This document shows, piece after piece, positions 1 to 64,000 of a DNA stretch of 64,000 nt. The stretch's first letter is position 1; the number at the start of each line of letters is the position of its first letter. This stretch comes from Octopus bimaculoides (lineage: Eukaryota). The stretch spans positions 136,615,324 through 136,679,323 of the forward strand of contig NC_068981.1 of the NCBI RefSeq assembly GCF_001194135.2, in the 5' to 3' direction. Position numbers and translations under genes: made by a program. A model generated the notes under the pieces. That model saw only the letters and a program-made list of their open reading frames with translations, searched no databases and was not told the origin of the DNA.

Positions 1-90
1 TAATTATACACTCACTGTACACAGCAGTGTGATATCATCACATTATATGCACTAGTGTGATATAATATAATTATTCACCAGTCAGGTACA

Positions 91-377
91 GGCGTGGGTG
101 TGTGGTAAGAAGTTTGCTTACTGACCACATGATTTTAGGTTCCGACTCACTGTGTGGAATTTTGGGTGTTTTCTATTATAGCTTTGGGTACACCAAACCT
201 TTATGAGTGGATTTCACAGATGGAAACTGAAAGAAGCCCATCATGTGTGTGTGTCTTTGTGGCTGTGTTTGCCCACCACCACTTGACAGCTGGTGTTGGT
301 GTGTTTACGTCCCTGTAACTCAGTGGTTTGGCAAAAAAAATCTGATAGAATAAGTACCAGGTTTAAAAAATTGTACA
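91..377 (+). mobile_element. tRNA-derived SINE family A (head + CORE-like segment + TG microsatellite + partial tail)
   Basis: A-box-like TGGGTGTGTGGTAAG, B-box-like GGTTCCGACTC, then the ...AAACTGAAAGAAGCC motif and tail shared with >15 other copies in the window. Confidence 0.8.
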
Positions 378-852
378 ACAGGGATTGTAAGACAAATAAT
401 TTGAAAAGAGCCAATTTTGTGTTGTGATTGAATTTGCCAATGCATTTCTGTGTCCAGATTTCCATCATTTTGTACAGAGCTTCTGCGGTAGATGAAAGAA
501 TCAACAACCCCAAAAGATCAGAACTTAACTGCAACACTTGGTGGCCCAAATCAGACATGCATACTATGTGGGTGTCTTTTCAATACGTTGTCTGGGTTTT
601 AAAAGTACAAGAAGTGGTCAGACTATACATAACATGAAGACAACCACCATATATACACTGTAGTTTGCTATACAGAATAGTGTGTGATATCATCATGTTA
701 TACACAATAGTGTGTTGCAATTGCATCATATTCTTCAGAGTGATCTCATCACAGAATAGTGAATGTGGGGCCTTGTGAGAGTGGTGGTGGTTAAAAAGCT
801 TCTTTCAGTACTTAGTAGCGAGTGTAACTTAGTAGCAAGTACTAAAAAAGGG

Positions 853-1101
853 TAAAGAACCCCATTTCCTTTGGTCATGAACGACTATGGGATTGCACCT
901 AGAAAATTGCCCTCCGAGGTACAAGCCCAGGCAAGGTTGTTTCTGGAAGACCAGCAACTGTCTATGCATACCAGCCCCCCCACCACCACCACCACCACCA
1001 CCACTCTCCATGCCACCGATGTTATCTAAGGAAATGGCAAAGGCCAATACAGCTTGGCACCAGTGACATCACAACTCATTTCTACAGGTGAGTTGAACTG
1101 G
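853..1101 (-). mobile_element. SINE family C, long-tail subfamily, 3' part (runs into gap)
   Basis: Colinear with the 42484-42820 copy (GGTCATGAA...GGGATTGCA...GGCAAGGTTGTTT...CAACTCATTTCTACA). Confidence 0.7.
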
Positions 1102-1707
1102 NNNNNNNNNNNNNNNNNNNNNNNNNNNNNNNNNNNNNNNNNNNNNNNNNNNNNNNNNNNNNNNNNNNNNNNNNNNNNNNNNNNNNNNNNNNNNNNNNNN
1201 NNNNNNNNNNNNNNNNNNNNNNNNNNNNNNNNNNNNNNNNNNNNNNNNNNNNNNNNNNNNNNNNNNNNNNNNNNNNNNNNNNNNNNNNNNNNNNNNNNNN
1301 NNNNNNNNNNNNNNNNNNNNNNNNNNNNNNNNNNNNNNNNNNNNNNNNNNNNNNNNNNNNNNNNNNNNNNNNNNNNNNNNNNNNNNNNNNNNNNNNNNNN
1401 NNNNNNNNNNNNNNNNNNNNNNNNNNNNNNNNNNNNNNNNNNNNNNNNNNNNNNNNNNNNNNNNNNNNNNNNNNNNNNNNNNNNNNNNNNNNNNNNNNNN
1501 NNNNNNNNNNNNNNNNNNNNNNNNNNNNNNNNNNNNNNNNNNNNNNNNNNNNNNNNNNNNNNNNNNNNNNNNNNNNNNNNNNNNNNNNNNNNNNNNNNNN
1601 NNNNNNNNNNNNNNNNNNNNNNNNNNNNNNNNNNNNNNNNNNNNNNNNNNNNNNNNNNNNNNNNNNNNNNNNNNNNNNNNNNNNNNNNNNNNNNNNNNNN
1701 NNNNNNN
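1102..1707. other. Assembly gap (others near 4819-4918, 21264-21502, 51763-52486, 55057-55405, 61118-61193, 62533-63038, plus several ~10-N gaps)
   Basis: Runs of N, mostly flanked by (TA)n or (TG)n. Confidence 0.98.
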
Positions 1708-2297
1708 ATACCCTGCAACTGTAAACACCATATACTAAGCACCACACATACTATACAGAAGCACCACACACCATACAGAACAGCACCACATGTGATACAC
1801 TGCATTGTACCCCCTTATTACTACATAATGCAATATCATACACTACAGTATCACAAACCATACATTGCAACATCTTATACAACATAATGCAATATCATAT
1901 TGTAACACAACATACACTCTCAGACATACACACACAGCCATATAACCATAAACATTATTATCACACAGCATTCTACATTGTTATATCACACACATACAGA
2001 CACACACACGCACACATGCATACATGGTGTAGCCAACATGATTATGCAACTGCAATAGACAATCAACTGAGAATTCAGGCAGCTGAGAGAATAAGATAAG
2101 GAATAACTAGCCAAGAGGTCGATAACCAATTCATATCCCTTAATGGGCAAGACATTAATGAAATGACCCAGTCCAACTAAATGAAAAAGTAGGGTGGCTG
2201 CAGGGTAAGTATTATAAAATAGACAGTGTTGAGTTGTCATTCTTGTTGTTGTTGTTGTCATTGGTGTTATCATTATTGTTGTTGTTGTTGTTGTTTG

Positions 2298-2510
2298 GTC
2301 TCAGGTTAGATCTAGCAGAGCAGATCTACGATCAAAGATGTTTATGTTGTAAACATTACCATCTTTCTTTTGCAGGCAGAGTTTAATCCAAGATCACATT
2401 ATCTAATGTGTCCTCTCTTCTCTTGAGAATAGTTGAGGCATTGATTTGAGAGAAACTTCGCTGCTATTTCTAGCAGTTTGAGCAACCACATAGAGACTCC
2501 CCCATTGACA
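2298..2510 (+). repeat. Dispersed repeat family F (unclassified, ~210 bp)
   Basis: Motifs GATCAAAG..., ATCTAATGTGTCC, GATTTG..GCTGCTATTTCTAG recur at ~10560, 10700, 11230, 12520, 18450(-), 37950, 38120 and 54690. Confidence 0.5.
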
Positions 2511-2513
2511 CAC

Positions 2514-2737
2514 ACCCTGTAGCATTTAGACCGGCCATATCTAGCCAAAATATTCCATTTGTTTTGTGTTCAAACTGACCAGATCCAACCTCTCACACCT
2601 ATCCTACAATGTTGTTCTAAAAATATGTGATTGCATCTTCAAAATCTCAAAGTTATGGGGAAATCATGATTAATTAGAAGCAGTGTGATTAAATAAGCAT
2701 TACATTTGATAGAGTAATCTGAATATTAAAAGGTTAA
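2514..2737 (+). mobile_element. piggyBac-type MITE family E (left end eroded)
   Basis: Colinear with the other family E copies; ends AATATTAAAAGG-TTAA. Confidence 0.7.
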
Positions 2738-3299
2738 TGTTCGTTTTTCTTTTCTTCCTGTAAAAATATCTTGCTAAAGAAAAACTTTTACTCACTCAAA
2801 TTATTCATTAAATCAGTGTAAAAATTAATATTCTCATCCGCACATATTTAAACTGTACACTGTGTGAATGTCTTGTGCACTTTCTTTTGTCTGACAAAAT
2901 GCAGGAGAAGAGACGCAAGAACCAACTTCTTATGGGAAAAACTTTTCTCCACCACCACTGTCACAGCCACCACCACCACCACCACCACCACCACATCCAT
3001 ATCTGCATCTATCTTTCTTTTTCTCCCTCTTAGAAGATTCCTATCTCAACAAGAAAAGGACGACTTTTGACCTTAATTGGCATTAAGTGAAGAAGAGAGA
3101 AATTAAAAGTTCAAGATGTTTTCTCAAAGAGTTGTAAACCAACAGGAAGTGAAGAAGGACTACTCTTAAATGTTACAGTGGGTCGGTACTGAAGGACTGA
3201 AGGAAATAACCAGTTTTATTGTTTCATTTATTTATTTATTTATTTCTATAGCTTCTGATAGTAAACTGAAGGAAACAAACCGAGTTTTTACAACACTAA

Positions 3300-3531
3300 T
3301 AATTATAATAATCCTTTCTACTGGAAGCACAAGGCCTCAAATTTCGGGGAAAGGATTAAGTCGACTACATCAACTCCAGTGCGTAACTGGTATTTATTTA
3401 ATTAACCCCGAAAGGATGAAAGGCAAAGTTAGTTGACCCTGGTGGAATTTGAACTCAGAATGTAGTGACAGGCGAAACACTGCTAAGCATTTCATCCAGC
3501 ATGCTAACGATTCAGCCAACTTGCTGCCTTA
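3300..3531 (-). mobile_element. tRNA-derived SINE family B
   Basis: Reverse complement of GGCGAGCTGGCAGAATC...GAGTTCAAATTCC...GCCTTTCATCCTTTCGGGG...GTACCAG...AGAAAGGATT(ATT)n. Confidence 0.85.
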
Positions 3532-3852
3532 ATAATACTGTGGCCATGCTGGAGCACCGCCTTTTAGTTGAGTATTGAGACCACTAATATGTGGCAGCTA
3601 CAAGAGTTGAACATAAAGGTTATCCCTATTGTCATTGGAGCATTGGGTTCAATACCACCCAATCTGAAAAACTTAGAGATACCCTACAATCTAGATGTAT
3701 TGCAAAAGTCGACATTACTTGGAACAGCACACATATTGCATAAAATACTGTCTGTCTGAGGTTCTTGTTGTGAATTGACAAACAGTACAAATCCTTGGTA
3801 GACACAACAGCGTCAGTCAACACCCTCACAATATTGTATACTTTGCAACATC

Positions 3853-3854
<2 letters not shown>

Positions 3855-3888
<34 letters not shown>

Positions 3889-3889
3889 C

Positions 3890-3948
<59 letters not shown>

Positions 3949-4413
3949 CCTTTCTACTATAGGTACAAGGCCTGAAATTTGGTGGGAGGGGTCAAGTTGA
4001 TTACATCAACCCCAATGTTTCACTGGTTCTTAATTTATCAACCCCGAAAGGATGAAAGGCAAAGTCGACCTCAGTGGAATGTGAACTCAGAACGTAGCGG
4101 CAAAATACTGCTAAGCATTTCGTCCAGCATACTAACAATTCTGCCAGCTCACCACCTTAACAATAATAATAATAATGATAATAATAATAATAATCCTTTC
4201 TACTAAAGGCACAATGCCTGAAATTTGGCAGGAGGGGACAAGTCAGTTACATCGCCCCCCCCCCCGTTTCACTGGTACTTAATTCATCAGCCCCAAAAAG
4301 TTGAAAGACAAAGTTGACCTCGGCAGTACTTGAACTCAGAATGTGAGGACAGACAAAAAATACTGCTAAATATTTCGTTTGGCATGCTAACAATTCTGTT
4401 AGCTCGCCGCTTT
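3855..4413 (-). mobile_element. Two tandem SINE family B copies with (AAT)n tails
   Basis: Two colinear copies separated by an (AAT)n tail at ~4161-4193; long (AAT)n at 3855-3948. Confidence 0.85.
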
Positions 4414-4449
4414 ATATATTATATTTTGAATTACAGGTACAATTCATTT

Positions 4450-4580
4450 TTACCAGCTGAGTGGACTGGAGCAAAGTGAAATAAAGTATCTTGCTGAAGG
4501 ATACAATGCACGACTGGAAATCAAACTCTTGATCCTAAGACTATGAGCTGAATACCCTAACCACTAAGCCATGTGCCTTC
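4450..4580 (-). mobile_element. SINE family C head
   Basis: Minus strand TGGCTTAGTGGTTAGGG (A box) ... TTGCTCCAGTCCACTCAGCTGG, as in 13968-14110. Confidence 0.7.
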
Positions 4581-4918
4581 ATGCATATTACACATGCACA
4601 GGAAGGGCAACCAGCTGTAGAAACTCTGCCAAATCAGATTGGAGCCTGGTGTAGCCATCTAGTTTCACCAGTCCTCAGTCAAATCGTCCAACCCATGCTA
4701 GCATGGAAAGCGGATGTTAAACAACGATATATATATCATCATCATCATCATCATCGTTTAACGTCCGCTTTCCTGAGTGGTTGGCGTTAGGAAGGGCATC
4801 CAGCTGTAGAAACTCTGCNNNNNNNNNNNNNNNNNNNNNNNNNNNNNNNNNNNNNNNNNNNNNNNNNNNNNNNNNNNNNNNNNNNNNNNNNNNNNNNNNN
4901 NNNNNNNNNNNNNNNNNN

Positions 4919-5150
4919 GGAGGAGAAGGGGAGGATAAGGAAGGGGAGGAGGAGGACAAGATAGAAGAGGGGGAAGTAGAGGGAAGGGGAAGTAGAGGGA
5001 AAGGGAAGTAGAGGGAAGGGGAGGAAGTGGAGGAGAAGGAAAAGAAAGAAGATAAAGTGGAGAGGAAGAAAGAAGACAGAGTGGAAGAGGAGGTGGAAGA
5101 AAGAGAGGAGGAAAGGGAGCAGGAGAAAGAGATGGAAGTGTAGTAGTAGT
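4919..5150 (+). repeat. Purine-rich (GA/GGA) low-complexity tract
   Basis: Nearly pure purine strand for ~230 bp. Confidence 0.9.
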
Positions 5151-5850
5151 AGTAATTTCAACAGCAGCATTTTTGCTGCAGTGGTAGCAACAACAACAGC
5201 AGCAGAAGTTTTCCTTAACATATGCTGACTCTTTGATAGATGTATTTCTTGCACTAAGAATGTCAGTTTGCCAGAAGACTATCTGGAAAAGATACTCATT
5301 TCATGTCTGTACAATTTGCACTTTTTAACCCCCCCTTTTTTATCAACCCACCTGAGATTCTCTAAGATTTCTATGATTCATAACTGATAATTTCAAAGCG
5401 TTGTTCATAATTCAATCACAGAACCTTCCAGCATGATTTTAAGATGTCTGTAGCTTTTATTAAGATCTAGGTGTAGGTGTGGTCTTGTAGTTAAGAAGTT
5501 TGCAATCACAAGATTTCAGGTTCAATCTCTTCTAGCAACCTCTTCAGTGGAGTCTTTTACTTAAGCCCCACACTAACCAATGCCTTGTGAGTTGATTTCA
5601 TTGATGGAAACTGTGTGGAAGCCTGTTGTGTGTGTTTACATACATATTTTATTTGTATTTTTTTACAAATTCACTCACAAGGATTTGGCTATCCTAGGGC
5701 TATAGTAGAAGACACTTCACTCAAGGTTCCATGCAATCAGACTAACCCCAGACCATATGACTGGGAAGCAAACCTCTTAATCACAAAGCCATGCCTACAC
5801 CTATGAAGTGATTTTCATTATTTCACAGAAGTCCAAAAGAAGGAATGATG

Positions 5851-5872
5851 GATTGCCAAGCAGTAGTGGACT

Positions 5873-5903
<31 letters not shown>

Positions 5904-6155
5904 TGATGAATGAGCAAAATCAAGGAAAAACACAACAAAAGAAATAAGTTTTCACAAAAGTGTTAGTTTCACGCTTGAAAAGAAAAAGTAAAAGAGAGGC
6001 TTTGTTGTTTCATACATAGATTCCTTCATCAGAAAAAGAGGAAGGAAAAAATAAAAGAGTAGTGGGAAGCAGGAAAGAGGAGGGGGGGGGGCTTCCACAT
6101 GCCTTCCATCTACCAAATTCACTCACAAGGCATTGGTTGGCCTGTGAGTATAGTA
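5851..6155 (-). mobile_element. Composite SINE A copy: partial head + hammerhead-bearing module + (TG)n + start of tail
   Basis: Minus strand ...GGTAGATGGAA..GTGGAAGCC|CCCCCTCCTCTTTCCTGC...CTGATGAAGG...GAAAC...CTCATTCATCATACATGTGTG, homologous to 6440-6790(+). Confidence 0.7.
6000..6036 (-). ncRNA. Decayed minimal type I hammerhead ribozyme motif
   Basis: Minus strand TTTT CTGATGA A GGAA TCTAT GTAT GAAAC AAC AAAG; core intact, stems II/III mutated. Confidence 0.55.
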
Positions 6156-6353
6156 AAAGCATTAGAGCATTGACCAAAATGCAATATTTGTTCTGGTCTT
6201 CTACACTCTGAGCTCAAATCCCTCCATGATTAACTGCATCTTTCAACTCTTTGGAATAGATAAAACATAGTACCAGCCAAGTATTGGAATAGATTTAATT
6301 AAGGCAGGAGAAGGACTAAGCCCTATCTCTCAAAATTCAGACCTTGTCCCTAA

Positions 6354-6956
6354 GGCATGGCTGTATGGTTAAGAATCTCATTTTGTAACCACAGGGTTTA
6401 GGGTTCAGTCCTTCAGTCCACTGTGCAATACTTTGGGCAAGAGTTTTTTAATATACTCACAGGCTAACCAATGGCTTGGGAGTGAATCTGATAGATGTAG
6501 AAGCCCTCCTCCTCTTTCCTGCTTTCCACTACTATTTTCTTTTTCTTTCTTCTGTTTCCTGATGAAGGACTCTATGTCTGAAACATCAAAGCCTCTCTTC
6601 TTTTTCCCTTTTTTGTTTTAAAGCGTGAAACTAATAACGCTTTTGTGGAAACTTGTTCCTTCTGTCGTATTTTTCTTGTTTTTGCTCACTCATCATGTAT
6701 GTGTGTGTATGTGGTGTGTGTGGTGTGTATGTGTGCATGTATGTGTGTGTGTGTGTGTGTGTGTCGTGTGCATGTCGTCCACCACTACTTTACAACTGGT
6801 GTTGGTTTATGTCCCTGTAACTTAGTAGTTCAGCAAAAGGAGCTGACAGAATAAGTACCAGACGTAAAAAGTAGTACCGGAGTTGATTTATCTAACTAAA
6901 CCCTCAAGGCGGTACCCCAGCATGGCCACAGTCCAATGACTGGAACATGTAAAAGA
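6354..6956 (+). mobile_element. Composite SINE A: head + hammerhead-bearing module (~6506-6700) + (TG)n + complete tail
   Basis: Head ends GAAGCC at 6505, ~195-bp module, (TG)n, then family A tail to ...CATGTAAAAGA. Confidence 0.75.
6554..6591 (+). ncRNA. Minimal type I hammerhead ribozyme motif (CpG-decayed)
   Basis: GTTTC CTGATGA A GGAC TCTAT GTCT GAAAC ATC AAAG; two CpG-type transitions restore GGAC/GTCC and GAAACGTC. Confidence 0.65.
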
Positions 6957-7589
6957 TGATTATCATGTAGGATTTCTTTCACTAACTTAGAACAATACAT
7001 CATTATTCATATCACCTGGTTAATAAATAACAATAGTTAGCATTCCCATGCTTCTGATCATTGATTAAGATTTGGAAAGCTGTTCAGAGTCCCTCCTTCA
7101 GATCATATACATGTCTGATTAGTAAAACTAAATAATTTCATTTGATTTATGTCAATATAATTCAATGATTTTCCCATTACAGCAAAGAGATTAATGATTC
7201 CTTTCACATCAATTTTAATATTCAAATAAGCAATTAGTTGTCTTACACTTGTCTTATAGATATTTTCCATGTTCACATGTGTAGTGCACTTCTTGCAAAT
7301 TTAGCTGTTTTGCATATTATTGGAACAATTATTCTTGTAGAATGATTATTAATTACTTGTAAATATTAAGGGAAAGTAAAAATTGCCTGTATATATATAT
7401 GTATGTGAGCGTGCGTGTGTGTGAACAGCACTAAAATAAGTGTTGATTGGGAACAAACATACTTTAGATATCACCACATTCATTCAATCCTAAGTTTAGG
7501 AAGGATTAAACGCTAACATTATTAATTAAGCTACAACAAAGAAACCACATTTACCCCACGTATATATGCATATACTCACATATTATTTG

Positions 7590-7638
<49 letters not shown>

Positions 7639-8608
7639 TACATACACACTTTTGTACAAAATTTTCCATAGGTGTCAACATAGACTCTCTCACTCGTAAT
7701 GCCTGTATGTTCCAAAAATGTAATTTTCCCAAATAAAGTGTACTTCATATTCAAGGCTTTGATGAAGCTATATGGTGTTATCCAGGTACTCAACTAAGAG
7801 TCCACCACATCTCATAGCAGAAACAGCTGTAAGCTAATGAAGTTCATTACATAACCTTTGTTTTTTTTTCTGGTGTCATCTCTCTGTTATCATTATTACT
7901 CTATACTCATCCAACATTGTGGTTGGGAAACAAGCTTCTTAACCACACAGCCACACTTATGCCTATACTTACATAAATACACACACACATGCACATGTCT
8001 GCATGTGTGCACGCGCACGTGCATGTGTGTGTGTGTGTGTGTGATGTAGAAAATTGGATTTACAGAATGAAGCAGAATACAAAGTAAGTACTCCCACAAG
8101 GTATCAGCTATCAATTCACATTGTACTTAAATTACAATGTAGTTTAACTTGTTCATGCAACAAAAAAATCCATAATATTCAAGTAGTATCTATTTCCATG
8201 AGGAGTAAATAATGACCACAAAATCAGGAAGTATGGGAACAAATACAGACTTATTATTTCCATATGATTCCCAGATGATTACAGCTGTTTCATAACTTCC
8301 TCAATATTGTATTATTAATTCCAATATCCCAATTTACATATGTACATTTTACATCAATATCTATATTTATTGTTATATAATACAATTGTATATTACATAG
8401 AGATGTATTATAGAAAAAAGTAACCCATTGGATCATATATACGAGAACATCATGGATATACCCAGGATTCAATTCACTTACACAAGAAAAATCCACTCTT
8501 TTTATACCAAAAATTGGATGCAGATACAATCAATAATTTGATGTGTAATGGAAACCTTTATTAAAAACAGTGAACAGACTTGAAAAATATTTTTTCAAAT
8601 AATCCCCT

Positions 8609-9427
8609 TTAATCCTTTAGCATTTAAACTGGCCAAATCCAAACCAAAAATTCTATTGTTTTCTGTTCAAACCAATCAAATCCAGCCTCTCACATGTACT
8701 CTACAATGTCATTCTAAAAATTAACAGTCACACCATCAAAATCTTGAAACTACAAGATAATGCATGATTAATTCAAAACAATGTTATGGTGACTGAGACC
8801 TTTGGAGATATGCTGTGCTTGAGAAGACTCGGCAAGCCAAGTGAGACCGTAACTGTGGCCTATGCCAGTGCAGTATAACCAGCCCATTTAAGAGTACCTT
8901 TCAATCATTGGGCAACAAACTGTGCTTGCGAAGACCTGTTGAGTCAAGTGAAGTCATTGCTGTGGACGATGCCAGTGCCACCTGACTGATCCTGTGCCAG
9001 TGGCACGTAAAAAGCACCATTCAAGTGTGGTCGATGCCAGTTCTGGCTGACTGGTCCCATGCCAGTGGTATGTAAAAAGCACCATTTGAGCGTAGTTGTT
9101 GCCAGTGCTGCCTGACTGGCTTCCATGCTGGTGGCACATAAAAAGCACAATTCAAGCATGGTCGATGCCAGTACCGCCTAAATGGCCCTCATGCCGGGGC
9201 ACGTAAAAATCACCCACAACACTCTCGGAGTGGTTGGCATTAGGAAGGGCAGCCAGCTGTAGAAACTTTGCCAGATCAGATTGGAGCCTGGTGCAGCCTT
9301 CTGGCTTGCCAGCCCTCAGTCAAACCGTCCAACCCATACCAGCATGGAAACGGACGTTAAACAATGATAATGATGAATGTAAAGAAGCATTACACTTGAC
9401 AGAGTAATCTGAATGCTTAAAAGTTAA
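8609..9427 (+). mobile_element. piggyBac-type MITE family E interrupted by a family D element
   Basis: TTAA-TCCTTTAGCATT ... AATGCTTAAAAG-TTAA; internal MITE sequence resumes at 9376. Confidence 0.75.
8785..9375 (+). mobile_element. Family D non-autonomous retroposon-like element with four ~65-bp internal repeats and (GAT)n tail
   Basis: TAAAAA(G/T)CAC at ~9008, 9073, 9139, 9204; 3' end GGAAGGGCA..CAGCTGTAGAAAC...GGACGTTAAA..(GAT)n shared with >10 copies. Confidence 0.75.
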
Positions 9428-10346
9428 ACATGCTTTATAGCATTATTTGCAGAAGAACCCAAAAGAAATTACTGATATTTCACTATGCAAAACAGACAAA
9501 ACAAAATATATCTTCGAAGGTCAATAACTGCCAATCATCAAAGTAAAATACAACTTGTAAAAACACAATTGAAAACCTGCATCTATCAAGGTTTATAAAA
9601 CTAGTATTAAACAATAGATGGAGACAGATGAATAACAAAGTCAGCCTGAAGAATAATATATTGATAGTTTCGGATGGTCAGCTGTAGAGAGATATACAGT
9701 TCAAAGGTGTGATAGTAACATACTCACACTCACATAACAACAGTCATCTAGTCAAAAATCCTTTCACCCATACAAGAACTCAAACTATATTGAAAATAAC
9801 TGAGTGTTTATCACACAAATCGCTTAGACAGATAAACACACATATGCACCTATATAAACACACACACTCACACACACACACATAATAAGTAGAAAACAGT
9901 TGTGATATTCAAAGTTTTATAGGACATACACGTGTTTCATCAAAATGCCGAAATAATTACATAACAATGATGCAAAAATATTATGCAATCATGCATTCCA
10001 CCTCATCAGTGTCTCACCATAAATACAATAATCCATGTTGAAGCTCCAGATATATACTCATTATGCAAATTATCAAACTAATATATATATCATTCATTTA
10101 TTTTACATCTGTTTTTCTATATTATTAACAGGTAGAGGGCTGTCTGATATTTATTCTTCCCATGCTGGAATGCCTTCAGATTTTCTTTTCCAGTTGGACC
10201 AACTGTTCTTACAGAAAAATGTCATTTTTAACTTCTAACCATTACTGTACAAAGTAAGAATGGAACTCATCTGTCAGGCAGCCAGACTGAAGAATGCAGC
10301 TGGTTTTACAATTCATTGATAAAAGAGAACAAAGTAAAAGACTTAC

Positions 10347-10420
10347 TTCCTTTGATTATTGTAAATCCATAGAAATGCTTAAAGAGATAGTTCCACATAT
10401 TTGATTTAAAACCAACTTAC
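10347..10420 (-). other. Candidate recursive splice site (AG|GT) with 74-nt cryptic exon
   Basis: Minus strand TTAAC..TTTGTTTACTTTTTTTCTTTTCAG|GTAAGT, second GGAA|GTAAGT 74 nt downstream; unique sequence; stops in all three frames. Confidence 0.5.
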
Positions 10421-10885
10421 CTGAAAAGAAAAAAAGTAAACAAAGGTGAGTTAATTAATAATAATTTACAGAAATATATATTTACAATGGAAAACATGAT
10501 TTAAATAAACAGTTTTGAAAAATCACATAACAAAAACTCTTCTTGATAGGGCAAACCCATGATCAAAGGCTTTCTAACCTGACCATTCATTTTATTTTGC
10601 AGGTACCAAGGGAGATCTAGCTACTTTTTCTAGTGGACTAAACAACTGTGTTGATGTTCCTTCATGATCTCAGTTTCTAATTATTGATTAGCTCTACATC
10701 AGTCTTAATGAAGCAGAACCTTAGATCAAAGATGTTTCAGCTATGACTGTTGTTATCAACATCAATTCCTGGATATCACTGTGTAGAGTTTGAGGACTTT
10801 TAGGGCTGGTTACCAGGTTTCTAAGTTTCCACGACATTTAAGAGAATGAGATCACAACATTCTCACTGAATGAGATACCGGTTCA

Positions 10886-11072
10886 TTAACCCTTTAGCAT
10901 TCACATTATTCTATCAAAAGTATTGCTTATTTATTCACATTGCTTAGAATTAATCATGCTTTTTGTCTTGGAGCTTTGAGATTTTGATGAAGTTACTGTT
11001 AATTTTTTAGAATGATAGTGTAGGGTTGGTGTGGGTGGCCAGATCTGGCCAGTTCAAATGCTAAGGGGTTAA
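10886..11072 (-). mobile_element. piggyBac-type MITE family E (short copy)
   Basis: TTAA-CCCTTTAGCATT ... AATGCTAAGGGG-TTAA. Confidence 0.85.
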
Positions 11073-11406
11073 AGGGTTACCTATTTACAGCTGAGCAGAC
11101 TGGAGCAATATGAAATGAAGTGTTTCACTCAAGTGCACAGCACACTGCCTGGTTTGGAAAATGAAATCATGATACCCTAACACCCTAACCACTATCTCTT
11201 GATGTCATATATTGTTCTATGGTATAGTGTGCTTTGAGGGAGACTGCTGCTATTTCTGGGTAGTCTAACCACAATGTATAACATTTTCCATTGTCCTAGT
11301 TATCAGTTTGATTGAAAGGCAAGATCCCTTGAGAAGTATTAAAAGTTCTAAAATAGAGTTTAAAGATCAATATCCAGTTAAAGAGATTATGTTCTCAAGA
11401 GATGTT

Positions 11407-11658
11407 TTAACCCTTCTGATGCCAATCCACCTGGGAACAAGATTCTATGATACAATACCATTCCTTTTAAAATGATAATCTCTAAATTAAAACATTCCTT
11501 TGTGGTTTTTATGACAGAACTTTTTGCTAAGTTATATTTCACACAACAACTTAATGATGAAGAGTTCAGTCAATTTACTAAATTCTTCATAACATTTGAT
11601 TGTTTTCAAACTTAATTAAAACGTAATTTTATTAAAGAGCTAGTGATGACAGGGTTAA
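11407..11658. mobile_element. Second TTAA-flanked MITE-like element
   Basis: TTAA-CCCT ... AGGG-TTAA ends; related sequence begins at ~5325. Confidence 0.45.
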
Positions 11659-12779
11659 GTGAGGGAGGTTTTAGTTTTAAGTTTTCAGATTTGTTAGAAA
11701 TATTTCTGGTTGACTGACAACATATGTTACACTTTATATTCTTTTATTTGTTCGTCAGAGGCAGTTGCATTTTAGCCACTGCCAAGTAGTGTGTTTAATT
11801 TGTTCCCTGAATATCGCCATGAATTTCCCCCTTGTTTTTCAAAAATCCCACCCCACTAAATCTCAAAATAGTGGGGGAAAATCTACCCTATTTTTCAAAT
11901 CCTGGCAGCAACACTGGAGCTGGAAGCAGGATAATAATCTAATTCTACACTTTATCACATTCAAGAATATAGACATGTTTTGTAAGCACAACACACGTGG
12001 AGTAAAAAAAAAAAAAAAAAAACACTACCGGTGAGCATGCGCACAACAGACAAACACCGCATCACTGGAACTGTGAAGCACACAGTTCAACACAATGATT
12101 TTTGTATTTTTACATAAACTAGGGGATGGTTACTGACATTAAGCTTAAGGATTATATAATGTACAAGTATAAAGAAAGAATTAAAGAAAAAAAGGACTCA
12201 TTATATTGAATGTTATCAATAATATCATGTAGAAATAGGGGGTGCTGCAGTTCCACTCTGCCTATACACGAGCTGCCACTGATCAGAGGAGTAGTGATAG
12301 AAGGGGAAGGGGAAGAAAGAGCACTCCTAGCCATATTTTAGATTTTCTTTATTTGGAGGATGAAAATGTGGAAGGCCAGGTGAATAAAGTACTGAACAAC
12401 TTGGAAATCAGTGGTTCATTTCATACCACTGTCACTGCACAGCATTCAGAGTCTGCTGCATACACTCTCAACAGCAGCGCCTTGATTTGTTGGTGCTTCT
12501 GTAGTAGTTGTCGTTCAGTCTATGTCAGCTCTGAACCAATGGATCTATGATCAAATGTATTCTAATCATGACTATCCCATTTTTATTCAGGAATTATGTA
12601 CTCAAAGTTGCATTATTTGATGTGCCCTTAAACAGGTCGGTTGTTATTTCAAGGATATTTGGCTGCTATTTCTAGTAGATTGAGCAACCATACAGAGCCG
12701 TGGTTCTGAACCATTTTTTACAGACGGGCCCCTTTGATTCCTGTTTTACTCTACCTCCATAGCCCAAGGTGCCCTACAA

Positions 12780-13123
12780 TGTGTGGCAACTTGGGCAAGT
12801 GTCTTCTGCTATAGTCTTGGGCCAACCAAAGCCTCGTGAGTGGATTTGGTAGACGGAAACTGGAAGAAGCCTGTCATATATATATATATATATATGTTTC
12901 TGTGTGTATGCTTATGTTTGTCTCCCTGCCATCACTTGACAACTGATGCTGGTATGTTTATGCCCCTGTAACTTATCAGTTCAGCAAAAGAGACTGATAG
13001 AATAAGTGCTAGGTTTATAAAGAATAAGTCTTGGGGGTCAATTTCTTCTAGTGACACCCTTTAAGGTGGTGCTCCAGCATGGCCGCAGTCAAATGACTGA
13101 AACACGTAAAAGAATAAAAGAAT
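12780..13123 (+). mobile_element. SINE family A (5'-truncated)
   Basis: CTTGGGCAAGTGTCTTCT...GAAGAAGCC(TA)n...GCTCCAGCATGGCCGCAGTCAAATGACTGAAAC..AAAAGAATAAAAG. Confidence 0.85.
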
Positions 13124-13967
13124 AGGACTAATTAATTACATTGACCCAGTATATGACTGGTACTTATTTTATTGACCCTGAAGAGATGAAAAGCAAAATT
13201 GACTTTGGTGGAATTTGAACTCAGCAAAGACAGGTTAAACGCCACCAAATAACAGTTATGATTTCTAGTTAAACACAAGGTCACAAATTTGGATAGGAAG
13301 GGCTGGAACTGTTATTAATGACCCACAATAGTTAGGTGGTAATATATTTTATCATCTAAGGAAGTATGAAAGAAAAAGTTGACACTCTGATTTGTAAGGA
13401 AAATCTTGGATACCTCGTGTTTTTTTTTTGTTTTTTATTTTTAGCAAAGGGAGAATGAAAATGATACAAGATGCGTCTTATATTACTTTCTATAAATCTT
13501 AACAATAAATTCATTGAGAATGGATTAATGGATCTTGAGGAAATTTCCCATCCCCACCCCAAAAAACTGGTCATTACATATATCATGCTCACCCTTGGAA
13601 TTTCAACTGATTAATGATCTCCACGTTGACCAAGTGTGAGTGACTTCTGTTCATGATGCTATGGATAGACTAGTTGGAACTAGTTCAATATATCAAGGAG
13701 AACAGCAACACAAAATCAAGTACGTCTATCATCATTTATTACTGATCTGAGTAAAACAGTAATGCTGAATCAGGAACCATGTTATTAATACACTTATCAC
13801 AGATTATCTGTGATAACAGGAGTTGGTGATAGTTGAAGATTCTGTTTGTATTGCAAAATATGCCCCTACAACCACTAACAATATTCAGGATACCCAGAAT
13901 GCACTGACCTTCCCTTGAAGTCGTGTATATTTTTTACAGATTTATGTACTTGTACTTATCAACATGA

Positions 13968-14222
13968 GTAGAGGTGCATGGCTTAGTGGTTAGGGTATCA
14001 GCATCATGATCGTAAGATTGTGGTTTCGATTCCTGGACCGGGTGAGGCATTGTGTTCTTGAGCAAAACACTTCATTTCACATTGCTCCAGTCTACTCAGC
14101 TGGCAAAAATGAGTAATGCTGCGATGGGCTGGCATCCCATCCAGCTGGGGAACACATATGCCATTGAAACCGGGAAACCGGGCCCATGAGCCTAGCTAGG
14201 CTTTAAAAGGGCGCATTTATTT
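13968..14222 (+). mobile_element. SINE family C, apparently full length (short-tail subfamily)
   Basis: A box TGGCTTAGTGGTTAG, B box GTTTCGATTCC, TGTGTTCTTGAGCAAAACACTT, GCGATGGGCTGGCATCCCATCCAG, TTTA tail. Confidence 0.8.
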
Positions 14223-15415
14223 ATTATTTATCAACATGAGACTAGAGAAAAGAAAAATACAAAGGCACTTGATCCTAACAAATGATGCAAACAGGTATAT
14301 ACTCAATAAGAAAAAAGAAGGGATCATCATCATCATCATCATTATTATTTAACATCTGTTTCCCATGCTAGCATGGATCGAGCAGTTTAACAAAAGCTGG
14401 CAAGTCAGAAGACTGCACCAAACTACTATTTACTTTTGTATGATCTCTACAGCTAGATGACCAAGAAAATATGTGATAATGGAGACGTTGCTGTTATGGG
14501 CTGCAAATTTAATGGCAATGAATTTACAATTCGATCCATTTTGCATGAAAATAATTCTTTTATTACTGTGTTTTTTGGAACCAACCCTGTGAATGAAGAT
14601 AGATGTATTCATATGTGTTAGATGACTCTTCGCAAATTTTCTTATCATAGAAGTATTTATTGTTTTAAGCTAGACATCATAGTTACAGTTAACTTCTCAT
14701 GTCAAATTTCTTTACAGCAGAGGCAGTATATATGTGTTAACTAGACACCCTGCAGTCTAATTCTCAATTTTGAAATTAGAATTAAACAAAGGAGACATAA
14801 AATAAATTTGTTTCTTGTCCTAGAAACAAAATTCTGTGCTAAGTTTGGTTAAGTTTTGCCAAGAATATTAAATGTTTAAATAAGGTTTTAAATCAGAAAA
14901 CAAAAGAGCCTTGAGAAGTAACTGGTTTATTATTCCATCACTACAGTCTTTTCGAAAAGCTAAAAATAAATAAATCAATAAACTATAAGACAAAGAGACA
15001 TCATATTGGTAGTAAAACCATTAAATCAATTATCTAAACTAATAAATTCCTCGCTCCATGTGGGATTTAGCACCAATTAAGCTTAATTATAAAGACTACC
15101 ATTATCCCTCTGGTCACAAATGAATTTTTCAGATAATAATAATAATAAAATAATGACAGACTATTATCCAAAATAAAAGGATAAATTTAAAAAAAAAAGA
15201 AGTAAAATAGAAATAACAATGAAAAATCAACAAAATGACCTTCATTATACAACACCAGCACCTCAGTGTAATAAAGGTAGACTTGTAAATGGTTGTAGAA
15301 AAACTTTACAGCTTAATACTGTACAGTAAAGCTGTCATGTAACTTTATTGAATTGCTTTAACATTGAGCCTGAATACAGCAAATACAAAATACAACACAA
15401 CAAACACACACATAT

Positions 15416-15447
<32 letters not shown>

Positions 15448-15638
15448 ACATACATACATACATACAGACAGAGAGACAGACAGACAGGCATGTGTATCTT
15501 GGTGTGTGTGTGTAAAATAGAATTTAGATTAAACAGTATTGGAGTAAAGAGTAGATTAGGATTAAAATTCATCATATTCAGACTGCCATTATTACTAGCA
15601 ATATATGCTACTATAATCAATATGATGATGATGATAAC

Positions 15639-15678
<40 letters not shown>

Positions 15679-15699
15679 CCCTCTGTACATTCTGCATTC

Positions 15700-16230
15700 T
15701 AATTCGACTGCCTTTCATCCTTTTGGGGTTGATAAAATAAACGCAAGTTGAGCACAGGGGTTGAGATAATCGGCTTATTGCCTCCCCCAAAATTGCATTA
15801 TTATTATTATTATTACCATTAAGGCGGCGAGCTGGCAGAATCAATAGCATGCTGGATGAAATGCTTAGTGGTATTTCGTCTGCCACTACATTCTGAGTTC
15901 AAATCCTGCCAAGGTTGACTTTGCCTTTCATCCTTTCGGAGTTTGCTTAAATAAGTACCAGTCATGCACTTGGGTTGATGTAATCGACTTATTGCCTCCT
16001 CCAAAATTGCATTATTATTATTATTACTATTAAGTTGGCAAGCTGGCAGAATCATTAGCACGCTGGGCAAAATGCTTAGTGGTATTTCATCTGCTCCTAC
16101 GTTCTGAGTTCAAATTCCACCAAGGATGACTTTGCTTTCATCCTTTTGGGATTGATTAAATAAGTACCAGTCATGAACTGGGGTTGATGTAATCAACTTA
16201 ATCCCTTCCCCCAAATTTGAGGCCTTGTGG
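15700..16230 (+). mobile_element. Three head-to-tail SINE family B copies
   Basis: Colinear copies joined by (ATT)n at ~15797-15818 and ~16010-16028. Confidence 0.8.
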
Positions 16231-18197
16231 CTGAGTTCCTTTCGAGCGTTTGGGCCTCATGGAAGCAAAGTGGCCAAGTTCCTTTCAAGTGTTGGGCTTT
16301 ATGGAAGCAATCACCAAGACTTTTGGCATTATGTTGTGCTTAAGAAGAAGACCCATTAAGCTGGGCAAAATCGCAGTTGTCGCAGATACCAGTGTCATGC
16401 AAATAGCGGCTGTGATGGTGTCACATAAAAGCACCCTTTACACTCTTGGAGTGGTTGGCGTTAGTTGGCCTGAGGCTTTGGTTGGCCCGAGGCTATAGTA
16501 GAAGACACTTACCTCAGGTGCCACGCAGTGGGACTGAACCTGGAACCATGTGGTTGGGAAGCAAGCTTCTTACCACACAACTATGCTGCACCTAATTGCT
16601 AATACATTGGACAAAGTGCTTTATGTAATTTCTTCTAACCCTTTTTATGTTCTGAATTCATATTCTGCCAAGGTTAACTTTGGCTTTTGTCCTTTTTGAA
16701 GTTGAAAAAAATAAGTACTAGTTGTGCACTGGGGTCAGTGAAATTGATTTACTCCCTCTCCTAAAATTACTGGCCTTGTGCTAAAATTTGAAATCACCAT
16801 TATTATTATGTGTAGTGAGCTGACAGAATTCTTATCAGCTTGGACAAAATGTATAGTGGTATTTTGTCATTATCTTTCACCTGTTTCAATGATTGGACGG
16901 TGGCCAAGCTGGGGCACTGCCTTGAATTTTTAGCTGAATGAATCAACCCCAGGATTTATTTTTTGTTCTATCGATCTCTTTTTCTGAGTTCAATTTCCAC
17001 TGAGGTCAACTTTGCCTTTCATCCTTTTAGGGTTGATAGTACTAGTCAAGTACTGGAGTTAATGGTATTGGCTAACCCCACCCCACACCCCAAAATTTCA
17101 GGCCATATGCCTCTAGTAGGAAGAATTATTATCACCATTTTTATCAGTACCATCGTTATGGTGAAAAGATTATCACCATCATCATCATCATCATCATCAA
17201 GACTATTGAAAACAAAAACTAAAATTAGAATAGTTTAGTAAAATTTCAGGAAAAAAGAAATTAAAATAAAGAATGTTTAGAACAAAAAACAATTGAAGAA
17301 TGAAAATATGCCAAGGTCAGTGGCAAAACAAATACAGAATTATTTAAAAACAACATTTCAAGAAAAGAAAAATCAGTTAAGAAAAAAACAAAAAACGAAA
17401 CAATGTTTTTGTATTTTCAAATCATTGAATGGTGACAAAGGTGGGAGTTGGGGGTGAGAAATTCTTCAAAAATCGACTGTTTGTTAAAAGAAGGAATTAT
17501 TCACGATTTTATAGACTTGACTATTTGCCTCGCTACAGTCAATTAATTAATCGCGAATAGCCGAAAATAATAAAGTGAATTATATGTAAACTGAATGCTA
17601 AGATCAATAGACAGAAATAGGAGAGAAAAATAGACAATGTTTATAAGCTATACTAGCCTCTGACATTACTACATTCTTTTAAATGTTTTTAATGATAGAG
17701 GATGAAAATTGAATATTAAATTGAATAGTTTTGCAATAAACTATCCTATTTTTGTTTTGAAATAATAAAACCATAAAACCATTCAATGGTCATAAAAAAT
17801 AAATCACCATCAGGTATGGCTGTGCGGTCGGTTAAGAAGCTTGCTTTGCAGCTAAGTGATTTGGGGTTCAGTCCCACTGTGCAGCACCTTGGGCAAGTGT
17901 CTTTTATCATGGTTCTGGGCTGACCAGTGCCTTGTGAGTGAATTAGATAGATGGAAACTGTGTCGAAGCCTTTACACATTTGCTACCAGTTCAAATATGC
18001 TCGAGGCATATCTGAACCCATCAGAAAGCTATTCACTGTATTTTGTCATGGAGACAGTTTCTCACTGTGAGTGCATTAAATCAGGTAAAAGATTCTATTC
18101 GGGTTTGCTAAAGCATGATTTGAACTCAGAATACAAAGTACCAGAAATACGCTTGCACAAATATAAAAAAAAAAAATTAGTCAAAGACAATCCATTC

Positions 18198-18395
18198 AAG
18201 GGTGGCGAGCTGGCAGAATCATTAGCACACCAAGCAAAATGCTTGGCGGTATTTCATCTGCTGTTACATTCTGAGTTCAAATTCCGCCGAGGTCGACTTT
18301 GCCTTTCATCCTTTCGGAGTCAATTAAGTAAGTACCAGTTACGCACTGGGGTCGATGTAATCGACTTAATCCCTTTGTCTGTCCTTGTTTAGCTC
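18198..18395 (+). mobile_element. SINE family B (well preserved, CpG-rich)
   Basis: GGTGGCGAGCTGGCAGAATC...GAGTTCAAATTCCGCCGAGGTCGACTTTGCCTTTCATCCTTTCGG. Confidence 0.88.
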
Positions 18396-18861
18396 CCTGC
18401 AGGCAATAAATAAATATAATGACAATCCATTCACACCGACCCTACTTTTTGGTATTTCTATGACTGTTACATTATCTAATATATCCTTCCTTTTCATAAG
18501 ATTGCAAGATGTTAGAGGAATATTTAGCTGTTATTTTTAACATGTTGTGCAACAACATAGAATCTCCCTCTCTCCCTCTCCACCGTGAATTGTATTGAGA
18601 TAATTCATGTCTACTGATGTTCAAAAGTTTGCAGTTTTGTTGGCAGATTCTCAAAGCAGATGTCATCAAACTACTTAGCTCTCATCAAAGATCTTAAGAC
18701 AAGATATACATCCCTGATATGTAATGCAGGCTGGAATATTCATAGCCTAAGTGTCCACGTGTTTCATAGATATAGCAACCAGTTTAGTAGCAAAGACACA
18801 ATGAAAAACAAAAACAATCAATACACATAAAATAAAATCATCATCATCATTATTATTATTA

Positions 18862-19091
18862 TTATTACAGCAGAGCTGGCAGAATCATTAGAGCATCAGT
18901 AAAATGCTTTATGGTATTTCTTCCAACTCTTTAAGTTTTGAATTCAAATAATGCCAAGGTTGACTTTGCCTTTCATTCCTCAAGCTGTTGGTTGGAATAA
19001 AGTTGCAGTCAAAACGTGAATCCTTTGATGGCATTGATTAACCCGCTTCCATCAAAATTGATGGTCTTGTGCATAAATTAGAAACAACTGC

Positions 19092-19130
<39 letters not shown>

Positions 19131-19735
19131 TGGTGAACTGCGAGCTGCCAGAATCGTTAGCATGCCAGGTGAAACGCTTAGCAGTGTTTCACCCATCATT
19201 ATGTTCTGCCAAGGTCGCTTTTACTTTTCATCCTTTCAAGGTTGATAAATTAAGTACCAGTTATGCATTGGGGTTGATGTAATCGACTAGCTCCTTCCCC
19301 AAATTTCAGGCCTTGTGCCTATAGTAGAAAGGCTTATTATTATAATTATTATTATTACTATTATTATTATTATTATTATTAAGTTGGTGAGCTGGCAAAT
19401 CATTAACATGCCAGGCGAAATGCGTAGTGGCATTTTGTCGGTTTTTATGTTCTGAGTTCAAATTCTGCTGAGGTCAACTTTGTCTTTTGTCCTTTCAGGA
19501 TTGATAAAATAAATACTAGTTGAACAGTGGGGTCAATGTAATCAACTTACCACCTCCCCCAACCCTGCTGGCCTTGTGCCAAAATTCAAAACCATTATTA
19601 TTATTATTATTATTATTATTGTTGTTGTTATTAAGGCAGCAAGCTGGCAGAATCTTTAGGACATTGAACAAACGATTCAGTGGCATTTCTCTTGGTTCTT
19701 CATGTTTTGAATTCAAATTCTACCTAGGCTGACTT
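18862..19735 (+). mobile_element. Chain of four SINE family B copies
   Basis: Copies start at ~18870, 19128, 19382 and 19633, each after an (ATT)n run. Confidence 0.8.
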
Positions 19736-20319
19736 TAGCTGTTGTTTCTAGCAGGTTTAATGACTATGTAGAAGCTATTTTAATACGTAGTAATTAATTT
19801 CTACATCCTTCTTGCTGATGTCAGCTTCATCTTTCAGTCTTCCAAGGTTGATAAAAAAACAAACAAAAACAAATAAACAAAAAAAAAAGACACAACAAAG
19901 AAAAAAAGGAAAAAAAAAAAAAAATAAAACAGCCGATTGCAGGGCCTGAAATCAATTCATCCAGCCTATATCATATTACTTAATGTAACTAAAATAATTC
20001 ATTGACATCTTTAAGTATCCTACTCGAGTTTTTAAAGACTAATGGGATGTAGATATAATCTCTATGGTGGTTGTGGAAAAAAGGAGAAGGAGGAGGAGAA
20101 GGAGAAGCAGAACAGAAGAAATAAAAGAAGGAGAAGCAGAGCAGAAGAGGAGGTGGTAATATTTTTTCTCAGCACAAACATAACCTAACAGGCTCTTATG
20201 AGATGGATCTTCTATCTGTTTCCCTGAAAGCCAGTCAGTTGTTTTAATGTTAGGATAAAAAGTCTGTTTTTTTTTCTTTCTCTCTCTCTCCCCATTTTTT
20301 TCCCTCTCATCCCTTTCAG

Positions 20320-20425
20320 CCAAAGAGCATAGGCTGAAAACATTAAAGACTTTTCCATTCTTCCCGAGCACCAAACTAGTACACTTGCTTGTTGTTCCTT
20401 CACCTGTCTTTGTCTTTCGTTTATT
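20320..20425 (+). other. Candidate 106-nt exon
   Basis: Long pyrimidine tract + CAG acceptor, TT|GTAAGT donor; one open frame (KEHRLKTLKTFPFFPSTKLVHLLVVPSPVFVFRL), no recognised homology. Confidence 0.3.
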
Positions 20426-20464
20426 GTAAGTTTGAAACAAAATGAGAATATCTGAAATAAACTC

Positions 20465-20745
20465 GACCGCTCTCACAAACAAGAATACTAAAAATGAACC
20501 TGGCCGCTCTCAAAAATTAAGTAGAAAAGAAGGTAAGATAATCCAGAATCCTTGTCCAGTACTAGATTGATCCCAAAATCTAATCAGTTCATGCCAGTCT
20601 TGAGACCAAACATCCCTGAAAGTTTCATCTGAATCCATCCAGCTGTTCTTGAGATATCTTGTCCATGGGCAAACAAACAAACAAACAAACAAACAAACAC
20701 GACTGAAAATAATACCTCTGCCTTCGCTAAGGCAGAGGTAATAAT
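20465..20745 (-). mobile_element. Non-autonomous Helentron/HINE-like (rolling-circle) element
   Basis: Perfect 12-bp subterminal hairpin TACCTCTGCCTT-cgct-AAGGCAGAGGTA (20713-20740) beside a (CAAA)n microsatellite; architecture recalled from DINE-1/HINE-type elements. Confidence 0.5.
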
Positions 20746-20849
20746 AGCTAGCATAGCTTGTGGAAATTCCACGGAATAAGTCAGTACATTTGAAAACAAT
20801 ATGTTAGTGTATTAAACACAAGCAAGAAGTTTTAGAAATTTCTTTTGAT

Positions 20850-21230
20850 ATCGTAGTCATGGCTGAACCCAGTGCCATCTGATTGGCATCCTTGTCAGTG
20901 GCACGTAGAAACTACCATTTGAGCATTGGACCTCACAGAGGCAGTGACAGGTGACTGAGACTTTTAGTGATACACTGTGCTTGTATAGAACTGTCAAGCC
21001 AAGTGAGATCATAGTTGTGGCCAATGCTGGTGTCGCATCAATAGTGCCCTTGCCAGTAGCATGTAAAAAGCACCCGCTACACTTCTGGAGTGGTTGGTGT
21101 TAGGAAGGGCATCCAGCCATAGATACCTTGCCAAATTGGATCGGAACATGGTGCAGCTCCCTGGCTTACCAGTTTTCAGTCAAACTGTCCAACCCATGCC
21201 AGCACGGAAAGCAGATGTTAAACGATTTTG

Positions 21231-21232
<2 letters not shown>
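20850..21232 (+). mobile_element. Family D element
   Basis: AAAAAGCACCC..ACACTTCTGGAGTGGTTGGTGTTAGGAAGGGCATCCAG...CCATGCCAGCACGGAAAGCAGATGTTAAA. Confidence 0.75.
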
Positions 21233-21263
<31 letters not shown>

Positions 21264-21502
21264 NNNNNNNNNNNNNNNNNNNNNNNNNNNNNNNNNNNNN
21301 NNNNNNNNNNNNNNNNNNNNNNNNNNNNNNNNNNNNNNNNNNNNNNNNNNNNNNNNNNNNNNNNNNNNNNNNNNNNNNNNNNNNNNNNNNNNNNNNNNNN
21401 NNNNNNNNNNNNNNNNNNNNNNNNNNNNNNNNNNNNNNNNNNNNNNNNNNNNNNNNNNNNNNNNNNNNNNNNNNNNNNNNNNNNNNNNNNNNNNNNNNNN
21501 NN

Positions 21503-21541
<39 letters not shown>

Positions 21542-21546
<5 letters not shown>

Positions 21547-21740
21547 TCAATCCAAACAAGAGCAAGTAAGAAAAACAACAATGCGAGGACGTGGAACAAG
21601 TATTGTGTTATTGGACGCTCAGGAAAAGAAAGAGGATTTCACATTTTGAGCAGAGCTCTTCATCAGAAATATAGAAAAAGTCCAAAGAAGGGAAGATGGA
21701 GAAAGAAAATCACCAACGATACACACATGGTCACATATTG
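21542..21740 (-). mobile_element. PLE-like pseudo-LTR fragment with hammerhead motif
   Basis: Abuts (TA)n; shares AGCGT..AATAAC..ACTTGTTCC..TTTTTCTT..TTGCTC with the 6506-6700 module. Confidence 0.55.
21636..21670 (-). ncRNA. Decayed minimal type I hammerhead ribozyme motif
   Basis: Minus strand ATTT CTGATGA A GAGC TCT GCTC AAAA TGT G AAAT; perfect stems I and II; CpG-type changes of GAAACGT. Confidence 0.6.
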
Positions 21741-21799
21741 AATGACCGGAAGAGAATGGGTGAAGAAAAAAGTTCTTTCTAAGACAGGAGAGTGCAAGA

Positions 21800-21844
21800 G
21801 AAGGAGGTGTATGTGTGTATGTGTAGGTATGTGCATGCACGCAG

Positions 21845-21875
<31 letters not shown>

Positions 21876-22570
21876 GTTGTCTGCTTATGTATGTGTGTGG
21901 TTGAACTTCGTGTCATAGGAAGAATTTATAGTAAGAATTTTCGTAGGAGTGGCTGTCTATTGTGTGTCTCCCTACACATGTGCATAGGGGAATGGTCAGT
22001 AGAAAGGTGTTTAACTGGTAGTTTGAAGTATGTGTGTGTGTGTGTGTGTTTTGTGGGCAGTGTGTGTGTGTGTGTGTACGTGTGGGTATGCGTGTACACG
22101 TTAGGTTGTGTCTGTGGAGTAAATGTACGTTACTCTGTGTGTGTGTGTGTCCATGTATGTATAATTGTGCATGTGTATGTATGAGTGTGTGTTGTGTGTG
22201 TATGGGAGGTATGTGTGGGTTCATTTGCGTGTGTGTGTGTGTATGTGTGAATGTATGTGTGTGTACATGTGTGAATATGTATGTGTGTGAGTATTTTGTT
22301 TGTGTATGTGTGCGCGTATGTGTGTGTGTGTGCATGTGTGTGAACGAGGGGTTGTGTGAGGAGGTATATGTGCGTTTTTTTTGTGCTTGTATGTGTATGT
22401 GCGTGTAGTTGTGTGTGCGTGTATGCTGGTGTGTATACGTGTATGCATGGGGTTGTGAGTGTTAGGTATGTTTGCATTCGCGTGTGTGTGTGTGTGTGCA
22501 CGTGCGTGTGTATGCGCATGTGCATCTATATGTGTATGCATATGTGTATGTGCGTGTTTGTATATATTGA
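21800..22570 (+). repeat. Long degenerate (GT)n-rich simple sequence
   Basis: ~770 bp of interrupted GT/AT dinucleotides. Confidence 0.9.
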
Positions 22571-23143
22571 GTTTGTGTATCTCGACCCAAATCATCTCAT
22601 TTCACCCGCATTGCTAACTCAGAAAGGGCATGAATGTCACAGACTCTCATTTTCCCCAAAAGATGATAGATTTAATGGAGGGGGGAGATAGTGTGAGAGA
22701 AGTCTCTGTGTGTTTCTGTCAATGAGTGTGTGTGTCTGTGTGATACAGATGATTGTATGTGCGTATGAGATTCCATGTGAGTGTGTATGTGATAAGAATG
22801 TGTATATATGTGTATCACAAGTGAGTGTGTGCAAGTATGTGGAGAATACAGGTTTATGTGATGAGTATAAGATGTAGGTGTACAAATGAGAGAGAGAGAG
22901 AATGTGTGTGTGTGTGTGTGTGTAGGAATAATACATAATTTCTATATGGTATTTGTTTTTGACATTTACTGAAAGGTGATTTTTCATTTAAATGTCTGTA
23001 TTGAAGCTGTCTACTGTGCAATAAACCAAAGAAGGAATTAGTGGTGCTGATATTCCTTCAGGATGTCTTGAAGTAGTTGGAACTTATTCATTTTCTCTCT
23101 CTTTCTCATTTGTTTCACATCTGTTTTTCCTAGCTTGCAGGGG

Positions 23144-23193
<50 letters not shown>

Positions 23194-23676
23194 TACAGAG
23201 GCATTGCTTTTCAATCGGATGTTTTTTCCTGTCACTAACCTTTACCTATTTTACAAATTATGGATTTTCCCTTCTGCTCATCTTTGAAAGCATAAACACA
23301 CCAAACAATTTATTAACAAGGAAATGACAACAAACAACACTATTTATAGCAGAGGATATTTTTCACGTTAAACATAAATATTCATACAGACACATAGCTA
23401 CTGATAAAGGGTATACATTAAGAAATATTAAGATTTTCTCTGTTTCATTTATTAACATATTTATTTTCATTGTACACATTCATTTATTGTTGTTGTTTCA
23501 TATCATATTTCTATGCTTTATCAGTTGCTTGTTTTGCTTGTCTGACATTGTGTATTGTTGTTTTGTTGAATCCTCACCTTATAATCTTACATGTCTTATT
23601 TGAGAGATTTTATCTAATTATATCCTTATATCTACACAAAATGAATCACTGCTATTTTGGACAATGATCATAGCAC

Positions 23677-23720
<44 letters not shown>

Positions 23721-23724
<4 letters not shown>

Positions 23725-24616
23725 CATCACATAAATAATGCAGTTTTTTCAATTGCATGGACTAAAAGTTGGAGGGGGATGGGATAAACTACTTGCATTA
23801 ACTTACTATAAAAGTAGGTAGTAATTTTGCCTTGTACTTATTCTTAGTGCAAGCTTTAAAGAGTGCAGTTCAATTTAAACAGTTATTTTTTCAAAGCTAT
23901 AATAGAAGTGGCAAAGGAGCATATTCAGCATATTTTGCTTTATGAGTTCAATAAAGGCAACAACGCAAAGGAAAGTGCGAGGAATATTAATGCAGCATAT
24001 GGGGATTGAACAATAAGTGTAAGCCAGTGTCAATGGTGGTTCCAGAAATTCCAAGCCAGAAACTATAGCCGAGAAGACGAGTCTCATCCTGGAAGATCTG
24101 TAGAGCTTGACAAGGACATCCTGCAAACCCTGGAGGAACAAAATCCCATTGTAACTGTTGATGAACTAGCAGAGAAGCTTGGATTTGGTCATTCAATCAT
24201 TCAATGACACCTGCGCTAGAAGAAAAACGACCACCTTTGGTTTCATGACGAAAAGTGTTCTTCCATCAGGATAATGTTTGGCCACATACAGCGAAAGTAA
24301 CATTCCAAAGTCTGGAGCAGTTTGAGTGGGAAACGATGCCTCACCCACCATATTTGCCAGACATTGCTCCATCTGATTATTGTTTATTCTGCAGTCTTCA
24401 AAATCATTTTTACAGAAAAAATATGAATTCTGTAGACGAGGTAAGAACAGTACTGGAGAAGTATTTTTCATCACGGACAAGTGAATTTTGGAAAAGAGGC
24501 CTTGCAGGTCTATCAGATAGATGGAAGAGCATTGTAGAAAATGAAGGAGATTTGTTTATCTTAATTTTGAAAAATAAAAGAAGTATAAAAACCGCATTAT
24601 TTATGGAATGACCCAA
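23721..24616 (+). mobile_element. Internally deleted mariner (D34D) transposon
   Basis: TIRs GGGTCATCACATAAATAATGCAGTTTTT / AAAAACCGCATTATTTATGGAATGACCC, TA context; HTH region (EHIQHILLYEFNKG..) joined to HQDN..PDIAPSDY with 34-residue D-D spacing. Confidence 0.92.
23902..24570 (+). pseudogene. mariner transposase pseudogene
   Basis: Start codon mutated to ATA, in-frame stops, WVPHEL-to-first-catalytic-D region missing. Confidence 0.88.
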
Positions 24617-24637
24617 TACACACACACACACATACGA

Positions 24638-24695
<58 letters not shown>

Positions 24696-25101
24696 AAAAT
24701 ATAGAAACAGAATGTCTTCACTAACATCTTTTCTCACCTCTCGCATTTCCAACAGGGATAGTCATGAATCTCATCTACAGTAAAACACCTGTTTCTGTTC
24801 CTCCATCATACTTTAAATTCTCATGACCTGGCACAAAGCCACCACCCTTAATACTACTTCCCCTTCTGCTGAGGGTCCTTGTCTTGTGAATTACTTGGTG
24901 ATCTCATTGATGCCAGTACCATATAAAAAGCACCCAGTACACTCTGTAAAACAGTTGGAGTTAGGAAGGGGATCTCGCTATAGAAACCACATCAAAGTTG
25001 ACACTGGTGTCCAGCACAGTCCTCTGGTTTGCAAGCTCCTGTCAAACTGTCCAAGTCATGCCAGCATAGAAAATAGAGATTAACTTGCGAGGATTATATA
25101 T

Positions 25102-25256
25102 AGGAGTGGCTGTATGGTAAGTAGCTTGCTTACCAACCACATGGTTCCGGGTTCAATTTCACTATGTGGCACCTTGGGCAAGTGTCTTCTACTATAGCCT
25201 CAGGCGGACCAAAGCCTTGTGAGTGTAGTTGGTAGACGGAAACTGAAAGACGCCTG

Positions 25257-25298
<42 letters not shown>

Positions 25299-25500
25299 AT
25301 GTTTGTGTGTCTGTCCCCCCACTATCTCTTGACAACCCATGTCAGTGTGTTTGTGTCCCCGTAACTTAGCGGTTCAGCAAAAGAGAACAATATAATAAGT
25401 AGTAGGCTTACAAAGAATAAGTCCTGGGGTCGATTTGTTCGACTAAAGGCGGTGCTCCAGCATGGCAACAGTCAAATGACTGAAACAAATAAAAGAATAA
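25102..25500 (+). mobile_element. SINE family A, full length
   Basis: AGGAGTGGCTGTATGGTAAG...GGTTCAATTTC...(TA)n(TG)n...AAAGAATAA. Confidence 0.9.
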
Positions 25501-26164
25501 AGACATGCACACATGCAAACATACATACCCACACGTACACATGCCACAAGTTTCTGCACAGTTTCTGTCTATTAAATTCACTCACAAAGCTTCGTTTGGC
25601 CAAAGGCTATAATAGAAGACATTTGCCCAAAATAGCACACAGTAGGACTGAACCTGAAACCATATGGTCAGGAAGTAAACTTCTTGATTGTATAACCATG
25701 TGTGTGTGTGTGTGAATAATTTTGTATCATGCTGTAGTTTGTGAACAATAACGTTATCTGTTATAAATTTTCAGTGAAGTAATCAATAATTCTTTGCAAT
25801 TACAATGAAAAGAATAGCAAGGAAATGTCTATGCATCTCAGGTTGAAACAAAAAATACAAAGTGTTTTTGTTTGTAAAAAACCACTTGACTTTTAACTTC
25901 CTGCATGACACAGTATCAAGCAAGACTTCCTTGATCAGCCAATCCTGAAACACCTGATATCACAACAATTATACTAACCTTATTGACATTCATTTTAGTG
26001 AAAGTGAGAAACTCTCTAATGAAGGAAAAAGAACTATATTCCCTTCTTCTATCATTTGCCTCTGTTCTGTAACAGAATCACTACAAGACTGGGGATTTCA
26101 CATAGAAACTTTTCTACATGATGTTAAGAGTCAATTTGATTTTTCGTTGATGCCTACATTGATG

Positions 26165-26197
<33 letters not shown>

Positions 26198-26360
26198 TGT
26201 TTTGTTGTAGGCATGGTGGTGTGGATATGAAGTTGATTTTATGACCATATGGTTTCTGGTTTTATCACACTGCTTGTCAGCTTGGGTGAGTGTTGCCTAT
26301 CAGAGCCCTGGTTTGACCCAATGCCTTGTAAGTGGAATTAGTAAGCAGAAACTCTTATTC

Positions 26361-26414
<54 letters not shown>

Positions 26415-26719
26415 ATGCGTGCGTGCAGGTATGCTGATATTTTTTTATAGATATTTCTTCATTTTTGTATGACACAGACTGAGCAAAAATGGTAATGTAT
26501 TTATATTTCCTTCTGAACAATACTGCGTATTGTAAACTTCAAAGTTGCAGAAGTCTTGTTCTTTTGAAGTTTTGAATAAAAAAATTCCCTAACTTGCAAA
26601 ACAAGTAAGCATTACCAACAATAATAGATTCTAGCTGTGAAATACTGCCTCAAATAAGTGTTTATCGAAGCCATGACAACATAAAAAAGCAGATATAAAA
26701 TGAACAAATAAATATATAG

Positions 26720-27235
26720 AAGTGACTGAGACCTTTGGCAATATGCTGTGCTTGAGAAGACTGATCAAGCCAAGCGAAAGCATAGTTGTGGCCAATGCCA
26801 GTGTTGTGTAACTGGCACCTGTGCCAGTGGCATGTAAAAAGTACTGTTCAAATGTTGGGCCTCATGGAGGCAGTGACAAGTGACCAAGACCTTTGGCAAT
26901 ATACTCTGCTGCAAAGGCGGTGAGCTGGCAGGAACATTAGCACACCGGGCAAAATGCTTAGTGGTATTTCATCTGTCTTAATGTTCTGAGTTCAAATTCC
27001 GCTGAGGTTGACTTTGCCTTTTGCCTATTTGGGGTTGATAAATTAAGTACCAGTAGCATACTAGAGTCACTCTAATCGACTGGCCCCCTCCCCCAAAATT
27101 TCAGGCCTTGTACCTAGAGTAGAAAAGAATATACTGTGCTGTGAAAACCTGTCAAGCCAAGTGAGATGCTGGTGTTGTCCAAACCATGCCAGAATGGAAA
27201 ACAGACGTTAACTGATGATGACGTTGATGATGTTG
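26720..27235 (+). mobile_element. Family D element interrupted by SINE B
   Basis: D sequence on both sides of 26912-27127. Confidence 0.7.
26912..27127 (+). mobile_element. SINE family B with 14-bp target-site duplication
   Basis: AATATACTCTGCTG (26898-26911) / AATATACTGTGCTG (27128-27141). Confidence 0.88.
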
Positions 27236-27933
27236 CATAAGATTTCTGTACTGTTTCCACTTATCATATTTCAGTCAGAGGCTACTTACTGTTGATCTAA
27301 TTCCTGGTTATATTAGAGTACATTTACCCATGGTTCCAAATAGTGGAATCAGACCTGGAACCAGGAGGTAAGGAAACAAAGTTCATAACCACACAGTCAT
27401 GCCTACAACCACTGAACAAATGCTTGTTTTAGGACCATTCTATAAGTCAATCATATGATATAATTAGTTGTCAAATCCAAGTCACATTCATTTTACTATC
27501 CAGTATAATCTTCAGTATGAATATACTCTTTCAGTTACAGAAGGTAAGATGGACTAAGAAAATGTATGAAATTCTTGATTTATTAAAGAGAATCATTGAA
27601 ATTGACAACATAGTTATGTGGTTAAGAATCTAGCTTTACACCCACATGGTTCCAAATACGATTCCATAGAATGGTAATTTGGCAAGTGTCTTCTACCATA
27701 GCCTCAGTTGGATTAATAGCTTGTGAGTGAAATTTAGTAGAAGAAAACTATGCTGAAGCATATCATATATGTATGTATGTATATAAGTACAGGCATGGCT
27801 CTGTGATTAAGAAGCTTGTGTCCCAATCATCTGATCTCAGGTTCAGTTCCACTGCATGGTACTTTGGGCAAGTGTCTTTTACTAATACCCTAGGTCAGAC
27901 AAAGCCTTCTTAGATGGAAACAGAAAGAAGCCT

Positions 27934-28229
27934 TCCAGTTCTATATTTAAGAGATGAGGAATTATGTACATTATTTACATTTGACGGATATTTGTCCTCA
28001 TCTTTCGGCTGACATACATTTCAGCTGATATACCCACCAGCCTTCATCAGGTGTCTTGGGGAAATTTCGAACCTGGGTTCTCATTCCTGAGGTATTTTTC
28101 GATATTATTATTATTATCATTATTATTATTATTATCATTATTATTATTATTATTATTATCATTATATCAGCCGAAACGTGTTAATAATAAACAAGATAAG
28201 GACAAATATCCATTAAATGTAAATAATGT
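27934..28229. mobile_element. Mini PLE-like insertion: pseudo-LTR (-) plus inverted truncated copy (+), 12-bp TSD
   Basis: AGAAAGAAGCCT at 27922-27933 and 28230-28241; TACATTATTTACATTTGACGGATATTTGTCCT is the reverse complement of the 28198-28229 segment. Confidence 0.7.
28011..28055 (-). ncRNA. Decayed minimal type I hammerhead ribozyme motif
   Basis: Minus strand GACAC CTGATGA A GGCTG gtgggtatat CAGCT GAAA TGT; the inverted copy keeps CAGCC GAAACGT (28168-28179). Confidence 0.65.
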
Positions 28230-28241
28230 AGAAAGAAGCCT

Positions 28242-28290
<49 letters not shown>

Positions 28291-29286
28291 CAGGCTTCCA
28301 CTATGTTATATGTGTGTTGTCTTGACATCGTGTGGTAGGATGTTGTTTGCTTCAAGTCTTCCATGAAAAGCATTTCTGGCCATGGGGAAATATTACTTTG
28401 CTTGGAAACAGATCAGAGTTGGAGACAGGAAAGGCATCTGGCTCTAAAAAATTCTGCCTCAGTAAATTTTCATCTGACCCATGCAAACATGAAAAACTTG
28501 ACGGTCGATGATGCTGAAGATGTGTGTGTATGTGTGTGTGGGTCTTTTGCCAATGTACATTATCAAAAAATGCAAGTATATACAAGAAAACTAATAAAAT
28601 GTTCTTTCAAGTGAAAATCCTTTTGTTCCATTCATGTTAGACAGACAATCACTTGTCACTCTTGCTATCATAAATGCAGTGAACCAGTGATTAGCTTGTA
28701 GGAAACTTGTAACCAATGATTCTATTATTCACAGAATGTGATATTGAATAAATTATAAAAATAAACAAATCGATGTCTTATAAGACAGAATCTGTCAGTA
28801 ACTATATGCAATGCAAACGAAATCTAATCAACAGGCATTAGTATGTTAAATCAGGAAAATCTGTTAGCAAACCTGAAAACTTAATGAATTGAAATACATG
28901 TTTATTGTTTTAAAATTTACTCCAAAGATAATGAAGATTTTTTTCTAATTCTTTTATAATATAATTTTTATAATTCATATTTTATCTCTTGTTCTCTGTC
29001 ATCATCTTCTTTCTTCTCATTTTCTTCCCCATAACAGATAATTTGTCTGCAAATTTATATAGCGTCATCATCATTTACCATCCACTTTTCCATGCTTGCA
29101 TAAGGAATTTGCTGAGGCAGATTTTCTCTGGCTAGACACCCTTCCTACCACCAAACCTCGCCTGTTTCCAAGCAAAACAATATTTTCCCATAATCAGATA
29201 TGTTTTTCACAGAAAACTGAAAATAAGCAACCTCACTCATATGATGATGATGCATATAGCTTGATGTCTTGACAAAGGTACACACT

Positions 29287-29328
<42 letters not shown>

Positions 29329-29346
29329 NNNNNNNNNNTACACACT

Positions 29347-29387
<41 letters not shown>

Positions 29388-29546
29388 AGTTCATCTACCA
29401 CAGAAACACATCTGGCCTTTGAACTGCTCATTGTTAATAGGACAAAGGGAAATATTACCTAACTTGGAAACAAGTAAGAGTTGAGAACAGCTGTAAAAAA
29501 ACCCCTCAGTTTTGACTAAGTGATTCCAGCACAAAAAATGGGATGT

Positions 29547-29775
29547 TTAACTCTTTAGTATTTAGACTGCCCATATCCAGTCCAGATATTTTACCTGTTT
29601 TATGCTCAAATCAGCCAGATCCAGACTTTCACACCTACCCTACAATGTTAGTCTAAAAAATAAACAATCACATCATCAGAATCTCAAAGCTACAAAATAA
29701 TACTGGATTAATTCAAAACAATGTGAATAAAGAAGCATTACATTTGACAGAGTGATCAAAACACTGAAGGGTTAA
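29547..29775 (+). mobile_element. piggyBac-type MITE family E (uninterrupted)
   Basis: TTAA-CTCTTTAGTATT ... CTGAAGGG-TTAA; colinear with other copies. Confidence 0.8.
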
Positions 29776-30004
29776 TGGTAATTATATACGACAGGCTTTC
29801 AAACAGTTTCTGATCAAATCCTTCTTCAAAGGATTTGTCCTATCCAAGGCCACAATTAAAAACACTTGTCAAACGTGCAGGCAATGGTAATTGAATCAGG
29901 ATCCCTAATAGAACTTCTTAACAGAAGGGCCATGACAAGACAAAGTTTTCTTTCTCCAAAGTTTCATCCTTCCAACCAGCTCTCTATTTTTTCTTTTCAC
30001 TTTT

Positions 30005-30410
30005 TTTAATCTTTTATTTGTTTCAGTTACTGAACTGTGGCCATGCTGGGGCACTGCTTTGAAGGGCTCAGTCAGAAAAATTGACTTCAGTCGTTAATTT
30101 AAAGCCTGTTAGTGTGTCAGTCTCTTTTACCAAACTGCTAAGTTACGGGCATGTAAACAAATCAACACCAGCTGTCCAGCAGTGTGGTAGGTGGGAGACA
30201 AGCACAAAGACACACATACAAATATACATGTTACATATATATATATGATGGGCTTCCACACAGTTTCCATCTATTAGATTCATTCATAAGGCATTGGGGA
30301 AACCTGGGGTTATAGTAGAAGATATTTGCCCATGGTGTTGCACAGGGGTACTGAACCCAAACCCAAGTAGCTGCAAACTGAGCTTCTCAACCACACAGCC
30401 ATGTCTGTGG
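30005..30410 (-). mobile_element. SINE family A
   Basis: Reverse-complement head, microsatellite and tail. Confidence 0.8.
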
Positions 30411-30558
30411 CATGAGGGACAAACACAAACAAAGAGACACACTCATATATTTATGTATATTTACATACATACATACATATATATATATATATGGAAGAAT
30501 TTACGAAAAAAACAACAGACGAAGACAGGTGGTGTAAACAACAAATGGATGTATTGTA

Positions 30559-31055
30559 CACGTGGTCTGATCAATAAGTATCCGGACTGTTGCCATAGTA
30601 ACGAAGCTGAAGCACATAGAGTAAAGCTGCTTGGCAAAGATTGACCTTGAACTCTGCTGTGTATGTGCACTAAGTTTTAACATTCTAGCTCACTTCCACT
30701 GTTTACACCAGTGCTTGGAAGGAAGGTGTGTAGCATGTGATCGTTGCATTGACCATGACAAAGAAAGTTGTCATGCCAATACCTGCTCAGAGGCCTATGA
30801 AAAGTTACAGAAGCTTTTGGCAAAATTTGATGCAGATTCTCTGCTCAACTTTCTCTGTCATGGTCAATGCAACGATCAAATGCTACACACCTTCCTTTGA
30901 AATACTGCTGCAAACAGTGGAAATGAGCTAGAACATTAAAACTTACTGCACATGTGCAGTGGAGTCCAAGGTCAATCTGAACCAAGTGGCTTTACTCTGT
31001 GTGCTTTAACTTTGTTACTATGACAACAGTCCGGATACTTATTGATCAAACCATG
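30559..31055. mobile_element. Palindromic mariner-derived MITE built from two left ends
   Basis: ~210-bp inverted arms starting GGT(C/T)TGATCAATAAGTATCCGGACTG, TA flanks; both arms contain the transposase start (minus strand MTEKVEQRICIKFCQKL from 30861). Confidence 0.85.
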
Positions 31056-31075
31056 TATATATATATAATATATAT

Positions 31076-31139
<64 letters not shown>

Positions 31140-31833
31140 TATATCTACATACAAATATATATATATTGCATCTATGTATACACACACACACATGCACACA
31201 CACACAAAATGGGCTGCCATACAGTTTTCGTCTACCAAATTCACTCATCAGTCAGCTTAGGTGCTGTAGTAGAAGACGCATACCTATCATGCCACATACA
31301 ATGGTATTGAACCCAAATTCACATAGTAGCAAAGCAAGCTTGTTAACCACCTTGTTCTATATCTATTCCACCTTCCCTCTCCCTCTCAGTACCATACCAT
31401 TTCCTTTTTCTCTTTGCAACAACTCTATCTTACATCTATTGTTTCCTTTCTCTTTTTCGGTCTTTTTGCTTCGCAATTTCCCAGGTCAATAGCATTTAAC
31501 ACACAATGGTATAAATAGAACATGAAACATTTAACAGATTCATATGTTGTTAATATGGAAGAGAAACATTTATTTGTTGGCGATTGTCTAAGATTCAATT
31601 AGTTAATATAATTACGCATCCAAAGTACGCTACATTCTCACTCTTTTCCTTCCATACCTTTTAGATAGTATTGAGTAATCAAGCTTAATTCTGTTTTCTT
31701 TCCTTGTCATTCATTAACCACAACACATCAGAAAGAGTCTATTTACTACAGAAACTAGGATAGGTCACTTCTGAAATAAATATATAAATACATAAATATA
31801 TATGTATTTGTGTGTTGGTGTGAATGTGTGTGA

Positions 31834-31904
<71 letters not shown>

Positions 31905-32112
31905 TGTGTGTTTGTGTGTGTGCATGTCAGTAAGTATGAATGTGTATGTATGCATGTGTGTGTGTGCGTATGTCTGTGTGTGCATTACAGTAAATATGTA
32001 TATGCACATGTATGTATTTATGTACCTATATATTTTTCTTTTTCCTTTTACGTTTCAGCCTTGAGGCTGTGGCCATGCTGGGGGCACCACCAATGTAATC
32101 ACCTTTCAATTG

Positions 32113-32445
32113 ACTAACTCTACAGGATTGCCTTTCAGTGAAGGAGGGAGTTTGATATCGCTGCCCTCTTTTGAGTTTTTTGTCTTGATATTGGTTCATC
32201 TGGGATCTTGGATAGCAAGAGGTTAAGTTGTTTCTTGAAAACATCTACCCCCACTTCATGGAGATCCCTCAGATATTTTGGTAAGGAATTTAATAGCTGT
32301 GGGCCCTTGAATCCCAAGCTATTGCAGTACATGGTCCTCACCTTAGATGAGACAGCTAGGACGTTTGGAACAGTGCAGTGACATCCAATTTGAGGTCTGG
32401 CATAACTCTAAATTCCAAAGTTTGGTACCAGCTCCTCCAGTACAC
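32113..32445 (-). pseudogene. CR1/L2-group LINE ORF2 C-terminal fragment
   Basis: LVPNFGI...CTVP...NSLGFKGPQLLNSLPKYLR...FKKQLNLLLSKIPDEP...AAISNSLLH motif series. Confidence 0.75.
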
Positions 32446-32520
32446 ATATGTATATATATGTATAGGTGTGTGGGTGGGTGCATGTGTGTATATATGTAGG
32501 TTTATATGTGTGCATGTGTA

Positions 32521-32580
<60 letters not shown>

Positions 32581-32864
32581 TCATTTAACATCCATTTTCC
32601 ATGCTGGCATGGCTTTGAAGGTTTGACAGGATTGCCTTACTGGCACTTCTGCCGGTGGCATGTAAAAGCACCCACTGAGTGGTTGGCGTTAGGAAGAGCA
32701 TCCAGCTGTAGAAACTCTGCCAGATCAGATTGGAGCCTGGTGCAGCCATCTGGTTCGTCAGTCCTCAGTCAAATCATCCAACCCATGCTAACATGGAAAG
32801 CGGACGTTAAATGATGATGATGATGATGATGATATATATATATATATATATATATCTTTTATCT

Positions 32865-33235
32865 ATTTCAGTCATTATACTGTGGCCAAGCTGGGGCACC
32901 ACTTTGAAGGGTTTTTTACAGCTGAATAAATCAACTCCAAGACTTATTCTTTTTAAACCTGGTACTTATTCTATTGGTCTCTTTTGCCAAACTGCTAAGT
33001 TATGGGAACGTACACACCAACACCAGTGGTGGTGAGTGACAAACACACACATGTATGTATATATATATATATATACAACGGGCTTCTTTCAGTTTCTCCC
33101 AGCCAAATCCACTCACAAGGCTTTGGTTGGCCCAACGCTATAGTAGAAGATACTTGCTCAAGGTGTCACTAGTGGGACTGAACTCAGAAGTATGTGGTTG
33201 GGAAGCAAGCTTCTTACCACACAGCTGTGCCTGTG
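32865..33235 (-). mobile_element. SINE family A
   Basis: Reverse-complement head, microsatellite and tail. Confidence 0.82.
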
Positions 33236-33699
33236 CAAAGATATATATATATTGTGAAAGCATGTGGCCAAGTGGTTAGAGTATGGAACTCATGATCATA
33301 AGATCACAATTTCAATTCCTAAACTAGGTGGCTGTTCTGTTCTTAAGCAAAATATTTCATTTCATATTGCTTCAGTACACCCAGCTGGGTTAGCGCCTGA
33401 GTAATAGCTGTGTGTTAACTCTGCATTTAACTGACATCATGTTCAGAAAGGTGAGTCATACTTCTAGTAATTTATAAGCTAAGTTCTGTCTTAGATTTAT
33501 CATAAGCCTATAAACTTGTGCCCTAGATGTTGGGAAGGCACTCAGCAAGATATGGAAATAAAACTGAAAGAAGAAGTAATACTTGTAATAATAAATAAAT
33601 AAATAAATAAACTTAAGACTTGGTCTAACAAGCATATCCAGCAAGCAAAAACTACTCCAAAACACTTGACTTTAATGAGATTAGAACTCAGAATGTAAA

Positions 33700-34420
33700 G
33701 TAACCTACTCATTAAGAAGCAATGAAAACGGGCTTCTGGGTAAACCAGAATAAGACAGAAGTTTTGAGGATGAACACCAGACACCAAGAACCAATTCAAA
33801 CTGGCATTGAAACCCTTACAGAGACCATAAAGTTTGTGTATCTTGGGCAGAAGCATCTCAAAGACAGGTGGAGCAGAGAAGGATGTGAGTTCCAGGATTG
33901 GCAAGGCATGGTATGCTTTCAAAGCCATCTAACACCAAAAGCCTTCTCCCTCGTAAACAAAACTCCACATCTTCAATTCCAGTGTCAAGACCATTCTTTT
34001 TTATAAGTCAGAAACTTGGAAGGTCAGCAAAACCATAAAGAGTAATCAACAGACTTTTGTCAACAAATGTCTGCAGATCCTCAAGATCTGGAGGTCAGAC
34101 AAAATTCCAAACAGAAATCAGTGGGATAAAATATACCAAACTCCCATCAATCAAGAAATTCTGAAAAGGAAATGGGGTTGGATTGGTCACACACTTTAGA
34201 AAGCTCTCCAAGCAACATTGCAAGATAAGTGTTAGATTTGCAGCCTGAAGGAAAGACGAAAGTTGGATGACCAAAGAAGACTGGGAAAGGATGCGTGGAA
34301 GATGAAGTAAAAGCAATCTGTCTCCCTTGGTCTAAAATCAAGGAAGTATTCCAAGATTGTGTCAACTGGCATAAAATAGTTTCAACCCTATGCTCCTTAT
34401 GGAGTAATGTAGACCAACTA
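33700..34420 (+). pseudogene. 5'-truncated RTE-clade LINE, RT C-terminal part
   Basis: Frameshifted KTEVLRMN..FVYLG..RIGKA..IFNSSVKTIL..SETWKV..QTFVNKCL..KRKWGWIGHTL..PEGKRK. Confidence 0.82.
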
Positions 34421-34868
34421 ACTGACTCATTAAACATCAGGTAAATGGGTTTGTCCATTGCTCTAACAATTCTGCATTCCTCTGCTATATTTTAACTGTA
34501 ATTATGAACAATTTCATTACCAATGATATCTTAGATTCAATATAGCTTTAATAATTTTCTCTCATTGCTTCTAAAACTGAGATAGATTTGTGTAAATGAA
34601 GAAACCTGCCTTTATTGTTATAGCTGTTGTAAATGTTGGTGATTACATTACAAGGAGAAAGACAGAAAAAATTTTTTTTTGTTGCTGTCTTTTATGATTC
34701 ATTTATTCATAATGAAATAGCTTGTTCCTGATTTAAATTTTGCTTAAAGCACACATGCACGCACATTTATGCTCATACATACATTCATACCCACGCCCAC
34801 ACATGCATGCATACACACTTAAAAGCATACACAAAGATAAACATACATGCTTACACAACACGAACCTA

Positions 34869-34910
<42 letters not shown>

Positions 34911-34920
34911 NNNNNNNNNN

Positions 34921-34965
<45 letters not shown>

Positions 34966-36967
34966 CACTATATATATGTGTGTGTGTGCATAAGTATATA
35001 AAACACTATATATATATATATAGCTATTTTAATTTGATTAAATCAATATCACCATTCAAACTAAGTGAGACAGTGAGTTGTGCATGAAGTCATGAAATTG
35101 CTCAAAGCAAAGATGTTTTGAATCATGCATTGTTTTTAAGAACTTGGTTACAGGAACTAAGATGGTAAAGGAACTACCTATTAAGAATTTCTACTAGCTA
35201 TGACAAATACATAAAACTCATTATTTTACCATAAGCTATATTATCTTATATAAACCATATGATGTCTTATATTGCAGCATAAGAGGCAAAATCCATAATC
35301 GTTATGAAAATAATTTCAACTTACTTTATCTTGTACATATGTTGCAGTCGCAACTTTTTTTGTTATTGTGCTGCAAATATTCAAAGCCATTTATATTATT
35401 ATGCCAAACTATCAAGTCTTCTTACATAGCCTATATCTAGCTTTAAAAATTGCTCTGGAAAGTGGTATTTTTTTAAAAAGTAATTGATGTGTTCAATATA
35501 ACAGAAATGTAAAAAAAAAAAGTAAAAAATATAGGAGTATAATAAAATAAGCCATCTATTCTACAATATATATATATATATATATATCTTTGAACAATTG
35601 TTTTTAAAACTTAGAAATTATCTGAGAGAGATCTTTATAAAACAGATTAACACAGACCTTATAAAGAAGATTCTAGAGTAAGCACTTTCATCTATCATCA
35701 CCTATTCAGAAACATAGTATAAATCAAAGATTTATACATTAACAACAGAGAAAACTGGTCTATATGACATGTCTGAAGAGCAGTCAACAACAGTCAAAAA
35801 GGCTTGCAAAAAATTTTCTTCATATCTTCCATCCAGTCAGTCTTAGATTCTTTTAAAATGATATTTCTTTTAAATAATTTTTAATTTTTAAAGAAAATTC
35901 TTAAAATCAATTGATTTCCAATGTTGTCTTCATGTAGCAGTCATTGCAAGTATATCAAAAATATTTACCTAAAAATTTTAAAATAAACACGCACTCACAT
36001 ATTCAAGGTTTACCAGGTGTTGTGTATAAAGTTTTGTAGTCTACAAACAAAAGCTAACAATGATAACATTATGAGCTAACATAATGTTATGCAACATGCA
36101 CAAAATTTTAACTTTCTTTTTTGGTGTATTAAAATATGATAAGATTCCACAGTTTGATACATGAAATTAAAAGGCTTGCAATGCTCATAGCTCTGACCAT
36201 CAATCTCAACACATCAGCTTCTTGAATATAGCCATTATCTTCATGCTCAAAGGCAGGAAGGAGCTGAAGGTTTCTAGATGAGGTATATCATCTATTGTCC
36301 AGAGAGAACATTCTAAATGACCAGATGTTTACAGGATGGTCAAGGTTATCCAGCAAGCACAGGACATCATCAATGACAGCTCCAGCGGGTTGATGAAAAC
36401 CATCTTCAAGTATCACAAAAGTATTGAAGTCCACTGTTAGACATGATGCATAAAGACATCAAATACAAGTTTTCTATGATAAAAGGTCAATTCATGTCTG
36501 ACAAAGCTCCAGAGAATTTGTGGGATCCTGTGATTTGTCCAACATCATGTGACTTCCATGTTCTTTTGGCTTGAAACCCTTGGACAGTTCATCCTCTCTT
36601 CTGATGACATTCCAATGTCCTGGACTAGGGTGGCATAGCGGAAGTAGATAAACTGGCAGTTTGAGTGTGTCAAAGACTTGTTAAGGGCTGCTTGATATAA
36701 TGGATGTGATGGATGCCATGGGTGGAGGGTCTACTTGATCCCAACATATGGGTGATTTTGGTGACTGGCTAATTTCTTTGTTGCATTTAGTTGAACACCA
36801 CACTACAAAAATTCAACATACTAATGCTACATCTTCATTTTCTGAATCTTATTTGGAATATATATAAATCAAGATTTATACTTAAACCTATTATTTCATG
36901 AATATTACCATTCACAAAAAAATGATTTTTATCCCTTAATGAAGCTCTTTTAACCTCTATTTAGATT

Positions 36968-37041
<74 letters not shown>

Positions 37042-37074
37042 CATACACACATATATATATACATAATTCTTTTT

Positions 37075-37465
37075 TTTCTTTTATTTATTTCAGTCATTTG
37101 ACTGCGGCCATGCTGGAGTACCATCTTTAGTCAAACAAATCGACCCCAGGACTTATTCTTTGTAAGCCTAGTACTTATTCTATCGGTATCTTTTGCTGAA
37201 CCACTAAGTTGCGGGGGAGGGCGTAAATACACCAACATTAGTTGTCAAGCAATGGTGGGGGAGGGGGACAAACACAGATGCGTGCACACACACACACACA
37301 TATATACACAACGGGCTTCTTTCAGTTTCCGTCTACCAAATCCACTCACAAGGCTTTGGTCTGCCCAAGGCTATAGTAGAAGACACTTTCCCAAGGTGCC
37401 GTGCAGTGGAACTGAACCTGGAACCATGTGGCTGTTAAGCAAGCTTCTTACCACACAGCCATGCT
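37075..37465 (-). mobile_element. SINE family A, full length
   Basis: Well-preserved reverse-complement copy. Confidence 0.9.
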
Positions 37466-37467
37466 AG

Positions 37468-37770
37468 TGCTGGTGTAGCTGTGTGGTAAGACATTTGTTT
37501 CTCAACCAGATGGTCTTGGGTTCAATCCCTTGGTGTAGAAACTTAGGCAAATAGTCTTCTACTATAAGCCTATCATGACCAAAGCCTTGTGAGTGGATTT
37601 AGAGTGTAAATGAAAGAAACCTGTCATACCTATATGTGTGTGTGTGTGTGTGTGTGTGCGCACGTTTGTGTGCAAGTTACTATTTCCTTGCTTTGACTTC
37701 ATGTGATGGTTGTGAACAAATGTCACCAGTATGCAAGCATGGAAAAGAGGACATGATGACGATGACATTT
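37468..37770 (+). mobile_element. SINE: family A head + (TG)n + deleted family G tail
   Basis: Head immediately adjacent and opposite to 37075-37465; ends CAAGCATGGAAAAGAGGAC..GATGAC. Confidence 0.65.
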
Positions 37771-38756
37771 CAAATACAAAGTAGCAATAAAACGGTGAGG
37801 TAATAATCAAACTTTCTTTATAGTCGTATATATAAATTTCTTTTCCAGTTTATTTCTCACAAGAGACTAATATCACATAATATAGACCTAGATACATTAT
37901 GACTGAATAATAAATAGACTAGTTATAGCTGAAATACCTTTGATCATAGTCTGGCTTGAGCAAAGCTGACCTGGGGTTAAATAATAACAGCTGTGTTGAA
38001 GAGAATAATAATAATATTTTTCTCATTAATTTTTACATTGCGTCTGTTACTAATAAATATGTAGAACCATTCTTCCAGATTCACATTAAGTAGTGCTTGA
38101 TAGTATTGTTACTGTTTAACTCGAGGTCACCACTGATCAAACAATCCTCAGATCAAAGGACATTCCTCTCCACCTCATTTTTTTTTTTCTTTCTTTCTTG
38201 GAAAGTAGATGTAGAAAACAATGATAATGATGATAAGATACTGTATCAACGATGATATCCAATGTAATTTTCTTTTTAGAAAAAAGACAATAAAATGTGA
38301 TTTAAGAGAGATTTGGCTGTTATTTCACACAACTCAATCAACAGAATATGTATTACAGAAATAAGGATAGAAATATTCTATTGAGTATATGGAATTATGG
38401 TATTAAAGATTTTGAGAGTTGGCACTGATTCCTCTGTTAAGCTTGTTTTCTTTTTTAATTGAAGTCTGCTAGTAAAAATTTGACAATCATCGAATTTTTG
38501 CTTATTACTGTTTCTATAATTATCATTATTTAAGGTGGTAAGCTGGCAGAATCGTTAGCAGACCAGCTGAAATGTTTAATGGTATTTAGTCTGTCTTCAC
38601 ATTCTGAGTTCAAATTCCACCAAGGTTGACTTCGCCTGTCATCCTTTTGGTGTCAATAAAATAAGTACCAGTTAAGTACTGGGGTTGACGTAATTGACTT
38701 ATCCCTTCCCTTGAAATTGCTGGTCTTGCCAAGATTTAAAGTCATTATTATTATCG

Positions 38757-39312
38757 AGTGAGAGAGCAGTGCATGCCATCAAAGTGACACTGGGATAAAA
38801 TATACGAAGCCCAGTATACCCATCATGACTACCCGTCTGATATGGGTACACCAGGCACAAGCATCACAACCATGTGTGCAACATAGTGAACTCATATCAA
38901 GATTAACAGCACATGACTTTGCAGGTGGGGTCCAGTTAGAATTTTCTTCAGGTTGAGTAGCCCATCCCACTCAAAAGATCCTTAAACAACTCTTAGGTTG
39001 TTTAAGGATGTTGAATGAAACATCCATGTTTCCAGAGGGGAATTATCTAAACCCCAAAGAATTCTTCTCAACACATGGCTATGATGCTCCTCCACTACTT
39101 CTGCTCATGATCAGAGATGCACATATCGTCAGCCACTGAGGGACATGCTCAACTGGTTAAGGTCAAACAATTGACAAGCAAATCTGTGGTATTAAGCAGA
39201 ATATTTGCTGTAGTCCATCTTTTACACCAAAACAAAACAAAATAATGTACATGATAACACTTTCAATCAGTTGAGAAGCCATGAGAGCCACTGCTTGGTA
39301 CTGCATCAGGGT
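38757..39312 (-). repeat. Unclassified ~550-bp interspersed repeat with (ATA)n end
   Basis: Higher-complexity block bounded by (ATT)n runs, no ORF; single copy here, assignment from recall only. Confidence 0.4.
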
Positions 39313-39339
39313 ATTTATTATTATCATTATTATTATTAT

Positions 39340-40410
39340 TATGGCTGAGAGCTGGCAAAGTCATTACAATGGATAAAATGTTTCCTGTTTTTTTTTTTTT
39401 ATGTTCAAATACCTAAGAGGTTAATTTTGCCTTTTATTCTTTCAGGGTTCGTAAAATAAGTACTAGTTCAACACCTGGGGCGATGAAATTGGCTTGTCCC
39501 TCCCCTCAAAACAGGTAGCCTTGTACCAAAATTAGAATTATGTTATTAAGGCAGAAATTTGTGCACCTATGTTCCGAGTTCAAATTCCATTAAGACAACT
39601 TTGCCTTTCATCCTTTCAATACCAGTTACATACTGAGGTTGATGTAATTGACTAGTTCACTCTTCTAAAATTTCAGATCTTGTACCTTTAGTAGAAAGGA
39701 TTATTATTATTATCATCATCATCATCATCATGATTGCTGGCAGAATCGTTAGCATGCTGGGCAAAATGCTTAGCAGCATTTTGTTTGTCTTTACATTCTG
39801 AGTTCAAATTCCACTGGGGTCAACTTTGCTTTCATTCTTTCGGGGATCGATAAATTAAGTACCAGTGAAACACTGGGGATTGATGAAATCGACTATCCAC
39901 CTCCCCCAAATTTTAGGCCTTGTGCCTTTATTAGAAAAGATTATTATTATTATTAAGATGGTGAACTGGCAGAATTGTAGCATGCCAAGCAAAATGCTTA
40001 CCAGCATTCCATACAGTTTTATATTCTGAGTTCAGATTACACTGAGGTTAACTTTGCCTCTCATCCCATTGGGGTTGATAAAATAAGTGTACCAGTTAAG
40101 TCAATGTTGATTACATTGGGGATCAATGTAATCAACTTCCCCTTCCCCTCAAAAACTGTTGACCCTGTGCCAAAATTATTGTTATTATATCATAAAGGTG
40201 GAGAGCTGCTGGAATCATTAGCACACCGGACGAAATATTTAGCAGTATTTTGTCTGGCACTACATTCTGAGTTCAAATTCCACCAAGGTTGATTTTGCTT
40301 TTCATTCTTTCAGGCTCGATTAAATAAGTACCAGTTTCGCACTGGGCCGATGTAATTGACTTAATTCCTTCCCCAAAATTTCAGGACTTGTGCTTCCAGT
40401 AGAAAGGATT
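39340..40410 (+). mobile_element. Chain of five SINE family B copies
   Basis: Copies start at ~39340, 39545, 39735, 39955 and 40195, joined by (ATT)/(ATC)n. Confidence 0.8.
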
Positions 40411-40924
40411 ATTATTATTGTTATTAATGCTGGTTCCTTGAATCCATCCCCATAAAGTAGACTTGTCTCAGAAAATTACAGGTCTGACAAAAAGTGATTC
40501 CTGTTGAAAAAAAAAAAAAAAACAGGTCACATTAAGTTCTGATATCTCCTTTGTAAATTGCAATAAGTATAGCTATTACTATTATTCTCCAATGGTGACT
40601 GAAACATTTAATCTGATTAAACTGATTGGTTTCCAGTGCAGTCTTCAAGTAGCAATCATTATAAAAAAGAGGATATAATGACTGGGCCCCCGTCAATCTA
40701 AACCAGGAAGCAAATTAAAATCAACTAAAGAAACACCTTTGTTTTATAAATAAACTAATAAGATATCAATGTAAAGGATTTGAAGTATAGAAGAGCAACA
40801 GAAGCATTGTCTGGATAAATCTCATGACAAAGATATTTTTTTTTTCTGTTTTGGCAAAGGCTTCATTACTTGATAAGGCTGAGTTGGATATAATTAGTTA
40901 TTACATCAGCATAATTATGGTGAT

Positions 40925-40966
<42 letters not shown>

Positions 40967-41107
40967 AGCATACATGCATACACACACGCACACACACTCA
41001 CACACATACACATATAGACACACACACACACATATATATACAACCCATGCCAGTATGGAAAATGATTGTTAAAGGACGATGAAGATGATCCATATATACA
41101 CATACAT

Positions 41108-41152
<45 letters not shown>

Positions 41153-41644
41153 CACACACACAAACACATACACACACTTTTGTGTGGGTGCGCATATGTA
41201 AATATATATATTTTCATCATCATTGTTTAACGTCTGCTTTGCATCCTGGCACGGGTTGCACAGTTTGACTGATGACTGGCAAGCCAGGAGTCTGCACCAG
41301 GCTCCAATGTGATTTGGCAAGATTTCTACAGCTGGATGCCTTTCCTAATGCCAGCCACTCCAAGAGTGTGGTAGGTGCTTTTTATGTGTCATCGGCATGG
41401 AAACCAGTCAGGTGGCACTGGCATCAGCCACGCTCAAATGATGGTACTATGGTTTTTGTAATCAATGATCTCCCACCCCAAAAAAATTTCATGTCTTGTA
41501 CCTAAAGTAGAAAGGAATCTTATTCATGGTTCATGGAATTTTCTCACAAAGTAGATTGTCTCAGAAAACTACTGGCCTCATACAAGTTCACTTAATACTG
41601 AGTGCTTTCTAGATATCTGCCTGGATTTATTAATCCCTTTTACC

Positions 41645-41682
<38 letters not shown>

Positions 41683-41685
<3 letters not shown>

Positions 41686-42470
41686 AGGAGTAAATATTTA
41701 TATAGATATTATTATTGTTATTATTCTCTGTGGTAAATATGAATTGACAACAACAATAATATAGATGGCTGCAAGTGTCAAATAATGTTAGATAGCTACA
41801 CAATTAAAATTTATATTTATCATAAGGGCATATGTGGCGCCTACCTGCTAGAAAGTGGAGTTAAAACCCTAAACTTAACCACCAATGACACTAAAAAATT
41901 GAACAAATAACGATAGTTGGGTAAATGAGCAAAAAAATTTGACATACCATCACAGTTTAATACTATATAGCATAGTATTTAGATATACTTGTATCATGAG
42001 TTCGAGTTTTGGTGAAAAACCTCAACTCTCTTCAGTAAGTTTTACCAAGTGAAAAATTCAACTCGTACTAGAGTCTGCTGGTGTTCTGAATTGTTTCACG
42101 CCAAATTTAGAATAAATTCAGTGTAAATATATTTATAATATGGAGTAAATATTCAATTGTAGATATCATTATTTTATTATTAACTGTGGTAAATATCAAG
42201 GTGGCTGCAGGTGTTAAATAGCATTAGATAGCTATACAAATCAAATTTATATCATGGTTAAGGTTTTTCGCCAAAACTCGAAATCATGATATAAGTATAT
42301 CCAAATACCAAACTATATAACATTAACCTGTGATGATTTGGCAAATTTTTGCTCGTTTGCTTGACTACTATTGTTATCTTGAATTTTCCAGTGTCATTGG
42401 TGGTTAAATTGAAAAATTGACGTTTTAACCCCACTTTCTAGCAGGTGGGCACCTCACGTGCCCTTATGAT
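41683..42470 (-). mobile_element. PLE-derived tandem + inverted pseudo-LTR element (~440-bp monomer) with hammerhead
   Basis: Direct repeat 41683-41820 / 42138-42255, ~200-bp inverted repeat 41820-42022 / 42261-42468, (TA)n on both sides. Confidence 0.75.
41987..42040 (-). ncRNA. Minimal type I hammerhead ribozyme motif
   Basis: Minus strand ACTTA CTGAAGA GAGTT gaGGTttttcACCaa AACTC GAAC T-CATG-A T A CAAGT; the inverted copy (42261-42296,+) has GAAA and TAAGT, giving a perfect consensus. Confidence 0.75.
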
Positions 42471-42483
42471 ATATATATATATG

Positions 42484-42819
42484 GTAAAGACCCTCTGTGG
42501 TCATGAATGATATCATGGGATTGCATTGAGAAAGTTCCCCTCTGAGGCACAAGTCCAGGCAAGGTTGTTTATAGAAGACCAGCAGTTGCCCACACATACC
42601 AGTATGCTCTCTCCAAAACACCGATGTTGTCCAAGAGAAAGGGGAAAGCTAATCCAGCTTGGCATCAGTGATGGTGCAACTCATTTCTACAACTGAGTGA
42701 ACTGGAGCAATGTGAAATAAATTGTATTGCTCAAGAATACAACACAGCTCAGTTTGGAAATTGAACTCACTACCTCATAATTGTGAGCCTGATGCTCTAA
42801 CCACTGACTCATGTGCCTT

Positions 42820-42820
<1 letters not shown>
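42484..42820 (-). mobile_element. SINE family C, long-tail subfamily, full length
   Basis: Minus strand head GAAGGCACATGAGTCAGTGGTTAGAGC...TTGCTCCAGTTCACTCAG, tail as in 853-1101 and 46880-46975. Confidence 0.78.
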
Positions 42821-42850
<30 letters not shown>

Positions 42851-43244
42851 CAATCATCATTATCATTTAATGTCCATCTTCCATGCTGGCATGGGTTGGA
42901 TGGTTTGAAAGGAGCCGGCTGTGTAGAAGACTACACCAGGCTACTGTGTCTTTTTTGGCATGGTTTTACAGCTGGATGCCCTTCCTAACACCAACCACCT
43001 CTTAGAGTGAACTGAGTGCTTTTTTACAGGTAAAAGAGTGGAGATAATGGTATTAGATTTATTCTTAGGTTATAACTGTTTCAACAACAGAGGAATCAGA
43101 TAAACCATTTAATATGGTAAGAAAACATATAACCAAGAAAATAAACAATGATTATGTAATTTTCAGTAATATTACATGTGACCACTTGTCATTTCATCTA
43201 AGCCAAATGAGCAAATCAATACACATGCACTTGGATGAATACAC

Positions 43245-43276
<32 letters not shown>

Positions 43277-43833
43277 GTGAGTAGGTGGAGCTTATAGTGT
43301 TGTAGTGAGGAAGCAATCATTTCGACATGGGGTACCTGACTTGCAGAGGACAAACTGTATACTTATGATAAAATTGATTGTGACACTTGAGTTATTGACC
43401 AGACCAGAAAGTCAGACAGTTGGCTGTTGTTGGAGTAGATAAAGTTGTTTTTAAATATGGGTGTCAATAACCAATGTTGTAAATTAACTGGGATGATCAA
43501 ATATACATACACACACGTACACATACATATCTTTTAATCTTTTATTTGCTTCAGTCTTTGGACTGTGACCACACTGGGACACCACCTTCAAGGGTTTTAG
43601 TCAAACAAATCAACCCCAGTACTTGTTTTTTTCTCTTAAGCCTAGTACTTATTCTATTGGTCTCTTTTTGTTAAACGTCTAAGTTGTGGGGATGTAAGAA
43701 AACCAACACCAGTTGTCAAGTGGTGGTGGGAAATGAACACAAAGATGCAAAGACATGCACATACACACACACTAAATATATATACATAGATAGATAGAAA
43801 GATAGATGCAGGAGTGGCTGTGTGGTAAGAAGT

Positions 43834-44812
43834 AACTTTTACAAGATAATTGATTCCTTCTCTAAGGAGGAGTATAATTTTCTTTTCTGGTTATAATTTT
43901 ATTCTCTGTGGTAAGGGGGAGGGGAGGTAATCCGATGTTAGGCAGGTCAGCTAATAACCTGTAATGTAGGTGTTAGTGGTATTTAGAGAGTAAGAATTTA
44001 TCTTTATGTAAACATGTATTTTTCTCATCTTGTTTATTAAGTAATTCGGATTTAGCCATTAAAATGGAGAATTTCTCATTTATGCATAAATTACGGCAAT
44101 TATTTTTAAGATTATATGAAGATGTTTTGGCAAGGATACGCCATTCTAATCTATAATTAATGTTATTGTCTTTCAGTTTCTAGATGTGATTACTTAATGC
44201 AGTAGAATTAGCCTTCTATTTCTGAAACTTGAGCGATGGGAATTACATTTAAGTTTCAATTCATTTCTAATTGTTCCTATATAAGTTTTCTTGTAATTAT
44301 AGGAGAATACATCACATTGGTAGATTACAATTTTAGTTTTACATTTAAAGAATTCACAAGTATTTTTATTTCTGCAACCACATAGATTAGTTAGATTATC
44401 TGTGCCTATGATATGGTGGGTTGGGGGATCTTATTCTTCGTACTATCTTTATTATTACTACTATTGTTGTTATTCTTATTGTTTTTGTGATTATTATTAT
44501 TATAGGTATGTTGGCTATTATTCCTATCGTTATAATTATGAATATTTATGGCAAGTCTGGTTATTTCTATAAGGCTCCGAGTAAAGGTACTTAATTTTTT
44601 GTTTATAACCTGGTTTTTCCAATGCAATGCTGTAGTGTTCCTTATGCTTATTGAAGATATCTTCGTTGGATGAGAGATACGAAATTCTTTTACTAATGCC
44701 CTGTACAAGTCCTCTTTTTATAAAGTTTGGGTGGTTGCTATGTGCATTAATATATTTGAGGTTGATATTAGGTTTAATGTACAGTTCATGTAATCCCGTG
44801 CTTATATATCCC
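43834..44812 (-). mobile_element. 5'-truncated Penelope-like element inserted in the microsatellite of a SINE A
   Basis: SINE A head at ~44838-44990(-) and tail at ~43530-43760(-) flank it; ORF remnant plus 3' UTR. Confidence 0.8.
43973..44812 (-). pseudogene. PLE RT thumb + GIY-YIG endonuclease pseudogene
   Basis: YIKPNINLKYINAHSNHP..RISYLSSNEDIF..ALEKPGY; CGCRNKNTC; VIYQC..TYIG..NSHRSSF; STALSNHI*KLKD; CRNLCINEKFSIL; LLNKQDEKNTCLHKDKFLL; frameshifts and a stop. Confidence 0.88.
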
Positions 44813-45359
44813 ATTTTTATATATACATATATACACAAATGGGTTCTTTCAGTTTCTAGCTACCAGACCCCTTCAAAAGGCTTTAGTTGATCTGGGACTA
44901 TAACAAAAAACCCTTTCTCAAGTTCCTTTGTAGTGGGACTGAACCCAGACCATGTTGTTGAGAAGTAAACTTCTTGTCATGCATCCACACCGTTTCAGTC
45001 ATTTGTTTGTATTCAAAAACTGTCACTTCAAATTGGAGAATAAAATGTTATTATGATAGATCATTATACAGTTATTATACTATGAGCCTTCCTTAATAGC
45101 TTTCTCTCCATAACTTACAAAGCCTTTCACGTTTGTTTACAAATATTATATGTAGTATTAGACAGTTTAAGTATATATCAACTAAATATGGTTGAAATTG
45201 ATGGGTGAACGTTTGGCCCAATTGGATGCGCAAGGAGCCATTTTAGTGTTGATCTGTGGGTTTGATTCTGGCTGGGGTTAGCTCATCATTTTTTTCAGTC
45301 ATTTGTTTGCATTTAAAAATTGTCGCTTCAGATCAGAGAATAAAATATTACTATGACAT

Positions 45360-45529
45360 ATTATTGTGGCTGTGTGGTAAGAAGCTTGCTTCCCAACCAC
45401 ATGGTTCTGGATTCAGTCCCACTGCATGGTACTTTGGCCATGTGTTTTCTACCATAGCTTCAGACCAACCAAAGCCTTGTGAGTGGATTTGGTAGACAGA
45501 AACTGAAAAGAAGCCCATCACACACACAC

Positions 45530-45573
<44 letters not shown>

Positions 45574-45775
45574 CTTTGTGTCTGTGTTTGCCCCATCACC
45601 GTTGCTTGACAACTGATTTCCCCATAACTTAGAGGTTTGGCAAAAGAGTCCAATAGAATAAGTACCAAGCTTAGAAAGCTTACAAAGAATAAGTCCTGGG
45701 GTCGATTTGTTTGACTAAAAGGCAGAGCTTCAGAATCGCTGCAGTCAAATAACTGAAGCAAATAAAAGAATAAAA
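45360..45775 (+). mobile_element. SINE family A, full length
   Basis: Head, (TG)n, tail ending AAAAGAATAAAA. Confidence 0.88.
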
Positions 45776-46306
45776 AACATATATATATCATACAAATATA
45801 CATACATTTATTTATACATGCATGCACACACACACACACACACAGCATGAGTTTCTGTACAGTTTCCACCTACCAAATTTCACTTGCAAAGCACCAATCA
45901 ACACTAGACTATGGCAGAAGACACTGGAATTAATTAGTAAAAGTACCTACACAGATTATGTACTGTGCAGAGTTATACTTAGTACTACTCTGAAATATAG
46001 CTTCATTTATTTTTATTTTATGTTTCAGCTTTAAAGCTGCAGTCATGCTGGAGCACCGTGAGTTCTTTCAGTTATTCGACATGGGAGACTGAACTAATGA
46101 GTATTGTTGCTCTGTAATAACTGCACAGGGTTCATTTACTTCCAAAGATACCAAGACGAAGTAGCAGGAAGTTACTAATTACAATGTAAACAAGACTGTG
46201 CCCAGTACATCTTATAAACATAGAAAGGAGATGTAGTCCAATCTTGATCTGCTGAGGAGTAACAAAATCTGTTGGATTGATTTTGATAAGCTGCTATCTA
46301 TCTATT

Positions 46307-46348
<42 letters not shown>

Positions 46349-46359
46349 TCTCTCTCTCA

Positions 46360-46428
<69 letters not shown>

Positions 46429-47770
46429 GGTTCCTTATATATTTTGTTTTTCTATTTGTCTTCTAAGCTACTTGGTATGAAATCCTGTGTTGAAACATGT
46501 TATTGTATATAAAAAGGGTTAAGTTGGCCAATAAAAACAAAAATAATAATAAAATGATATTTAATTGAGCCAGCAATTGTTGTTATTGGCAAAATGACCC
46601 TCCCAAGGTACAGCAGACTCATGCCCATCATTTCATACCCACTCTTCCATGCTAGATAGAATTTGGTGGAGCAGATTTTGATGGAGCTGATTTTGATGGG
46701 GCTAGTTTCCAAGCAAAGTGGTATTTTCCTATAGTAGGACATGTTTTACATGGAAGGCAGGAAACAAACAATTTCACTGGTCATTTATGACTATCATGTG
46801 ATGTCTCGACAAGGACAGACGCAAACACATACATAACATGGATATAAAATAATGATGGTTATATATATATAGAGAGTAAAGAGTAAGGACCCCCTTTGGT
46901 CATGAATGACTGTGAGATTACACCAAGAAAGTTCCCCTCTTAGGCACAAGCCCAGGCAAGGTTGTTTATATATTCATGTTTTACCTTATCTAATGAAGAA
47001 AAACTGTAGGTGCAATAAAGATAAATGACCAACTAGTTTACTTTGCAAACATAGGATCCTTGGTTCAATCCTACTGTATGATAGCTTAGGTAAATGCCAC
47101 TTTTCATAGCGTGGGTTAGTGGTTAGTGTTTTCTGTTCATGATCATAAGGTTGTAAGTTTGATTCTCAGTGGTGTGTTGTATCCTTAAGGAAGGCAATTC
47201 AGTTCACATTACTCCAGTCCACTCAGCTGGTAAAAATGAGCAGTAACTGTAATTTGAAGGGCCAACTCTTTCATATTCCTTGTCACACTGAATCTCTTCC
47301 CTGAGAACTATGTTAAGGGTATGTGTTACTGTGGAATGCACAGCCACTTGCATGTTAATTTCACATGCCAGCTATTCCTTTGATCAGATGAACTGGAATG
47401 CTTGTTGCTGTAACCAACAAAGTACCCAAACTAAGTGGATTAACCCATACCTTATGAGTGAAATTGGATGAATGGAAACTATAGAGAAACTTATTGAGTC
47501 AATTGTTCTTGTAACTAAAAGGGTACACCCTTGTTACAGAGGGTCATGCTGGTATTCTCTGATAATTACATTGTAGGTACACTAAACACTCAGCCACTTA
47601 CACATTAATTCAGGAGTATATAACCTAGCTAATCAAACAAGAGACTCTTTCTTGTCAAATGATAAAATTATGCAGTAAAAAGAAAAAAAAAAAAAGATAT
47701 AGTTTATGGCAAATATTAATCCTTGACTAATAAAAATTTCATTTTCATTGCATTTATGAGAGACAACTTC

Positions 47771-47815
<45 letters not shown>

Positions 47816-47817
47816 TA

Positions 47818-49083
47818 CAGGGGTTGGGCAAAATTATGGAAACACCTAGCATCATAGCATCATAATTTTGAAAAACCTATAAAACCGTCAAAAGCTTGTT
47901 TACTTTTATGTTTTTTGATTTATTATTAGTGTTGCTTAATATGTTTTGCTAAAATTGCTATTTCTTTTCAGATATCATCAGAAAAAGGTAATTAAAATTC
48001 ATGAAGATGACAGATCTATCGGACTTTAAAAGCAGTCAAATTGTTAGTGCTTGTATGGCAGGACCTAGCATTATGAAAAAGCTGAAATATTTGGTGTATC
48101 AAGAAATACTGTCTCAAAAGTAATGACAGCCTTTGAGAAAGAGGGAAAAACTTCCTCGTTGAAACAAAATTCCGGAAGAAAACCAAAACTTTCAGATAGG
48201 GACCATTGGACTCTTATGCGAAATGTTAGAAAGGATCACAAAAGTACAGCTCCCAAAATTACTGCAGAGCTTAATGACCACCTCGAGAACCCAATTTCCA
48301 GAAAAACTGTTCGCCAAGAGCTGCACAAAACTGAATTTCATGGGAGGGGTGCAATCAGAAAACCACTACTTTCAAAAACAAACATTGCAAAGCATTTAGA
48401 GTGGAGTAAAAACCTACAGAATTGGTCCTTAGAGCAGTGGAAGAATGTTATTTTCTCAGACGAGTCATCCTTTACCGTATTTCCAACCACCAGCTGAGTA
48501 TACATGTAGAGACAGCCAAAAGAAGCATTTGACCCAAACTGCCTTCTTCCAACTGTTAAACATGGAAAAGGATCTGTGATGATCGGGGGGAGGGGGCTAT
48601 ATCTTGGAAATCCACCTGTCCAATGGTTTCCTTTTATGGTAGAATTAATAGTCAAGACTATTTAAGCATTTTATCTGATCAAATTCATCCTATGGTTGCA
48701 GAATTGTTTCCGGAGGGAAACGCAATATTTCAGGATGATAATGCACCAATTCACACTGCTGAAGTTGTTACTGAATGGCACGAGGAACATCCTAGTGAAG
48801 TTGAATATCTTATCTTGCTACCACAGTCCTCAGATCTCAGTATTATTGAACATTTATGGTGCATTTGAGAAAAACAAGTAAGGAGTCGATATCCTCCACC
48901 ATCATCACTACAAGAACTGGAGACTGTTTTAGCTAAAGAATGGACAAACAGTCCTTTGGAAACAATTCAAACTTTGTATGAGTCCATACCTTGTAGAATT
49001 CAAGCTGTAATTACTGCCAAAGGTGGTCCTACCCCATATTAAAATAAACTTGTTTGAAATTTTAAGGTGTTCTCATTATTTTG
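47818..49083 (+). mobile_element. Tc1-like DNA transposon with DD36E spacing
   Basis: TA-CAGGGGTTGGGCAAAATTATGGAAACACCT left TIR; right TIR AGGTGTTCTCATTATTTTG lacks its last ~11 bp; ~1.27 kb. Confidence 0.92.
48007..49042 (+). pseudogene. Tc1-family transposase pseudogene
   Basis: SGRKPKLS, IRKPLL, VIFSDES, FQDDNAPIH..DLSIIEHLW; frameshifts and stops. Confidence 0.9.
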
Positions 49084-50867
49084 TATATATATATACACAC
49101 ACACAAGGGGCTTCTTTCAGTTTCCGTCTACCAAATTTATTCACAAGGCTTTCATTAGCCTGAGGCAATAGTAGAAGACACTAGCCCAAAGTACCACATA
49201 GTGGGACCTGGAACAATATGGTTGGGAACAATATGGTTGTGAAGCAAACTTTTTACTACACAGCCACCTCTGTGGCATCCTAACGTCTCTGTCACAAGGA
49301 ATTGTTGTCTTAGGGTACCTGTGTTCGATGCTGCAAAGTGAAACTGAATCCAAAATCACATAATTGGAAAGTGAAATTCTTAACCACAGTCATCCCTGTG
49401 CATGTGATTGCATGATGTATGTGCATGTGATATATGTGTGCATGTGCATATGTGATTGTGTGTTTGTGGAAAACACCATTGATGATATATAAAAAAAAAG
49501 AAAAAAAGTAAAACAAGAAAATGATTGAAAGGGATTTCTTCTGCAAAGATCTCTTGAATGATTTACACTTTAAACAATGAAACACACATATGAACAAAAA
49601 ACATCTGACAACGCATCCCGTTTACATCGACAAGCAATTGATTTGATCAAACTAATAGCTGATTAAACAAATGCTTGAACAATGAGAAAAACAAGGATAG
49701 AATATTTATGAGAAATACAGCAATTCCGTTAGACATTTAACGTCTAGCAATGATCACAACACTATTAGTACATATGATTGAGTAAATGTACATTAGAAAT
49801 TTTTTGCTATTGAGACTAAACAGCATCAAAAGTAATTATGATATTTCTAGGGTATATTTAGTGGAGTTAGGTTCATTTTATACAAATATAAAATGGTCAT
49901 TGGTGAATAATTTATTTGTGTTATGAAATATGATTTGACCATTTACAAATGCTTAGTTATTGATCACAGAAATCTAATGTTAAATTGATGGAAACGAACA
50001 CAATGAAACATCAAATGCAGACTTCAAACTTATTCCAACTCTCATTTATTTTTTATTTTTATTTATTTATAGCTGTTGTTAGTTTTTTTAATATAATTTC
50101 ATTTACATCTGCAATGCTTTATGGAAAACGTTAAATCAATCCCTTAGTACTTTGTTTGATAAATCCTTGTAGGATGAATGGTAATGTTGGTCTCAGTGAA
50201 ATTTTGAACTCATAACAAACAGTCAGAACTAAATACTGCAGAGCATTTTATTTGATGCTAAGAATTCAACCAATTTAGCACTTACAGTGTTCCATAATTT
50301 AGTATGGTGATTCACAAAATTTTGTTGACATTGTTTGGTTGTTATAAATGAATATCTTCCATTTCCAGTAGTCTGGCCAGGCAGAAACATTATTTAGCTT
50401 GGCAACAGGTGAGGGTTGGTGACGGAATGAGCATCAAGCCATAAAAAATCTGCATCAATAAACTGTCTGACCCACTCAAGCATAGAAAAATGGACATCAC
50501 AAATATGATGATGATGATGTCTTATATTATCCCATCTAACATGTAATTCTTTTTATATATTTGTACAGATTGGTCTCTTCTCACATTGATTAAAGTTTAA
50601 CAGAAATTACTAGAGGAGATGAGGGTTAATATAATGCAGCTATATCAGATCTTGGAGTATCATCAGTCATATTTCCTCACAGATAATGCATAAGAACAGA
50701 TGTAGCTTTCTCATTGAGAAATTTACTTCCTAACTACATGGGTTCAGCTTCAGTCTCACAAGGTAGCACCTTGGGCAAGGGTTTTCTTCTACAGCAGCCT
50801 TGGTCTAACAAAAGCCTTGTCCACGGATTTAGTAGATAAAAACTGAAAGAAGACTGTGTGTATGTGA

Positions 50868-50912
<45 letters not shown>

Positions 50913-51429
50913 TATATATATAAAATCATTCAAAAGAAAGTACGAAAATGGAGATATAACATTTAATAAAAATTTATTAACTTCAAAAATCAAACACAGT
51001 CCCTTACAGCTGTTCCAATCAGGCCTAATAGATTAAATAGTAATTAATAAAATCATTATATTGTTTGATGATGATGGTCATCATCATCATTTAACATCTG
51101 TTGTCCATGCCAGGCATGGATTGGACAGTTTGACGAGATCTGGCATGGTTTTTATGGCTGGATGCCGTTCCTAATGCCAACCACTTTACAGTGTGTTGGG
51201 TATTTTTAGGTGGCATATATATATATGAAATCAGTGTATTAACCCAACTACTGGACATTATTGCATACCACTGGTCACAATGCATTTCCTCTTGGCTTGG
51301 GGCAAAAACCAACAGTACCCTTGAATGAAATGCTTATTTACAGCTGGGTGGACTGGAGCTATGTGAAATGAAGTATATGTGTGAGTGTATATGTACATGT
51401 GTGTGTGTTAAAACGCTGCTAAACATAAC

Positions 51430-51568
51430 AGATAGCCTCTCAAATCTTCAGGCTGTACCATGTTGCACAAGAGCAAATATTGATATCTGCTGGACAGTGT
51501 AAACCAGTAGCATGTCAATATTTGATCTCAAGCGATACAGTTTAGCCTGAAGATTTGAGCGATTATCT
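51430..51568. repeat. Imperfect inverted repeat (~65-bp arms)
   Basis: CTCAAATCTTCAGGCT / AGCCTGAAGATTTGAG (16 bp perfect) and CAAATATTGA / TCAATATTTG. Confidence 0.8.
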
Positions 51569-51675
51569 ATCCATTGTGTTTTGCAGTATCTTTTAGATGT
51601 TACATTCATACCTACCTATCTGTATGATGTTACAATGCAATAAAATCCCATAAGGAAACAACTGAAGCAATATGG

Positions 51676-51762
<87 letters not shown>

Positions 51763-52486
51763 NNNNNNNNNNNNNNNNNNNNNNNNNNNNNNNNNNNNNN
51801 NNNNNNNNNNNNNNNNNNNNNNNNNNNNNNNNNNNNNNNNNNNNNNNNNNNNNNNNNNNNNNNNNNNNNNNNNNNNNNNNNNNNNNNNNNNNNNNNNNNN
51901 NNNNNNNNNNNNNNNNNNNNNNNNNNNNNNNNNNNNNNNNNNNNNNNNNNNNNNNNNNNNNNNNNNNNNNNNNNNNNNNNNNNNNNNNNNNNNNNNNNNN
52001 NNNNNNNNNNNNNNNNNNNNNNNNNNNNNNNNNNNNNNNNNNNNNNNNNNNNNNNNNNNNNNNNNNNNNNNNNNNNNNNNNNNNNNNNNNNNNNNNNNNN
52101 NNNNNNNNNNNNNNNNNNNNNNNNNNNNNNNNNNNNNNNNNNNNNNNNNNNNNNNNNNNNNNNNNNNNNNNNNNNNNNNNNNNNNNNNNNNNNNNNNNNN
52201 NNNNNNNNNNNNNNNNNNNNNNNNNNNNNNNNNNNNNNNNNNNNNNNNNNNNNNNNNNNNNNNNNNNNNNNNNNNNNNNNNNNNNNNNNNNNNNNNNNNN
52301 NNNNNNNNNNNNNNNNNNNNNNNNNNNNNNNNNNNNNNNNNNNNNNNNNNNNNNNNNNNNNNNNNNNNNNNNNNNNNNNNNNNNNNNNNNNNNNNNNNNN
52401 NNNNNNNNNNNNNNNNNNNNNNNNNNNNNNNNNNNNNNNNNNNNNNNNNNNNNNNNNNNNNNNNNNNNNNNNNNNNNNNNNNNNNN

Positions 52487-52573
<87 letters not shown>

Positions 52574-52648
52574 CATATATATACACACACACACACACAT
52601 ACATACTAACACACATGCACCCATACACGACTTGTATTAAAATTTGTT

Positions 52649-52771
52649 TACATTTAGATTGTAATTTAAAAGCATCAAGAAATATGAAAATAAGTTCCTT
52701 CTACGTCTCTAATATATAAAAGTGACTTATTTTTCATATTTCTTGATGCTTTTAAATTACGATGTAATGTA
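52649..52771. repeat. Near-perfect inverted repeat (~47-bp arms, 29-nt loop)
   Basis: GTAATTTAAAAGCATCAAGAAATATGAAAA and its exact reverse complement. Confidence 0.9.
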
Positions 52772-53237
52772 AAAAAAAGAAAAATTAAAACTTGTTTGTT
52801 TTTTTTTGACACAGTATCTTGAATTCATAGAAAAGTATTAAAACTGTTTTAAAACTGAGATGGGTATATGCAGTGCACTTTGCTGCAAACGAATGCACAC
52901 GCACTACTGGGGTGCATTAAGAGAATATAATTGGCTCTTCTCAAAATCTCACATACTACCTGTGGTCTATACTACTGATGTAGTGGGGTTAAAAAATGTG
53001 TTCTCTAGATAAACAGACCAGCTAATGTAGGGACTGACTAAATCAGCAGCTCCTAATGTGGGTGTAAGCACCCTTTTAGGAATATTGTGAGCTGACAAGG
53101 GGTAGCAAATGTTAAGGGAATGCTATGAAGTGTGCTGCATACTTAGATGGGTTCTAATTTTCCTTGATAAAAGTTTTAAATTAGGCAAAATATTTTAAAC
53201 AAAATGTCAAGCTGGAAGAATTGCTGGCACAATAAAG

Positions 53238-53635
53238 GCACAGGTGTGGCTATGTGGTAAGAAGTTTGCTTCCCAACCACATGGTTCTGGGTTCAGTCTT
53301 GCTGCATGGCACCTTAGGCAAGTGTCGTCTACTATAGCTTTGGGCTGAACAAAGCCTTGTGAGTAGATTTGGTAGATGGAAACTGAACAAGCCCGTTGTA
53401 TATGTGTCTGTGTGTCTTTGTTTGCTCCTCTCCTACCAGCACTTGACAACTTGTGTTGGTATGTTTACAGGCATGTTTGGCAAAATAGACCGATAGAATA
53501 AGCACCACACTTCAAAGACAAAAAAAAAAAAGTATCAGGGTTGATTAATCAACTAAAAATTCTTCAAGTGGTGCCCCAGCATGGCCACAGTCTAATGACT
53601 GAAACAAGTAAAATGAAAATAAAAAGAAAAAAGAT
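53238..53635 (+). mobile_element. SINE family A, full length
   Basis: Head, microsatellite remnant, tail. Confidence 0.85.
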
Positions 53636-53899
53636 AAAAGCCATCAAATAAAATACTTAGTGGCATTTCGTCCAGCCCTTTATATTCTGAGTTCAAATTC
53701 TCTGGTGGTCAACTTTGCTTTTCAACCCTTCAGGGTCGATAAAATAAAGTACCAGTCAAACACTGAAGTCAATGTAATTGACTTGACCCCCTCCCCTCAA
53801 AACTTCTGGCATTGAACACTGCAACAAGCTGGTATCCCATTCAGAGAAATGTGATCTCAATCACTTTATACACCATGGAAACCAGACAACCAATTTTGA

Positions 53900-54232
53900 A
53901 TCCTAGCATTCCAGGTTCAATCCCACAGTGTGACATCTCAGGCAAGTGTCTTCTATTATAACCTTGTGCTGACTAAAGCATTGTGAATAGATTTGGTTGA
54001 AACTGAAAGAAGTCTGTCATATATAAATATATGTGAGTGTGTCCTACCACCACTTGATAACTGATGTTGGTTTGTTTACATCCCCATAACTTAGCAATTT
54101 GACAAAAGAGACTGACAGAATAGTACTAGGTTTAAAAAGATCTACTGGGGTCACTTCATTCAGCTAAAAATTCTTCAAGGCAATACCTCAGCATGGCTGG
54201 AGTCTAATAACTGGAACATGTGAAAGATAAAA
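53900..54232 (+). mobile_element. SINE family A (5'-truncated)
   Basis: GGTTCAATCCC...GAAAGAAGTC...tail. Confidence 0.75.
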
Positions 54233-54239
54233 GAACCCT

Positions 54240-54681
54240 CTTGCATTCAAACCAGCCATATCAAGCCCAAATATTCCATCTGTTTAATGTTCAAACTGGC
54301 CAGATCCTGCCTCTCACACCTACACTACAATGTCATTTTAAGACATAAATATTCACACCATCAAAACCCCAAAACTACAAGATAATGCAGGATTAATTCA
54401 AAACAATGTGAATAAATAAATATTCTTTTCTACTCGAAAGTTTTGGGGAGGGGGAGGGCCAGTCGATTAGATCAACCCCAGTATGCAACTGGTACTTAAT
54501 TTATTGACCTCGAAAGGATGAAAGGCAAAGTCGACCTCGGCGAAATTTGAACTCAGAACATAAAGACAGACAAAATAGAACTAAGCATTTCACCCAGCAT
54601 GCTAACATTTCTGCCAGCTCGCCACCTTGTGAATAAATAAATATTACAATTGACAGAGTGATCTGAATGCTAAAGGGTTAA
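54240..54681 (+). mobile_element. piggyBac-type MITE family E interrupted by SINE B
   Basis: Ends AATGCTAAAGGG-TTAA; internal MITE sequence resumes after 54627. Confidence 0.8.
54425..54627 (-). mobile_element. SINE family B with perfect 18-bp TSD
   Basis: TGTGAATAAATAAATATT at 54407-54424 and 54628-54645. Confidence 0.9.
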
Positions 54682-56548
54682 GGGAGATTTGGTTGCTATT
54701 TCCAGTAGGCTAACCCAACCACATAGAAGCTTTCTCATTGACTCATGGCCAAGTGGTATTTGTGGTTGAGTGGTTGACCTTTTCTCAACCAAAGGATGAA
54801 GAGATATCAAAAAAAGCCCTTACAACCTTAGGTATGATATTTATTGGAAAAGCTGGATACCAGCCTTGTTGCCATGTTACTACCAACCACACTTGCTTCC
54901 TGATTACTGTTAGAAAACAAGCAGTCTTGTGTAAAATATCTCTGCTAACAATTCATGCAAATAAACCAGTTTTTTTTTTTGTTTGCTTTTTTGAGAAAGC
55001 ATCCAAATCATTCTACCATGGAAAGAAGAATTAGAAAGATGTATATAAATATATATNNNNNNNNNNNNNNNNNNNNNNNNNNNNNNNNNNNNNNNNNNNN
55101 NNNNNNNNNNNNNNNNNNNNNNNNNNNNNNNNNNNNNNNNNNNNNNNNNNNNNNNNNNNNNNNNNNNNNNNNNNNNNNNNNNNNNNNNNNNNNNNNNNNN
55201 NNNNNNNNNNNNNNNNNNNNNNNNNNNNNNNNNNNNNNNNNNNNNNNNNNNNNNNNNNNNNNNNNNNNNNNNNNNNNNNNNNNNNNNNNNNNNNNNNNNN
55301 NNNNNNNNNNNNNNNNNNNNNNNNNNNNNNNNNNNNNNNNNNNNNNNNNNNNNNNNNNNNNNNNNNNNNNNNNNNNNNNNNNNNNNNNNNNNNNNNNNNN
55401 NNNNNCATACATACACTTACAGATGTATGTATATGTACAAATATTGATATTTAATCTCTTTCTCTCCCATGCACACACACACGAAACATAATACAAATTG
55501 GTGCCTGTCCAGATTCTTACATATTTTTCAAAGAGAATATACAGACTTGTCATATTTCATGAAACTCAAAAGAAAATAAAAATAGGACTAACAAACAGAC
55601 AGACGGACAGGCAGGCAGGCAGGCAGGCTGACAGACAGACCAAGAACAGCAGCCTAATGGTCATTGTCTCAATATTTTATTTCCTGCAGCAGCTTTTAGC
55701 TAGATCTATCTGATAGATAGGCAGAGAGGAAAGTCATTTTAAGAGATAATTAATACATTTTATGAGAATATGGAATTGGGGTGTGTGTGTGTGTAGGGAG
55801 AAATCATCAACAACAAAAAAAAACATTGTGATTGTGTTGATGATAGTGAGTATGATAATGATAATGATGATGTTGATAATGATGATAATGTCGACAATGA
55901 TATTTTTACATGAAAGATATGAGTCTGGATATTTACTAAAATTCCATATCTCTCAGAGAAAAATATGATTAAAAATATATGCTTTATGAAGTGGTAGAAT
56001 TTATACAGTGATAGATAAGGTGCCTTGTGGTATTAAAATTGTGTCGCTTTATAAATAAATATGGTAAGCAGCTTCTCACATATGTAATATAGTGAGTTGA
56101 AAAACTTCCATTAATTGTGGTTGGTCATTCAATCACACATATACTCCCCCAATAATGCTTAAAATAAATTTTAAAAAAAGGAGGGGAGATAACTCCAGTG
56201 AAATCAAGTAACTGAAACTTGTGGAGAATTCAGATGATGCAGATGTAAGAATATATTGTGCTTATTGGGTTTAAAGCTAACTGGTGAAAATAACAGACAT
56301 TTTCATCATTACTTATTATCATCATCATTTTATGTCTACTTTTGATGAGTTATACAGGTCATCATGGACTGAGTCATTTCTTACTGGGAGCGACTGCTCT
56401 CCCTGAGAAACCATATCCAGGCATGGGAAAATATCTTACGTAAACACAGGTGAGAGGTGATGACAGTTAGAGCATCTGGTTGTAAAAAAATGTCTGATCC
56501 ATGCAAAGCTTGGGAAAGTGGACATTAAAATGATTTATAATATCATCT

Positions 56549-56631
<83 letters not shown>

Positions 56632-57014
56632 AATACACACACATATATATCTGAATAGGGTAAAAAGTACTCAGTACAAGGTGTAGAGTATAAATTTATT
56701 TATTCAGCTGAATATCTCTTTCTGTTTTCATCTCCACACACTGGAAAGAACACCAGTTTTTGATTTTCTTTTAAGGAGTTTTTCAGTTATGAATTGTTGT
56801 GTTTGCATGTGACTTACATGGCCTTCATTAATCTATGAAAAAATGAGGTGGGGCCGGGGTACTTTTATCTTAGATATTTCAAATGATGTTTTCATTACAG
56901 ATCAGTACTTGAATCTAACCAACTGAGAAATAGTGAATCACCACACATAACAGCATAATATTAACCAAATAAATATTGTATATACTTGTGTATGTGTGTG
57001 TATGTAAGACTGTT

Positions 57015-57380
57015 TTATCTTCTGCTTGTTTCAGTCATTAGACTATGACCATGCTGGGGCACTGCCTTGAATCTTTAGTCAAATGAATCAACCCCAGTAC
57101 TTATTTTTTAAAGCTTGGTATTTATTCTATTGGTCTCTTTTGCTGAACCACTATGTTATGTGGTGGTGGGAGGAGACAAACACAGACAGAAAGACACACA
57201 CACATAGATACATAGATACATAAATGATGAGCTTCTTTCAGTTTCTGTCTACCAAATCCACTCACAAGGCTTTAATCAGCCCGGGATGCTAGTAAAAGAC
57301 ATTTGCCCAAAGTGGCACGCAGTGGGACTGAACCTGGAACCATGTGGTTGGGAAGCAAGCTTCTTACTACACAGCCATGT
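57015..57380 (-). mobile_element. SINE family A
   Basis: Reverse-complement head and tail. Confidence 0.82.
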
Positions 57381-58279
57381 CTGCGCTGACTATGTTAGAA
57401 ATCTGATTGCGAACAAAGTTATAGTTCCACCCACATCAACTTCTCCAAGTAACACACAAAGAAGGAAGTGAAAGAAAAATGGTTAAATTCCGTCCTTCAA
57501 AAAGAAAACTTGCTGATCGATTGATGAGATCAGCAACAATGACAACCTGAATATGAAGCTTAGAAACCAGAATCCAAAACTAGGTGAGAGTACTTGCTCT
57601 TCATTGCCTGTGTCATCCCACATTTGTGGCGATTCCTGATTGGCTCCTTGTGAATGACCTCTCACCACCACCACCACCACCACCACCACCACCCTATACT
57701 TTTTGGGATACAGATACAGTATATTTCATATCATCTGTTTACTTGTTTCCCCCACCCACATCATTTTGTTAGTGATCCTTGTAATGTCCTTTATCTACCA
57801 CCCTAATGGCAATAAAATAAATCAATATTAATTTTATTATTATTATTAGTAGTAGTAGTAGTAGTTGTAGTGATTTCTTTTATTTACCAGGAGAGCAATG
57901 GATGAGGGAGAATAAAAGATAATACAAAATGATGAAGGAAAGATGCTTAAATATATAAACAGTGAGAATTAGGAAAGTTGTAAATGATAATAATAAAGAT
58001 AACAATAATAAATAAAAATTACATGTCAGAAAATTGTTTCATGTAAAACATTTTCATTCGAGGCTTTGCAACAATTTTCATTTTCATTGATAATTGGGTT
58101 TTCCTACTCAATAAAATTCAAAGAGAATTTCATATTTAGAACTAAAGAAAATAGAAATTAAATATTTCCTTTCTTTTTTCTTTGCTATTTCACTTGATTT
58201 TTATTCATTCTTGCAATGCGGTATATTCATTGAAAAACCAAAACCAAAAATGAAATAAAAATGCAAGTATATAACTTAC

Positions 58280-58325
58280 GTTTACTGTGTTGTCGTTAAA
58301 TGAATTGTACCATATCTACTTCTAT
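58280..58325 (-). other. Candidate 46-nt coding exon of an unidentified host gene
   Basis: TTCTGTTTGTTTTAGTTTAG acceptor, AAC|GTAAGT donor, open frame IEVDMVQFINDNTVK. Confidence 0.3.
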
Positions 58326-59794
58326 CTAAACTAAAACAAACAGAACTACACAACAACATTAACAACAAAAGTGAGTGATGTACATTATGTTGTAACACTA
58401 CTACTATTACTATTTCAAACTACCACCACTACACCAAATTTTCTATAATATTTTCCCATTAGATGAGATTTAGATGCCACTGTATTGTACAATCTCATGA
58501 ATACTTCTATAGTCCATAGTGTAGCATAAAGGAAAAGATTCCACTGTACACTAAGTACTGTTTACTAGTAGTAGTATTATCAGCTCCTGCAAGTGTAGTA
58601 GAAAAGCAGAATCAATAGAGCATCAGGGAAAAATTTATTACAGAAGTTAATTCTATCTCTTTATGTTCTGAGTTTCAAATCCCATCGAGGTTGAGTTTTG
58701 TTTGCAGTCTTCTGTGGTCAATAAAATAAGAAGTTAAATAGTGACTTATTTTAATCTCCAGTTTTCCTCTCTCTCATATTTATGGCTTTGTTGTGTGCAT
58801 ATTAAACATCAAAATAAGAGTCATGCAATAAAAGAATTGGTAGGGCATCACATAAAATGCCTTATGGTATGTAGTCATGACTCTTTACAATCTGAGTTCA
58901 AATCCTGCCAAGGTCACTGGAAGAATCATTATGATGTTAGAATAAATGCCTTATGGTATTTCTTTTGATTCTTTACATTCAGAGATTAAATCTTACTGAG
59001 TCAACTTTGCCTTTTATTCTTTTGAGAGTCAATTAAATAGCATAAGTTAAGAACTGGGGTTGATTTAATTAACTTTACCCATCTCATCAAATTCCTAGCT
59101 TTGTGTTTATACTAAAAGAAATTATTAATATTATTATTAGAGCAGCAACCTGGCAGAATTATTAGAGCATCCAAAAAAAAAAAAAAAAATGCCTTCTGGT
59201 ATATGTTCTAGATCTGCACATTCTGGGTTCAAATTGTACCATGGCCAACTATGGTTTGCATTCTTTGAAACAGTTGAAAATCCATATGTAACTTGATAAT
59301 TAAATATTACAGAGTAATTGTACAAATTATACATATTACCCTGTAGCTTTTGAAAATTTTGAACACAGCTTATGGATTCTCAAGAATCAATGAATTCCAT
59401 TTGGAAGAAATTCTGTTACTGTTTTGATAAATCAGAGTTTGAGTCAGGTCAATACACCAACACCCACTTCTGTAGTTCTTTTAATGGCCAAGTTTTATTT
59501 TATCTGTTTAGCTGATCTATTAATATGGTAGATATTATTAAGCAACAATTCATTGTGCCGACTTTGAAAGGCTGACTAGTAAAGTTGACCTCTTTGGAGG
59601 GGTTAGTCAATTTAGTCAATTTCAGTAAATAATTAGTATTTTGTATTATTGACTCCAGATGGATGAAATACAAAGTTGATCTTTGATTTGAAAAATCAAT
59701 CATCATGATTATTAGCTTTATTTTTATTTCTGCCTCTCCATACTGGAATAGATTGCCTCAAAAAATTTGAGTCAGTATTCTATGATTAGATGCC

Positions 59795-60360
59795 CTTCCT
59801 GATCCATGCTGGTATGGGATGGATGGTTTGACTGAGGACTGGCAAGCCAGGAGGTTGCACCACTCTCCAATCTGATCTGGCAATGTTTCTACAGCTGGAT
59901 GCCCTTCCTAACGCCAACCACTCCGAGAGTGTAGTGGGTGCTTTTTACATGCCACCAGCACAGGAGCCAGTCAGGTGGCCCTGGCATTGATCGTGTTCAG
60001 ATATTGCTTTTTACGTGCCACCAGCATGGGAGCCAGTCAGGTGGACCTGACATCAACCATCTCAAATGGTGCTTTTTATATGCCACCAGCACAGAGGCCA
60101 GTCAGGGCACACTGGCATCAGCCATGTTCGGATGGTGCTTTTTACATGCCACCAGCACGGGAGCCAGTCAGGTGGAACTAGCATTGACAATGCTCAAATG
60201 GTGCTTTTTACATGCCACCAGCACAGGAGCCAGTCAGGGGTCACTGGCCATGGCTACGATTTTGGTCTTACTTGACTCAACAGGTCTTCTCAAGCATGTC
60301 ATATTACCCAACATATTAAGAGTACTTTTAAATGGGCCAGATATGCAACACTGGCATTGG
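59795..60360 (-). mobile_element. Family D element with five 66-bp tandem units
   Basis: GCTTTTTA at ~59940, 60006, 60071, 60137, 60203. Confidence 0.8.
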
Positions 60361-60919
60361 CCATGGCTGTGTTTAATTTCAAGCTGGGTACCATATATTC
60401 TATTGGCTCTCATTCATCCAAAATTTCCAAGCTGCAAGATGTCTGCAAATGTTAGCTCAACTGACACAGGGTCAGTGTAAAGAGATTCTGCCTCTGTACA
60501 GTTTCTGTCTGCCAAATTTCACTCACAAAAAATTGCTCAACCAAATGCTGTTGTAGAAGACACTTGCTTGATTTACTCAGTATATTGTGGGATCAAACCT
60601 GAAAACATGTGGTTGGGAAACAAACTTCTCAACCACACAGCCATGCACACCCATCATCATCATCATTTAACATCCATTTTCCATGCTGGCATGAGTTGCA
60701 CAGTTTGACAGGAGCTGGCAAACTGGAGGTCCACACCAGGCTCTGTTGTCTGATTTAGCATGGTTTCTATGACTGGATGCCCTTCCTAATGCCAACCACT
60801 TTACAGAGTGTACTGGGTGTTTTGTACTGGGTGTTTTGCATATGACTGTGGGTGCTTTTAATGTGGTACCAGTATGGGCTTGAAACATCTTTATAATAAT
60901 AACTGTCTCTAGCATGAAC

Positions 60920-61075
60920 AGATATGACTGCGGGTTAAATAGTTTGTTTCCCAACCACAGAGTTTTTGGTTTCTTCTCATTGCATGGTACCTTGGATAAG
61001 TATCTTCTACTGTGGCCTTGACCAACCAAAGCTCTGCAAGTGGATTCGGTAGATGGAAACCAAAAGAAGCCCTTC

Positions 61076-61117
<42 letters not shown>

Positions 61118-61198
61118 NNNNNNNNNNNNNNNNNNNNNNNNNNNNNNNNNNNNNNNNNNNNNNNNNNNNNNNNNNNNNNNNNNNNNNNNNNNNGCATG

Positions 61199-61254
<56 letters not shown>

Positions 61255-61510
61255 GGCATCATGTGTTAGTTATAAATGAGTGTCACTGTCATACAAGCAG
61301 TGTCATATATTTTCAATATTCTGTGTAAACATGTCTGGCTATAGGGAAATATTACTTTGCCTGAAAATAGGTGAGGGTTAGCAACAGGAAGGGCTTCCAT
61401 CTGTAGAAAATCTGCTTCAAATTTTGTCTGACCATGAAACATGGGGAAGTAGACATTAAAAAATGACGATTATGATAATGATGATGATGACAATGACGAC
61501 GATGATAATG
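60920..61510 (+). mobile_element. SINE: family A head + (TG)n + complete family G tail
   Basis: Head ends AAAGAAGCC; tail GTCATACAAGCAGTGTC...GGGAAATATTAC...GGAAGGGC...GACATTAAAA..(GAT)n. Confidence 0.75.
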
Positions 61511-62223
61511 ATGATATTACAAGGCCTGAAATTCAAGAAAGGCATTTAGTCAGTAAAACCAACCTCCTCAGTATTTAACTGGTACTTTATTTCACTGACT
61601 CAGGAGGGATGAAAAGCAAAGTTGACTACCAGATGCTCTAATAATTCTGCCAAAAGTCTGTCTTTTTAATCTACAAATTCTTGTGGGACTGGCTGCTAGC
61701 AACAGCTGTAGAAAGACAACCAAACAACCTGCAATACTAATTTTCCATTTAGTTTTTTCTTCTAGAAGAAATTAAACACCAGTCATGAGAGAGTATATAC
61801 AGTGTAGTGGATAATATTTTTCTAGAATCTGCAAAAAAACCCAAAAAAACCTTGGTGCCAGTGCCATATAAAAAGCACTAGTGCAGGTGCCATGTTTAAA
61901 GCACTGGTGATGGCACCATGTAAAAAGCACCCAATACACTCTGTAAGTGATTGGCATTAGAAAGGGCGACCAGCTGTAGAAACCAAGCCAAAGTAGACTA
62001 TGGAACATGGTTCAAACCCTGGCCTTGCCAGCTCCTATCAAGCCACCCAACCCATGCCAACATGGAAAATGGATGTTAAATGATGATGATGTTGGGTTGT
62101 ATGAGATTTGATCCTTATAACTCAGGCTAAACTACTAAAACACTAATTTAGAAGCAACATCATATGTCGTACAGTAAACACCATATACTACACTAAGTAG
62201 ATCATAAAACTTTGATCATAAGT

Positions 62224-62383
62224 GCAAGAGTGGCTGTGTGGTAAGTAGCTTGCTTACCAACCACATGGTTCCGGGTTCAGTCCCACTGCATGACACTTTG
62301 AGCAAGTGTCTTCTACTATAGCCTCAGGCCGACCAAAGCCTTGTGAGTGGATTTGGTAGATGAAAACTGAAAGAAGCCCATCG

Positions 62384-62385
<2 letters not shown>
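62224..62385 (+). mobile_element. SINE family A head (an A tail lies at ~63660-63875)
   Basis: Near-consensus head with A and B boxes. Confidence 0.88.
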
Positions 62386-62415
<30 letters not shown>

Positions 62416-63641
62416 CATATATATATATGAATTTAAATTTAAATATTGAAGTGAATCTAATGGTTTTTGTATGTTATTTTAAATGGCTTATAAACACCTT
62501 CCACACTGCAGTTGTTTTCGTTCCAGCACACGNNNNNNNNNNNNNNNNNNNNNNNNNNNNNNNNNNNNNNNNNNNNNNNNNNNNNNNNNNNNNNNNNNNN
62601 NNNNNNNNNNNNNNNNNNNNNNNNNNNNNNNNNNNNNNNNNNNNNNNNNNNNNNNNNNNNNNNNNNNNNNNNNNNNNNNNNNNNNNNNNNNNNNNNNNNN
62701 NNNNNNNNNNNNNNNNNNNNNNNNNNNNNNNNNNNNNNNNNNNNNNNNNNNNNNNNNNNNNNNNNNNNNNNNNNNNNNNNNNNNNNNNNNNNNNNNNNNN
62801 NNNNNNNNNNNNNNNNNNNNNNNNNNNNNNNNNNNNNNNNNNNNNNNNNNNNNNNNNNNNNNNNNNNNNNNNNNNNNNNNNNNNNNNNNNNNNNNNNNNN
62901 NNNNNNNNNNNNNNNNNNNNNNNNNNNNNNNNNNNNNNNNNNNNNNNNNNNNNNNNNNNNNNNNNNNNNNNNNNNNNNNNNNNNNNNNNNNNNNNNNNNN
63001 NNNNNNNNNNNNNNNNNNNNNNNNNNNNNNNNNNNNNTTAGTTAAAAAAGTTATTACTTTCATATGATTGATATTATGTATGACACAAAAAGAAATAAAG
63101 GTCTTTTTCCTTTTTTACATGCAGCTTGAATACTGCAGGTTGCCAAAGTCAGTTGTATAATATTGTATCATTGATGAGTTGATACACAGCATGTTGTTGG
63201 TTTTGAAGTGCTGATTTGGAACTTTTACTCACCACAGGGTAAAAAGAGAGAAATAAAATAAATAAGAAATAAATAAATACATAGAAAGAGAAATAAAATA
63301 AATCAGTTACTATAACTAGCATTGGTACGAATGAAGAAAGAAATTAAAAGTGATGCAGTTGCACCTAGTCGGCATAGAGTGGTACTAATTTTGGCATCTT
63401 ACCCAACTATTAGTAACTAAAATAAATTCAGAACCCTCTTGTACAGAATTCCTATTTTAAATACTATATTGTGCAATGGAAAGTTTGGGAGTGGGGAGAG
63501 GTGAAGAAAAAGTGGGAGGAATTTGATATCATGATAAAATATATTGTAATACATTTTGACAGCCCTTTAGAATTAAACTGTCATTACTTGTTATGCAAAA
63601 CAAACAAAACCAAAGGAAAATGTGATTTCAANNNNNNNNNN

Positions 63642-63674
<33 letters not shown>

Positions 63675-63889
63675 TGTGTTTGTGTGTCTGTCCCCCCAAC
63701 ATCGCTTGACAAACAATATTGGTGAGTTTATGTCCCCATAACTTAGCGGTTTGGCAAAAAGATACAGATAGAATAAGTACTAGGCTTATAAAGAATAAGT
63801 CCTGTGGTCAATTTGCTTGGCTAAATGCGGTGCTCCAGCATGGCCGCAGTCAAATGACTGGAATGAGTAAAACAAAAGAGAGACAACAT

Positions 63890-63962
63890 GAATGAGTGAG
63901 AGGGAGAGAGAGAGAGAAAGACACTGACCATGAGTGAGAGAGAGAGATAGAGATAGAGAGAG

Positions 63963-64000
<38 letters not shown>
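63890..64000 (+). repeat. (GA)n microsatellite
   Basis: Direct reading. Confidence 0.95.

What the first reader, a model, noticed from the sequence alone, without database searches (positions are those of the whole stretch)
10341..10455. Textbook recursive splice site (AG|GTAAGT) with a 74-nt poison cryptic exon
Seen (minus strand, non-repeat sequence): branch-like TTAAC, pyrimidine tract TTTGTTTACTTTTTTTCTTTTCAG, immediately followed by a perfect donor GTAAGT (10420-10415). A second perfect donor GGAA|GTAAGT lies 74 nt downstream (10346-10341). The 74-nt segment has a stop in all three frames. Established: this layout defines recursive splice sites and RS-exons in long Drosophila and vertebrate introns. 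Inference: the window lies in a very long minus-strand intron removed in steps. I am not aware of characterised recursive splicing in cephalopods.
Basis: partly seen in the sequence, partly recalled or inferred. Interest (0 to 1): 0.7.

Follow-up and report, generated by a model that had tools for sequence, protein, structure and literature searches.

The report
Candidate recursive splice site, unverified
The minus strand carries a near-perfect "acceptor fused to donor" signal plus a second donor 74 nt downstream, the layout used to remove very long introns in steps in flies and vertebrates, but nothing here could show that this DNA is transcribed, spliced or conserved.

Summary
On the minus strand a branch-like TTAAC and an 18-of-20 pyrimidine tract lead into CAG|GTAAGT (junction 10421|10420). 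A second GAA|GTAAGT lies 74 nt downstream.

The composite is rare by chance. I expect about 0.003 per 64-kb window for the fused site alone, and 6e-5 to 2e-4 once a downstream donor is required. It is the only junction of this quality on either strand, and it lies in sequence that is unique within the window. It also has TT at -5/-6, a 116-nt AG-free zone, and a downstream donor weaker in its exonic half than the regenerated one should be. All of this fits fly ratchet points with cryptic RS-exons.

"Stops in all three frames" is uninformative, because 53% of such segments have them by chance.

The interpretation could not be tested. I found no coding exon in the window, so host gene and transcribed strand are unknown. 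No related genome or RNA data were reachable.

My best estimate is about 0.5 that this is a used recursive site, about 0.3 that it is an inert chance motif, and about 0.15 that it is an ordinary cryptic or non-coding exon. If real, it is a new member of a known kind.

The parts
10423..10536 (-). AG-free zone upstream of the acceptor. The previous AG is at 10538-10537.
   Evidence: the distance between successive AGs is 116 nt, against a mean spacing of 19 nt on this strand. Only 30 of 3318 gaps are 113 nt or longer, and many of those are N gaps or microsatellites.
10446..10454 (-). Branch-point-like pentamers: TTAAC (branch A at 10451, 30 nt from the AG) and the overlapping CTCAC (branch A at 10447, 26 nt).
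   Evidence: They fit yUnAy at a typical distance, but such pentamers are common, so this is weak evidence.
10423..10444 (-). Polypyrimidine tract tttgtttactttttttcttttc, including T,T at positions -5 and -6 (10425, 10426).
   Evidence: 18 of the 20 bases upstream of CAG are pyrimidines, the best value at any AGGT junction in the window. TT at -5/-6 is present in 196 of 197 Drosophila ratchet points.
10415..10422 (-). Fused acceptor and donor AG|GTAAGT, with the junction between 10421 and 10420. This is the candidate ratchet point.
   Evidence: The full CAGGTAAGT occurs once in the window.
10347..10420 (-). 74-nt candidate cryptic RS-exon. Its length is not a multiple of 3 and it has stops in all frames.
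   Evidence: The ORFs through it have no protein match. It has no predicted RNA structure (z = -0.47).
10341..10349 (-). Downstream donor GAA|GTAAGT, which would define the RS-exon. Its exonic half is non-consensus: A at -1 and G at -3.
   Evidence: The chance of a GTAAGT 30-150 nt downstream is 2.6%.

Best explanation
This is a candidate intronic recursive splice site (ratchet point) with a 74-nt cryptic RS-exon, read on the minus strand. All the steps below are inferred from the sequence layout and from the fly and vertebrate mechanism. None was observed here.

1. Pol II transcribes the minus strand as part of a long intron.
2. U2AF binds the 18/20 pyrimidine tract and the CAG. U2 pairs at TTAAC or CTCAC. 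U1 binds the donor GAA|GTAAGT 74 nt downstream, so the segment is recognised by exon definition.
3. The upstream exon is joined to G10420, and the first part of the intron leaves as a lariat.
4. The new junction reads [exon end]|GTAAGTTG, a regenerated donor. If the upstream exon ends in AG, this donor pairs with U1 over 8 contiguous positions. The downstream donor pairs over only 6, because its -1 is A. The regenerated donor therefore wins.
5. The 74-nt segment and the rest of the intron are removed in a second reaction, leaving no trace in the mRNA.
6. If the downstream donor is used instead, 74 nt are included. Within a coding region that shifts the frame and introduces stops.
For: - The motif is exact.
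- The composite is rare by chance. I expect 0.0028 per window for CAG|GTAAGT with 18/20 or more pyrimidines, about 123 per 2.7 Gb. With a downstream donor this falls to 6e-5 to 2e-4 per window, about 3-9 per genome.
- It is the only junction of this quality on either strand.
- It lies in sequence unique within the window, with no transposon-end structure around it.
- TT at -5/-6 matches 196 of 197 fly ratchet points.
- Recursive acceptors are stronger than ordinary ones, and this acceptor is very strong.
- There is a 116-nt AG-free zone with branch-like motifs at 26-30 nt.
- The candidate RS-exon is short and out of frame, like fly cryptic RS-exons of about 50 nt and variable length.
- No coding exon was detected in the 53.6 kb upstream or the 10.3 kb downstream on either strand. 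Fly recursive introns span 11-133 kb.
- In every invertebrate tested by Shepard et al., such sites are 4-22 times enriched on the sense strand of introns over 50 kb.
- Octopus has long, neuronally expressed genes.
Against: - There is no evidence that the minus strand is transcribed here, and no host gene was found. Absence of exons fits intergenic DNA equally well.
- Composition skews are contradictory. On the minus strand T exceeds A, but C exceeds G.
- Repeat orientation is uninformative.
- No conservation data and no RNA data were available.
- About a hundred equally good fused sites are expected by chance in a genome of this size.
- In vertebrates, sense-strand enrichment of such sites is close to 1. 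No mollusc has been tested.
- The motif definition was chosen after seeing the site.
- The exon searches used concatenated queries and would miss short exons, exons in repeats and non-coding exons.
- The origin of the window in a cephalopod is unverified.
Confidence: 0.5

Rival explanations
1. This is a chance motif with no function. An AT-rich, T-tract-rich genome happens to place CAGGTAAGT after a pyrimidine run, in DNA that is intergenic, or antisense to its host gene, or simply not used by the spliceosome.
For: - The bare AGGTAAGT occurs at the chance rate: 2 found against 2.5 expected.
- About 123 fused sites of equal quality are expected by chance per 2.7 Gb.
- Donor-like hexamers are frequent, with 78 GTRAGT in the window. 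A consensus AAAG|GTGAGT even lies on the opposite strand 26 nt away.
- No exon, gene or transcription evidence was found.
- Read on the plus strand, the pyrimidine tract is an A-rich run that could be an old retroposon tail. This last point is inference.
Against: - The joint layout with a second donor is expected only 6e-5 to 2e-4 times per window.
- It is the single best site on both strands.
- Several independent recursive-site features coincide: TT at -5/-6, the AG-free zone, and the donor hierarchy.
- If the site does lie in a sense-strand intron, signals this strong would probably be used whatever their origin (inference).
Confidence: 0.3
2. This is an ordinary cryptic, poison or non-coding exon. 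The acceptor at 10421 and the donor at 10346 define a 74-nt exon that is sometimes included, for example in a lncRNA, a UTR or an NMD isoform. The GTAAGT at its 5' end is incidental and is not re-spliced.
For: - A strong acceptor and a strong donor 74 nt apart fit exon definition.
- The segment is non-coding.
- Expressed exons that begin with a donor-like sequence exist in flies and in large numbers in mammals (PMC6224609 listed).
Against: - A perfect GTAAGT exactly at position +1 of an exon is what defines a recursive exon. Once it is joined to an upstream exon it becomes a strong donor, and it is expected to compete with the weaker GAA|GTAAGT.
- There is no evidence of transcription for this reading either.
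Confidence: 0.15
3. The site is part of a dispersed repeat or a structured or known RNA element, or it belongs to a plus-strand feature.
For: One third of the window is repeats. A perfect 14-nt inverted pair at 9734-9747 and 10743-10756 brackets the region.
Against: - There is no second copy of 9430-10880 in the window.
- The inverted pair has no target-site duplication and does not extend (read).
- There were no Rfam hits and no tRNA genes.
- There is no stable predicted RNA fold.
- The plus-strand reading ACTTACCTG matches the 5' end of U1 snRNA only over the 9 bases that any consensus donor complements.
Confidence: 0.05

Closest known systems
Drosophila intronic ratchet points with cryptic RS-exons (Hatton 1998; Burnette 2005; Duff 2015; Joseph 2018; PMC8605326; PMC6110457)
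   Same: - Fused (Y)n-CAG|GTAAGT with TT at -5/-6 and an unusually strong acceptor.
- A short, out-of-frame, non-coding segment ending in a second donor.
- A regenerated donor expected to outcompete the downstream one.
- At least 64 kb without detectable coding exons around it.
   Different: - Fly sites are defined by RNA evidence (junction reads, saw-tooth coverage, lariats) and by strong conservation. None of this is available here.
- The organism is apparently a mollusc.
- Host gene and strand are unknown.
- The candidate RS-exon is 74 nt, against about 50 nt typical in flies, where length is variable.
Vertebrate recursive splice sites and RS-exons in long neuronal genes (Sibley 2015; Blazquez 2018, PMC6224609; PMC6110456)
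   Same: An RS-exon is defined by a downstream donor. Its inclusion would give a premature stop. These sites occur in very long introns of large, repeat-rich genomes.
   Different: In vertebrates the motif alone is a poor predictor, because sense/antisense enrichment is only about 1-1.5. Validated sites sit in identified genes.
Pseudoexons, poison exons and decoy exons in long introns (e.g. DMD pseudoexons, PMC7175933; decoy exons, PMC7373989)
   Same: An intronic acceptor-donor pair encloses a short non-coding segment that would disrupt the reading frame if included.
   Different: Those elements lack a consensus donor fused directly to the acceptor AG. Here the fused donor gives a built-in route to erase the segment.
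Exonisation of antisense retroposon A-tails (Alu-type; recalled from memory, not tested)
   Same: The pyrimidine tract reads as an A-rich run on the plus strand, a known source of new acceptors.
   Different: No retroposon body was recognisable next to it, and the sequence is unique within the window.

Membership tests
Intronic recursive splice site (ratchet point) with cryptic RS-exon | [quoted passage not shown] | tested here: met
   an exact CAG|GTAAGT with 18/20 pyrimidines upstream. It is the only such site in the window, and 0.0028 are expected by chance.
Intronic recursive splice site (ratchet point) with cryptic RS-exon | TT at -5/-6 and an acceptor stronger than ordinary acceptors | tested here: met
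   T,T at 10425 and 10426. The benchmark is 196 of 197 fly ratchet points, and recursive acceptors are stronger than ordinary ones. No species-specific splice-site score was available.
Intronic recursive splice site (ratchet point) with cryptic RS-exon | A downstream 5' splice site that defines a short RS-exon | tested here: met
   GAA|GTAAGT lies 74 nt downstream. The chance probability is 2.6-7%. Fly RS-exons are about 50 nt and variable in length.
Intronic recursive splice site (ratchet point) with cryptic RS-exon | Regenerated donor at least as strong as the RS-exon donor, so the cryptic exon is skipped | tested here: inconclusive
   Both intronic halves are GTAAGT. The downstream donor has the non-consensus exonic bases G-A-A. 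The regenerated donor depends on the unknown upstream exon. It is stronger if that exon ends in AG (inference).
Intronic recursive splice site (ratchet point) with cryptic RS-exon | RS-exon non-coding or out of frame | tested here: met
   74 is not a multiple of 3, there are stops in all frames, and there is no protein match. However, 53% of random segments do the same, so this does not discriminate.
Intronic recursive splice site (ratchet point) with cryptic RS-exon | Lies in the sense strand of a long intron (over 10 kb) of a Pol II gene | tested here: inconclusive
   No coding exon was found in the 64 kb on either strand. Skews and repeat orientation are uninformative. The result is compatible with a long intron but does not show one. 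No annotation was reachable.
Intronic recursive splice site (ratchet point) with cryptic RS-exon | Evolutionary conservation focused on the AG|GT core | not testable with these tools
   No related eukaryotic genome is in the collections. The protein-database route, the metagenome scan and further exact look-ups found nothing.
Intronic recursive splice site (ratchet point) with cryptic RS-exon | RNA evidence: junction reads to the site, saw-tooth coverage, lariats from the regenerated donor | not testable with these tools
   No RNA-seq access. Octopus bimaculoides RNA-seq exists under PRJNA285380.
Known structured RNA or U1 snRNA gene (plus-strand reading ACTTACCTG) | Match to an Rfam family, or a stable fold | tested here: not met
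   Rfam at gathering threshold gave 0 hits in the whole window. The fold z-score is -0.47.

The most novel reading that the evidence does not exclude
This is a genuinely used, selected recursive splice site in a cephalopod. It would be the first in any lophotrochozoan. That would imply that stepwise removal of long introns through self-erasing cryptic exons is ancestral to bilaterians, and is used in the very long, probably neuronal, genes of octopus.
Probability: 0.45. Interest if true: 0.5.

Novelty: new member of a known kind. Interest (0 to 1): 0.38.

Why it matters
Recursive splicing is documented in insects and vertebrates. The held literature has nothing for molluscs: no paper combines "recursive splic*" with octopus. 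Cephalopods have large genomes, and octopus has long, neuronally expressed genes. How they remove very long introns accurately is an open but tractable question.

A single motif proves nothing. This one is good enough to serve as a seed for two direct tests: a genome-wide sense-versus-antisense motif count in long octopus introns, and a check of existing RNA-seq data. If the site were confirmed, the gain would be taxonomic breadth for a known mechanism, not a new mechanism.

Tried and rejected
1. **Related DNA through the protein databases.** I searched ORFs around the site and made exact look-ups of window ORFs. Nothing was found, so conservation could not be assessed.

2. **Metagenome scan.** An exact 29-mer across the site gave no match.

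3. **Finding the host gene.**
   - Pfam on concatenated ORFs gave essentially nothing. Concatenation costs sensitivity: one match fell from 24 to 16 bits.
   - All unique minus-strand ORFs of 40 aa or more and plus-strand ORFs of 37 aa or more had no hit at E <= 1e-3.
   - I had no positive control for these concatenated searches. Short exons, non-coding exons, and exons in repeats or N gaps would be missed.

4. **Inferring the transcribed strand.** TA and GC skew in unique sequence gave contradictory signs. SINE-like repeat orientation was 7:5 and 5:3. Both were rejected as uninformative.

5. **Other identities.** I checked Rfam, tRNA genes, RNA folding, tandem repeats and transposon-end structure. 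All were negative.

6. **More ratchet points on the same strand.** No other convincing site was found. The only other AGGTAAGT, at 16507-16514 on the minus strand, sits in a 20-copy in-window repeat and has 12/20 pyrimidines.

7. **Confirming the species.** Searching repeat sequence strings in the literature gave no hits. One broad literature search was mis-specified and wasted.

Full report
**1. What is in the sequence**

Reading 10600-10200 on the minus strand shows the following:

...aattaattaaCTCACctttgtttactttttttcttttCAG|GTAAGTtggttttaaatcaaatatgtggaactatctctttaagcatttctatggatttacaataatcaaaGGAA|GTAAGTctttt...

The AG is at 10422-10421. The first GTAAGT is at 10420-10415 and the second at 10346-10341. 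The interval 10420-10347 is 74 nt.
- TTAAC is at 10454-10450, with its branch A 30 nt from the AG. An overlapping CTCAC would put a branch A at 26 nt.
- Eighteen of the 20 bases before CAG are pyrimidines.
- Positions -5 and -6 are both T.
- The previous AG is 116 nt upstream.

**2. Is it more than chance?**

- The octamer AGGTAAGT alone is at the chance rate: 2 found against 2.5 expected. The other copy, at 16507-16514 on the minus strand, is inside a 20-copy in-window repeat and has a weaker tract.
- The composite is rare.
  - Y6-N-CAGGTAAGT appeared in none of 100 shuffles.
  - I combined a second-order Markov probability for CAGGTAAGT with the empirical frequency of 20-mers that have at least 18 pyrimidines (0.68%). 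This gives 0.0028 expected per window on both strands, about 123 per 2.7 Gb of similar sequence.
- When the core is relaxed to AGGTA, this is still the only junction on either strand with 16/20 or more pyrimidines upstream.
- A second GTAAGT 30-150 nt downstream has probability 2.6%. For GTRAGT it is 7%.
- The whole layout is therefore expected 6e-5 to 2e-4 times per window, about 3-9 times per genome.
- These figures are post hoc, because the motif was defined after seeing the site. They should be read as orders of magnitude.
  - Stops in all three frames occur in 53% of comparable random segments. One of those stops is built into GTAAGT itself.
  - Branch-like pentamers are common.

**3. Surroundings**

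- The window looks like a draft eukaryotic assembly. It has ten N gaps totalling 2,629 bases, about 35% G+C, abundant (TG)n and (TA)n runs, and 33.5% of its length repeated within itself.
- Transposon remnants are present, including a Tc1-type element at about 48.1-48.9 kb.
- The site sits in a 1.45-kb stretch (9430-10880) with no other copy in the window.
- No transposon-end structure was seen around it.
- No tandem repeat overlaps the site; the only one in 9000-12000 lies at 9000-9214.
- There is no Rfam match in the window.
- There is no tRNA gene in the window.
- No stable RNA fold is predicted around the site (z = -0.47).
- On the plus strand the core reads ACTTACCTG. This equals the 5' end of U1 snRNA only because any consensus donor complements it. 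The match does not continue.
- The plus strand also carries a consensus AAAG|GTGAGT 26 nt away. This is a reminder that single donor-like motifs are frequent.

**4. Gene context**

This is the weak point.

- Translated ORFs around the site found no protein at E <= 1e-3 in the 5.8-billion-protein collection.
- The same was true for all unique minus-strand ORFs of 40 aa or more.
- It was also true for all unique plus-strand ORFs of 37 aa or more.
- Pfam found only transposon domains.
- So I detected no coding exon in the 53.6 kb upstream or the 10.3 kb downstream, taking the minus strand as sense.
- That fits an intron of 64 kb or more, within the 11-133 kb range of fly recursive introns. It fits intergenic DNA equally well.
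- The searches used concatenated queries without a positive control. They would miss short exons, non-coding exons, repeat-embedded exons and exons hidden in gaps.
- Attempts to infer the transcribed strand failed.
  - In unique sequence the minus strand has T > A (z = 4) but C > G.
  - SINE-like repeats show no orientation bias.
- No other convincing ratchet-like site exists on either strand of the window.

**5. Related sequences**

- None could be obtained. The DNA collections hold viral contigs, metagenomes and bacterial/archaeal genomes.
- Routes through predicted proteins of public assemblies and an exact-match metagenome scan returned nothing.
- Conservation, the best sequence-only test, therefore remains untested.
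The repeat and microsatellite landscape is compatible with it, but that judgement rests on my memory only.

**6. Mechanism proposed**

1. The 74-nt segment is recognised by exon definition, through the strong acceptor and the downstream donor.
2. The upstream exon is spliced to G10420.
3. This regenerates a donor, [exon end]|GTAAGTTG, at the new junction.
4. That donor competes with GAA|GTAAGT. The latter has mismatches to U1 at -1 and -3, so the regenerated donor should win whenever the upstream exon ends in AG.
5. The cryptic segment and the rest of the intron are then removed.

In flies, weakening the ratchet donor switches splicing to full inclusion of the cryptic exon. The same experiment is the natural test here. 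Every step above is inference. Only the sequence layout is shown.

**7. Weighing**

- Shepard et al. found ratchet-like sites 4-22 times enriched on the sense strand of introns longer than 50 kb in the sea urchin and four insects they studied. Enrichment was only about 1-1.5 times in vertebrates. The background was about 0.1 per 100 kb.
- If cephalopods behave like those invertebrates, a site this good is more likely real than accidental, even with strand and gene unknown. If they behave like vertebrates, the odds are roughly even once the second donor is counted.
- The chance that the site is intergenic or antisense pulls the estimate down.
- My estimates are:
  - about 0.5 for a used recursive site;
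  - about 0.3 for an inert chance motif;
  - about 0.15 for an ordinary cryptic or non-coding exon;
  - about 0.05 for anything else.

**8. Comparison and novelty**

- The site works like a Drosophila ratchet point with a cryptic RS-exon, and it meets every sequence-level criterion of that class that I could test.
- The criteria that actually establish membership were not testable. These are sense-strand location in a long intron, conservation, and RNA intermediates.
- If confirmed, it is a new member of a known kind in a phylum where recursive splicing has not been reported. The held library has no paper combining "recursive splic*" with octopus, and only incidental co-mentions for cephalopods or molluscs.
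- A specialist would find it plausible rather than surprising. Its main value is as a seed for a genome-wide sense/antisense test and an RNA-seq check.

Noticed in passing
window 48123-48900 (+): Remnant of a Tc1-type DNA transposon. One ORF matches HTH_Tnp_Tc3_2 (E = 8e-15) and the next matches DDE_3 (E = 4e-8). The frame is broken between them.
   Followed up: partly
window 24255-24611 (+): ORF with a mariner-like transposase C-terminus (...PHPPYLPDIAPSDYCLF...). I recognise it from memory only. It gave no Pfam hit at E <= 0.01.
   Followed up: partly
window 33500-34500 and 32138-32407 (-): ORF fragments that look like tails of non-LTR retrotransposon reverse transcriptases. The only database support is a weak DUF6451 match (E = 4e-5, below Pfam's cutoff).
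   Followed up: partly
window 43976-44859 (-): ORFs resembling the region after the reverse transcriptase and the GIY-YIG nuclease of Penelope-like elements. This resemblance is from memory and was not tested.
   Followed up: no
window 8608-9427, with copies at about 4600, 21000, 32700, 41300, 42900, 54300, 59900, 60700 and 62000: Abundant SINE-like repeat with a G+C-rich head and a 65-bp tandem-unit region (3.3 units at 9000-9214). In all, 33.5% of the window is repeated within the window. ARAGORN found no tRNA gene in the window.
   Followed up: partly
window 9734-9747 and 10743-10756: Perfect 14-nt inverted repeat (ATAACAACAGTCAT / ATGACTGTTGTTAT) bracketing about 1 kb that includes the candidate site. 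It has no target-site duplication and the arms do not extend, so it is probably chance.
   Followed up: partly
window 10444-10451 (+): Consensus-grade donor AAAG|GTGAGT on the opposite strand. It is the reverse complement of the CTCAC branch-like motif and lies 26 nt from the candidate junction.
   Followed up: yes
window 21800-23000: About 1.2 kb of degenerate GT/CA-rich low-complexity sequence, with a GC skew of +0.30. It produces long spurious Cys/Val and His/Thr ORFs on both strands.
   Followed up: no
whole window, unique sequence only: Small but significant A>T excess on the plus strand (skew -0.026, z = -4) together with a G>C excess (skew +0.023, z = 2.6). The two signs do not agree on a transcribed strand under the mammalian rule.
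   Followed up: partly
window 1102-1707, 4819-4918, 21264-21502, 51763-52486, 55057-55405, 61118-61193, 62533-63037 and three 10-nt gaps: Ten runs of N totalling 2,629 bases, most of them flanked by microsatellites. Anything inside them, including short exons, is invisible.
   Followed up: no
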